The notes beneath the pieces are model-generated. The model saw only the letters and a list, made by a program, of their open reading frames with translations, had not been told where the DNA came from and made no database searches. DNA of 63,755 nt, counting the filler, from Squatina squatina (taxonomy: Eukaryota): NCBI GenBank assembly GCA_031763465.1. It is 4 parts of 4 records of this genome, joined end to end, with 100 filler letters (N's around TTAATTAATTAA, not from the genome) between each part and the next. Parts side by side here need not be neighbours in the genome. Positions count along the whole stretch, not along the records: positions 13,261 to 35,094 come from JARFOE010000189.1; 3 more parts are not named here. One strand, written 5' to 3'. Positions 1 through 63,755 of the stretch are shown here, one piece after another (position 1 is the stretch's first letter; each line of letters begins with the position of its first letter). A program made the translations under genes and the position numbers.

Positions 1-441
1 AGACATATTTTATAGTAAAGCTAGTATTGAAAAATAGACCATTAATGTGCAACATTCACAGAGTAGCTTAAACATAATAGTTCAATTTATCATAATTAAT
101 TTGAACTAATCTGTTATATGTACTCTTATGGCACAAAAACTCAATTATTTACATTCAACGTACTTAACGATTTTTTTTATTTTAGATGAAAAACTTAAAA
201 AGCACCAACTGCTTTAAAAACATCTGAAATTGTTCCACTTAAAAAGGCATAATCCATGCCAGCTGATAGTTATACTGTGTCAGAAAGTGAGCTTTCTATT
301 TACACATCAGCACTACACAAACTTTCAAAAAAAGAAAAATATGCACAAAGTCACACTAACTACAATTTTCCAAGGAAAAAGGTGAAATCAAGCACGAATC
401 TTAACTCTTGCCCGATGACTGCGACACTTTTGGCAAGCTAC

Positions 442-687
442 CTGTTTAATGCTGAGCAGCGATGGCTCTCCTGCAGGTCTCTGCTCCAACCTTAGTTTCA
501 AGCATTCATGAATAACGTTGAGAAGGACTCGGCATAAGACCAAGTAGGCAGGCTGGAAAGATGGGAGTTGCATGGCCTCCAGCTGTTCCCAGGACACGGT
601 GCTGCCTTTCTGCTGTTTGCAAGAAGACGTGTGCGACAGTTCAGGCAGGTAGTCATGACAGCTCAAGGGCTCTGGAACAGCAGAGAA
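442..687 (-). CDS. MAP3K4: MAP3K4 (MEKK4) internal exon
   Basis: 246-bp phase 0/0 exon with AG acceptor and GTAGCT donor. Encodes FSAVPEPL...WEQLEAMQLPSFQPAYLVLCRVLLNVIHECLKLRLEQRPAGEPSLLSIKQ, matching the recalled MAP3K4 N-terminal region. Adjacent to SLC22A/IGF2R as in other vertebrates. Confidence 0.93.
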
Positions 688-984
688 CTGGAATATAGAC
701 AAAAAGCACCGTGAATTCATAATCGTACACTAGAGTTGTATCTGGTTAAACCTTTAGTTATATTGAACAGCGACAGACATGTCAAACCAGTGCATAGCAT
801 TTGACTAGCTATAAAATGGCCATTAACGTGGTATCTGCCATTGTATGTGTTGAACTACTATTCCAGATGTCCCTTCGCTCCCTTCTCTTTGAGGAAGTAA
901 TGAATAGGAGTATACTAACCCAAAAAACTAGCAGAAAGCTGACCAACTGATATTTTGCATCAGTCTTTATGAACATAAAAAAAT

Positions 985-1160
985 GCGGGGGAGGAATTAA
1001 ATACCACCACCATCACTAGAGAATTAGTATTAGGCAAACTAATTGGGCTAAAGGCAGATAAGTCCCCTGGCCCTGATGGCTTGCATCCTAGGATCCTAAA
1101 AGAAGTGGCTAGCGAATGCATTGGTTGTAATCTTCCAAAAATCCTTAGATTCTGGAGAAG
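985..1160 (+). mobile_element. CR1-clade LINE ORF2 fragment
   Basis: Translates GKLIGLKADKSPGPDGLHPRILKEVA, the typical CR1 pre-RT motif. Confidence 0.85.
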
Positions 1161-1260
1161 NNNNNNNNNNNNNNNNNNNNNNNNNNNNNNNNNNNNNNNN
1201 NNNNNNNNNNNNNNNNNNNNNNNNNNNNNNNNNNNNNNNNNNNNNNNNNNNNNNNNNNNN

Positions 1261-2885
1261 AAGATCATCTTTTGGAGGCAGAGGACATAGCTGAGGTACT
1301 AAGTAAGTACTTTGCCTCAGTCTTCACAAAAGAAGGGGATGTTACCAATGTCACAGTAAAGGAGAAGATAGTGGAGATCTTGGATAGGATAAAAATAAAG
1401 AGGAAGTACTTAAAAGGTTGGCAGTACTCAAAGTAGAAATGTCACCTGGTCCGGATGGGATACATCCTAGATTGCTGAGTGAAGGGTAAAAATTTCGGAG
1501 GCTCTGGCCATAATCTTCCAATCCTCGTTGGATATAGGAGTGGTGCCAGAAGACTGTAGAATTGCAAATATTACACCCCTGTTCAAAACTCAGCAACAGC
1601 GGAGAGAGACAAACCCAGCAGCTAATCAGTGTAACGTCGGTGGTGGGGAAACTTTTAGAGATAATAATCTGAGACAAATTTAATTGGCACCTGGAAAACT
1701 ATGGGTTAATAACTGAAAGCCAGCACAAATTTCTTAAAGGCAAATTGTGTTTGACTAACTTGACTGAGTTCTTTGATGTAATGGAGAGAGCTGATGAGGG
1801 TAGTGTGGTTGATGTGTATATGGGCTTTCAAAAGGCTTCTGAGTACCACATAATAGACTTGTTAGTAAAATTGAAGCCCATGGAAATAAAGGGACAGGTG
1901 CAGTGTGAATATGATACTGAGTAAGGGACAGAAAGCTGAGAGTAGTAGTAAACAATTGTTGTTCAGACTGGAGGGAGGTATGCAGTGGTGTTCCCCAGGG
2001 CTCAGTATTAGGACCACTGCTTTTTTTTAATATTAATGACCTGGACTTGGGTGTACAAGGCATAATTCCAAAATTTGCAGATGATGCAAAACTTGGAAAT
2101 GTAGGAATCAGCGAGGAGGTTAGTAACAGACTTCAAGAGGACATAGACACAAATGTGAAGTAATACATTTAGGTAGGAAGAATAAAGAGAGGCAATATAA
2201 ACTAAATGGTACAATTTTAAAGGGGGTGCAGGACAGGGACCTGGGGGTGTATCTACACAAATCTTTGAATGTGACAGGTCAAGTTGAAAAAGCTGTTAGA
2301 AAAACATATGGGATCCTTGGCTTTAGAGACAAGCATACAAAAGCAAGGAAGTTATGCTAAACCATTATAAAACACTGGTTAGGCCCCAGCTGGAGTAATG
2401 TGTCCTGTTCTGGGCACCACACTTTAGGAAGGATATCAAGGTCTTGGAGTGGAGATTTACTAGATTAGTTCCAGGGACAAGAGATTTCAGTTATGTGGAG
2501 AAACTGGGTTGTTCCCCAAGCAGAAAAAGCAAAGAGGAGATTTTATAGAGGTGTTCACAATCATGATAGAGTAAATAGAGAAACTTCCAGTGGCAGAAGG
2601 GTCAGCAACCAGAGGACACCGATTTAAGGTAATTGGCAGAAGAATATGAGGGGGAAAAAATGTACGCAGCACGTTTGTTATGAATGGAATGCAGTGCCTG
2701 GAAGGGTAATGAAAGCAGATTCAGTAGCAACTTTCAAAAGGGAATTGGATAAATAATGAAGGGGAAAAGATTGCAGGGCTAGGGGGAAAGAGCAGTGGTG
2801 TGGGACTAATTGGATAGCTCTTTCAAAGAGCTGACACAGGCACAGTGGGATCCTTCTTTGCAATATTAATCTATGATTCTATGAT
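1261..2885 (+). mobile_element. Degenerate CR1 LINE, RT domain to 3' tail
   Basis: SPGPDGIHPRLL, SGVPQGSVLGPLLF and KFADDAKL motifs interrupted by stops and frameshifts. Ends in an (ATTCTATG)-type tail at about 2866-2885. Confidence 0.93.
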
Positions 2886-5655
2886 GTGACTGCATTGTTG
2901 GGCACTGAGAGTATTTGATAGAGCAGAGCATGTCAGTGCTGCTAGCAGTGGAAAGTAGAATATTATAGGTTCACTGGCAAATTTGTATCTATAGACATAT
3001 TTAAAAGGGGACATCTGCCTCTTTTTTTCTAGACAGGAAGTGGAATGTTATTTGTTCCTTTTGTCTGTGATACACCATGGCAGATTAAAAGTACTATTAA
3101 ATTTGGCTCCAAAACTGCTGTCAAAGCATGTAAAGAATGTCAAGAAGATTCTTTATATTGGTGATCCTTTGTTTGTCAGTGTCTATTCAGCTCNNNNNNN
3201 NNNNNNNNNNNNNNNNNNNNNNNNNNNNNNNNNNNNNNNNNNNNNNNNNNNNNNNNNNNNNNNNNNNNNNNNNNNNNNNNNNNNNNNNNNNNNGCACACT
3301 TCTAAAAAATCACTGAGCTGGTTGAATTGTCGTGCCCTCCACTTGGTTAAAAAATACCCACTGAGAAACACAGCAAAACTATGGGCCCTGCAGGTAGAAT
3401 TGTAATGCATATTGACAGAAGAGAGTTAATTAATTAACAATTACCTTCCCTTTGATAGGGATTTACAGGAAACCATCTTCTATCTTTTACTGTTATCAGC
3501 TTAGTCTAAAGGTTAACATTTCACAACAGCTCAGGTGCATCTGCCCGATGGTATTGATGTGCCATTTCACTGTGAAAACCTGAAGTAAAATTTACTGTCA
3601 CAACAAACTACAAAAAGATTTGAGCCCTGCCAGGCAAAAATAAATTGTATTTCCAAAAGCAACACGTGCCATGTGTTTACAAGGAAGGTTTCAACAGTTT
3701 TTTTTATTCTTGTCCATTTCCAACAGCAACTCGCATTTAAATAGTGCCTTTAACACAGTAAATGTCTCAAGGGGATTCGCAGAGCAACGAGCAGTAATAG
3801 GAGTAGAACTGAGGCACGGTCATGNNNNNNNNNNNNNNNNNNNNNNNNNNNNNNNNNNNNNNNNNNNNNNNNNNNNNNNNNNNNNNNNNNNNNNNNNNNN
3901 NNNNNNNNNNNNNNNNNNNNNNNNCTGACGTCACGATCTGTGTGATGCCAAGGTCCTTGGCGATTGCGTTCAGTGACAGCTCTATCGGCAACACCTATAT
4001 GGCGTGCGGTGCTGGAACCGGCATCAGGTGGCGTTAAAACTCTCAATGGCATTTTAGCACCATCTCGTGGCTCTGACGTGTGGCAAAAACCACACAATTT
4101 CCTCCCCCATTGTCTTTTGGATGGTAATTTTGCTGTATTAAATATTGGCTCTACTTTCACAGCGATGTTAATGGGAAACAGTTTTATCACTAGCTGCTCA
4201 CATTGTTGTAGAGCTGGGGAAGAGCAAAGCTTCGTGCAGGAATAGTTTGACACAAGCAAGGAATGTTACTCAGTGGGTAATGTGATTTTCAATGACTGAA
4301 AAGAGCTGAGGAGATGCTCAGTTGCTTCTGAGGTTGTGCTTTTGGTTATCACAGCATGAATGGCCTCACAGTTTTATTTTCATGTGAGGCTTTGCAGCGA
4401 GCACTTTTAACTACAGATCCTTGCTGCTACCAGCGCACCTGTCACAGATAGCTTCACGGACAATGAAAGGAGCAGTATTTCCCCAAATTTTATGCCACAA
4501 AAGGGAAGTACAGTGCTCTGGGAACTGTGTAGAAATGATAGATTTATACAGACTTCCCAGCACAAAACAGGTACAGATTCAAGGCCAACTTCTACAAGCT
4601 CTGAGAACTTTGTAAGAGTTTCCAGGGAGAGTTCTTGCGATGCAAGCACAGAAATGGACCAAAACAGGAATAAAGCTTGATTTTTATAGAAACTGTTCTA
4701 AAAAAATGACTGTTGCCCTTGAATGGCATTGTGCTGAAAGTTCTAAATTTCAAATGTTATCAGAGCCCCGCTGGGTTAGATTGCAGCTTCACTGTTTTAC
4801 CTATAAACTACCTGAAGCCCTCAAAGGGTTTTGTCAAAAATCAAATCATTTTAATTCACTTGCTTATAATAAACAATATTAAAAATAATATAGAAACATA
4901 GGGGAAATTTTTGAGAGTTAGCAGTTCCAATGGGTGGGCAGATTGAATAATTCAAATTAATAACCTTAAATTGAGCTGGCTGCATCTCGGCACACTGATC
5001 TCCGTGCCTGATTCTTCGATTTGCTTTAGTTTGGATGTAAAGTTTACACCATAAAATACAATTGATTTAATGCAGTACAGTTTCGAAGAGGTCACTGTAA
5101 GAGAATGAAGGACAGGTTTACAGGCCAAATNNNNNNNNNNNNNNNNNNNNNNNNNNNNNNNNNNNNNNNNNNNNNNNNNNNNNNNNNNNNNNNNNNNNNN
5201 NNNNNNNNNNNNNNNNNNNNNNNNNNNNNNTTTATATGAATGAAGGCAGTGGGAATGCAATTGAACAACGAGCTGGCTCACCTGATAGAGCTGTGAGCAG
5301 TCAAGAGTGGTCCACTACAGCGCCTCCAGTCAGCTGTCAGCGCCTCCAACAGCGCCACACCTGGTCAAATGGAAAACGTTACCGAATTTCGCAACCCTAT
5401 GATGCTATTGACGCTGGGCACTGCTTCAGCGCTAAACAGTGGTGCACCGTTTCTAAGGCTACCCAATTTTGGCCCCTATTGTCTGGATTATTGGTCTAGG
5501 CCTCTGGATTACTAGTCTGATGAACATAACGACTGCACTACCATTCCCAATATGATATTATCAGACAGAATGATGAAAAGCATCACAGTTCCAATCATTT
5601 ATTGAACATAAGGACCGTTTACCAGAGATCGTCTACTTCGAACACAGGTTCTTAC

Positions 5656-5810
5656 TTAAGACGTAGGCACACAGCCAACCTCCCCTGCTGAATAGGCCTT
5701 GCAGAGAGCGGAAGATTACAAGCCAGGTGTAGGTTGGGGAGAATGCCAGTAGAAGACCAGACAGTGAGGTCACAAACGTCGCAAACAAGAAGCAAGGCTT
5801 CCTGCCAAAT
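5656..5810 (-). CDS. SLC22A2: Organic cation transporter SLC22A2-like, exon 3 equivalent
   Basis: 155-bp exon with AG/GTAAG sites: FGRKPCFLFATFVTSLSGLLLAFSPTYTWLVIFRSLQGLFSRGGWLCAYVL. SPTYTW..IFR is OCT1/2-like. Paralog assignment is less certain than family. Confidence 0.85.
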
Positions 5811-5911
5811 CTACAAAAAAAAAGGTTTTATGCAGGAAATATGAAGAAAATCACTCCAGTGTCGAAATTTTTAAATAAGTAGAGGACATTGGAGATGAGG
5901 ATGATACATAC

Positions 5912-6015
5912 ATGTCCGCTGTGTAGCCCATGAGAATCGTTCCAAACATAAATCCCAGGTTTAGACAAGCTTGAGTCAGGTCCACTTTCCAGGCATCAGC
6001 ACACACCAGTTCAAA
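5912..6015 (-). CDS. SLC22A2: Organic cation transporter SLC22A2-like, exon 2 equivalent
   Basis: 104-bp exon with AG/GTATGT sites: [34 protein letters not shown]. Splices in frame across a 101-bp intron to 5810. Confidence 0.85.
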
Positions 6016-6487
6016 CTACAAATTGTGGAGCCAGGTAAACAACATTATTATGAAAAACACACACATATTTTACAGCATCAGCTGAATTTAACTTCTATCA
6101 TACGCCCAGTGTCTTAGGATGTTAATAAAAATAACACAGCATCTGAAAAATGGAACAGGAAAAGGCCATTCAGCCCATCACATAAAATTATATAGAATGT
6201 ACAGCACAGAAACAGGCCATTCGGCCCAACTGGTCAATGCTGGTGATTATGCTCCCACCTTACCTCAGCTCATCCTATCAACATATCCTTTCATTACTTT
6301 CTTCCTCATGTACTTATCTAGCTTCCCTTAAATACATCTATATGATCACCCTGAGGAATCCANNNNNNNNNNNNNNNNNNNNNNNNNNNNNNNNNNNNNN
6401 NNNNNNNNNNNNNNNNNNNNNNNNNNNNNNNNNNNNNNNNNNNNNNNNNNNNNNNNNNNNNNATTGCATGAAATACAAGATCCTCAC

Positions 6488-6600
6488 CAAAAACCACAAG
6501 AGGCATTCCCATCCAGATATCTGCCAGTCTGTACACAATGAATGGGGCGGCAATCCCTCCAATGTCACACAGCGATGAGCACACTGAAACACCAAGATTC
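6488..6600 (-). CDS. SLC22A2: SLC22A2-like exon 9 equivalent
   Basis: 113-bp exon with AG/GTGAG sites: [37 protein letters not shown], including the CDIGGI OCT signature. Confidence 0.87.
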
Positions 6601-6820
6601 CTGTTAAAAAAAAATGCACTTTTACCTACACATGAAGTAGGTTTTCCATTTTCTGAGAACTGAATACTTCCAGCAAATCAGGTTTCATCTTTACGTTACA
6701 CGTCAAGAGAATGGGTCACGTAGATAGATGCTCAGTGTAATCGAGGACTATAATTTAATTAAAAGATTCATTAAAGGACTGCTGTTTCCATGTCGAGAAT
6801 AGTTTCTATTCAGCACGCAC

Positions 6821-6929
6821 CTTATAAATGTTGGGTATAATTCAGCATTTACAAATACCACCATTTCGAAGCTTATAGTGATTCCTAGTTTACCCACAAA
6901 GGCTATTGCTGTTGCTAGCCAACTGATAT
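6821..6929 (-). CDS. SLC22A2: SLC22A2-like exon 8 equivalent
   Basis: 109-bp exon with AG/GTGCGT sites: ISWLATAIAFVGKLGITISFEMVVFVNAELYPTFIR, including the ELYPT motif. Confidence 0.87.
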
Positions 6930-8017
6930 CTGAATTGGAAAAATAAATAAAAGTACAATTAGCAATATTCACATTTCAATTACGAGGTAATCATTTTTTA
7001 AACTAATTACATTTTTTTTTAAGTTTCTTATGAATTTTTATTTTTATTAAAATGGATAAATTTGATGATGCACAAAATGAAAATTAGTTTTTCAGGTCCA
7101 TAATTACACTTAATCCCTTTGGGTCTGACTTTTAATGGGGTATTTAACAGCATCATTACTGCGGAATAGCCAAAGTTTTTATCCGTTTCAATGTTTTGAG
7201 AGATCTCACTGATTGCTAGCTCTGGGGGCGGGGTGGTTTTTGGGTGGGGTGGGCAAGGGTGCGGTGGGTGGTGGTGGTGGTGGAGGGGTAGGGTGCAGTT
7301 TGGTGTAGCAGATCAGGAATTTAGGGATAAAGCCACTCATACCAGCTCAGGAAAAAAAGAACTTTCACGTTTGAAATGGTAAGAAGGTTTTAAATTCCAT
7401 CAGCTGACCACCCAATGTTACCTTTTTATTTTTATCTGTCCCTCTGTCTCTAATTTTGCATTTATTTTCCAATTTTGCATTTATTTTCCTATTTTGCAGG
7501 CTACAGCTCCTGTGAGCATCCCTGTATCATCAAAGTTCATGCCAAATGGTACTGGGTTCAGCATATCATTGCAGTCTCCACCTATAATTTTTAAAGGTTC
7601 ACAGGTGAGTATTGTACAATCTAGTTGTGTTCATACATTATTCACATACCTCCAGCGTAACCCAGACTGACAACCAGGATGATTACAAGGTATTGCCCCT
7701 TTTAGCCATTTTTGACATTGGTATTGGGACGTCACTCATATTGCAAATACCTTTGGGCTATTGCTATCTCTCTTGTAAAAATGTTTATAGGACTGATTTT
7801 TGCAGCACAATATCAGCCGTATGTTGGAGAAAGAAAGAGATAAACCAGCAACCACGGGCCTAGTATTATAGGTCCCATGCTGACATTCACATCTTTAGGC
7901 ATTCCCCAAGCCTTACTNNNNNNNNNNNNNNNNNNNNNNNNNNNNNNNNNNNNNNNNNNNNNNNNNNNNNNNNNNNNNNNNNNNNNNNNNNNNNNNNNNN
8001 NNNNNNNNNNNNNNNNN

Positions 8018-8305
8018 ATCTGAGGAGTTACGAATGGAACTGAATACTGTGCAGTTATCAGCGAACATCCCTACTTCTGACCTTATGATGGAGAGAAGGT
8101 CATTGATGAACCAGATGAAGATGGTTGGGCCTGGGACACTGCCCTGAGGAACTCCTGCAGCAGTGTCCTGGAGCAGAGATGATTGACCTCCAACAACCAC
8201 AACCATCTTCCTTTGTGCTAGGTATGACTCCAGCCATTAAACAGTTTTTCCACTGATTCCCATTGATTCAATTTTACTAGGGCTCCTTGATGCCACACTG
8301 TCAAA
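8018..8305 (-). mobile_element. CR1/L2-group LINE RT fragment
   Basis: AGVPQGSVPGPTIF...VGMFADNCT reverse transcriptase motifs. Confidence 0.85.
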
Positions 8306-8530
8306 TCCATAGGGTGGTGGAAACTGATTCAAAAGGGAATTGGGTAAATACTTGGAGGAAAGAGATTGCAGGGAGTGGAACTTACTGGATTGTTCTTTGA
8401 AAGAGCCGGTACAGACTCAATGACGAAATGGCCTCCTTCTGTTCTGTATTATTCTATTCTAACTATATGGTAGACACCTGATTAAGTTCATTAGTCTGGG
8501 ACTGGATTAGAATCCCAGTGTGGTACCTAC

Positions 8531-8745
8531 TCTCGGGTATGAACGCCGCGATCAAACAGGAGGCCCCCGACAACAGACCACCTGTCGCAAATGGAAGGCG
8601 CCGTCCAATCCGCTCAATAACTAAAAGGATGAGGATTGCTGCCGGGATCTCCACCGCTCCTGAGATGAAGAAGTCAAGGTAAATGTTTCCTCCCAGAGTT
8701 CCCAAACGCATGACAAGCCCTTGGTACACCAAGGCACAAGTGAAC
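8531..8745 (-). CDS. SLC22A3: Organic cation transporter SLC22A3-like, exon 7 equivalent
   Basis: 215-bp exon with AG/GTAGGT sites: [68 protein letters not shown] and ERxGRRLPFA are OCT3-like. Confidence 0.85.
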
Positions 8746-8814
8746 CTGAAATGAAGTTGCATACGAGTTAGTCAAGTGGTATCTTGCTGAGTGCTGAACC
8801 AAGGATGTTCTAGT

Positions 8815-9479
8815 AGACAATATGCCATTACTAAGATCACCGTAGACCGTGTGCCATTTCCAAGGTCACCGTAGACTGTGTGCCATTACCAAGGTCACCG
8901 TTGGCCAGACGCCATTGCTAAGATCACCGTAGGCCAAAGGCCATTGTCAAGATCACCATAGGCCAGACGCCATTACCAAGGTCACCGTAGGCCATGTGCC
9001 ATTGCTGAGATCACCGTGGACAGTGTGCCATTGCTGAGATCACCGTAGAACATATGCCATTGCTAAGATTACCGCAGGCCATACGCCATTACTAAGATCA
9101 CTGTAGACCATACTCCATTGCTAAGATCGCAGTAGGCCGTGTGCCATTGCTAAGATCACCATAAGCCATACGCCATTGCCAAGATCACAGTAGGCCATAT
9201 GCTATTGCTGAGATCACCGTTGACCGTGTGCCATTGCTAAGACCACCGTAAACTGTATGCCATTGCTAAGATTACCGTAGGCCATACTCCATTGCTAAGA
9301 TCACAAACCATTTGCCATTACTAAGATCACTATAGACCACACACCATTGCTAAGATCACCGTACACCATATGCCAATGCTAATATCACTGAAACCATGTA
9401 CCATTGCTGAGATCACCGTAGGCCATACGCCATTGCTGAGATCACCGTAGACCATATGCCATTGCTGAGATCACCATAG
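8815..9479. repeat. 29-bp minisatellite, about 22-23 copies, runs into a gap
   Basis: Tandem degenerate units of GCCATTGCTAAGATCACCGTAGACCATAT. Confidence 0.95.
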
Positions 9480-10004
9480 NNNNNNNNNNNNNNNNNNNNN
9501 NNNNNNNNNNNNNNNNNNNNNNNNNNNNNNNNNNNNNNNNNNNNNNNNNNNNNNNNNNNNNNNNNNNNNNNNNNNNNNNTTCAATAAATATTAATGCAAA
9601 AGGGCAGTGCTTCATGGAAGCTAATCGAAGATACTGAGCTGCAAAGTAACAAACATTCTTACTCTGTTCCCCTGCCTTTTGTTTTGTAGAGAGTCAGGTC
9701 AAAGTTAAAGAAGGCATCGCAGAGCTCTTTGCAATATTTGGGTGCAATAACTATTGCCCCAAAGACATGGCCATGTGCACAAGCTTTTTTATTTAATATA
9801 TAAACACCCTTTTGGCATTTGCTAGGAAATCAGCAAAGATTTGTCTCTTTACACGTCATTGTAAACAATCAGGAGTGTTTATGCAGTTCCCTTGTGTATA
9901 ATTTGCAGAAATCAGCAGGGTTATTCAAACATTCAGCAGAGTAAATGACAGGCAGACTCCTCTCATCCAGGTCTGTCAAGCTGGTCAGTATTTAGGCACA
10001 ATGG

Positions 10005-10454
10005 CTAAACCTTTAGCATGTCCTCATCACTGTCATGAAAAGTTACATCTGTGGAGTTGTTTTTCGGCCTGTTCCGCTTCATTCGTGGATTTGATTTTGA
10101 TTTTCCCTTGCTCTCCTTCCTTTCGTTATGCAAACCAAGCAAATCCTCATCACTTTCATCATGAAAGTGCTTGTTCTGTGGGTGCCACTGCTTTGGTCTG
10201 CCCGTGGCTGTTGACTGTCCTGTCCTGGTAGAGTTGACTTTCACTTGTGGCACGGTCAAAACCTCATCTTCACTGTCCTGATCATCCAATGGGAATGAAC
10301 TAAAAACATCAGCATTTACAGCTTTAGTGACAACATGGTTCAGGCCATTTTCAGGGCACTCTTTTGCTGGTGTCCGTCCACTCTCGTCAGATGATGTGAC
10401 TTCTTCCATCAACCATTCGGTCTCATTTTCATCACCCTCCTCTTCACCATTAAT
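10005..10454 (-). CDS. IGF2R: IGF2R (cation-independent mannose-6-phosphate receptor) terminal coding exon, cytoplasmic tail
   Basis: AG acceptor, then INGEEEGDENETEWLMEEV...DDQDSEDEVLTVPQVKV...FHDSDEDMLKV followed by a stop codon. Confidence 0.96.
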   Translation of the reverse strand: MNGEEEGDENETEWLMEEVTSSDESGRTPAKECPENGLNHVVTKAVNADVFSSFPLDDQDSEDEVLTVPQVKVNSTRTGQSTATGRPKQWHPQNKHFHDESDEDLLGLHNERKESKGKSKSNPRMKRNRPKNNSTDVTFHDSDEDMLKV

Positions 10455-11150
10455 CTGATGGAGAGAAAAAAAAAAATTACTTTTCGCCCTCATTTCAGTG
10501 AGATTCCAGCCAGACAAATTGAATCATTAGCACAAAGTTGTATTTTGCAGCAAAGTTCCAGCCCTGCCTGTCATCAGTCTGCACACACAATTCCAATGCA
10601 ACAACCTCAGCTAATCTCATTTAACTGGTCACCCAGCTGTTAGACACCCTCAGTCACATGACAAAGGGCAGTGAATTGATTCTACTAATCCTTCAACCAC
10701 TGTGGCTGTTAGTATAGAGCAGCACATTTAAGCAATTTTGCAGATAAGTACTTGTGTGAAAAGCCATTTGGCTCACTCTTTCATATATGCCATCGCCTCA
10801 TTACAGCACTATTTGCTGTTGGAATTACTCCACTTTTTGCCTCCACTAGCAGACCATTCTAAGTCAAGATCACTGTGTGAAGAGGTGCTTCCTAACATTG
10901 GAATCTGCCGTTATCAGTTTGTACCTATATCTGCTTGTCCTACAGATGTGGCTTAACTTCAAATAATCTACTGTTCTGTGACTCTTTGGCAGTTCCATTA
11001 ACTTTTTCTNNNNNNNNNNNNNNNNNNNNNNNNNNNNNNNNNNNNNNNNNNNNNNNNNNNNNNNNNNNNNNNNNNNNNNNNNNNNNNNNNNNNNNNNNNN
11101 NNNNNNNNNCCAAACAAAATTCATGGATGTAATCATTATTTTGTTCATAC

Positions 11151-11309
11151 CTTCTTTCCTGTTTGTAAAGTAACAAGATGAGTAGGCAGGCAGTCAGCAC
11201 CACCAATAACACACTAAGCACTGCCCCCACAGCTCTGCTCCTTCCAGACAAGCCTGTGGTATCGTCTCCACTCTGTGACCTACCATCTGGAATCTCAGGA
11301 TTGACTGAC
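11151..11309 (-). CDS. IGF2R: IGF2R transmembrane exon
   Basis: 159-bp exon: ...[35 protein letters not shown], with AG/GTATG sites. Confidence 0.96.
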
Positions 11310-11547
11310 CTGTACAAAAGAGGAAAAAGACAATATCAGGCAGCTCACTCTCCGATCAGGGGGGAGGGAGGAGAGGCGGCTTCGAACTTCTGAAAGCTTC
11401 AGCAGAGAATTCTCAATACATGAAGCTGACTGTTTTCCCAGCACTATTTAAACAATTCAGCAACTACGCAAAAATGCAACACTAAAGGAGAAATATTGAA
11501 AATCAGTCTTCTGCTGCTTAAATCTATAAACAGCTGGAAAAACTCAC

Positions 11548-11734
11548 GTAAGTGCACAGACAGTCGAAGTGTACCATGTAAACAAGTACTGGCAGTCTGA
11601 AGTCTCATGAAGGAAGTCAGGTTTCCCTTCCCCTGCTAACTGACTGCAGTGGAGAAGTATGGTAGAAGAGACGTTCTTGGATTTATCGCGGCCACACACA
11701 GAGTTAGAAGAAAAAACTACATCCAGGTCATCAT
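11548..11734 (-). CDS. IGF2R: IGF2R exon, MRH domain 15 C-terminal part
   Basis: 187-bp exon: [28 protein letters not shown]...[20 protein letters not shown], with AG/GTGAG sites. Confidence 0.95.
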
Positions 11735-12378
11735 CTGGAAACAAAGACACGAAGTGTAAATCATACCACAAATTATTATGACCTCCATATTAGACACAAT
11801 CATCTGTATTGAAGTGCTGCTACTACAAAGAAGAAGAAATAAGCTAGTGTGGCAACTTAAGCAATGTAGAGTTTGGTTTCAAAGCACAAAGGGAATAAAC
11901 AAAAGGAATATTTGGTTCAGGAATGATTAAGAGCAGGCTTTGTAGATTGAGATGTTTGACGGGGGAAGCACAAGATTAACAGATGTCCAGAAAGAGATAG
12001 AATTGATTGGAAGACAATACTNNNNNNNNNNNNNNNNNNNNNNNNNNNNNNNNNNNNNNNNNNNNNNNNNNNNNNNNNNNNNNNNNNNNNNNNNNNNNNN
12101 NNNNNNNNNNNNNNNNNNNNNCAGCACTCCCTTAGTAATGCACTGAAGAGTTGGGCTGGATTTTGTGCTCAAATCTGGATATTTTATAATCTGAAAATAT
12201 TAGAAAGGTTACAGCAGGTTTATGTCAAGCCTGCTTATACAATGCCAAGATCAAAGTAAGTTTTTATTTTAAAGAGTCCCTTGTACTACTAAGGATCAAT
12301 TCTAAGTCAATGGCAGGAATTGATCTTTCAGGAAACAAACTATTAACATTTAAAAAAAACAGAATATTAAGTATTTAC

Positions 12379-12563
12379 CTTCCAGGTAGTATTTTGCTTT
12401 AGAAGCCATGCCAATACGCCTGAAGTAAGGTTGGTTAGTTTTGACCTGACAGATGTTGGACTCTTGGCACTGAATATGTGCAGGATCAGTGATCCCAGAA
12501 AGCTGAATATCGTAGATATATGAGTCGCCATTTGATCTAATATCACCTGAAGCTTTGTACAAC
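12379..12563 (-). CDS. IGF2R: IGF2R exon, MRH domain 15
   Basis: 185-bp exon: LYKASGDIRSNGDSYIYDIQLSGIT...NICQVK...KAKYYLE, with AG/GTAAAT sites. Confidence 0.95.
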
Positions 12564-12956
12564 CTGCAACACAGAATGCAAGAATTTTCAGCAATATGTA
12601 GAATGAGTGCACTCTGTAGTCTGTAATCAGACGCTTGCAGATTATCACCAAAAAAAAGGAATCTATAAATGGAAAATAAAGTAGCATTAGAAATGGGTAA
12701 AATAAAATCATACAAAGATTAGTCATACTGTTGAAGGTTCAGTTTTGTTTCAACATTTCAATGCTTGCAAACAATTATTAAAACAAATCTCATTCTGTAG
12801 AGATTTATTTTAGTTTGAGGCTAGGCACTGACAAGACAGGACAAAAAAAGGTCTTCTCCACAACAGCTGACAAAAGTGACATTACCCACTGAACTTTATT
12901 CAGCTGCACAAAACATAAATGAAAGTATGAAACCAGTCACAATGTACAGTACTTAC

Positions 12957-13103
12957 TTGGAATAAATAGCTGACAAATTGACTTTCTGGCCAGTTGATGG
13001 GCTTTTAATGGTTCCACCCACCATGTAAACCTCTTGTGGTTTGACAGCACAGGCTGCACGAGTCTCCCACATGATTAAAAACTCACACTCCTTTTCATCA
13101 AAG
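12957..13103 (-). CDS. IGF2R: IGF2R exon, domain 14/15 junction
   Basis: 147-bp exon: FDEKECEFLIMWETRAACAVKPQEVYMVGGTIKSPSTGQKVNLSAIYSK, with AG/GTAAGT sites. Confidence 0.95.
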
Positions 13104-13204
13104 CTGGAAAGAAAAAGCATTCGAGAGTTATACTGGTCAGGGACACACAAGCACACCATTNNNNNNNNNNNNNNNNNNNNNNNNNNNNNNNNNNNNNNNN
13201 NNNN

Positions 13205-13216
13205 TTAATTAATTAA
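13205..13216. other. Artificial scaffold linker TTAATTAATTAA
   Basis: Centred in a 44N+12+44N spacer and gives stop codons in all six frames. Identical to the linkers at 35139 and 47741. Confidence 0.95.
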
Positions 13217-14414
13217 NNNNNNNNNNNNNNNNNNNNNNNNNNNNNNNNNNNNNNNNNNNNCTACTAGCGGGGCGTGGATCTACCATGTTAGCGCCTCCGA
13301 TAACTCCTGCTCAATTTCGCAGAAGCCGGTAGCGCCCCACCCCGTCCGGGCGAAAACAGGTTGGTGCTCTGTTAGCACCCCAGGGGGCACTAACGGGAGG
13401 CGCACAACATGGGAATTTTGCCCCAGAAGAGTCGTAGATATCTCGAACTAAAAAAAAGTAATTCATTTGCTGAGAAGTGCTTTGGAATGTCCTGAGGATG
13501 TGAAAGGCGCTTTATAAATCCAAGTTCTTTCTTTCTACAGTGTAACATGGGTGCACTCGGCGGACCAAAATTATCTTTCCATTCCTGTACGCTCATGTTT
13601 CGAACTGTAGGGCTTTCTCAGTTCTCATCACTGGTGGGTGGGCCAGAAATTGAAGGACATATTGCAGAAAGACAGGGAACCTTGATTTCATTTCTAAAGT
13701 AACTGTAATGAATTTCAGATTCAATGCTTTCCAGACCAATAGTGCGAGTGAAAGATGTTAACTGAGTGGGAATCCAATATTACAGTTAAACATAAGAGGC
13801 TTTTAAACCACTCAGTTCTGCGGCTTCCAGAGGACCAAGGTAATAATAAAAATATGTCTAATACATTACTTTTTGAAGACAGCCATAACTACCTTCAGGC
13901 AGAACTGTCTTATTTTAATTAAACTGCAGTATGTCCTTCAATTTTCTGTCCACCGACTTTAAATGACATCTGGAAAAGGCCCTTCAGTTAGGAACATATA
14001 AATGGACAGGGACTGCTGTCAATGCAACTCTCCTTTCAGAACTAAAGAATGCCACCACAAATTCAATTCTGTCTCCAGGACGATGGTTATTTTCCGATGC
14101 ACAAAGGTTGTTGTACAAAGTCCTTCAACGATTGATAGTCGGGTTTCATGGAACCGCAATGCTTTAAAAAAAAAACCCTTAAAGTGTATTGTCACCCAAT
14201 ACAGAAGCACTGAAAAAAAAAGTTAAATTTGTTCACAGGACAGATCGGTGATGTGATCGCAAAGATAAGTACAGGTGGGGGAGTCCACTCATCCTGTCGA
14301 GGTCACCTTCCGTAGAAACCAACTGCATCCCTAATCCCAACTTCTGACAGCCTCTTGAATGACGCCAGAGTTTCTGCCCGAGCTACCCCACCCGGAAACC
14401 GTTCCAGATATTAA

Positions 14415-14625
14415 AGAAAGAACATTTTTACAGCATCTTTTATGGCCTCAGGACGTCCCGAAGCACTTTGCAGCCAATTTAGTACCTTTTGAAGTGTTGT
14501 TGTTGTGATGTAGGAAAACATGGCAGCCAGATTGCGCACAGCAAGATCCCACAAACAGCAAGGTGTTAATGACCAGATAATCTGTTGTTAGTTTTGTCAG
14601 CTGGGGGGTAAATATTGGCCTGGAC
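14415..14625 (-). mobile_element. Deu-domain SINE (SacSINE1/AmnSINE1-like), 3' half
   Basis: Reverse complement contains GTGGGATCTTGCTGTGCGCAATCTGGCTGCC and an L2-like tail. The family is repeated many times in the window. Confidence 0.8.
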
Positions 14626-15334
14626 AATAGGTTGAACTCTAACCTCTGCACACAGCCAGCTTGACTCAGTGTACTGAATAGCCAGGACATTCACGGATTT
14701 GAAAATTATTTGTAAAAGATAATTTTTTGGAATTTGTACTGTGAAGTAGAATCAAATGGCTTGAGGTACAAGTATGTCTTAAAGGAGTTTTTGCGTGCCG
14801 TCTAAGATTATAAATGTAACTCTTCTGTGCAAATTAGGTTGTGCCTAATCCTGCTGTATAATTAGTTAAAGCCACTCATTGCCCCCCATCAAAACACCCC
14901 TGTGTTTTCTTCCCTATCAAAAAGAATACATGCAGTCAAGCATTGCCATTCTGTGGTGTGTTTTTCAGATCAACCCAGCAGGAGAGAAACATCTAAAATG
15001 TGTAATGACATTTATATGCCTTCCCAGTATCTAATCTTAATACTAATCTAATGAAAAACACTTTTATTTACTGTTCAAAGGGAAAGAGATTTAAGTTGAT
15101 GCAGATGTTTTAAGGTTTTTGGGATGTCTCCTCTCACCATGCTCCTCTTCCGACCAAACATGCTCCAGGTTTCATACCACGTTTTTCTTATGGAATAAGC
15201 CTGATTGGGGATAGTATTCGTCTGGCTTACGACTAGCTATGGACAGTAAACTGCCTTATTTTAATGGAACAGGCTTGTAGGAGACTCTATTTATCAATGC
15301 ACTGCACGCATGAGGTTAGAAAGGTAAGATGTCT

Positions 15335-15910
15335 ACATCAGCTGCCGTGTGAGCTGTATCTCTCTGTGCCAGCTCCTGGTCTGTTCTGCACTCTGATTAA
15401 ATACTTTGCTCTCCACCTCCACCAAGACTGACCTAAGCAGTGATTGTGTGTGGGAAAGGCCCCCCTTTAAGTAGTGAGGTGGCCTGAGAGCTGATTGGAA
15501 CCAGTTACTCTTTTGGGAGTAAAACAATTAATTAACAACATACAAATAACAAATTAAACTAAATACAACATGAATTTAAACAAAAACCCCGGTGCTCAAA
15601 TTAAAAGCCCATCGTCCCCAGTGAGGATGCACTCCAGTCCCCCTGGCGCCCACTGGTCGCGGAAGACCGCGAGCGTGATTGGAAGCAATTAGGCCAAATG
15701 AGGAATTCAGCAGCTGAAATAAACTAAGAAAATCAGTATTAAGCATGGGCCCTTTAGCACTGAAATTAGCACATTTTTTTAAAGTTGTCTGACCATTATT
15801 TTCAAAGTGCTGCATTGTAGGCCTTAACAAAAAATTTCAAAGACCTGAACTTTACGCTGCCCAATTCGGCCCTTAGTGCCAGAAACTCAGAAAACCCAAC
15901 TTGGTTGCCC
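15335..15910 (-). mobile_element. Harbinger-type DNA transposon left arm (truncated), interrupted by a Tx1 insertion
   Basis: GGG terminus at 15910 flanked by TAA. Collinear with 62598-62970 (CTTTGAAAA...TGCTA.TT..AG.GCTAA...ATTTCAGC...TAAAGG), including ACGGCAGCTGA at 15348, which matches the ATGGCAGCTGA start at 62959. Confidence 0.75.
15509..15676 (-). mobile_element. Tx1-clade non-LTR retrotransposon, 5'-truncated 3' end
   Basis: ORF2 end TLAVFRDQWAPGGLECILTGDDGLLI-stop, then a T-rich 3' UTR ending CCCAAAAGA. Flanked by an imperfect 16-17-bp direct repeat (15493-15508 and 15677-15692). The 3' UTR is homologous to 47197-47290. Confidence 0.8.
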
Positions 15911-16000
15911 TAACTGAGGTGTTATTTTTAAGGTAAAGAATAATGGATAACCCAGAGTGATTGAAAATCTAATAAATTGTTTCAGTTGATGGTTAAAACA

Positions 16001-16215
16001 TAGGTCCTGAAATTGCGATCGGAGGCTACCTGCGTGTGGATTCCTCCGATCGCAAAAATGTCTGCGAACTTACCTGACAGTCCGGGATCCATGTAAACTT
16101 CCTGTCTTCTGCCCCCACAGCTGGGCATGTGCAGCGGGGCTCTGCTCTATCATCTCTAAGATCTGTCAAAGCTTGAATGAAAGATACAAAACTACACTAG
16201 CTCATCAAAAAACAT
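16001..16215 (+). mobile_element. Non-autonomous DNA transposon fragment with a subterminal hairpin
   Basis: Start is homologous to the reverse complement of 45960-46056. Segment 16161-16215 is near-identical to 20891-20945. Confidence 0.7.
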
Positions 16216-17516
16216 AGGGGCAACTAGGGATGGGCATTATTTTGTCAGCGATGCCCACATCCCAGGAACGAATTTTAAAAAAATGTGCTCCAAATAAAGG
16301 TCAATTACATGCATTAACATTACAAAGAAAACTGACTTACAGGGGATGGTTTCAATATTTGAAGATAAAAATAAATATTTTTCCGAACAGTTCAAACCTA
16401 AAACATAATGCCACACAGCACAAGCGGAAGCTCTTAAAAGGAACACACCAAAGTGCTTCACATCAAAGCAAGAGGGTTCAGGAAAAAAATATAATTGATG
16501 CAGTGTATGCTTTTTCAAACTAATTTTCACCAAATAAACAATTACTCTCAAGAGATCAAATAAGTTGGATAGATTCAATGACAAGCCAACTTGTACATGG
16601 TTTGCAGAAGAAAAGGCTTTACGTCTTATTCCAATCTAATTAGACCCAGGAGTGAAAAGGCTGGATGGCCAGTGGTGTAAATGTTTTAGTTATAATGTGG
16701 TATATTTTACGAATATTTTTAAAATGATGATGAATTTTGGTGAATTGGCTTTCATCAGTACGCTTTTACATTGCAAGNNNNNNNNNNNNNNNNNNNNNNN
16801 NNNNNNNNNNNNNNNNNNNNNNNNNNNNNNNNNNNNNNNNNNNNNNNNNNNNNNNNNNNNNNNNNNNNNNNNNNNNNGTGACTCCTGGTTCTAGATTCCC
16901 CAGCCAGGGGAAACATTCTCCCTGCATCTACCCTGTCGAGCCCTGTAAGAATTTTGTATGATTAAAAGTGGTAATGGTAAATGCTTGGGAGCTGGCCACG
17001 AGCCAGGCTATAGAACACATCAAGTGACCTCAAGAGAAGGTGAGAATTTATGGAAACAAATAGTAAAATAATGCTAAAAGAACTATATATTTCTAAAATA
17101 TAGATTAAATACAGGTTGCATTACAGTACAACAAAATTAAACATTTTAACTCTGACCATAAGGCAGTGATACTTTTAACAGAAATGTTTGCAGCATTTAT
17201 CAGTTGTCAGCATTGCCACAATCTTTAACACATCATTTATCTTACGCATTGTGCAATAAGATCCTTAAGCTACAGAAATTAATTCCGAGTTTCTTGTTGG
17301 AACAGAGCGCTAATTGAAACAAGCCGACTGCAGCGACACTCACAGACCAGGGCCTCTTGACTGAGCAAAGTTCACTGTCTGCTGGAGGTCGCTTGTGTTG
17401 CCAGGGAATAGAGGTCATGTTGAAAAGTCTCACTGGGGTGGTTGTTTCCACTCAGAAGGGACCATTGAATAACAGCCTCCTGATAATTGAGTATTTCATA
17501 ATATCTACCTTGCAGG

Positions 17517-17659
17517 CGATGTTCCCTGTAAGCTGTGTGGCTGCACAGCGCTCCAGGAGTCCCGCACTGCCAGCTTGCCAGCATTCAAATAGAAAAACGA
17601 TGCATGCGTGGCATTTTGAATGGGCTGTGCAGCCCCCTCAAAAATTACAGGGAACACCA
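17517..17659. mobile_element. Small MITE (hAT-like termini)
   Basis: Perfect 12-bp inverted repeat TGTTCCCTGTAA (17520) / TTACAGGGAACA (17645), plus inner GCTGCACAGC / GCTGTGCAGC. No clear TSD. Confidence 0.55.
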
Positions 17660-17896
17660 AAATGGCTGAAACCGATGTCTGAGGATGCAGGAATTCTCTT
17701 GTGCTTTATTTCAGAAGGTTGCAATCATTTCAGACTTCCTTTGTTACTTTATATTGCCAGGAATGTACTTCAGGTTTGCCACACTTAATTTTAAAANNNN
17801 NNNNNNNNNNNNNNNNNNNNNNNNNNNNNNNNNNNNNNNNNNNNNNNNNNNNNNNNNNNNNNNNNNNNNNNNNNNNNNNNNNNNNNNNNNNNNNNN

Positions 17897-18600
17897 TGTG
17901 GGTGGAGAGCGATATGAGGAAGTGGTCAGAAATGGCCTTATCTGCGATTGGCGTAGCGAGATGGGAGATGTCAAGGTTGAGGAGATGGCCATGAATATGG
18001 GTTGGGGAGTTTACATAGATGGAGAGATTAAGGGGTAATAGGAGGCTGGAGATCTCCGAGGAGAGACCCGCATGACGAATTGAGATGGAGGTTGAAATAA
18101 ACAAGGATGAGAAGTCGTTCGGTGCAGAGGCTGTGGGAGGAATGCAGTGACGACATCTCAGTAATTAAAGTTTTATGGTACGTGGGTGGGCGGTAGAGAA
18201 TGAGAATTTTAAAATAGAGGTGAGAGTGGTGGAATAAAGTGAGATGCTCAAATGAGGAGAAAGTGCTGGAGGAGCAGGGGGACAGACCGAGGCATGATTT
18301 GGTGATGAGAGCCACACAGCCACCATGGTGGTCTGAACGGGGAAAGTGGTGGAAGGTATAGCCAGGCAGGGAGGCCTCATTTAAGGGTAAGGTGTCATCA
18401 CGCCTCAACCAAGTTTTCATCAGGGCCATGATGTCAATGCAATCATCCACGATAACGTCATGGATGGCAAGGGCCTTGTTCACAAATGAATGAACCTTCT
18501 GGAGGGAGATGCGGAGAGGGTTGGTGATGGCTGCCCTACTGCCAGCATCCACAGAATTAGCACTGAGGGGCATGAGTTGGATGGGGAGGAGATTGGCAAG
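17897..18600 (-). mobile_element. L2 LINE, APE endonuclease region (degenerate)
   Basis: LRISLQKVHSFVNKALAIHD...DIMALMKTWL...PRSDHHGGCVAL...FEHL...LYRPP...YFNLH...THIHGHLLNL...SDH motifs. Confidence 0.88.
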
Positions 18601-18697
18601 ATTAGTCCCTGAAGAAATTAGCCAGTTTGTTGATATTAGATTATCTCTGGTCTTTCAAATAAACAGGATTGACTGCAAACCAATGTGGTGGGTATGT

Positions 18698-18988
18698 TGG
18701 GGGTGAAATTCCCTGGCGCCTCCGCAGAGGCCTAACGCTTTTCTGGTGAGTAGCGGCTCCATTCAGAGGCGCAACAACGTTGGAAATTTCGGCATTTTTT
18801 TTTACTGGAGGCGAGATCGTCAGTAAGAAAGCGAAAACACATTGGGCGCAGGTAGGCTAGAGTACCCACGGGTCCCAGAGGCACAGCGCAAACCTATCTT
18901 TGCGGATGCTGCAGCTCAGGTAAGTCAGAGGTAAGTTGTCGGCCAGAATTTTTTTTCAGATTGAAACACCGCTGGCGAAGAGTTCGGG
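18698..18988 (+). mobile_element. CpG-rich MITE left arm, Harbinger-like
   Basis: GGGGGTGAAATT start, shared with 45705. Related right arms ending AATTT(N)3-4CCC lie at 13261-13424, 49240-49466 and 5231-5477. Confidence 0.5.
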
Positions 18989-19088
18989 NNNNNNNNNNNN
19001 NNNNNNNNNNNNNNNNNNNNNNNNNNNNNNNNNNNNNNNNNNNNNNNNNNNNNNNNNNNNNNNNNNNNNNNNNNNNNNNNNNNNNNNN

Positions 19089-19378
19089 CTGCAGGATATG
19101 TTTTACCCATCTTTCGGATGAGACGTTAAACCAAGTCTGCTCTCTCGGGGATGTAAAAAATCCCATGGCACTATTTTGAAGAAGAGCATTGGAGTTCTCC
19201 CTGGTGGCCTGGGCCAATATTTATCCCTTAATCAACATCACTAAAAACAGATTATCTAGTCAGAATCACATTGCTCTATATGCAATTGGCTGCTGTGTTT
19301 CCTAAATTACAACAGGGACTATATTTCAAAAGTACTTCATTGACTGCAAAGCACATTGTGACATCTGGTAGTCATGAA
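19089..19378 (+). mobile_element. Deu-domain SINE
   Basis: CCATCTTTCGGATGAGACGTTAAACC...GATGTAAAAAATCCCATGGCAC core. Confidence 0.8.
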
Positions 19379-19796
19379 ACTCTGGAGTCCTGATCTGGTT
19401 CTGGAATGCAGCACTCTGAGATCCCATTTGGGACGTCACGTCATACCATATGAATTTGATATCATGAAGTACAATGTTGATTCTCTGTAAAGTTGCGAAG
19501 AAAATGTGCTCAGGGGATCTACTGGATCTTCTGGTCAATTAATAAATTGAAACTATCTTTTTTAATGTTTTGAGAAAACTGATGCACTTTCCATTGCTCT
19601 CAACACTTAAATATTTACAAGCTGGGAGCACAGCTCTACACATGCAGAGAAGCACACTGGCCGTGAGAGTGCAAATATCAGTCAGTGAGGCAATGTAACA
19701 GAGGCTTGTTGACTGCAAACTGCACTTTCAGCTATCAGTCTGCCTGCAGGTGCTGGGTATTAATTAGGGACTCTCTGTGCACATTTATTTAGGGGA

Positions 19797-20557
19797 GTAC
19801 ATAAGAAAGAGAATCAGGAGCAGGAGTAGGCCTTATGGCCCTTCGAGCCTGCTCCGCCATTCAATATGATCATGGCTGACCTTCAACCTCAATTCCACTT
19901 TCCAAATGATCTCCATATCCCTTGATTCCCCAAGAGTCCAAAAATCTTTCTATCTCAGTCTTGAATGTACTCAACAATTCAGCATCCACAGCCCTTTAGG
20001 ATAGAGAAGTTCAAAGATTCACAACGTCCTCACTGACAGTCCTCCTCATCTCAGACTTAAATGGCCGACTATGACCTCTAGTTCTAGACTCTCCAGCCAG
20101 GGCAAATGACCTCTCAGCATCTACCCTGTCAATCCCCCTCAGAATCTTATATGTTTCAATGAGATCACCTCGCATACTTCTAAACTCTGGAGAATATCGT
20201 CCCAATCTACTCAATCTCTCCTCATAGGACAACCCTCATCCCAGGACAACCCACTCATCCTCGGAATCAATCGAGTGAACCTTCGTTGCACCGACTCGAA
20301 GACAAGTATATCCTTCCTCAGATAAGGAGACCAAAGCTGTGTACAGTACTCCAGGTGTGGTCTCATCAAATTGTAGTAAGACTTCCTTACTCTTATACTC
20401 CATCCCTCATGCAATAAAGGCCAACATGCCATTTGCCTTCCAAATTGCTTGCTGTACCTTCATGCCTCTGTGTTTCTTGTACAAGGACACCAACACCAAC
20501 ATTTAATAGTTTCCTACCGTTTAAAAAATATTCTGTTCCTCTATTCTTCCTACCAAA
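19797..20557 (-). mobile_element. CR1 LINE 3' portion
   Basis: [20 protein letters not shown]...[10 protein letters not shown]...RGDLIETYKIL...SRTRGH, followed by the 3' UTR. Confidence 0.92.
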
Positions 20558-20689
20558 ATCTGGCATGATTAAAATCAGCTTTCATAAAAGCAATACATTT
20601 GGCAAAGTAAAAAGACTTGGCTGATTTCAGGCAAAGGACTTGTTGGGATCTCATGGGCCTCCATGCCCCTCTCAGCTCGGCAGGGCAAA

Positions 20690-21420
20690 CATTAGAGAAT
20701 CTCCCAAATATGTACAATAGATTTTGCTCGTGTCAACTTTTTCTTACATTTTTCCCTCCCAAATGCAAGTAGTTGTAAAAATAAAAAAGGCACCGAAGGT
20801 CACACTGGATGTGATACTAGGGTTGATTTTAAGATTAAGAAGATTTGGCTCTCCTCGCTGCACATGCCCAACTGTGGGGGCACAAGGCAAATCTGTCAAA
20901 GCTTGAATGAGAGATACAAAACTGCACAAGCACATCAAAAAACATTTTTAAAATGATTGTAACATGGAACATTAAAATTTAATAAAAATGAGATAAATAA
21001 TACAAAAAAATGTATTTTTGAAATTTAAAAAAATCTTTGAAAATGTTTAAAAACATACTTAACTTAATGGGGATTTAATATGATTTTAAAGTAATGTACC
21101 ATTTATTTTTTTGATTTTTACATTTTTAAAAACTCTTACGCTGGTAAAACCAAGCCTGCACGCTTGGATTTACCATGCGTAAAAAATTGAAGAGATTTCC
21201 ATGGGCAAGAGTTGAAAAAATATCGCAACTCTCCACCCTGGAAACCTCTTTTCCAGCAGAAGCGGATGATGTGTCAAGAGAAATCTCGACAGGTCACAAG
21301 TTCTGGATCTGTGGGCATGCTCAGTGCAGCCCGAGATTCGGAACTTGCGAGATCCCCCCAGGTACATGGGAACATCGTAAACACCCGGGGGGACCCAGAG
21401 GGATCACAAATTCAGCTCCA
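20690..21420 (-). mobile_element. Non-autonomous DNA transposon with an AT-rich core
   Basis: Terminus GGAGCTGAATTTGTGATC resembles GGGCCTGAAATTGCGATC at 53842. Shares an internal segment with 16161-16215. Confidence 0.55.
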
Positions 21421-21524
21421 TAGATTAAGGTTCAGATGAGGTGTCTGAACCAGTGTGCTTCAGACAATGAAAACTAATTATGTACGTTTCAGTGATCAGA
21501 CCCAGTCCCTTTCATCCGTCAGTC

Positions 21525-21833
21525 AAGCCCTGGAATTCTAAAGTGACCGACCCGGGGGAGTGCGCTGGTTGATTCCAGCGGCAAAGAGGCCCCCCGCCCC
21601 CACAATATTGAGGCGTCAGCCTCATTTAAATTGGCGTCCCGGTACAGCTCACTAGATTGAGCCTCTAGATCGGCCCAGTGCGGGTAGAATGTTTCCGCTG
21701 AGTTCTCCCGATCACCCACCATAACTTTGGCAGAATCACCTGGGAAACTCTGTCAGCTGCCATTTGCACCTGTTTCTCCTGGGTTTACAGCAAAGTTACG
21801 GTGGAAGGAAGATCCCGGAGGAAATTTAGGCCG
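21525..21833. mobile_element. Probable MITE
   Basis: CpG-rich 300-bp segment bounded by weak inverted termini (AGCCCTGGAATT ... AATTTAGGCC). Confidence 0.4.
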
Positions 21834-23688
21834 ATGGTCTTGTCTTCAGTGTGATTGTTCCGTGTTGAGTAGACGTGCAGTGGAGTTGGGCGAGATCTGT
21901 TACCTGAACACACCTGGCCAATCCAGTAGCGCTAATCCCTTCCTGTACATTTATAACATTTGTTCTCCCTTCTTAATGACCAAATGCAGCAATTTAACAA
22001 GAATGCCGATTTTAATAATAGCGCTGTGATCCATCCAGTTTCAGTAAAGGGCGAACACTTGTCCTTCAGGTACTGTATCCACACATTCTAATATTAGCAG
22101 GATGAAAAAATAGTTTACATAGCACACTGCTCATTAATTATTTTGTATTCATTAGGGGGTTACCTTTATGGTAATTTATTGCTGTTGCCTTTTTAGCCCA
22201 CCAATTAGCGCAGAAATTAATGGAATTAATTCCAATTCTGGCACCACATAATGGCTTATATCCTTCTTCATTTTAGACACTTGATAAAGTCAGCATCTTT
22301 CCATCTGTATCTATATATATTATTCGGTTTTAGTAGATAGGGGAAAAACTGTTCATCTGGCAATTTAATTAGGGCTTTTATTACTTGCTATTTATAGGCA
22401 TATGCAGCTGTAGAGCACATGGAAATGAGTNNNNNNNNNNNNNNNNNNNNNNNNNNNNNNNNNNNNNNNNNNNNNNNNNNNNNNNNNNNNNNNNNNNNNN
22501 NNNNNNNNNNNNNNNNNNNNNNNNNNNNNNTCCACCATTTTGGGGGCCTTGCCGTTGGTTTAGCGCCCAATGGACGGCCGCTGTGTGGGCCGAGGCCCAG
22601 GCCCAGGCCCAGAGCAGTCAGTGAGTACAGGAGATGGACTGAGCTTGTGTTTTCCACTCTGCCTTAACTTCTCACACGGTAAGCGCTGCTGAACTGAACA
22701 TAATTGCAGTACTGAAGCCAGTCACTGCACGGAAACGAAACCCAATGAAATTCCAAGCAGCAGTTATTAAATCCGTGAGGTGCTGGGTAAGGTTATCAGC
22801 GCGACGTTCATTTAATTTAGCGGGCATTATAAATAAAGTGATCACAAGTGAAAATGGAGCTTTGTAGAACCTGACCACTTCGAATGGGTTTTTGCATTCA
22901 CTGCTGCCGACTGCATCAAATATTAATTACGCGTCGGGCGGGCCTTCCTTTTGGCTCTCCAGCGGGGGAAATTCAGATGGGATTGAAAAGGCGTGAGCGA
23001 GCTGCTCTGCTCTGTGGCTCCTGTTCCAAAAAAAAACAAAGGCCGTTTGAACTATAACTTTTAACTCGATCAAGCCCCGCAGAACAAAACATCCAGCAAA
23101 GATAATAGCTTTGGGAATGGTGCGAGTAGTTGTGAATTGAATGAAGAATTGGTTCATAAAAGCGAACAGAAAGTGATAGAAAAGGGCTCTTTTTTTATCG
23201 AGGCTGATAGCAATGGTTGTTGAGGTGCATTGTTGAGGTTCATTCTGGGACTTGCCTTTTCATTTATCTTGTAAATGGTGTTCATGGAGGAAGCAGCGAG
23301 CAAACTTCAATGTTCTGCTTGCATTTCCCTTGTCACAGTGATTTCAGAAGCTCGTGAAAAGCAATTCTCAAGGCTGATCCTTGTGGTATCCTGATGCTCA
23401 ACATTTAGATTATGGAGAAGTTACAGTGTTCTCCTATATCAGCCAGGGAGTGCCGGCTTGGAGCAAACTCGGATATATTTTCCAGTTTGTGCTAATTTTG
23501 TAAAGTCTCGGGTTGTTGGTACCACAAGCTAAATTACTAAATTCATTGCTTATTTATTCTACTTTCCTTTGGAGCCCTTACTGCAGTGTTAGGTTTTGTA
23601 TTTAGCTAAAAGCTTGACTTCCTGTGGTTGCAGTAACTAGTGCCATGGGACTTTTATTTTTCTGTCAGATAACTGTATGAACAGAATC

Positions 23689-23748
23689 AGTATTTTGTGA
23701 GGTTTTTACACCAGCTTAGTATTTTGTGAGGTTTTTACACCAGCTTAG
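23689..23748. repeat. Perfect 29-bp tandem duplication
   Basis: AGTATTTTGTGAGGTTTTTACACCAGCTT occurs twice in tandem. Confidence 0.95.
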
Positions 23749-26082
23749 CATTTAAAACAAAGTCTGACTAAAAACATTGCCAAACCCTCAAGGCATCTGA
23801 AACAAACACTGGTGGAGATTTCAACAGGTCTGTGGTGTTTAATGCATGTTCGCAGCCTACTGAGTTTGTTTATCATCTGAATCTGCCATTTGCTCTTCAG
23901 AAACCTGCACTTCCTCCATCTTGTGAATGCAGACAGAAAGGAAATGAGCTCCAGATTTAATAGCAATTCTTAGATTTCAAATAGACATATTGCTGGGAGA
24001 CCATGCAACTCGCAACATTTAGTTTAACAACATTCTAATGAAAATTACATAGCTGCAGCATATTAAAAATGTAAAGGTCTCGGTAAAAATGACAATCAGA
24101 TCTGCACTAACTTTAACAGTATATGATAATTTTAGTATGAATGCTTAGGCTAATGTTAAAGTTAAGACGAGATTTTTAAGTGTCAAAATTACAGAATTCA
24201 TTGGTACCTTGGCCCTTGCTGCATAACTGCATGCTGTTTAAGGCAATTACAAATTTAGTAATCACTGCAACTGAAACTATTTTTTTTTAAAATGAGTAAT
24301 TCAGTAACAATTAATAGGGAGTACTTCATGCGTCAAGCAGTACAGAAGTCAAGATAGTGTTATTACAAATTAAAATATTTACAGTGGTAGAAACAAAGGA
24401 TATGTTAAAATTCTTCGTTAAAAAATACTCTCATGTATTATATCCCAATGTTGCCTCTTGGTGCCTAAATCAATGCCACTCTGGTCAGTTGCCACAAGGG
24501 TGCTGAATAGTGACTGGAAATAAAACTCCGACCATCGACTGTGAGTATCCAAATTATTAACTTACATTAAAATATTCTCAATTGCTCGAGTATGGAAAAC
24601 AAATAGAATCTACAGAGTTAGAACTTTTCAAATATTTTTCGATCATTTCAGAATAATCTCTATTTCATTATGTATTCAGTACCACACCGTGTCATTTGTT
24701 TATCATTCCAACTGTCAGAGAAGCCACTTTTCCTTTTTATTTCTGCAGCATTTTGTCTACTTTTTGAATATTGTTGTTTAAATGACAGCATAATGTGGGA
24801 CACTGGTTGCAAGAGGGTACTGAATCAGTGGTGTGAGGGAGCAAACTTGGATCAGTTATAGTTAAAAAAACCCTAATTTTCTCAAACCAGTAGGCTGATT
24901 GAGAACCAGGGAAACATAACTCCGAGCAGCTGTAGCAGAGATAAAATAAGAGCTTTGTGATTTAAACATGCTCTACAATTTGTACTGGTGGACCACACAA
25001 TCAGAACATCAGAATTTAAAAAACAGTCCCCTGATGCTCTTCTGCCTCCACAATCTTCTTCAGCTGTGAGGGCTGGACCTTTCTATAACCACCATGTTAT
25101 GATCGCCTCNNNNNNNNNNNNNNNNNNNNNNNNNNNNNNNNNNNNNNNNNNNNNNNNNNNNNNNNNNNNNNNNNNNNNNNNNNNNNNNNNNNNNNNNNNN
25201 NNNNNNNNNTTTCTGTTATTTTTATTTGAATCGGACATTTGCCACTAAACCTGGTCATGCCACGTCAACAAACTCCCAGCCAGACTGGCACGGCAGGCCC
25301 CTACTTACTCATAGCATGGGCTTGCCCACTTTGTGCTCTCACCATCTGTCTTGCCTGAGGGAGAGCAGCTGAACAAGCTTCAGCGTAAACGCTTATCCTT
25401 TCCTTTTAGCTGTGCCTGGCGTCTTACAAACCCAACAAAATTCAAGGTTAATCAGTAGCAAGCAAAATGCTGCTTTTAATGGGCCCCGTGAGACAACCTC
25501 CAAGAAGCTGTAGTTCTTGCAATAACTGTACCATCCCATTTGACAAGGCATCAATAAATCTTCAAGTAAACAGTAAGTGCTACTCATGCACTGTCATTTG
25601 TCTCTAATCTGTCACTCGTTGCCACAGCCCACATTTACCTTGCTTGTCATCTCTTCCTCAGCGAAGCTTGCAGTCTTGCTCCGTCCTGTAATGTGCATGG
25701 TCTGGAATCAGTGGCTTCCAACAGCTTTGCTCTCCAAGAGACCCTAAGGCATGATTTGAAGCAGAGTAGGGAGCTGGCCAACAATCCTCTCTCAACCAAC
25801 GCCATCAACAAAAGCAACAGAGGAGCAAGAGCGCCCAGAGGGAAATGGATGAAGCCCACCTTCCTATCGCTGTTGCCCCCTCTCAATTGCATGGGGAATT
25901 GGTGTTTCTCAGATGCACGCTGCGCCTACTGGTTGGGTGGAGGAAACCAGGGAGCAGTATCAAGCCTTAAGCTCCTGAGATGAACCCTCCTGTTGCAGTT
26001 CTTTGGCGGGAGATTTTCGAAGAGGAGTGCCAAGTGGTTGTTCATGTGAGTTTAGAGGAACTTGAAAACTTAATTTAAATCA

Positions 26083-26320
26083 GATGCCAAGAAGGACCTC
26101 ACATTCAGTTTCCCTCCTTCTATGATAAGAACCTGGACCTGCTGTTTAAAGAAGTTGATTGAAGGAGGGAGGTTCTGGCTCCCATTGTCTGAGAGAGAAG
26201 TCAATAAGACTCTGGGGAGGAAAGCTTCACAGGACCGAGGCCTACAACACATCCTTCACTGTACATGTGGAGGACATGTCTTCAGAGCCATAAAAAGTTC
26301 AACCAGAAGATAAGAGTGGA
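26083..26320 (+). pseudogene. Fossil Harbinger Myb/SANT-like coding remnant
   Basis: One frame reads PSFYDKNLDLLFKEVD*RREVL...WRTCLQSHKKFN with several stops, resembling FSxxxLExL...RRxxL...QCRKKxND as seen at 62959. Confidence 0.45.
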
Positions 26321-28382
26321 TCTCTGATCAGCTGTTTCTGTCGTGATAACGCAGTGTAAAGAGGCTTCAAGACGATTTAGACAAGTTGAGTGAGTGGACA
26401 AGAACATGGCAGGTGCAGTATAATGTCGNNNNNNNNNNNNNNNNNNNNNNNNNNNNNNNNNNNNNNNNNNNNNNNNNNNNNNNNNNNNNNNNNNNNNNNN
26501 NNNNNNNNNNNNNNNNNNNNNNNNNNNNTACTCTGTTGCAAAATGAGAATTCTTCTAATCTTAAATCTTGCTCAAGGGTTGTTTATTTCATAGCTATATC
26601 CTCTAGTTCTGGGATTCTAAATTAAATAACCTGTGTATATCTGCATTATTCATGTCTCTCTGCATTTCAAGAGACCTAAATCACATTGCTCCTAAATCTT
26701 CTGTTCTCCAGCAAAAGCTAGTTTCATTCTGTGACAATCTCTGGGATCCTCATTCTCAATTCCCTGTGTCCAGTGCATCGATGTCCTATTGAAGGCGATG
26801 TGTATTGTAAATGTGGCCCTACTGACAAGCCACGCTGGGCTTTTAAAATTTTATCCATTACAATTTTTGGAAGGGCTTTGGTCAAGGGTCATACCAAAGG
26901 GTTAACTATCAGCGACATCAGGATTTATTCATCTGAAATTTATGGGATGGGTCACAGCTTGGAGAACAAAAACCCAGCAAAATTATCAGCAGTAACTTTA
27001 CTGGAACATTAACCCTACACTGTAAAACCATTTAAATTTAAAGCTGCACGTTTAAATGTTTCTGTTCACCCTTTCCCTCCATTCTATCTTCTTTCCCATT
27101 TCCAGATTTTTATTAATTTAACTTTAATTTGACCTGATTTCCAATTTAAATCCCCTTTCCCTACTATTCCGCAGTNNNNNNNNNNNNNNNNNNNNNNNNN
27201 NNNNNNNNNNNNNNNNNNNNNNNNNNNNNNNNNNNNNNNNNNNNNNNNNNNNNNNNNNNNNNNNNNNNNNNNNNNCTACATTTTGACGTTGCCCATACTT
27301 CAACGGTTGTAAAGCGCGTTGAAGTGTCCTGAGGTTGTGAAATGCGCTATATAAATGCAGGTACGCTCTCTCTCTCTCTCTCTTAAGCCTTGGCAACTTA
27401 AGTAATTGCAATACAATTAACAAAAATGGAGCTTCACAGAATAAGTGCAGTGTTTGTGTGGAATGTATGTGAAAGAAATGTTGCCTGTCACGTTCGTTGT
27501 CACATTATCAATTGTACAAACACTGCACCATATGGGTAATAATGCTGATACAATTCACTGGAGCCCTCTCCGGGTAATTATGCAGAGTTCGGCTCTGTTA
27601 TAATAATGAAACTTCGATCCCTCTGTCAAATCACTCAGTTCTTTTGAACTAAAGATTATTTGTTGTGCTCTCCGTGTACAACTTCATTTGTGTAATGTTT
27701 GAAGAAGGCTTCATTTTGTTAACAATTCTTTGAAGGTAACAGTACAAATTGTCCCTTCTATTGTTCATCTCCATTCCATCACTGTCCATAATCTCTATTT
27801 AATTGGTTGGAGTTGCCTGAAATAATTATGCGGAATTGTGGATGAAGCTCCTTGAAGCAGGGTGAATGAAAATATCATAATTGAAAAACAGGGCTTGAGT
27901 CAAGTTCAAGTTAGAATTCATATTTGTAATTAATTTTAAGGATCATTAAGTAACAGCTAGTTTCAGGAAAATTGCAACATGGAATAATAAATACACTGCT
28001 AGCTTCAATTTCATAAGGATCCAGACCAAACAAGGAATTTAAAATTCTTCCACGATCGTTTTCAGGAATAATCAGACATCACTGCACATCACAACTCAAT
28101 ATGAATGCACATTGTTATCTAGTTCTCATATCTGTGGAAAGTTATACTTCTTTTCTCTGTATTTAGCTGGAAATTTGCTGTGGCTTGGAGCCGTCAAATG
28201 TTACTTGCCATAATTTTCTTTTCACATCATGAAGAATCAGATATCATTCACAGCAGAATTTCATATATATCTGCTCGCACATNNNNNNNNNNNNNNNNNN
28301 NNNNNNNNNNNNNNNNNNNNNNNNNNNNNNNNNNNNNNNNNNNNNNNNNNNNNNNNNNNNNNNNNNNNNNNNNNNNNNNNNN

Positions 28383-28960
28383 GCTGAAGGCATAGCCACC
28401 AAATGGTTGAGCGATTATAATCAGGGATGCTCAAGAGGGCAGAATTAGAGGAGTGCAGATATCTCGGGGGATTGGGAGGCTGAAGGAGATTAAAGAAATA
28501 GGGAGGGACGAGGCCATAGAGGGATTTGTAAACCAGGATCAGAATTTTGAAATTGAGGCATTGTTTAACCAGGAGACAATGTAGGTCAGCGAGCACAGGG
28601 ATGACGGGTGAACGGGACTTGGTGCGAGTTAGGACACCGAGTTTTGGATGACCGCAAGTTTACGTAGGGTAGAAGGTGGGAGTTCAACCAGGAATGCGTG
28701 GAAGTAGTCAAGATTAGAGGTACCAAAAGGCATGGATGAGGGTTTCATCAGCAGATGAGCTGAGGCAGGGGCAGAGATGGGCAATGTTACGGAGCTGGAT
28801 ATAGATGGTTTTAGTTATGCTGCGGATAAATGGTCAGAAGCTCATTTCAGGTCAAATATGACACCAAGGTTGCGAACAGTCTGGTTCAGCCTCAGACAGA
28901 TGTTAGGGCAAGGGATGGAGTCGGTGGCTTGGGAACATAGTTTAAGGTGAGGACCCAAAA
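28383..28960 (-). mobile_element. L2 LINE 3' coding region (degenerate)
   Basis: VRNLGVIFD...LADLHCLLVKQCLNFKILILVYKSLYGLVPPY...PPRYLHSS motifs. Confidence 0.88.
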
Positions 28961-30838
28961 NNNNNNNNNNNNNNNNNNNNNNNNNNNNNNNNNNNNNNNN
29001 NNNNNNNNNNNNNNNNNNNNNNNNNNNNNNNNNNNNNNNNNNNNNNNNNNNNNNNNNNNNAGTTAGCATCCAGCTGCTGGGTGCTGACCTTCAAACACAG
29101 TTACATGCTGCAGAATATATATTTAACATACTTTTCTACGGTAAATATTGCACATTAAATGTGTACCATTGGCAAAGCTATTAAAACACATTTGACATCT
29201 AAAGGGGCACATGTGGAAAGGCATCACAAATTGGTGTGCACAGCACACTGAAGGCAGTGTAACAATACACAGCCTGAATATGGAGGGGTGATGGTTTATA
29301 GTTCCAGCGATGAAGTACAGTTGAAAAGATTTCACCTTAACTATCAACATTTGAAGCTTTAACAGATTTATCTTTAGGTTTTGTTGAAAAGTTGGAGCAA
29401 TAAGTAATTAGAAAAGACATCATAATCCAAACTGCTTGAATCTACACAACTTCGGAGACTCCAACAGCACAGGAAAGGGCAAATGCTGAGACAAATTGCA
29501 CCTGCACTACAAGTAATTTTATCCAGGGAGTTTTTCTATAAACTACAGAGCTTTAGCATTTCGGGGTCCTTAGCACAGATTGAAGCAGAGCAGAATGAAT
29601 GGAAACAGAGGTCCTTAAAATGAGGTCCTGTCAGAAATGATGAGTGTCTATATAGGGAGTCTTCAAGGAACAGAGAGTTGAAAGTATGTCCAATACATAC
29701 ACTCTCATTATAAGGCTCTCTGTCATAATGCAAGTTGTATTAAAAGGCTAATGGAGCTTAGCTCCCAGGTTTTTAAAATTGCATTTTATGTTGCCTCCTT
29801 ATGTTTTATGTTGGCTCCTAAGGACTTATGAAAGTGAAGGTCTATCAACAAATCCAATGTACCAAAATTTTGGCGAAGGGATCATATCACTCAGATAATG
29901 CAGCACTATTACATTTTTAACAGAAGGTCACAAAAGGTAAAAACACTTGCAAAACTGTACAATTAGAAATGTAAAAAATATCAATTCTCAGTTCCTTGTT
30001 AGCCAACAAATGTTGGGAAATGAATAACTGAGGTAAAATCTTTCTGGCTTAAGGACGTCTTCCTTTAGCTTCCAGCTGTGCAGTGTCACCTTGAGCAACC
30101 AATTAATCTTAAAATGCACCATTTCAAAGTCTCTTTGAACTGGTTANNNNNNNNNNNNNNNNNNNNNNNNNNNNNNNNNNNNNNNNNNNNNNNNNNNNNN
30201 NNNNNNNNNNNNNNNNNNNNNNNNNNNNNNNNNNNNNNNNNNNNNNAGGATAGGAAGTGAGCAACTGAGGGTCTTTTCTTGCAAGCCCACCTTAAACACA
30301 GCCTGCAGTCATTCCTTTACCCGCCACACCACACCCAACCCGAAAGGAAAGAAGCCAAGACAGAGAAGCAGTCGTGGGGAGGGAAAAAGAAACAGAGAGA
30401 TTGAGCAACATGAATTCAGAGTCAGTTCGCAGAGCGCAATCCCTTCGATAGCAGAAAGGAATAACCACAGCAATATTTCTTCCAATATGCTTTGTATTGT
30501 GTAGTCCATTTACCCACAGCTCCTTCCCTTAAGTTACACTGTAAATTTCAAACAGGGCACTGGTGAATTAATTAGCTTGGCCCTATTAGCAATATGTGAG
30601 GTGAGAACTCATTTACATTCAATAAAAGATTACTTAGATTTAACGCAATCTTAATTTTCTTCTGCAAAGTTATAAAAATAAAAAATAAAGGGGAGTTGCG
30701 GCCTGATAAATTAGCCTTTTGAGAACAGTAGATCACGGTGCGTTAGCCTTTTGAAGGGTTTAAGACATGCTTCAGATCCACTTGACTGCAGAGTGAATCT
30801 GAAAATCTCTGCGCCAAGTCCTTTTTATGATCACTTAC

Positions 30839-31020
30839 CACACATACATCAAGATGGCAGTCCTCCAGCGTAATGTCGGATGCCTCACCAGGTCTATAAC
30901 TCCATGAGTTGGTCGACCAATTTTCGTTGCTCCAGCACAGGGTTTTAGTTTCACAAAGGTCTTCTCGTTCCCATTCCTTTGTGCAATATATTGCAGCACC
31001 TCCTCTGCTTCCTCAGTCCT
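30839..31020 (-). CDS. Partial SLC22-family exon (SLC22A15-like), 5' part replaced by satellite
   Basis: RTEEAEEVLQYIAQRNG...VIDLVRHPTLRWRTAILMYVW ends at a phase-2 GTAAGT donor, as in the SLC22 central loop before TM7. The expected upstream PESPRWL and the splice acceptor are absent. Confidence 0.72.
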
Positions 31021-33172
31021 TGGCTCCACTGTTTCCTCCGTCTTTGTCTCCTCTGTTCCCTCAGTCTTTGTCTCCTCTGTTTCCTCAGTCTTTGTCTCCT
31101 CTGTTCCCTCAGTTATTGACTCCTTTTCTGTTTGCTCAGTCTTTTTCTCCACTGTTCCCTCAGTCTTTGTCTCCTCTGTTTCCTCAGTCTTTGTCTCCTC
31201 TCTGGTCCCTCAGTTATTGTCTCCTTTTCTGTTTCCTCAGTCATTGTCTCTCCTCTGTTTCCTCAGTCTTTGTCTCTCCTCTGTTTCCTCACTCTTTGTC
31301 TCCTCTCTGTTTCCTCAGTCTTTGTCTCCACTGTTTCCTCAGTCTTTGTCTCCTCTGTTTCCTCAGTCTTTGTCTCCTCTCTGTTTCCTCAGTCTTTGTC
31401 TCCACTGTTTCCTCAGGCTTTGTCTCTCCTCTGTTGCTCAGTATTTTTCTCCTCTGTTTCCTCAGTCTTTGTTTCCTCTGTTCCCTGAGTCTTAGTTTCC
31501 TCTGTTTCCTCAGTCTTTGACTCCTCTGTTTTCTCAGTCTTTCTCTTCTACCTGTTCCCTCAGTCCTTATCGTCTCTGTTCCCTCAGTCTTTGTCTCCTC
31601 TCTGTTTCCTCAGTCTTTGTCTCCTCTCCGTATCCTGTGTCTTTGTCTCCACTGTTTCCTCAGTCTTTGTCTCTCCACTGTTTCCTCAGTCTTTGTTTCC
31701 TCTGTTCCCTGATCTTAGTTTCCTCTGTTTCCTCAGTCTTTGTCTCCTCTGTTTCCTCAGTCTTTGTCTTCTCTCTGTTTCCTCAGTCTTTGACTCCTCT
31801 GTTTCCTCAGTCTTTGTCTCCTCTGTTTCCTCAGTCTTTGTCTCCTCTGTTTCCTCAGTCTTTATCGTCTCTGTGTTTCCTCAGACTTTGTGTTCTCTCT
31901 GTTTCTGCAGTCTCTTTCTTCTCTGTGTTTCCTCAGACTTTGCCTTCTCTCTGTTTCCGCAGTCTTTTTCTTCTCTGTGTTTCCTCAGACTTTGTCTTCT
32001 CTCTGTTTCCGCAGTCTTTGTGTCCTCTGTTTCCTCTGTCTTTGTTTTCTCTCTGTTTCCTCAGTCTTTGTCTCCTCTCTGTTTCCTCCGTCTTTTGCTC
32101 CTCTGTTTCCTCTGTCTTTTTCTCCTCTGTTTCCTCCGTCTTTGTCTCCACTGTTCCCTCAGTCTTTGTCTCCTCTGTTTCCTCAGGCTTTCTCTCCTCT
32201 CTGTTCCCTCAGTCTTTGTCTCCTCTGTTTCCTCAGTCTTTGTCTCCTCTGTTTCCTCAGTCTTTCTCTCCTCTCTGTTCCCTCAGTCTTTGTCTCCTCT
32301 GTTTCCTCAGTCCTTGCCTCCACTGTTTCCTCAGTCTTTTTCTCCTCTCTGTTCCCTCAGTCTTTGTCTCCTCTGTTTCCTCAGTCTTTGTCTCCTCTGT
32401 TCCCTCAGTTATTGCCTCCTTTTCTGTTTCCTCAGTCTTTTTCTCCACTGTTTCCTCAGTGTTTGTCTCCTCTCTGTTCCCTCAGTCTTTGTCTCCTCTG
32501 TTCCGTCAGTCTTTCTCTCCTCTGTTTACTCAGTCTTTGTCTCCTCTGTTTCCTCAGTCTTTGTCTCCTCTCTGTTCCCTCAGTCTTTGTCTCCTCTGTG
32601 TCCTCAGTCTTTGTCTCCCCTCTGTTCCCTCAGTCTTTTTCTCCTCTGTGTCCTCAGTCTTTGTCTCCCCTCTGTTTCCTCAGTCTTTGTCTCTCCTCTG
32701 TTTCCTCAGTCTTTGTCTCCTCTCTGTTCCCTCAGTCTTTGTCTCCTCTGTTCGCTCAGTCTTTTTCTCCTCTGTGTCCTCTGTCTTTGTCTCCTCTCTG
32801 TTTCCTCAGTCTTTGTCTATACTCTGTTTCCTCAGTCTTTGTCTCCTCTCTGTTTCCTCAGTATTTGTCTCTCCTCTGTTTCCTCAGTCTTTGTCTCCAC
32901 CGTTTCCTCAGTTTTTGTCTCTCCTCTGTTTCCTCAGTCTTTGTGTCATATCTGTTTTCTCAATCGTTGTCTCCTCTCTGTTCCCTCAGTCTTGGTCTCC
33001 TCTGTTCCCTCAGTCTTTTTCTCCTCTGTTTCCTTAGTCTTTGTTTCCTCTGTTCCCTGAGTCTTAGTTTCATCTGTTTCCTCAGTCTTTGTCTCCTCTG
33101 TTTCCTCAGTCTTTGACTCCTCTGTTTTCTCAGTCTTTGTCTTCTCTCTGTTCCCTCTGTCTTTATCGTCTC
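31000..33172. repeat. 24-bp (with 26-bp variants) pyrimidine-rich satellite, over 2.1 kb, runs into a 935-N gap
   Basis: Tandem CTCCTCTGTTTCCTCAGTCTTTGT units. Confidence 0.97.
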
Positions 33173-34107
33173 NNNNNNNNNNNNNNNNNNNNNNNNNNNN
33201 NNNNNNNNNNNNNNNNNNNNNNNNNNNNNNNNNNNNNNNNNNNNNNNNNNNNNNNNNNNNNNNNNNNNNNNNNNNNNNNNNNNNNNNNNNNNNNNNNNNN
33301 NNNNNNNNNNNNNNNNNNNNNNNNNNNNNNNNNNNNNNNNNNNNNNNNNNNNNNNNNNNNNNNNNNNNNNNNNNNNNNNNNNNNNNNNNNNNNNNNNNNN
33401 NNNNNNNNNNNNNNNNNNNNNNNNNNNNNNNNNNNNNNNNNNNNNNNNNNNNNNNNNNNNNNNNNNNNNNNNNNNNNNNNNNNNNNNNNNNNNNNNNNNN
33501 NNNNNNNNNNNNNNNNNNNNNNNNNNNNNNNNNNNNNNNNNNNNNNNNNNNNNNNNNNNNNNNNNNNNNNNNNNNNNNNNNNNNNNNNNNNNNNNNNNNN
33601 NNNNNNNNNNNNNNNNNNNNNNNNNNNNNNNNNNNNNNNNNNNNNNNNNNNNNNNNNNNNNNNNNNNNNNNNNNNNNNNNNNNNNNNNNNNNNNNNNNNN
33701 NNNNNNNNNNNNNNNNNNNNNNNNNNNNNNNNNNNNNNNNNNNNNNNNNNNNNNNNNNNNNNNNNNNNNNNNNNNNNNNNNNNNNNNNNNNNNNNNNNNN
33801 NNNNNNNNNNNNNNNNNNNNNNNNNNNNNNNNNNNNNNNNNNNNNNNNNNNNNNNNNNNNNNNNNNNNNNNNNNNNNNNNNNNNNNNNNNNNNNNNNNNN
33901 NNNNNNNNNNNNNNNNNNNNNNNNNNNNNNNNNNNNNNNNNNNNNNNNNNNNNNNNNNNNNNNNNNNNNNNNNNNNNNNNNNNNNNNNNNNNNNNNNNNN
34001 NNNNNNNNNNNNNNNNNNNNNNNNNNNNNNNNNNNNNNNNNNNNNNNNNNNNNNNNNNNNNNNNNNNNNNNNNNNNNNNNNNNNNNNNNNNNNNNNNNNN
34101 NNNNNNN

Positions 34108-34510
34108 AGCACTACCCTCATTGACCCTGCTTGTTACATTCCCAAAAAATTCAATCGTGTTAGTCACACACGACCTTTTAACAGATCCATGCTCACTGTC
34201 CTCGATTAAACCATGCCTTTCTAAATGATGATTAATACTGTACCTCAAATATTTCATATAATTTGCCCACCACCGAGGTTAGGCTGACTGGCCTATAATT
34301 ACTCAGTCTGTCCCTTTCTCCCATTTTAAACAACGGTACAAGTTTAGCAGTCCTCCAGCACCACTCCTGTAGCCAGAGAGGATTGGAAAATGATGGACAG
34401 ACACTATTTCTTCCTTTGCTTCTCTTAACAGCCTGGGTTACATTTCATCTGGTCCTGGCATTTTAACTACTTTCAAAGATGCTAAACTTCTTAATATTTC
34501 CTCTCTCACT
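34108..34510 (-). mobile_element. CR1 LINE RT fragment
   Basis: INHHLERHGLIEDSEHGSVKRSCVTNTIEFF...RVNEGSA, preceded by NYRPVSLTS. Confidence 0.85.
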
Positions 34511-35138
34511 ATATTTATCTCATAATATTTCACACTCCTTAACTACAATGTGGCCTCAGTGTGAAGATGGGACTTTCTCCACAAGGTCAGTCACTCCTAC
34601 CATTACGGTCATGGACAGATGCACCTGCGATAGGTAGATTAGCAAGGAGGAGGTCAAATAAGTTTTCCCTTCGTGTTGTTTCTCTCATCACCTGCCATGA
34701 GCCCAGTCCATAAGGGAACCTGCTTTACATCTGCAAAATGAGTGCAGCATGATTGAATTTCTAGTCTTGTTTTTTTCCCCCTGTAATTCAGCTGCATGAG
34801 GCAAAAATAATTGAAAAGAAACTTATATTAAAGGGTAATCTTGATTTTAGGTATTGAGAATTGCAAATACACAGTGAACTATACTTTCAATGAAGGCAAA
34901 TAAATCTTAACCTATCAAAGAAACAACATTGTATTTTACTGTGTGCAAATGTAAAGATTTCCATAGATAAGGTTATTTAAATTGTACATGCTTAAACTCT
35001 TACAATACCGTATAAACATGAGTAAGACTCAGAAGGTTATTTACAACATTAACAGAGCAATGCCATTTTCAACAAAAAAGCATTAGTCTGCTTTNNNNNN
35101 NNNNNNNNNNNNNNNNNNNNNNNNNNNNNNNNNNNNNN

Positions 35139-35150
35139 TTAATTAATTAA
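35139..35150. other. Artificial scaffold linker TTAATTAATTAA
   Basis: Centred in an N spacer. Confidence 0.95.
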
Positions 35151-35265
35151 NNNNNNNNNNNNNNNNNNNNNNNNNNNNNNNNNNNNNNNNNNNNCCCCCT
35201 TTCTCCATTTATTTTTCTTCCTCTTCAGAACTCCCACGAGGAAGAGAGAAAGAAAGTAAGGAAAA

Positions 35266-35778
35266 AAAGAACTGGCATTTATACAGCACCTTTTATGACC
35301 TCAGGATGTTTCAAAGCACTTTATGGCCAATGAAGTACTTTTGATCTGTAATCACTGTTGTATGTAGAAATACAGCTGCCAATTTGTGCATGGCAAAATC
35401 CCACAAACAGCAATGTGATAATGACCAAATCATTTTTGTGATGTTGGTCGAGGGATAAACATTGGCCAGGATACTGGGGAGAACTCCCCTGCTCCTCTTT
35501 TAAGTAGTGCCGTGGGATCTTTTACGTCCACCTGAGAGAGCAAATTTTGTTTGATAACGCTCCTGTGAATTGCCTCGGGATATCTTATTATGTTAAAGGC
35601 ACTATATAGATACAAGGTGGTTGGTGTTGTTGTCTCATCTGAAAGATGGCCCCTCCAATAGTGTCACACTTCCTCAGTACTACAGTCTAGATTTTTGTGT
35701 TCAAATCTCTGGAGTATGTCTTGAACCCACAACCTTCTGAATCAGAGGCAAGAATATAACTGCTGAGCCATGGCTGAC
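35266..35778 (-). mobile_element. Near full-length Deu-domain tRNA-derived SINE with a nested opposite-strand L2-type 3' tail (about 35541-35632)
   Basis: tRNA-like head (GGCTCAGCAG...GGGTTCAAGAC on the minus strand), Deu core and L2-like tail. Confidence 0.82.
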
Positions 35779-36838
35779 ATCTGATATGCGAATGATTTAC
35801 TGATTAATCTCCAACACAGTTCCCAAGATGGGGATTGCTTCATAAGTGAGAGAATTTAATTCCTGCAGGTGTATCTCTTGGCCCACATTAAACAATTACT
35901 GGAATCAATTGTATAATTATCAAAGAAGTAGTTGGGTTAATTTGACCTCTGATAACATTCCCTACCCCTGAGAGTTACTTTCCTTCAATACCCTCACCCG
36001 GGTTGGGAGCTCACAATATGGGAAATGCAGCATCATTGCCACATGGTGGAACACCGATAGTTGGCACTGATGGGCACACTTTCCTTTTGGTGTTAATTTG
36101 AACAAAAAAGTAGGTGTGAGCTAACAGGTAAGCAGTCTCATTTTTCTGTTCTTTCCCCATACCCTTTAATATTTTTCTGTGTCAAGAATTTCTCTAATTC
36201 CCTCTTAAATATTGTGATTGAATTGGCTCCAGTAGCTAAATGTGGTAATGCATTCCATATTCTAATAACTGGGTGTGAAAACATTTCTTATAATATCCCT
36301 TTCTGCTTCTAATCCTGAGTTTATGGTCCATTATTACCGATTCACCGGTGGATATCATCTTTTCACTGTTTACTCTCTCCCGCCCTCTCATAATTTTGAC
36401 CATTCCTGTTGGATTTCCTCAAATGTTTGTGCTTCAGTGAATGCAGTCCAAGCTTTTCCAAGTCTCTCATCAGTTGTTTTATCCATAATTTGTAATATAT
36501 TTAATGTGAACTGAATCCTGGTATTTTGCGGCAAATTACAGTATGTATTTGTCAGATGACAGCTGTATCGGATCGACTGTGTATGCAGAATTAACTGTGC
36601 TTAATCATATAATAAACCTTTTATGCCTATTAGAAAATTGTTTTTATACTGGGAGCAATAATTAGGCACTTTCAGTCATTTTTGTTCAACTATAACAATT
36701 AACTTGACATTTATGATTTGCAAATCCATTTTGTATTAGCATTTTTCTCTAATTATTATAATTGAAATAATGAACCAAATTTTGTAAACCCCATCTATTT
36801 AGAACACTTTAAAAGCCACCTGTTATTCTGCTTTGCAG

Positions 36839-37437
36839 GAATGACATGTCAAGCGAGGACCTCGTACACAGAAGATGAAGTTCTTTGGGGCCATAGGTTC
36901 CTTCCCGTCATGTCACTAGAAGAAGGCTTTTTCCGTGTAGATTATTCACAATTCCATTCCACTTTTGAGGTCCCCACTTCTCCCTATAGTGTAAAGGAAC
37001 AAGATGAGAAGCTGTCTCTTACATCACCCTGTGCCACTCCCTCCATCAGCAACAGCAAGAACAGGAAAGGGAGAATCTTCTCCTTGGACTGTATCGATAC
37101 CCTCGAGGAAAAGGGCAGCAAATTACCAGCCAAGCTTCAGAAAATGAGCACCTGCAAGGATGACATGCAAAGGAAAGTCCTAAGGATGACTGCAGATATA
37201 GGAGAAAAAACTTGCAGCACCGGGGACCTCCCTCTAAAACTGCAAAAGCTAAGTTCTATCCCCAGCGGTGTTGAGGAAAGACTCCCTCTGAAGGCTTTCA
37301 AAGTCAATTCGGAACCCATCACACAGTCAACTGGGGATCTGTCCCAGAGGGCACAAGGCCTGCAGCCCACAGGGTCACGAATGGAGGACAATTTGCCTGC
37401 CAAACTGAGGAAAATGAATTCTGATCGCCTCACCTAG
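36839..37437 (+). CDS. KCNJ3: G protein-gated inward rectifier K+ channel GIRK1/Kir3.1-type, terminal exon (KCNJ3 or a close paralog)
   Basis: TTTGCAG acceptor, then [20 protein letters not shown]...VDYSQFH.TFEVPT.PYSVKEQ...[14 protein letters not shown]-stop. Confidence 0.88.
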
Positions 37438-39662
37438 AAGCAGACAATATCAAATACGGCATGTTTCTTTCTAAAACTATCTAAAAATCAGAGACTTAAC
37501 GCCTTAAGTCAAGTGCAGTGGGCAGTNNNNNNNNNNNNNNNNNNNNNNNNNNNNNNNNNNNNNNNNNNNNNNNNNNNNNNNNNNNNNNNNNNNNNNNNNN
37601 NNNNNNNNNNNNNNNNNNNNNNNNNNTAATTTTGGAAAGAACCACATGTTTTTTTTTGCTGGTTACAGCAACCGCCCCTCCCACAAATCACAGAAAGATG
37701 CACCATGTTGATTAAATGTCATCACTAACTTCATAGGGAGATACATCACATTTGAAACCTATGGCATAAGATTTAAAAGACTGAATAGCATTAGCACTGA
37801 AACAATGAAAGCTTAATGAGTAAATTGGCAAAATAAAAGGATTTTCTTGCAACTGAGCGTTTCTCAGTTTGATTTAAAACCTGAGGGACCCTGAACAAAA
37901 TAAATAGCATTCTCTGATGGGTTCTTTCTGCCAATGTGTGACGGATATTAACAACTCTGGCACTTCTGTGATTACAGTTTGGCAGTAAACTCATTATTTT
38001 CTATAGCCTTAAGGTTACATTTCCAGAGTCTCAGGAAAGCTGATCAAACAAGAACTGTCAGATTTTATTCAGTGGCATTTCAATTCTGATACACTACTTA
38101 TGCATAAAATTACATTTAAAATGACAACTCCATAAATAAACAATGGGCAATATTAAAGTGATTTACCATAATTACATTTAACACCATATATTTTACATTC
38201 TAACTTCTAAACGTCAAAATTCAGGCAAAAAAGAGAATGCTTCATAGTAATGATGTATATTTGAACTTTACAAGCTTTCTTTTATAAAGTAAATGGGGCA
38301 GATCTTGACTTGGTGTGACAGTGAGTCGGCAGCCCATTTTGCATCTCACCCAATTTTTATTTCCGCTGAATCGCTATCACCCATTTTATGCTGTTGCACA
38401 CAGTCAAGATCTACCCCAATCTTTTTATTGCCATTTCTGCAAGTGGCTCTTCCTGCTGTGCAGCTTCTTTCCGTAAGGGGCTCAGATGATTTGCTCTTCT
38501 TCAGTGCTATTGATGTCACTTCATATTGATCCAGTAGAAAACACACTCTGTTCAAATGCCCAGTTCCATTTGGCCCAAATAAGTGTCAGGCCATCAAACT
38601 CAACCACAGATCTGTTCCATTAAAGTTGCTGTGAAAGTCAATAGGACAAGTGAATCCTTAGCTCAGTTCAGTTCCTATAATCTGCACTCATCCATAATGT
38701 CTAGTAGTCCTAGCCTCCTTCTCAGAGGAAATGTCCTGATTTATGGCATTGAAAAGCAATTGAGCATTGTTTTCCAGTTCCTGGGCTCAAGACAATTATN
38801 NNNNNNNNNNNNNNNNNNNNNNNNNNNNNNNNNNNNNNNNNNNNNNNNNNNNNNNNNNNNNNNNNNNNNNNNNNNNNNNNNNNNNNNNNNNNNNNNNNNT
38901 ATTTATTCTCTTTCTAAAGGTGGGATGATGAGGCATATTTGCATGAACATTTTTCAAAGCAACACCGTAGGAAAATTGCAGACTGGTGAATGTAGTGAAT
39001 TCACCTACCTCATTACCAACTAGACCACCCAATGCCCTAAACCCAACCTCTGCTCATAACAGCATATTGATGGCTGCAGATTCAATTTTTCTTTGTACAA
39101 ATATCATTTGAATGCATGAGAAAACTGGTACATAGCAAAAATAACAAGAAAGGAAATTACATTTTCCATTTTCAAAAACAAATTCTTCAAATTAATTTTT
39201 TATAAAGAGGAAATGGGCAATTTTATGCAAATAATATGGATTGCAGGAACATTATAAATCATAAAGCAAGAAAATAATAAGATTGTTCCCCAACACAGCA
39301 CATCACATCACAGCATTACTCTTTCCTCCCCCAGTTTAAGTTTTTATATTGCTGGATGCAGGCAAGCATCTCTTATCATCTCACTGTAATTGGTTGAATG
39401 CAACATTTTTGCTATCACTAGATCAAGTTAACTAGAAATGTGACTTAAAGCTAAGGGTCAAATTAAAATTGTTTTAGTCCAAGAACATTATAATGCAACA
39501 AAAAGTACCTTACATTGTATGGACATCTTTCACGATGAGTCGTAGGGTACGTTATTTTATAATTATAGGCATATCAGCAAAGAGCAATGGAGGAAATGTG
39601 ATGGGGAAAACATCACAGGGAATAAAGTGATGTGGAAAGTGCGCTTTAGATAGAAGACTTTT

Positions 39663-39914
39663 GTCAGCTGCAGCTCAGTGGGTAGCACTCTCAGCTTTTG
39701 GTCAGAAGGTTGTGGTTTCAAGTCTCAGTCCATGCACGTGAGTACAAAAATCTAGGCTGACACACCAGTGTAGTACTGAGAGAGCATTACACTGTTGGAG
39801 GTGCCATCTTTCAGATGAGACATTAAACCAAGATCCTCTCAGATGGACATAAAAGATCCCATGGCACTATGTTGAAAAAGAGCAGGTGCAATTTGGCTGC
39901 CACATTTCCTACAT
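39663..39914 (+). mobile_element. Deu-domain SINE with Pol III A/B boxes
   Basis: CAGCTCAGTGG (A box), GGTTTCAAGTC (B box), then AAAAGATCCCATGGCAC core. Confidence 0.82.
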
Positions 39915-41711
39915 NNNNNNNNNNNNNNNNNNNNNNNNNNNNNNNNNNNNNNNNNNNNNNNNNNNNNNNNNNNNNNNNNNNNNNNNNNNNNNNNNNNNNN
40001 NNNNNNNNNNNNNNCTATACCTCCAGTACATTCTGCTAGATTAGTTTATTAAACAAATTTAAGTGACGATTTTCAGAACTTGTGATTTGCAAACATTGGT
40101 CCTTTCATTACCTGAGAAAAACTCTGGAACATTTCTCAGCATTGTTAGAATTTGTTTGTCAGACCTCTTGCTATGACTTCAAATTTACAAACACTCGATG
40201 GTGTAAAGTCGAAGTCCCCTTCATACCCCATCAGGCAATGTCATATTTTTAACATAAATGCAGATGTGAAACCTTCTTTTCAAATACTAAGCACATGGGT
40301 CTGATCAGTCAGGATTCATATATGAGAGAAGAATTCAATTTCAGGAATCAATGGGCTACATGCTGTCAGTTTGTGTAAAATGGGTATGTATGGTGTTTGG
40401 TGTATGACCGAGTTCACTGATTCAAATTATCCTCTGCTGTATTACCTTTCAAGCTGCCTTAGGAAATCAGTGCATGAAACATCACATTCTGTCAACAAAA
40501 ACTCACATCAGTAATGTGTGAATAATTAGAAAGAATCATCAAGTTTCCATTGCATTTTTTTACAAATGGCTGAGTCTGTATTTACATACAGTTTTGTGCA
40601 GCCTCAGTAATTCATGTAATATTCTCAGAGTGAGTTTGACAAGTAAACGTAGAAATTTCTCCAAATTAGGTATCAAAATATGATTTTCTGTCATCTTGAA
40701 TGGACATTATCTTTGCCTTTGAATTGATATAGGCTGGAGTTATGGAGTATTAAATATCATACTTCTGGTCTAAACTAGAAAGGTTCAGGGCTCTGATGTG
40801 ATGGAGGAGTTGAATGTTTCCTCAGTGCTAACGAAAGGCACTTCCACTATTGTTTGAATGAACCACATAAAAATTGAGCTCTCTTTCTCAGTAATCCTCC
40901 TATCTCCAATTGTGGGTACCACATTGTCAGTAAAGATAGAAATTTACATAGAGCTTTAGCGGACAATAAAGGGAAATCTAGGTGAGACCCTGCATTTATT
41001 TTCTTAAGGTTTCCTCATAAATTATTACCAGTCTGAAAACAAAATTGTTGAACAGCAAATCATCAAGAAGAATGCAGCAGAAAACAGGAGGTCATAAACA
41101 GGTGCAGAAAATGGTAAAATTGAGTACCAGACCTCATTCCAGCTTTCTGTTACTGCAACTAAGAGTCCCTTTAAATACCGCTAGTAATGGCCACCTCCTA
41201 ATTTGAGGAACTAGCAGTACAAATGTGGGTAAAGGTGAAAATGGCATTGGCATCCTAACTGTGTCATTTGACCATGATATGCATATATTAATGAGGTCCC
41301 TGCCTAGTTTCTGACAGAAGTTCTAGCTGTCTAAATTATGGTCTCCTTAAAAATTAGAACAGGTAGACCTCCAGCGATAAGTTGGAGGACAAAGATTGGT
41401 CCGCTAAGCTATGCATCACAGTTCTCTTCAGCAGAGCCAGGCTACAACCTTGCTCTCCTGCAAAACACTTCCTGGGAGATCCTCTCCACTTGCCCCTGCT
41501 CCTGCTCACTAGTGTTCTGTGAATTAACCTCTGCAGATCACTTCAATGCATTAACTATATACCACATGAGGTATTGATTTCAATGCTGGTGCTTGGATGG
41601 GTAAAAGCAAGTGATAGTGCATCTTCAGGAGGGTTGTCACCTTCTGTCTTTGCAGTTGTGGGTTCAGAGTCAACTGAAAGACCATGGAAAAAGGGCTGAT
41701 GGACAGGGGTT

Positions 41712-41922
41712 AAGAACATAATAAGAACATAAGAAATAGGAGCAAGGGTAGGCCATTCGGTCCCTTGAGCCTGCTCCGCTATTCAATGAGATCATGGCTG
41801 ATCTGATTTTGACCTCAACTCCAGTTTTCCTGCCTATTCCCCATAACCCTTGACTCCCCTGGAGTTCAAAAATCTGTCTATTTCAGCCTTGAATATATTT
41901 AATGACTCAGCCTCCACAGCTT
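41712..41922 (-). mobile_element. CR1 3' end
   Basis: AVEAESLNIFKAEIDRFL...GVKGYGE and a TAAGAACA-repeat tail. Confidence 0.88.
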
Positions 41923-42939
41923 NNNNNNNNNNNNNNNNNNNNNNNNNNNNNNNNNNNNNNNNNNNNNNNNNNNNNNNNNNNNNNNNNNNNNNNNNNNNNN
42001 NNNNNNNNNNNNNNNNNNNNNNCTCCCAAAACCCATCTGGAGTTAAAATTGGGGCCATTTCATTCGGTATTAAAAAAAATAGCCCTCTGAACTGAGGAAC
42101 TAAACAGATTTACTATGATGCCGGCTTTATTTTCCTTTCCCTGCTATGCTTCGCAATCCTTTTTGTGGGGGCCTTTGATGCAATAGATGATTAAATCATC
42201 GACACTTACCAGACACAATGAAATGTGTGTTGCAATCACACAAGATTCCCTATTATGCCATCAACATCCACTCTTCCCAGCAAATGCAGGACATCAGTTT
42301 TCAATACCAGCTTTAAATGCAGATGAAATCAGGTTCCTACAAGAGGAAAAATTGTATTAAGTGCATTGGATTCCTTAGAGGATGTGGGTGGATCAATTTA
42401 GGAGCAATGTAGTCACACACAAAATAGGGCAAATCGATCAAAAATAAAATGAAATATTAAAACAGAAGAGGGTTCTAACTAAATTACCCAGGTCAAGTAT
42501 TATTGTAAACTAATACAGCAGAAAATAGTCCAGCAAAAACATTTAAGCCCTCAGATGCAAAAATTCTGGCCTCGGTCTTCCTTGATTCGTTAAAATAGTC
42601 GGTAGAAAAGAATGGCATTGCCTAATTAATTAGAATGGTTTTTAATGGGATCCATAGATTTTTATTAAGTAAGGGTATGAAGTGAAGGCAGATAAATTAA
42701 GTTGGGGTGCAAATCAGCCATAATTTTAATTGAATAGCAGAGCAGGATTGAGGGACTGAATGGGCTACTCCTATACCTATGTTTCACTAGAAAGCATTTT
42801 CTGAATTTGAATTCAAATAATTTTCACTTTGGATTTACTTAGTTTGTATAACATTCATTGAAGTATTGAAGCTTTGTGTTTCTGGAGCTGAGGTATACTG
42901 TGTTAAAATACACAGATATACACTGAGGAAGGTTGACCA

Positions 42940-43125
42940 AGGGGTCTCCGATGGCTTGGTGGGTAAATGCATAATCTCGGATGGCAATAAGCTGCACACA
43001 CTAGAAGGCCCCAGATTTGACCCTCAATCTGTATTGGATTAGCTGATCTCAAACACAGTGCTATAGTTGGCCATAATGCCTATAGGTTAGGGAGGAGAAA
43101 AACAGGACTCCTGCCTCTGATCACA
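42940..43125 (+). mobile_element. Second tRNA-derived SINE family, fragment
   Basis: tRNA-like head (TGGCTTGGTGGG...GATTTGACCC) followed by TTAGCTGATCTC. Family not identified. Confidence 0.45.
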
Positions 43126-43143
43126 ATTTATATTAATGATTTA

Positions 43144-43277
43144 GGGCACCCAATTTGACCTCCCTGAGTTACTGGTGCTAACAGATGAATTGTTGAGTGC
43201 AAAGTTCTGGTTTCAGCGCTGCCCCTTTAAGCCATGCAATTCGGGACTTTGAAAATTTTTGACAGTTTTAAAAATTG
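43144..43277 (+). mobile_element. Harbinger-type left terminus
   Basis: TTA|GGGCACCCAATT...TGAGTTACTGGTGCTAA...CTTTGAAAA, homologous to the termini at 15910 and 62598. Confidence 0.6.
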
Positions 43278-45214
43278 NNNNNNNNNNNNNNNNNNNNNNN
43301 NNNNNNNNNNNNNNNNNNNNNNNNNNNNNNNNNNNNNNNNNNNNNNNNNNNNNNNNNNNNNNNNNNNNNNNNNNNNNTACTCTGAGTGTTGGATAAATAG
43401 GTTTCAGCTAAGTGATATCTTCTCATTTAGCTAGAGAATTGCGATTTCCAGAAAAGCTGATTAATGAAATTGATTCAAGCTTGACCGAGGAGCTTTAATG
43501 GAAGGATTCATGGTTCTGAAGAGCTGAATGTCATTTTTCCACAAGGCTGATTTTCAGTGAGAAATGATTTCTACAGTAACGATTCATTTTATGCTGAAAA
43601 TAATTAGGCATGGCAGAATAGATTCCAATTTAATTTATAGTCTGCTTTCTCTTTACTTATATTAAATCAGCCATTAAATGAATTTCTTCATCATTGGGAA
43701 TAGGCAAGATTTTATTAAAACTGGCTATTTTCACCATGTAAAAAGTAACATTAGAGCTGCACAGTTTATTGCTAGAAAATACAGAAGATAGGACTAATCA
43801 CCAATTTTTTCCAACGTCCATTTTCTCTCATTCCCGAAGGTGCTCACTCATCCTGGGCTATGTTTCGGAAAGAAATACTTACGTTAGAGCATCTTGTCAT
43901 ATCTTTCAGAAGCATCTTGAAAAGCTTTACATACGATGAATGATTTTGCAGTGCCGTAACTGTTACCATGGAGGCAAATGCACCAGCTGTTTCTGCACAG
44001 CAAGATCCCACAAACAGGCATGAGACCTGCTAATCTATTTTTCAGTTCAGATAGGGAGGTTGCTGGCCAGGACATTGACGATTTCCTGTTCTTCTTTATA
44101 TGGTGCTGTAAGATCGTTAACATCCAGATAGTCAGAATCACATCCATTAAAGCAGCACCCCCCTCAGTGTTGCATTGGAGTATTAGTCCAAATTCAGCGT
44201 TCATATCCTGGAGAATGGCGTAGAAACATAGAAACATAGAAAATAGGTGCAGGAGTAGGCCATTCGGCCCTTCGAGCCTGCACCGCCATTCAATATNNNN
44301 NNNNNNNNNNNNNNNNNNNNNNNNNNNNNNNNNNNNNNNNNNNNNNNNNNNNNNNNNNNNNNNNNNNNNNNNNNNNNNNNNNNNNNNNNNNNNNNNCATT
44401 ACAGGATCTCAATTTCGGCCCCATTATCTGGTCATTACCACACTGCTGTTTGTGGGACCTTGCTGTGCGCAAATTGGCTGCTGCATTTCCTACGTTACAA
44501 CAGTGACTACATTGGCTGTATAGTGCTCTGGGACTTTCTTTCATGAGTGGCTGTTGCAGAGCACGAGCAAATCAGAGCTTGCAAACATATTAGAACCGAA
44601 AGCATGTTATTTTTCATCAAAACTAGAGAAATACAGAAGGTTAGTGACATTGCTATCAGTTTAAGTTTGCATTTCAAGTGGCTCAGTCAATGCTACTCTA
44701 TCACTTAAGTCTCACTGCAATGTTTTAGAAACTTGATACTTAAATTCCCTGAGGTTGCCTACTTGACAGATTTACTGTTTTCTTTCAATGCTGTATCGGT
44801 CCCCACATCTGTGGTCATTTGCTTTGTTCCATCAGAAGAATTAACTTTCATCTAAACCTCAAGTCCCCGGTGAAATGTCGACTGCAGCTCTCTGCAAACA
44901 AAGCCTTGAAATTTCACGGCAGCAATGAAACAGGTTCTTAACTATTGTATGTTAGATTCTGGTTATCACCCCCAGAGCACATTGCAGTTTTAAAATCATT
45001 GCTTATGTATGTGTCCTTTCCTATCAATAAAACACAGTGTTGCTCATTTGTTATCTTCAATTAAAATGCTTTGCAGCGGTTCAAGACCCTTATAAAAGGA
45101 TTTCAAGGTACCCGAACTCTTGTTGTTATGAAGATAAATAGCCATTAACCAGACAGAAAACAAGAGAAACCTTAATCTTTTGAACATTCATATTTAGACA
45201 AGAGCAGCTTATTA

Positions 45215-45700
45215 CAGTTGTGAATATGGACTTTCAAAAGGCATTTAATAATGTACCACATATTAGGCTTGTTAGCAAAATTGAAGCCCATGGAATAAAA
45301 GGGACAGTAACAGCATGGATACAAAATTAACTAAGGGACAGAAAACAGAGAGTTGTGGAGAGTGGCGTTCCCCAGGGTTCAGTACTAGGATCACTGCTGC
45401 TTTTGATATACTTCAATGACTCAGACTTGGGGGTGCAGGACACAATTTTGAAATTTGCAGATGATACTTGGAAGTGTAGTAAACAGTGAGGAAGATAGTA
45501 ATAGATTTCAAGAGGACTAGTGGAACGGACGGAACATGACATGAAATTCAAGGCAGTAAAGTGTGGGGGGATACATTTTGGTAGGGAGAATGAGGAGGGA
45601 CGACATGAGTTAAATGGTACAATTATACAGAGAGACCTGGGGTGTTTGTGCACAAATCTTTGAAGGTGACAGGACAGGTTAATAAAGCAGTAAATAAAAC
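45215..45700 (+). mobile_element. CR1 RT fragment with internal deletions
   Basis: MDFQKAFNNVPH...SGVPQGSVLG...KFADDT motifs. Confidence 0.88.
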
Positions 45701-47196
45701 CGATAGGGGGTGAAATTCCCCCTCCTCCCTTCCCACTGGCCAGGGCNNNNNNNNNNNNNNNNNNNNNNNNNNNNNNNNNNNNNNNNNNNNNNNNNNNNNN
45801 NNNNNNNNNNNNNNNNNNNNNNNNNNNNNNNNNNNNNNNNNNNNNNTACCTGGGGCCTTGCATGTGACTTCTCCAGCCTCTTCAGTTTGACTTGCCCGGG
45901 AAACTAGAGAGCCCCACTCCGAATCTCCAACTCGGGCGGTGGGGGGGCTGGATATCGCAAGCTCCCATGGATCCAGGACCCTTAGGTAAGTACGTAAGGG
46001 AAATTGCAATCAGAGGCACCCACACGCATGAAGCCTCCGATCGCAATTTCAGACCCAATATGTTGTTTAGAGATCATTACGAGAATGTGGCGATACCCCA
46101 CTGATGCCCATATGGTGGCACTGCATATCCAAGTAGGTAGTCTGGAGACTTCCATTTGAGGCCAGGTGGCAATACAGTGGGATGCCTGTAATGATTGACA
46201 GTAATGAGCTGTGCACTCCAGGTAAAAGGTGGATAGAGATTTGTATTCTGGTAAATATATTTCCAGTTATGTAATTTTATAAAATTATTAACAAAGCACA
46301 CATGGTCACAATTCATAATAGCACATTATGTTGTTATGAATCTCCTGTATAATTCATTTTGTTCCTTGCTCCCAGCTGAAGTTCCATTACAGTTACCGGG
46401 GAGGTTGGACCTTAATACGATAAACCTTCACAAATGAAAATGACTTTTGGACCCCAGGGTTCGATCTGACTGTACGGTGGTTATAAAAAGTCCTTTTGGT
46501 GGGTTATGAATGTGATTCCAAATTACACAAATTAAGTTCTGCTGCTACTGATTCCATATTGATATCTGTAGAGTATGATGGACGTTTGCTAAACCAGAGT
46601 TATACTGCTGACTGCACATCACTCAAAGTCGCACTGAGGACACCAACATGTGCAGTGCTCTGCTCCTCCAAGGGTTAATTTTTATTGTTAATAGAGCAGT
46701 AGAGGGATTGTGCCCTTCCTCATGAAGTAAAAAACATTGATAAGCAAGGTTATAAAGTGCTGGTCCAACACAATGCCGAAGCACTTCCAAAGTGTGACAT
46801 TGCACGAATCTGGAGTAATACTGCAACAGACGCAAACTTAAACTGGTGTGAGATGGAGGATGTTTCGCATCGCTTGACTTTAACATGCTCAGGGGTCAGG
46901 TCAGGACCTGGGTTATACTATCACTGCCATGCTCACACAGCTGAAACTGTGTTTCATCAATGTGAAAGTTGTAGTATATCTGTACCCTAAAAAACAACCC
47001 TTCTTTAAATGTTCAGAATGTTTCTTTTATTTTTTATTATCTCTTTNNNNNNNNNNNNNNNNNNNNNNNNNNNNNNNNNNNNNNNNNNNNNNNNNNNNNN
47101 NNNNNNNNNNNNNNNNNNNNNNNNNNNNNNNNNNNNNNNNNNNNNNCCGTGTGCTGTAAGTTTGCACACTAATCTCTTATGTAACTGGAAGCCGGT

Positions 47197-47290
47197 ACCG
47201 GGGTTTTTGTTTAGTTTTGGTTTAATGTTTATTAGTTTAAAGTTTTAATTGTTAATTAATTAGTCTTTTAATTGGATTGCTCCAAAAAGA
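47197..47290 (+). mobile_element. Tx1-clade element, 3' UTR-only copy between perfect 16-bp direct repeats
   Basis: ACCGGGGTTTTTGTTTA...TGTTAATTAATT...CTCCAAAAAGA is homologous to the 3' UTR at 15509-15593. GTAACTGGAAGCCGGT occurs at 47181 and 47291. Confidence 0.8.
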
Positions 47291-47306
47291 GTAACTGGAA
47301 GCCGGT

Positions 47307-47696
47307 TCCTCCGGGAATATCCCTCCGTGCCCTTTAGTTCCGCGCAGAGGGATTCCTGTACGGGCTGTTCCTGCACACCTTCCACTTTGCCATCCTCGCC
47401 TACTGTCTAGACACACCTTGGCGTACCATAATTCCGTCCAGAGAGGTGAGGGTCCTCAGTGGAGGTCTCTCTATGCGGGAGTCCTCCCATGCTCCATCGA
47501 CACTTGGCCTGAAGGGTGTTGCACAGAGCAGTCCCGTGCAATCGGTTTTTAAGTTGGTTCACGGGCTCCCAGGCCGCCTGCCATTTCTGCGGCCTTGAGG
47601 AGTCCATGTTCCATGTTTATTTTGGGTGTGTGAGGTTGCAATCCCTGTTTCATTATTTAAAGGGGCTGCTCCTCAAGTTTTGGTTGCACTTCAGTC
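47307..47696 (+). mobile_element. Tx1-clade retrotransposon ORF2 C-terminal zinc-finger region (degenerate, 5'-truncated)
   Basis: DTPW...PQWRSLYAGVLP...RVLHRAVPCNRFLSWFTGSQAACHFCGLEESMFHVYFGC (CxxC...H...C, zf-RVT type). Confidence 0.88.
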
Positions 47697-47740
47697 NNNN
47701 NNNNNNNNNNNNNNNNNNNNNNNNNNNNNNNNNNNNNNNN

Positions 47741-47752
47741 TTAATTAATTAA
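47741..47752. other. Artificial scaffold linker TTAATTAATTAA
   Basis: Centred in an N spacer. Confidence 0.95.
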
Positions 47753-50157
47753 NNNNNNNNNNNNNNNNNNNNNNNNNNNNNNNNNNNNNNNNNNNNCCTT
47801 TCACGACCATCGGACGTCTCAAAGCGCTTTACAGCCAATTAAGTACTTTTGGAGTGTAGTCACTGTTGTAATTTGGGAAATGAGGATGCTGGGTTATATT
47901 ATCAAAATAATGGAGTTAAAATCCTTTGCGTCATGTGAAGCCTTACAGTGCATTGTTAAATCTACACCAAAACGCTGCATTCTGTCATGGCCTATCAGGC
48001 TCCAAAGGCAGTGCAGAACAGAGCAGCAACAAGGCTGATCTCACTGAAAGGAAAAGTATGAAGAACTTAGTAAGCTGGGGCTCTTGTCCTTCCAAAAGAT
48101 ACATTTCAGAAGGACCTTATTGTGGCATAAAAGATAAGAGGAAATAAATCAAAAATAGTACTGTCAGATCCACCAAGAAACCAGGAACAGATTTAGGGCT
48201 GTAAAGGGTAAATGCATTTATACAAAGGGTGATCAAAAGCTGGAAGAGGTTGCGAGTAAGGATAGTTGAAGCCAGGACTTAGGATTCTGTAAGGGTTGGC
48301 ATTCTGGAATGATGGGATCATATGGAATAAATCAGTTTCCATTGATTAGCACATAATAGACAATAAACCTAAAATGGTTGCAGAGAATATTTTGTATATG
48401 TGTAGATTATGTGATTTTGCGGATTACATTACTTGTTCCAATAATTCTCCCATTAGAAAATACAACTGCATAAAATGTGAAGTTCTCCTTTATTTTTTTA
48501 AATTGACACTCTAATTGTTTAATTTTCTAAAACATTAGCAAAGAAAATAAGTGAAGCAAAATATTAATCATCTCCCTCAGAGAATTACATCTTAATTTAG
48601 AATAAAGTATACACAAATAAGAATTAAACTATTCATGTTGCTCTCAGTATGGTACAGATAAAAACTTTTGGGAGAATTACTTACTTAGGATACAAAATTT
48701 TACTGAGCTAAACCTCATAATGAAGAAACTGAAAATTAACTTGCTGGTGTGTACTAAAATTTGATTACTTCCACGCTATTTTCATTCTCCAAAGGTTCTT
48801 CATTTAACATTAATATTCTCCTACTAGATCAAGATTGAGGAATAAGTATTGCCTGTGATTATTCCACATAGCTTTAAAAATTCAAGAAGGAACAAAGACG
48901 GATTCAGCCTTCATTGATGGAATCAGCACTTTGCCAGTGTGGTTGAAAGCATTTGATGGAAGTCGTACATGCAGTAAGAGAATAACAAATGTTTCATCTA
49001 TTATATTTTACTTTTTTAGTGCTTTTTCTAAAAGTACTTTCAAAAAGACTCAGAACATTTCTCTTTGTAATTCTCAGAACATTTCTGCTAAACAAGAAGG
49101 GCATTCTGGAGGGGGCGGGTGAACAGCCAGTTGTCGTGGNNNNNNNNNNNNNNNNNNNNNNNNNNNNNNNNNNNNNNNNNNNNNNNNNNNNNNNNNNNNN
49201 NNNNNNNNNNNNNNNNNNNNNNNNNNNNNNNNNNNNNNNGATCCAGCCAGCGCTACACTCGACATTGGGCAGCGCTGCACCGCTACTGCCCCACGTGCCG
49301 GCTTTAGCGCTCCAAGGGAAATGGTAGCGCTTGATTTAGTGCTCCACTTCCTTCCTCGAGCGCTAACACAGAAGTTTGCGTCAGCTTCACTTGCGTAGCG
49401 CCCGCCGATACTTTTGCGTTCCCCAAAAGTTAGCACCCCAAATGGGGCACTCCGCAATTTCTAGCCCAACATCTCTTTTCCAGAGAAAAGCGCCCCAGCC
49501 TGTTCGATCTTTCCCTGCTAGTTACATCCTCTCAATTCTGGCAACCTTATCATTATTTTCTGCACTTTCTCCAGTGCTTCTATCTCCTTTTTAATGCGTG
49601 GGGACCAGAACTGTGGGCAGATGCTTCCAGTGTGGTCTAACCAAGGTTTCGTACGGACTCAATGTTGCCTCCCTACTTTTGTATTCTCATAGAAATGAAC
49701 CCCAATTCCAGTCCTTGAAACAAACAAGAGCAAACTGTTGGAGGAGATAATGGGACTGCTGCCTATTGAAACGTGTTTGAGAAATGCATTCATTCGGCCA
49801 AGGCCAACCCACTCTTCAGCAAGAGACACAACAAAGGAGAAACGCACACTATTGGCAGAGAAAAAACTGGAGATAGTTCATCATTGTTTCTGGATTTAAT
49901 TATAAAATCAAACGCTCATTGTTAGCTGCTCAATGCCTTGGTGCGTTTAACTCAACTTAACAGAACTGAAAGCGTCTGGGATCAAACCTAATCTGTGCTG
50001 CATTACCTGATCTTAGGTTGCTTTTGCATTGGTTTCATTTGATTACGGTGCTACCAGCTGCAAGACGCATGGCTCTTCCATGGCTGACGGCATCCATAAG
50101 CATTCCTTGAGGCAAGTACATGGAAAAACCCGTTTGCACTAAACCAATAGGAAACGC

Positions 50158-50455
50158 GTGCCCTCCACCACCCAGAAGGACGAGGGCAGCAGGCGAATGG
50201 GAGCTCCATCACCTCCAAGTTCCTCTCCAAGTCACACACCATCCTGACTTGGAAATTTATCACCATCCCTTCATCGTCACTGGGTCAAAACCCTGGAACT
50301 CCCTCCCTAACAGCATTGTGGGAGTTCCTTCACCACACAGACTACAGCAGTTCAAGAAGGCAGCTCATCACCACCTTCTCAAGGGCAAGTAGGGATGTGC
50401 AATAAAAGCTGGCCTTACCAGCGATGCCCACATCCCATGAACGAATAAAAAAAAA
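50158..50455 (+). mobile_element. LINE 3' end (CR1/L2 group) with A-rich tail
   Basis: KPWNSLPNSIV...LQQFKKAAHHHLLKG-stop plus GATGCCCACATCCCATGAACGAATAAAAAA. Related tails lie at about 16217-16283 and 58070-58135. Confidence 0.85.
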
Positions 50456-50658
50456 GTCCTCTCTCCCGCTCCTACACAAAATAAGATTCCATTCTTTGTT
50501 GGGTTATCAAACTGGATGCAAGGCACTCTCTCATAGTGAAGGGGAGTGAAATAAAATATTAGAGAATAATTTCATCATTGTTGTGCTTATGCATCTAGTA
50601 TTTTCTCGAGAGTGACCTGCTCTTCTTTTCTGTTAGTGAAATCTGAATGGTCAGACAC

Positions 50659-51232
50659 AGGGGTCGAAATTCGAGTGGGCCCATTTTTGGCTCAGGTGCA
50701 ATCCCTGGGCCTGAATGGTGAGGTCTTGGACCTCATTTCCATCAAGCCGGCATGGTACAAACAACCAGCCAGCAAAAAGTCACTGAAGATCTTATAAGTG
50801 AAGGCCAGGTGGGGAATCAAAGGCCTTGGTGTGAGGTTGGAAACCAGGAGGAGAAGTGACAATCAGGGAGGGAGCTGCTGTTCACGTTCATTAAATGTTT
50901 CGTCAGGAGAACCGCTCCCGCTCCTTCTGGCTTCACAATCAGCTAAGTATATTTAAAAACTTACCTCATTGTTAACGGGCGGTCCTAAGGCATGGTTTTC
51001 CTGAGTGCAGCTGGGTTGGTACCAGCTGCCTCAGGGAAAATCAATCTTGCAGTGTGGGCCTCAAACAGTTATTAAGCCCCTTATTTGTAAATGCAAATAG
51101 TCTAAAGCCTGTTTCCGGGGTGGGCAATGCATGGCCGGAAATGTTTATCTGCTTCCTGCCTGCCATATTGGGGACTTAGTAGGTCAGTTAGCTCCTGAAA
51201 AACAGGCACTGCATGGTCAAAATTATAGGCCT
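50659..51232. mobile_element. Probable non-autonomous DNA transposon
   Basis: Termini AGGGGTCGAAATT ... AATTATAGGCCT around a GC-richer core. Confidence 0.45.
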
Positions 51233-51999
51233 TATCCTTCTCAGGTATAGTTCTGATTCATATTTTACAATATTGTAAATTTGACCTCAAATGTTTTCTT
51301 ATAAATGGTTCTCTAGGATTCCAATTTGAATGTACATTCCATAAATTCTTAATCTCCATTACAGAAATCTTTCAAGAAGAAAGTGAGCCCATTATTAAAT
51401 ATTGAAGCTCTAAAGACTGCACTTCATATACTCCTGTACAATAAATACCATTTGCAAAGATTAGCAGTGATACTGAAATTATTTCCACATCTCCCCTGAC
51501 TCATGGCAACAAAATAACATTATTTTTGCACCTTTTACTCTCAGTAGAGTGCAAGGTCACTGATTTTGTTTGCCTTGATAATCTGTCACAGAGAGATTAG
51601 TTTACATTCTCGATGCATCGCTTCACACTGAACTGAATTTGTATGTTTACACTCCTTTAAACCTTCAGTTTTCCCACTGCATTTTGTGATATATATATAT
51701 GACTTGGATATTGGAATACAGAGCAAAATTTCAAAATTTGCCTATGCTACCAAACTTGGAGGTGTGGCAAACAGTGAGGATGATACCAATCGACTGCAAC
51801 AGNNNNNNNNNNNNNNNNNNNNNNNNNNNNNNNNNNNNNNNNNNNNNNNNNNNNNNNNNNNNNNNNNNNNNNNNNNNNNNNNNNNNNNNNNNNNNNNNNN
51901 NNTGTGCAATTCCAAGCCAAGATAATCAGATGAAGCACTTTTGGGCCAGTTGTTAGGAAGTAAAAAAGAAAGGGAAAGATACATTTAGGTAGTGTCTTT

Positions 52000-52338
52000 A
52001 AAATCCTCAGGATGTCCGAACGTACTTCACAGACATTGAATTCCTTTTGAAATGTAGTCACGTTATTATGTGGGCCCAACAGCAGCCAATTTGAACTTAG
52101 CAAGATTCCACAAACAGCAATGAAGTAAATGATCAGTTAAATGAATTTGGTGCTGTTGGTTGAGTGATAAACCTTAGCCAAGACAACTTCCTTGCTCTAC
52201 TTTGAATTATGCCATGGGATCTTTTACATCCAGCTAAACAGGCAGGAGAGCCCTCGGTTTAGTGTCTCTTCCAAAAGGTGACTCTGCCAACAATGCAGCA
52301 CTTCCTCAACACTGCACTGATGTGTCATCCTAGATTAT
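52000..52338 (-). mobile_element. Deu-domain SINE
   Basis: GCCATGGGATCTTTTACATCC core. Further fragments at about 43900-44200, 44422-44530, 47797-47880, 56140-56284 and 58240-58430. Confidence 0.8.
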
Positions 52339-53546
52339 GGCCAAAAATGTCCTTTGAGCTGCTCTGAGGTCATTCCTGGCCATTGTGTTCAAGCCCTTCT
52401 GATTTAGATGGGAGAGTACCAAGCTGACACATACATGATGGCTTCCCTGTTGAATTTTAGCCTCCTTCTCTGTGGAAAAATATCTGGCATGCACTCAGCA
52501 GTTCTCCTGAAGTTTAGATGTAGACCCATATCCAACCACTTATGTTGAATACTTAAATGCTGTTGTAAAAAAAACCTTAGCAGAAATTGTATTGGTGACC
52601 AATGCACTGAGAAAACATCACTTACGTAGATACCTAATAAACCAAAAACATTGGCGTGTACACTTAGCATTTTTTACTAGAACTGTACTAGATTATCTAC
52701 CTAGCAATACTTTGTCCAGAAAAGAATGCCACTAATTGTCTGGAATCTTAATTTTCTTTTGATTATCTATCTAGCAAAAACCTTCTGTTATACTGCACAT
52801 CATTTACACAATTAAGAAGCATTCATTATCAAGTGTGTTCACAGTCAGACACAAATATTGTATCACACAGACCTTGATGCATTATTCTGCACAATTTTCT
52901 TCTTTATTCTATATACATACACAAGGAAAAAGTATATACAGTATGGTTCCGAAACAGTTTTTCTTCAGTCATATGATTATCTATTCAGAAATTGCATCAA
53001 TCTGATTTAAGTTTATCAGGAAATCCATGAAGTATTATGATGCTGTAGAATAGTACTTTTATTCCCCCAGTGATTGTATAAAAGATTACTGTACTGAAAA
53101 CCTGTGGGTCTCTCGGGATCTCCCACCATGACTCTGGGGGAGATTGTTGGAACCCCATAGAAATATCAAAAATATGCAGAATGCTTATGGAACTTCAATG
53201 CCTTTGAATATCTTTAGCCATTTGTACTAAACCTTTGGTGACTTGAAAATTAATTAAAGCAATCCTTGCCTCACATAAAATATATAATTTAAAAATAACC
53301 TCCATCATATAATATATGCTGGTTAAAATTGGAGATGATCAGAAATTATTGTTTTTTGACAAAAAGTTGTGTATAATATGTGAATGAGTCTCTTAATTAG
53401 TTTTTAATTGTATAAGATTAACAGAACATATAAGCCTTGAAGTTTTGATATAAGCCTTGAAGTTTTGAAATGGACTTAAAACTGAATAATTTAAGAAAAG
53501 TATTTAAAATGTATTAATGAAGTAGATTTAGAGTAAAGTACTTTAC

Positions 53547-53661
53547 CTGTGTGTTAGCCGCCGATGACTAATGCAAACCACTCTATGGTTGTCTTGAGCG
53601 ATGCATACTTTGTGCCGGCTGCATTTCACATTTAGGCAAGGATCTTTGGTAGAATCTAACC
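53547..53661 (-). CDS. SPOCK3: Testican-3 (SPOCK3) exon, follistatin-N-like module
   Basis: 115-bp exon with TTTCTCTAG/GTAAAG sites: LDSTKDPCLNVKCSRHKVCIAQDNHRVVCISHRRLTH. CSRHKVCIAQD...CISHRRLTH is SPOCK3-like. Confidence 0.92.
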
Positions 53662-55521
53662 CTAGAGAAAATAATTGGAAAAAGAAATTAAGTACTGTGC
53701 AAAACAAATAGAATGTCTGTTACTCCTGATCAATAGCAATCGACAGTCATTATAAATGGCTGAAACACAGAAAAAAGGGGCATGAAAAACAGCTGTCATT
53801 CCTAGTCCAAAAAATGAAATAAAGATGAGGTTAGACATATAGGGCCTGAAATTGCGATCTCCCCAGGTGGGAACGATGTTCCCAAGCACCCTAGGGAGAC
53901 ATTGTAAAAGCCGGTTTTCCATCGAAAGCTCACATAACCGGCATTTGCGATCTGTCCAGAAACTTCTGGACAGATCTAATGCTGAGGCTGCGGAGCCCAT
54001 CCCCAGCACTGAGCTTTGCGAGATTTTTGCAAAACTTTCGCTGGGGATCTCTTCAAATTTTTTACACTACCAAGCGTATCTGCTTGGTGTTACCATCGTA
54101 AGAAATGTTAAGAAATTTTAAATCAAAAAAATTAATGGGACATTACTTTAAAACCATTTCCAGTAAGGTAAGTATGTTTTTAAACATTTTAAAAGATTTN
54201 NNNNNNNNNNNNNNNNNNNNNNNNNNNNNNNNNNNNNNNNNNNNNNNNNNNNNNNNNNNNNNNNNNNNNNNNNNNNNNNNNNNNNNNNNNNNNNNNNNNT
54301 GCAGAGATTTCCATTGGCATGGGGCCAGGAGATGCCGTCGGTACACCTGAAGCTTTCCTGCCCTTGCTAATGAGGAATCCTGAATTCAACTAAGTCAGTG
54401 CTAGATGGCACCATTGGGTACAATCCTGGCGTAATTACCAGAACCATGACCTGAACAAATTCAGGATCAGTGAGTGTATTTAAATAAAATAATGATTATG
54501 ACTGCAGGTATTATGAATTATGATATGATTTAATGAAAAAATGCAGGAGGTATAGAAATAAAGTATTTGTTTTAGTAAATCAGAATTTATATGGATTATT
54601 GATAGCAGATTTCAGAATATGGCTGAGTATTATTCATCATATTATGACTCTATATTCCTTTCATTCCCTCCTCAACATTAAATTGCTAGCTTTTACAGAC
54701 TCACCATAGCCAAAATAATATTGGTTATCCAGTCAGAAACACCTCATAATACTTTTAGTACGTCAGTACAGTTTGCCTATGTGTGAACTCAAAAATAAGT
54801 TTCCACTTCAGGTTTGTGTAACTGGTTACTTAACATACACCCATACAATTAAGCATCATCAACAGAACATTACTTATATCTTACATGGTATTTATGATAG
54901 AACCAATCATGAGCTACCCATATCATGCACTTCATTTTGTAACAGTTAGGAGGAATCAGCAGGCTGTGTCAAGGATACTTCTTNNNNNNNNNNNNNNNNN
55001 NNNNNNNNNNNNNNNNNNNNNNNNNNNNNNNNNNNNNNNNNNNNNNNNNNNNNNNNNNNNNNNNNNNNNNNNNNNNNNNNNNNTCTGTGCAAGAGAATAT
55101 TGATCTGAAGCATAACAGTGCCACCACAAATCAATTTTTACAAATTGTTTTTCACTGGTTGGTGCTATATTTAAGTAGTAATAGCACTTGGTTTACACAT
55201 TACTATCAAATACATCTGCTATATGCGTAACAAAGCCAAAACTCTTAAATGCATTTCACCAAAAAATTAATAGCACTATTGTTTAAAAAAATAAACTTCA
55301 ATGTCACATCCAGCTATATACTGGCTGTGTGTTTCAGTCATCAAGGTTAGTTTTTGAACACGGATTTAAAAAACTGAGTGATTTTCTTCAGAACATGCAG
55401 ACATTTTAAGCAAATTAATTTTATGAAAACAACATTTCAAAATAATATTTTTTTAGATTGAAAACTCAGATTTTGAGATATGAAACTAATTATGGTCTAC
55501 AAGTGATTTTTGATATGGTAC

Positions 55522-55567
55522 CTTGGTCCAAGTGTCTGCCAGTGTTCCAGCTCCTGAAATAGTCATC
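55522..55567 (-). CDS. SPOCK3: SPOCK3 46-bp exon
   Basis: TTTTCAG acceptor and GT donor; encodes DDYFRSWNTGRHLDQ. Phase-compatible with the exon ending at 53661. Confidence 0.85.
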
Positions 55568-57257
55568 CTGAAAAGTAAAAAAAGGATTTAAAAAAATATT
55601 TAATCTGTTTTTTTAAATTATTAATGTTTTAACTTTCTTGTGAATAAATAATGGTAACACATGCACAATTGAAAAATAAATACAAACCTCAACCTCCTGC
55701 AAGGGCAAGCATTAGAAACAAGAAAAAAAAACATCAAGTTAAATAAAAAATTGGTAAAATCAATTTTGTCAAAAATATAAATGAAACATAATTGCCTCTA
55801 AGTTACATTCTAAGATGCAAATTCATTTTCCAGGCACAGCATTGAAACATTATCACTTTCTAAGTTAATCCTATTTGATGTAGTCTTAAGCCTAAACATT
55901 TTCTTGTCATAAGATGTGCAGCTGGAAAACTTACAAAAAGTCATACAAGTTTAGTTTCCAACTCCAATGTCTACAGAAACATTCCTAGGTTTCACAGTAG
56001 GCAATTGCTTCAATATTTCCCCAGATATATTGACTACAGATCTTTATTTCAGTTTCTGAAATCAATGAGGCCAATGAAAAATGAGAAAAAGGCCAAACTA
56101 GGCACTGATGTTTGGAACTTATCATAATAAATACTCTGAAAGAAAAAGACTTGCATTTACACAGCGTCTTTCATGACCACCATTCGTCCCAAAGCGCTTT
56201 ACGGCCAATGAAGTACTTTTTGAAGTGTAGTCACTGTTGTGATATAGGAAACACTGTTCTTCGTAATAGTGCCATAGGATCATTNNNNNNNNNNNNNNNN
56301 NNNNNNNNNNNNNNNNNNNNNNNNNNNNNNNNNNNNNNNNNNNNNNNNNNNNNNNNNNNNNNNNNNNNNNNNNNNNNNNNNNNNACACTCAAGAAGCTCA
56401 ACACCATCCAGGACAAAGCAGCCTGCTTGATTGGCACCCATTCACCACGTTAATCATTCACTCCCTCCACCATCGACGCAGATGGCAGTAGTGTCTACAT
56501 TCTACAAAATGCACTACATGGTTCTTAAATTCATTGTTTTTGGAGGAATAAAATAGAACAAGATGGTAACTTCGTAGCAATCAAACACTGAGCTGAGAAA
56601 GATTTATCTTCAGTTTAATCCTTTGAAAAAGATTCAAAAATAAATTTTAATAAAAATTATAAAACATTTATCCGCCCAATTTTATGGTGCAATAAAATAT
56701 TTAAGTAAATTGTGCAAGATTTATATGATACAGTATTAAACCCTGAATACTAATAGTTTTTTGCTAAGAAGTTGGACTATGCTCAAAGGCATATGTGGTA
56801 GTTGAAAACACCACGATTTAAATTATTTCCACTTAAATTATAATGAAGCAAAGTCTACATTTTGTAAAAATGCTATGCAGACTGCGTCCTGAAGGCTTGC
56901 TGTCAATCCAAAATGCCAATGCACCATAATAGTACCATTATTTCACCTGTGTTATTCCATACTTCCACATATGCACATCAGCACAAATGGAACATCATCA
57001 TTGCTTCTGTGACATATAGCCAGACTTACAGGCCCAAGGTAAACAGATGGTGAGTAGCTTTACTTACAAATATGGGCACATTTTTTTCTTCGAACTCCCA
57101 CTCCATCACTGTAACTTTGCCGGAAGTGCTGAAGAATCCTCGCTTATGCACAGAAATGAGGTTTCTGCCACACTTCAAGCAAAGTAACAGTGGCAAAATG
57201 AGGAAATTCCCAGCCTTTGTCTTTGGAAGGCAAATTGAATACACATTCTAACAGGCT

Positions 57258-57650
57258 GAACATAGGAACAGGAGTAGGCCATTTAGTCCCTTGAGCCTGT
57301 TCAACCATTCAGCAGATAATGGCTGGTATGTGATCTAACTCCATATCCCTTAATACCTTTGGTTAACAGAAATCTATCAATCTCAGATTTTAAAATAACA
57401 ATTGACTGAGCATCAACTGCTATTTGCAGTCGAGTTTCAAACTTTTACTACTCTTTGTGTGTAGAATTGTTTCCTAACTTCACTCCTGAAAGGCCTGGCA
57501 TAATTTTTAGGCTATGTCCCCAAGTCCTAGATTCCCCAACCAGCCGAAATAGTTTCTCTCTATCTACCTTATCTGTTCTCCTTAATAGCTCAATCAAATC
57601 ATCTCTTAACCTTCTAAATTCCAGGGAATACAGCTCTAGATTTTGTAAAC
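57258..57650 (-). mobile_element. CR1 3' portion
   Basis: LELYSLEFRRLRDDLIE...DKVDREKLF...ESRTWGHSLKI. Confidence 0.88.
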
Positions 57651-57929
57651 CCAATTAAACAAAAAGTTCAGTCTATAAATTTAAAGCCAATTTATTTAGC
57701 ATTAAACAAGTAGATAATCTGTGTTCAGTACAAACAGTATATTTACAGTAATTCACAAGCTTTGAGGGAGAAAAATTCATCCACTTAGCACATCTATTAG
57801 CNNNNNNNNNNNNNNNNNNNNNNNNNNNNNNNNNNNNNNNNNNNNNNNNNNNNNNNNNNNNNNNNNNNNNNNNNNNNNNNNNNNNNNNNNNNNNNNNNNN
57901 NTGTTGCCGTTCCTTCACCGTCTGGACTG

Positions 57930-58035
57930 AGTTGTGATGAATGGTCATCGACCTGAAGAGTTAACTCTGTTTCTCTCTCCACAGATGCTGCCTAAACTGC
58001 TCAGTATTTCCAGCATGTTTTGTTTTTATTCCATA
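57930..58035 (+). mobile_element. Penelope-like element terminal repeat fragment with a degenerate hammerhead core
   Basis: GTGATGA-AT-GGTC-ATC-GACC-T-GAAG followed by TTAACTCTGTTTCTCTCTCCACAGATGCTGCC. Family assignment is from recall of shark repeats. Confidence 0.5.
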
Positions 58036-58864
58036 TAGACTATGGCGGTTTAAGAAGAAAACCCAGTACTAAAGGGCAATTAGAGATGGGCAATAAATGC
58101 CAGCCTTGCCAACAACACCCATATATTAAGAATTTTTTTTTAAAATCCAGGATGATGCAAATTGCACATGGTCCATGGGGAGCAATAGACTTGACAGGCT
58201 GAATGGCCCTTCCACATTCCATACTTCTTAGATTAATCCTTCACCTAGCAGACTGAACTAGGGCCTTGGTTTAACATCTCATCCAAAACATGACACCTTC
58301 AACAGTACAAAACTCCCACCAATATTGTACTGAAGTTTCAATCTTGATTATTCACTTATATCAATGTTAAATTACTTAACCCCATAGCCTTATAACACAG
58401 AGGTGAAAGTGCTACCAAATGAGCCAAGCTAAATATAGCCTTCTGAACTTTGAAAACAAAAGGACAAGACATTCCAATGTGGCATGGGCTCGTCATAGCT
58501 TACCCAAATTGTCATCACATTTATGACAGGGAAAAAAAACCCTTAAAAGTACACAGAAGTGCAGTTTTCAGAAGTGCATTTAGACCTTTCTGAAAGGAGC
58601 TGTAAACACAGAAAGCATGAGATTTAATTTCTTGGGGAACAGTTCAATGTTGCATACGTTATTTGGTGCATTTTCCAGGACTTTGGAGCCATCTGTATTG
58701 CCTTTCACACTAAGAATAGCTGTAGGAATTCAAATCACCTTTACAACATCCAGGAAATATTACCCNNNNNNNNNNNNNNNNNNNNNNNNNNNNNNNNNNN
58801 NNNNNNNNNNNNNNNNNNNNNNNNNNNNNNNNNNNNNNNNNNNNNNNNNNNNNNNNNNNNNNNN

Positions 58865-59150
58865 NCGGGAGATGAAGGCGGCGAGCGCGCGCGCGCGAGC
58901 TGTGAGTGAGTGTGCGCGAGCGAGCGCGACAGAGCCCCGCGCCTTCCGAGCACAGGCGCGAGCGAGCGCTCATCTGGGATCAGGGCTTTTTGTTTGCTGT
59001 TGTATTGATATTGGTCACGGTATTGACAGACTGCTGAAGTGCGCGTGCAACTCTGGTCCCGAGACACTGGCTGCACAGCGGGCGAGCGATCGGCCTGTAG
59101 TCCACTTTCAGGCTGAGGAGTAAATTCGCGAGAACTCTCCTCACGATGCG
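58865..59150. promoter_or_regulatory. CpG-island-like promoter / non-coding first exon of an unidentified gene
   Basis: Very high CpG density with (GC)n and GCGA repeats in an otherwise CpG-poor window. No transposon motifs recognised. Confidence 0.6.
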
Positions 59151-61764
59151 GGCATTTAACTGTCCCTTCTTTTTTACATCCAACTTCTATGAATAGTCTT
59201 TAACATCTGCGAAAGAAGTGAAGTGTTTTATGCACCCCGCTAAGTCACGAGAGTCAAATCAGTTTGAAGGTCGTCTGAACTGAGAGTAAATGCTCCTGGC
59301 CCCCAAATATTACTTGTTGCACCAAGAAAACACAGTTGTAGTGTGGGGGTTTGCAAATGCTTGTTTATACATGCACAAAACATCGGAATCTCATTGGTCA
59401 CTTTGTGAAAGCAGAAGCGTTTTTACTGTTTGAACTCTGATCAGGAAGACACATTATAATGTGGGGAATGTATATCAGACCAGGCAAAGTGGCATGGTGC
59501 ATTCAGTTCCAGTTTTTCTTCTATAATGCCACTTTTTGGAGAGTTTGGAATGTAATCATCGCGCAATCTTTTCCAAATAGTTGAAAAAAAATCATAGTAC
59601 AAAGGTCGCAAATGCTGAAAATTTGAAGTGCGAATAGAAAATGCGCGGCCACCGATTACTGTCCGAAAGAACAGCATGTCCCAACATTCCGGTAAGGATG
59701 TGTCATCGGTCAATTCTGCTTTATGATCGCTCCCAAAAAACGCGAATCTCTCTTTCTCGCAGATGCTAATTGACTTGCTATGCACTCTCTATACTTATCT
59801 TAAATAATAACCATTAACGTTTTACTGTAGGATTTAATTGTCATTGCTGGTGCTGGAATTGCTATTATTGTAATTGTGCGATGAATGATTTGCTAAATAA
59901 AACATTTAGTTTAATTAATTACAAGAGTAGAACTCCAGCTACCCCGGCGAACCATTTCGCAGGCTCTTTCGATTCTTTCGATTGCAGCTGCACATTTCCG
60001 ACCACCTGCAGCGTGACCCCATTTCCAGGGCGGCCTGTAATCCGCCTCAAACTCTCACTCCGGATACCCCAGAACTTGGGTTGAGGTTGGCAAGACCCGC
60101 AGAAAAAAAGGAATTCTTTAAAACAACGTCCTAGTTATCCAAGTTTAGAAGATGTACTGATTTAAGTACTCTATACTTTGCTGCAATTACATTTCAAACA
60201 TTTTGCCAAATTCTAAAAAAAAAGCTCATTTTTGTTGACCTGGAAAGTACAGGTGTTGAGTCATTGAAGTGTTAGTTGTCATGTTAAAATAAACTGAAAC
60301 TGCTTTAAAGCACAAATTGACCATCCAATACTGCTGTTTCTTGTCCATGCCTTATCTGAACAATCTGGGTTACAGCTTTCGGGCGATCCTGATGACACCT
60401 GTTGATAGATAAATGGAGGTGGCACCAGATGCACAATATATGAGAAGCCTANNNNNNNNNNNNNNNNNNNNNNNNNNNNNNNNNNNNNNNNNNNNNNNNN
60501 NNNNNNNNNNNNNNNNNNNNNNNNNNNNNNNNNNNNNNNNNNNNNNNNNNNAAAGCATCAAAAACATGTAGAATTGTAGCAACAGCCAGAAGAAATAAAC
60601 CAGCAACTAGCCTGTAAGTAGTCGATAATCCCTTTAAATTGCACTTGTGCGGGGTCCTCTATGCTGCTTAATGTTGTGTTCAGCTAAGTGTGGTTAAGAA
60701 AGGACATAGGCTGGAGCGTGGAGCTCCAAAATGGCAGCGCTGGTGTCAAATCAGTGTTGCACATTGATTGGCACCATGATCNNNNNNNNNNGCCTGCTTT
60801 GCATACATTCCGCAGACGTTAGTTTTGTGCGCTAACCCCTTTACCAATATGGTGTCAGGCACACAATTTGTGTCAGAAGTGCATGCATCGTGGATGCCAT
60901 TTTGGAATCTTAAAGGGCCTTGTAGCACCCAAAAAATGGCCCCGACTGAGCCTAGTTTCGCCCATCTGTCCATTGCACTGTATTTCAATCTTTTAGGTAT
61001 AACACTGTTAAAATCTCAGAAATTAAAATTCGCATACCTCCTAAAGAACCTTGCAGATTTTCTTTCCACTGAAATGTGTTATCCTCCCTGCCAGATTTTT
61101 CTCTCTGCACTCTGCCCAGGCAGTAAAGATGAAAATCTACTTCATGTTATCATTCATGGTAAGTTTATCCAAATTACAGAAAGGACCCGCTCTCCTTATA
61201 AATGGTTTGTTGTTGGTTATATTTCAATGATAATTTAAATCATTCTCTTGTGATTATGTATTACTTTTTAAATATTGTTCCATCACACAGATGAGTTGCT
61301 GATTGATGACTGATTATTAAATATTTTAGACAGAAAATATTGCACCTTGTGCATTATTTATGTCTCATCAAATCAACCTACGTTACACATGAGGTACTAT
61401 CCCTAGTGTACCTGATAATATATTAAAGTTAAATAGAGTAAAAATAAATCAAAAAACCTTAGTAAAAGCATATTTAATATTCTAGTCTTATCTCTACAGT
61501 CTGATGGTTCTTCTTGGAACTAAATTAATGCATAAATGTAACATAGTTGGTACTGATTCACCTTCATATAGGCCTCTTTATAGCCTGGAAATTGCTCTTG
61601 GCTTAATTTCCTGCACCATTGGCAATCATGCAGGTGGGACAATCATTTTATNNNNNNNNNNNNNNNNNNNNNNNNNNNNNNNNNNNNNNNNNNNNNNNNN
61701 NNNNNNNNNNNNNNNNNNNNNNNNNNNNNNNNNNNNNNNNNNNNNNNNNNNGCCGGTTTTGAAC

Positions 61765-61903
61765 ATAGGTTTTGTTTTGTGATGCCAAGAAATTTTCTAA
61801 GATGCCAATGCCCTGACTTAAAGGGACAGCTCTATTAGGGCGCTAAAATTACACCTATTGGCCCCATATAGCCACCAGCTATAAAAAAGCCAATTGGGCG
61901 CCC
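61765..61903 (-). mobile_element. Harbinger-type terminus, inverted homolog of 62598-62735
   Basis: Reverse complement GGGCGCCCAATTGG...TATGGGGCCAA...TAATTTTAGCGCCC...CCTTTAA aligns with 62598 onward. Confidence 0.72.
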
Positions 61904-62597
61904 AACATTTATATGTTAGCATTAGGCTGTTTGTTGGCTTATAGTAAAAAAATGCAATCCGACACATCTCAAAGAGAGAAAATCTCTGTGCACTATGTGT
62001 AATGAAATCATAATCTCTTTTATAATTAATGAACATAGCACAGAGGAAATCATTCTCCTAGGTTGCTGGAAGAGCTAACAGAGCAAGATTTTTCCGATGG
62101 CTAATGAAATTAAAACTCCAAACCACATTTCACTAATAATTTTGTGTATGTTTATGTATACAATATTAACATATGCATTTATAAACTTTAAATCTTGGGT
62201 TCCATTGTGTAAATTGTAATCAGCTTAACCATACTGTAGTTATGAGAAAAATGCTAATTTGAACTGTGTTTCTGCTTGCATGCCATTGGCTGGCTACGTC
62301 CATGCAAAGAAAGACAAAAACGAGATTTTGTACAGGAGAATTTAGATCAAATTGGTTGACTCATACCTCAGATGCCATGACTGTCATTTATGCATACCTT
62401 CAGCAATATGAACTGTCTGCTTACACAGCTGCAAAGTAGTTGAAGAACATAATATTTGGCAAGGATACTGTTAGTTCGATGATGGAAATGGAAATTGTGC
62501 ACTACAAGCAAACCCAATATTGTGTGGACAGAATTTTGGCAGGGCTTCAGTGCTAAAGCAATGTTTCATCTTTTGTGCTTTCTTTTTACAATATGTG

Positions 62598-63755
62598 GGG
62601 CGCTCAATTGGTCTTTTCTAAGTTTGTAGCGCTATGGGACCAAAATCTATAATTTTAGCGCCCATTTAACGCTAATCCTTTAAAGTTGTTGAATTGGAGT
62701 CTTTGAAAAGAAAGTTCTGGCAGCTTAAAAATCATGCTATTTTGAGCGCTAATCAGTTCCTCATGGGCGCTAATTCACTTCGACACATTTCAGCAGGCCA
62801 ATTGCACAAATGATCTAATGGCACCAACTCTCAACCCAGCTTAGCCCATAAAGGTGCTCGTTTTTCAAACACTGTTTTGGTTAGTGCAGGAAGCCTCTGT
62901 CAGAATCAGTCCTGTATCGTGTGTGTGAGTTTTTGTGGTGTCTGCCTGAGAGTCACCCATGGCAGCTGAGTTGTCGAGGAGGGCAAGAGCCCGAATGTTC
63001 TCTGAGCCAGGCCTTGAGACGCTGGTCTCAGCTGTGGCCAGAAGGGCGCGAACCCTATTTGCACATGCTGGAAGAAGGGGAAGCGCAAGCATGGTACGCC
63101 GTTCCTGGAGTGAGGTCGCGTCGGAAGTGTCAGCCACTGATGTGGCACCAAGGAGTGGCACATAGTGCCGCAAGAAACTTAACGACCTCACATGGATTGT
63201 CAGGGTGAGTGTGACTCTTTAAGTAATTGGCGCATCATTACTAAGACTCTCATTTGCATAGTGCCATAGTAATGATATAGTTTAGGATGTGCTTATAGTA
63301 CAAGCCTGCATAATCGCACCCACTGTCCATTACACACCTCCTGCCAATGGTATAAGGTGGCCACTTGAATGCGAAGGGTAGGGATTAATGCAATTGTCCT
63401 TGTACACGCAGGTGAGACTCGTATCCATCAAGGCCAATCGTAACAGGGCCGGTGCACAACTGGGGGACATGGTGGAGCTAACTCAGACAGATGTGGCCCA
63501 CATCATCGGGGAGGATACGGGAGAGCCTGTGGTCAGGGGGGGTGTCGTTATGCCCCCTGAAGATGAAGGTGAGTAAGACCACAGTGACTTGCTCTTTGCC
63601 CTGTTCCCATCAAGAAGTGAGGTGTGCTGCTCTGCAGTCTTGACCTCACACCTTATCTTTATGTCCCTTTTATTCCATTGTGTCTTGCAGACATTGTGTC
63701 CTTTCCTGAAGTTCCAGGGTTTCCAAATTTGGCCACGCTCTCCTCAGAAGCCTTG
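62598..63755 (+). mobile_element. PIF/Harbinger DNA transposon, left part, extends past the window end
   Basis: GGGCGCTCAATTGG terminus followed, about 360 bp in, by a spliced Myb/SANT-like gene. Confidence 0.8.
62959..63755 (+). pseudogene. Harbinger Myb/SANT-like DNA-binding protein gene; exons 62959-63204, 63412-63568 and 63691-end
   Basis: MAAELSRRARARMFSEPGLETLVSAV...WSEVASEV...PRSGT*CRKKLNDL (TAG in place of the usual Gln). GTGAGT donors and CAG acceptors, with the frame preserved across all three exons. Confidence 0.82.

Follow-up and report, generated by a model that had tools for sequence, protein, structure and literature searches.

The 3′ end of a Tx1-clade LINE lies in the 5′ arm of a Harbinger-type DNA transposon of Squatina squatina, at a motif, TAACTG(G), that recurs at a second Tx1 locus of the same window. 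The reading that we hold to be reasonably probable is that of a LINE with a sequence-specific Tx1 endonuclease, for which the TAACTG of Harbinger-type arms is a main, recurrent, and non-exclusive target. The arm is probably a recurrent landing site of this Tx1 family, and not its sole one. The window, that is, the whole stretch of DNA that was analysed, comprises 63,755 nt of assembly GCA_031763465.1 in four joined parts, with the 15-kb locus coming from JARFOE010000189.1. This stretch of the assembly is fragmented and repeat-rich, with 44 N-runs across the window. TTAATTAATTAA spacers stand at 13205, 35139, and 47741, inside 100-base gaps starting at 13161, 35095, and 47697. These gaps look like scaffold joins and are probably artificial; the loci at 15, 47, and 62 kb may thus lie apart in the genome, without linkage.

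The Tx1 Insert and Its Target-Site Duplication

Tx1 proper occupies 15508–15676 on the minus strand and represents the last 169 nt of the element, ending in ...AAAAGAG. It contains the last 26 codons of ORF2 and the stop (TLAVFRDQWAPGGLECILTGDDGLLI plus stop; 15596–15676, minus strand), the element being 5′-truncated here, and a T-rich 3′ UTR without poly(A), which runs from ACCGGGGTTTTTGTTTA to ...CCAAAAGAG (15508–15595, minus strand) and is common to 47197–47291. On the same strand, the insert is framed by a 15-bp duplication, whose upstream copy TAATTGCTTCCAATC (15677–15691) and downstream copy TAACTGGTTCCAATC (15493–15507) are alike at 13 of 15 positions. The downstream copy includes a CCAAT word at 15498–15494. 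In reads of empty arms, the match extends to 15507, after which the sequence goes on as GGC.... An earlier note on this DNA had placed the insert at 15509–15692; its length of 184 nt stands, but the Tx1 sequence itself is 15508–15676 and the other 15 nt are a copy of the duplication.

Assignment to the Tx1 clade comes from the 47-kb locus, where a tblastn search with the ORF2 protein of Xenopus Tx1L (YTX2_XENLA, P0063) matches 47486–47695 with 51% identity over 70 aa (E = 4.5e-18), and the shared 3′ UTR links the 15-kb piece to it. The 26-aa ORF2 piece is itself weakly similar to the C-terminus of Xenopus Tx1L ORF2 (9/20, E = 0.025) and matches the C-terminus of P0045 with E = 3e-4. At both loci, 5′ truncation, an intact 3′ end, and a target-site duplication are found together, as in the Tx1 clade. 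The window carries C-terminal Tx1 fragments only, and full-length homologues carry PF03372 and PF00078. Among the close relatives of the Tx1 piece, one is in Heterodontus francisci and others are in sturgeon and turtle. A scan for further loci by Tx1 protein alignment confirmed none of 94 viral, 106 metagenome, and 52 prokaryote contig candidates. A 17-nt motif of the UTR was matched at 125 loci, 8 of them viral and 117 from metagenomes, and none of these matches extends beyond 34 nt or encodes Tx1 protein.

Counted from the terminus at 15910, the first base of the duplication is base 220 of its arm; the counterpart TAA of the 62-kb arm, at 62816, is base 219. These positions correct the distances given before, about 218 bp and about 217 bp (62815). 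The Myb start is found 159 nt downstream of the beginning of the duplication in the 15-kb arm and 143 nt in the 62-kb arm, as against the roughly 150 bp given in the same note. The CCAAT word of the duplication precedes the TATA-like TTAAA by 28 nt and the Myb start by 150 nt, and the Tx1 insert and the Myb gene have the same sense. The target region is a putative promoter, predicted from these CCAAT and TATA-like words upstream of the Myb start.

The Harbinger-Type Host Arm and Its Relatives

The outer part of the host's 5′ arm begins with GGGC at 15910 and extends to 15692 on the minus strand. It aligns to 62598 onward and to 43141–43274, and it is multicopy in reads. The TTA just outside the terminus (15911–15913, minus strand) may, from its sequence, be one half of the 3-bp host duplication left by the Harbinger-type element. 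The inner part (15338–15492, minus strand) includes the TATA-like TTAAA at 15470–15466 and a decayed Myb start ACGGCAGCTGA (15348–15338), the counterpart of ATGGCAGCTGA at 62959. The 15-kb element ends with this decayed start, and read depth is zero left of 15345. The reference for these comparisons is an uninterrupted related Harbinger-type arm at 62598–62958 on the plus strand, identified by alignment, behind which stands a Myb/SANT-like exon 1 whose codon 69 is an in-frame stop (62959–63204, plus strand). This exon matches Pfam Myb_DNA-bind_5 with E = 6e-4 and 20.2 bits, just under the cut-off of 21.7, and its first match in Atlas (0.88) is of the same family; a search for homologues in longer proteins gave none among 434 candidates. 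A third related arm, TTA followed by GGGCACCCAAT (43141–43277, plus strand; 66% over 138 nt, E = 3e-12), breaks off at a gap and does not reach the target position.

When the two flanks are joined without 15509–15692 and the minus strand is compared with 62598–62885, the local alignment score is 106.5, and none of 500 dinucleotide shuffles scores above 55. Together with the 184-nt empty joints in reads, this bears out the earlier claim that removal of the insert restores an arm collinear with the one at 62598. The outer flank alone scores 74.5, which is reached by none of 500 shuffles. The inner flank alone (15335–15508) scores 38, also reached by none of 500 (maximum 35.5), and when this flank is widened to 15200–15508, 3 of 500 shuffles reach 38, so that it is marginal when taken alone. 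From the terminus to the Myb start, the 15-kb and 62-kb arms agree at 237 of 326 aligned bases, and their alignment has 118 gap columns; by this measure, they are related subfamilies and not copies. The earlier identification of a Tx1-clade insert in a Harbinger-type 5′ arm agrees with both the ORF2 and 3′ UTR matches and the arm alignment.

All four arms of the window begin with GGG(C)...CAA, and TTA stands outside the terminus in two of them (15911 and 43141) and is absent at 61903 and 62598. Harbinger elements prefer TTA/TAA as target site. Judged from the sequence, the combination of a GGG terminus, TTA on its outer side, and a Myb gene behind it fits Harbinger, the PIF/Harbinger traits including a Myb/SANT-like ORF and a 3-bp target-site duplication (PMC9179366). 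A pattern search near 15.3 kb for the partner terminal inverted repeat found none, one terminus being present; the 15-kb copy ends at the Myb start and the 62-kb element runs off the window. Because no second end was found near 15.3 kb, the host is termed Harbinger-type for caution. Read depth is above zero in all bins of 15345–15924 and zero on the unique flanks (15200–15344 and 15925–15982). Hence, both host flanks of the insert belong to one multicopy element, and the reservation that one host flank only is fully visible does not hold.

At 62 kb, two related Harbinger-type arms lie back to back (61752–61903 and 62598–63755), about 690 nt apart and with their termini facing. Behind the right one lies a Myb gene of two exons, which has one stop and a probable frameshift.

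A Second Tx1 Locus with Stacked Copies

At 47 kb, on the plus strand, the sequence displays a perfect 15-bp duplication, TAACTGGAAGCCGGT, the first copy of which (47182–47196) is followed by a 95-nt Tx1 3′ UTR of the same family as at 15 kb, ending in AAAAGAG (47197–47291). The second TAACTGGAAGCCGGT copy (47292–47306) leads directly into another Tx1 copy, a 5′-truncated and frameshifted ORF2 piece (47307–47696) that is stacked at the site and runs into the assembly gap. The simplest history for this locus would be two insertions at one site, the duplication made by the first serving the second. Like the duplication at 15 kb, this one is 15 bp long, and it begins with TAACTGG, both loci having a start of the form TAA(C/T)TG; the two sites agree at the initial 7 bases and at a single further position among the 15. 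TAACTGG occurs at seven strand positions in the window, three of them at these insertions, and the other four among 117,892 strand positions elsewhere, so that the shared start of the duplications at 15 and 47 kb is not due to chance. The motif is host-derived, since it precedes the insert at 47182 and is present in arms that are empty. For the same reason, GTAACTGG was rejected as the element's own tail, only its G being element-derived.

The host at 47 kb is visible over 50 bases, which gave no match beyond chance when compared on both strands with nine arms and small repeats (the best of the 18 tests was reached in 2 of 300 shuffles). A word common to this host and the small repeat 13261–13430, GAAGCCGGT, is not significant, being reached in 35 of 300 shuffles. 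The 34 nt upstream of the site were considered as Tx1 ORF2 and rejected, because the homologues are proline-rich there. A gap of 100 N (47047–47146) lies 35 nt upstream of the site and may hide another repeat arm. As its sequence stands, the 47-kb locus tells for sequence specificity and speaks against Harbinger arms as the exclusive target. For target specificity, Kojima (2015) used a threshold of >20% of one flank type; in this window, the arm flank is found at one of the two loci.

Empty and Filled Arms in Public Reads

Four public runs were aligned on 15200–16050 at 80% likeness. X5 consists of raw capture reads, about a third of which was read, and X1 to X3 are contigs from a single study (P1). 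The pieces described are the best 24 of 5,117, and the loose ends the best 24 of 885, longest or best supported first. This selection favours bridging pieces, and therefore no fraction of occupancy or preference is derivable from the reads. As only 37 of 15,629 X5 reads are at least 99% alike to the window and its unique flanks are uncovered, the runs may represent another species or a shallow sample. Depth rises from 235 at 15520 to 260 at 15517, but both positions are indel sites and the rise was therefore not used.

Empty arms are present in these data. At least 321 X5 reads, over the best 14 of 45 joints, skip the insert, and three of the joints listed skip exactly 184 nt, with 23, 62, and 7 X5 reads (at least 92). 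On the plus strand, the empty arms read CCAGTTA and then GGC, which places the cut before TAACTG and assigns the last G to Tx1. Since 584 of 802 X5 reads have G at 15688, the family form of the site is TAACTG.

Filled arms are present as well. Among the best 24 of 5,117 pieces, three span the junction of arm and Tx1 3′ end, with at least 31 bases on each side: record 3 of X1 (15463–15602) and records 9 (15427–15561) and 10 (15465–15561) of X2. All three come from study P1, are about 85–90% alike to the window copy, and show the 3′ junction only. Because records 9 and 10 of X2 overlap and yet differ, there are at least two other filled copies. Among the other junction pieces listed, two stop 11–12 bases into the duplication, one stops after 3 bases, and one combines 105 bases of arm with 10 of the Tx1 end. 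With the motif shared at 47 kb, the three bridging contigs listed support a sequence-specific cut and a position occupied in other copies, and to this extent the interpretation of the earlier note.

Around the target (15449–15715), the reads comprise several arm subfamilies that differ from each other. One uniform arm subfamily (1,272 reads, agreement 0.95) diverges at 15455.

Target-Site Specificity and Competing Explanations

The favoured explanation runs as follows. The endonuclease would nick the lower strand just before TAACTG(G), and target-primed reverse transcription would then copy the Tx1 RNA from its 3′ end (...AAAAGAG). A cut of the upper strand 15 bp further on would yield the 15-bp duplication. 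The conserved TAACTG found 219–220 bp inside an abundant Harbinger-type 5′ arm would be a main and repeatedly used target, entered in the sense of the Myb gene. The duplication would restore the site, so that copies can stack, as at 47 kb, and if the target is a short motif in context, other sites would be used too. By analogy with Tx1L, the site would be set by the endonuclease of the element itself; the Tx1L enzyme nicks its own target almost exclusively (PMC1950540).

If the element preferred the short motif TAACTG(G) alone, Harbinger arms would be mere multicopy carriers receiving a minor share of the insertions. The 47-kb site speaks for this, since it shares just 8 of 15 bases with the arm site and has a flank that is not arm-like, leaving one of the two window loci in an arm. 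Yet a word of 6–7 nt is common (TAACTG is at 36 of 117,892 strand positions of the window), and one would expect copies to scatter, whereas none of the seven pieces with a Tx1 3′ junction among the best 24 of 5,117, a biased selection, has a foreign flank. The gap near the 47-kb site, which may conceal a repeat arm, further weakens the case, and we regard this explanation as unlikely. We give somewhat less credit still to a single old insertion in a Harbinger copy that later spread as a non-autonomous composite. In that case, the bridging contigs would be descendants, and their 3′ junctions and their divergence from the window copy are what old descendants would show. Among the pieces listed, however, none bridges the 5′ junction of the window copy (15676), an absence that fits separate insertions, and 1,498 reads continue past 15677 into further ORF2 sequence, although this count includes all Tx1 relatives. 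Such a composite would also leave the motif, the duplication length, and the stacking at 47 kb unexplained. Chance nesting of an unspecific LINE, or an artefact of assembly, might be suspected given the many N-runs and repeats and the two mismatches in the 15.5-kb duplication. It is nevertheless largely refuted, and very improbable, in view of the exact 184-nt empty joints, the other copies that are filled at this very base, and the cut motif recurring at a second locus.

Comparison with Known Tx1 Systems

In principle, the nesting of Tx1 elements in DNA transposons, Harbingers included, is already in print (PMC4494074), and such nesting has been reviewed as a safe-haven strategy (PMC6719617). 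That Harbinger elements would serve this retrotransposon as a multicopy safe harbour is a hypothesis of the earlier note. The closest parallel there is Tx1-9_AMi of the American alligator, which prefers a site about 300 bp inside Harbinger 5′ ends (Kojima 2015, PMC4494074). Both are Tx1-clade LINEs at one position in Harbinger 5′ arms, across related Harbinger families. They differ in that the alligator site is at about 300 bp and in a crocodilian, versus 219–220 bp in a cartilaginous fish, the comparison being one of described host and position only. Figure S4 of the same paper may show the same target.

Tx1L of Xenopus laevis in Tx1D provides another example of a sequence-specific Tx1 endonuclease aimed at a DNA transposon (PMC4494074, PMC1950540, PMC6719617). 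Its host, however, is a non-autonomous piggyBac family and its specificity is biochemical, whereas here it is read from genomic footprints alone. Tx1-Mar and SINEU-3 in Mariner-N4_AMi share with the present element the fixed positions and the sequential insertions that sandwich a duplication, as at 47 kb (PMC4494074). The duplication of SINEU-3 is 16 nt, and preference varies among SINEU families from 13% to 90% of copies. In that system, unlike here, the host is a Mariner with two target regions, one of them antisense (PMC4494074), and no SINE partner was seen in the present data.

In the literature outside Repbase Reports and most subscription journals, no description was found of Tx1 insertion into Harbinger arms in sharks or rays. 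The present case adds a second vertebrate lineage with Tx1 landing in Harbinger arms, defines the cut motif and the duplication length, and makes testable whether Harbinger targeting in the Tx1 clade arose once or several times. It is conceivable, if rather doubtful, that one Tx1 lineage acquired long ago the habit of targeting the putative promoter region in the 5′ arms of Harbingers, and that cartilaginous fish and crocodilians have had it in common for more than 400 million years, with the cut at the CCAAT word upstream of the Myb gene. Keno is a retrotransposon that tracks the U2 genes; if the ancient trait were real, a retrotransposon would have tracked a moving and fast-changing DNA transposon just as steadily.

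Other Features of the Window

A separate multicopy repeat starts about 70 nt to the right of the arm terminus: 15985–16160 is 74% alike to 45940–46064 over 128 nt and has a high read depth. A minisatellite at 8755–9480 consists of more than 20 copies of 29-bp units. Tandem repeats with units of 24–26 bp extend for about 2.3 kb at 30835–33170, and their minus strand is open as an (EETKT)-rich peptide. The stretch that adjoins them reads like what we take to be an exon of an SLC22 transporter, for which a Pfam search gave no match; the repeat may have arisen from this exon or expanded into it. An inward-rectifier potassium channel is represented at 36766–37437 by one exon (Pfam IRK_C, E = 1.6e-17), which has a long C-terminal extension.
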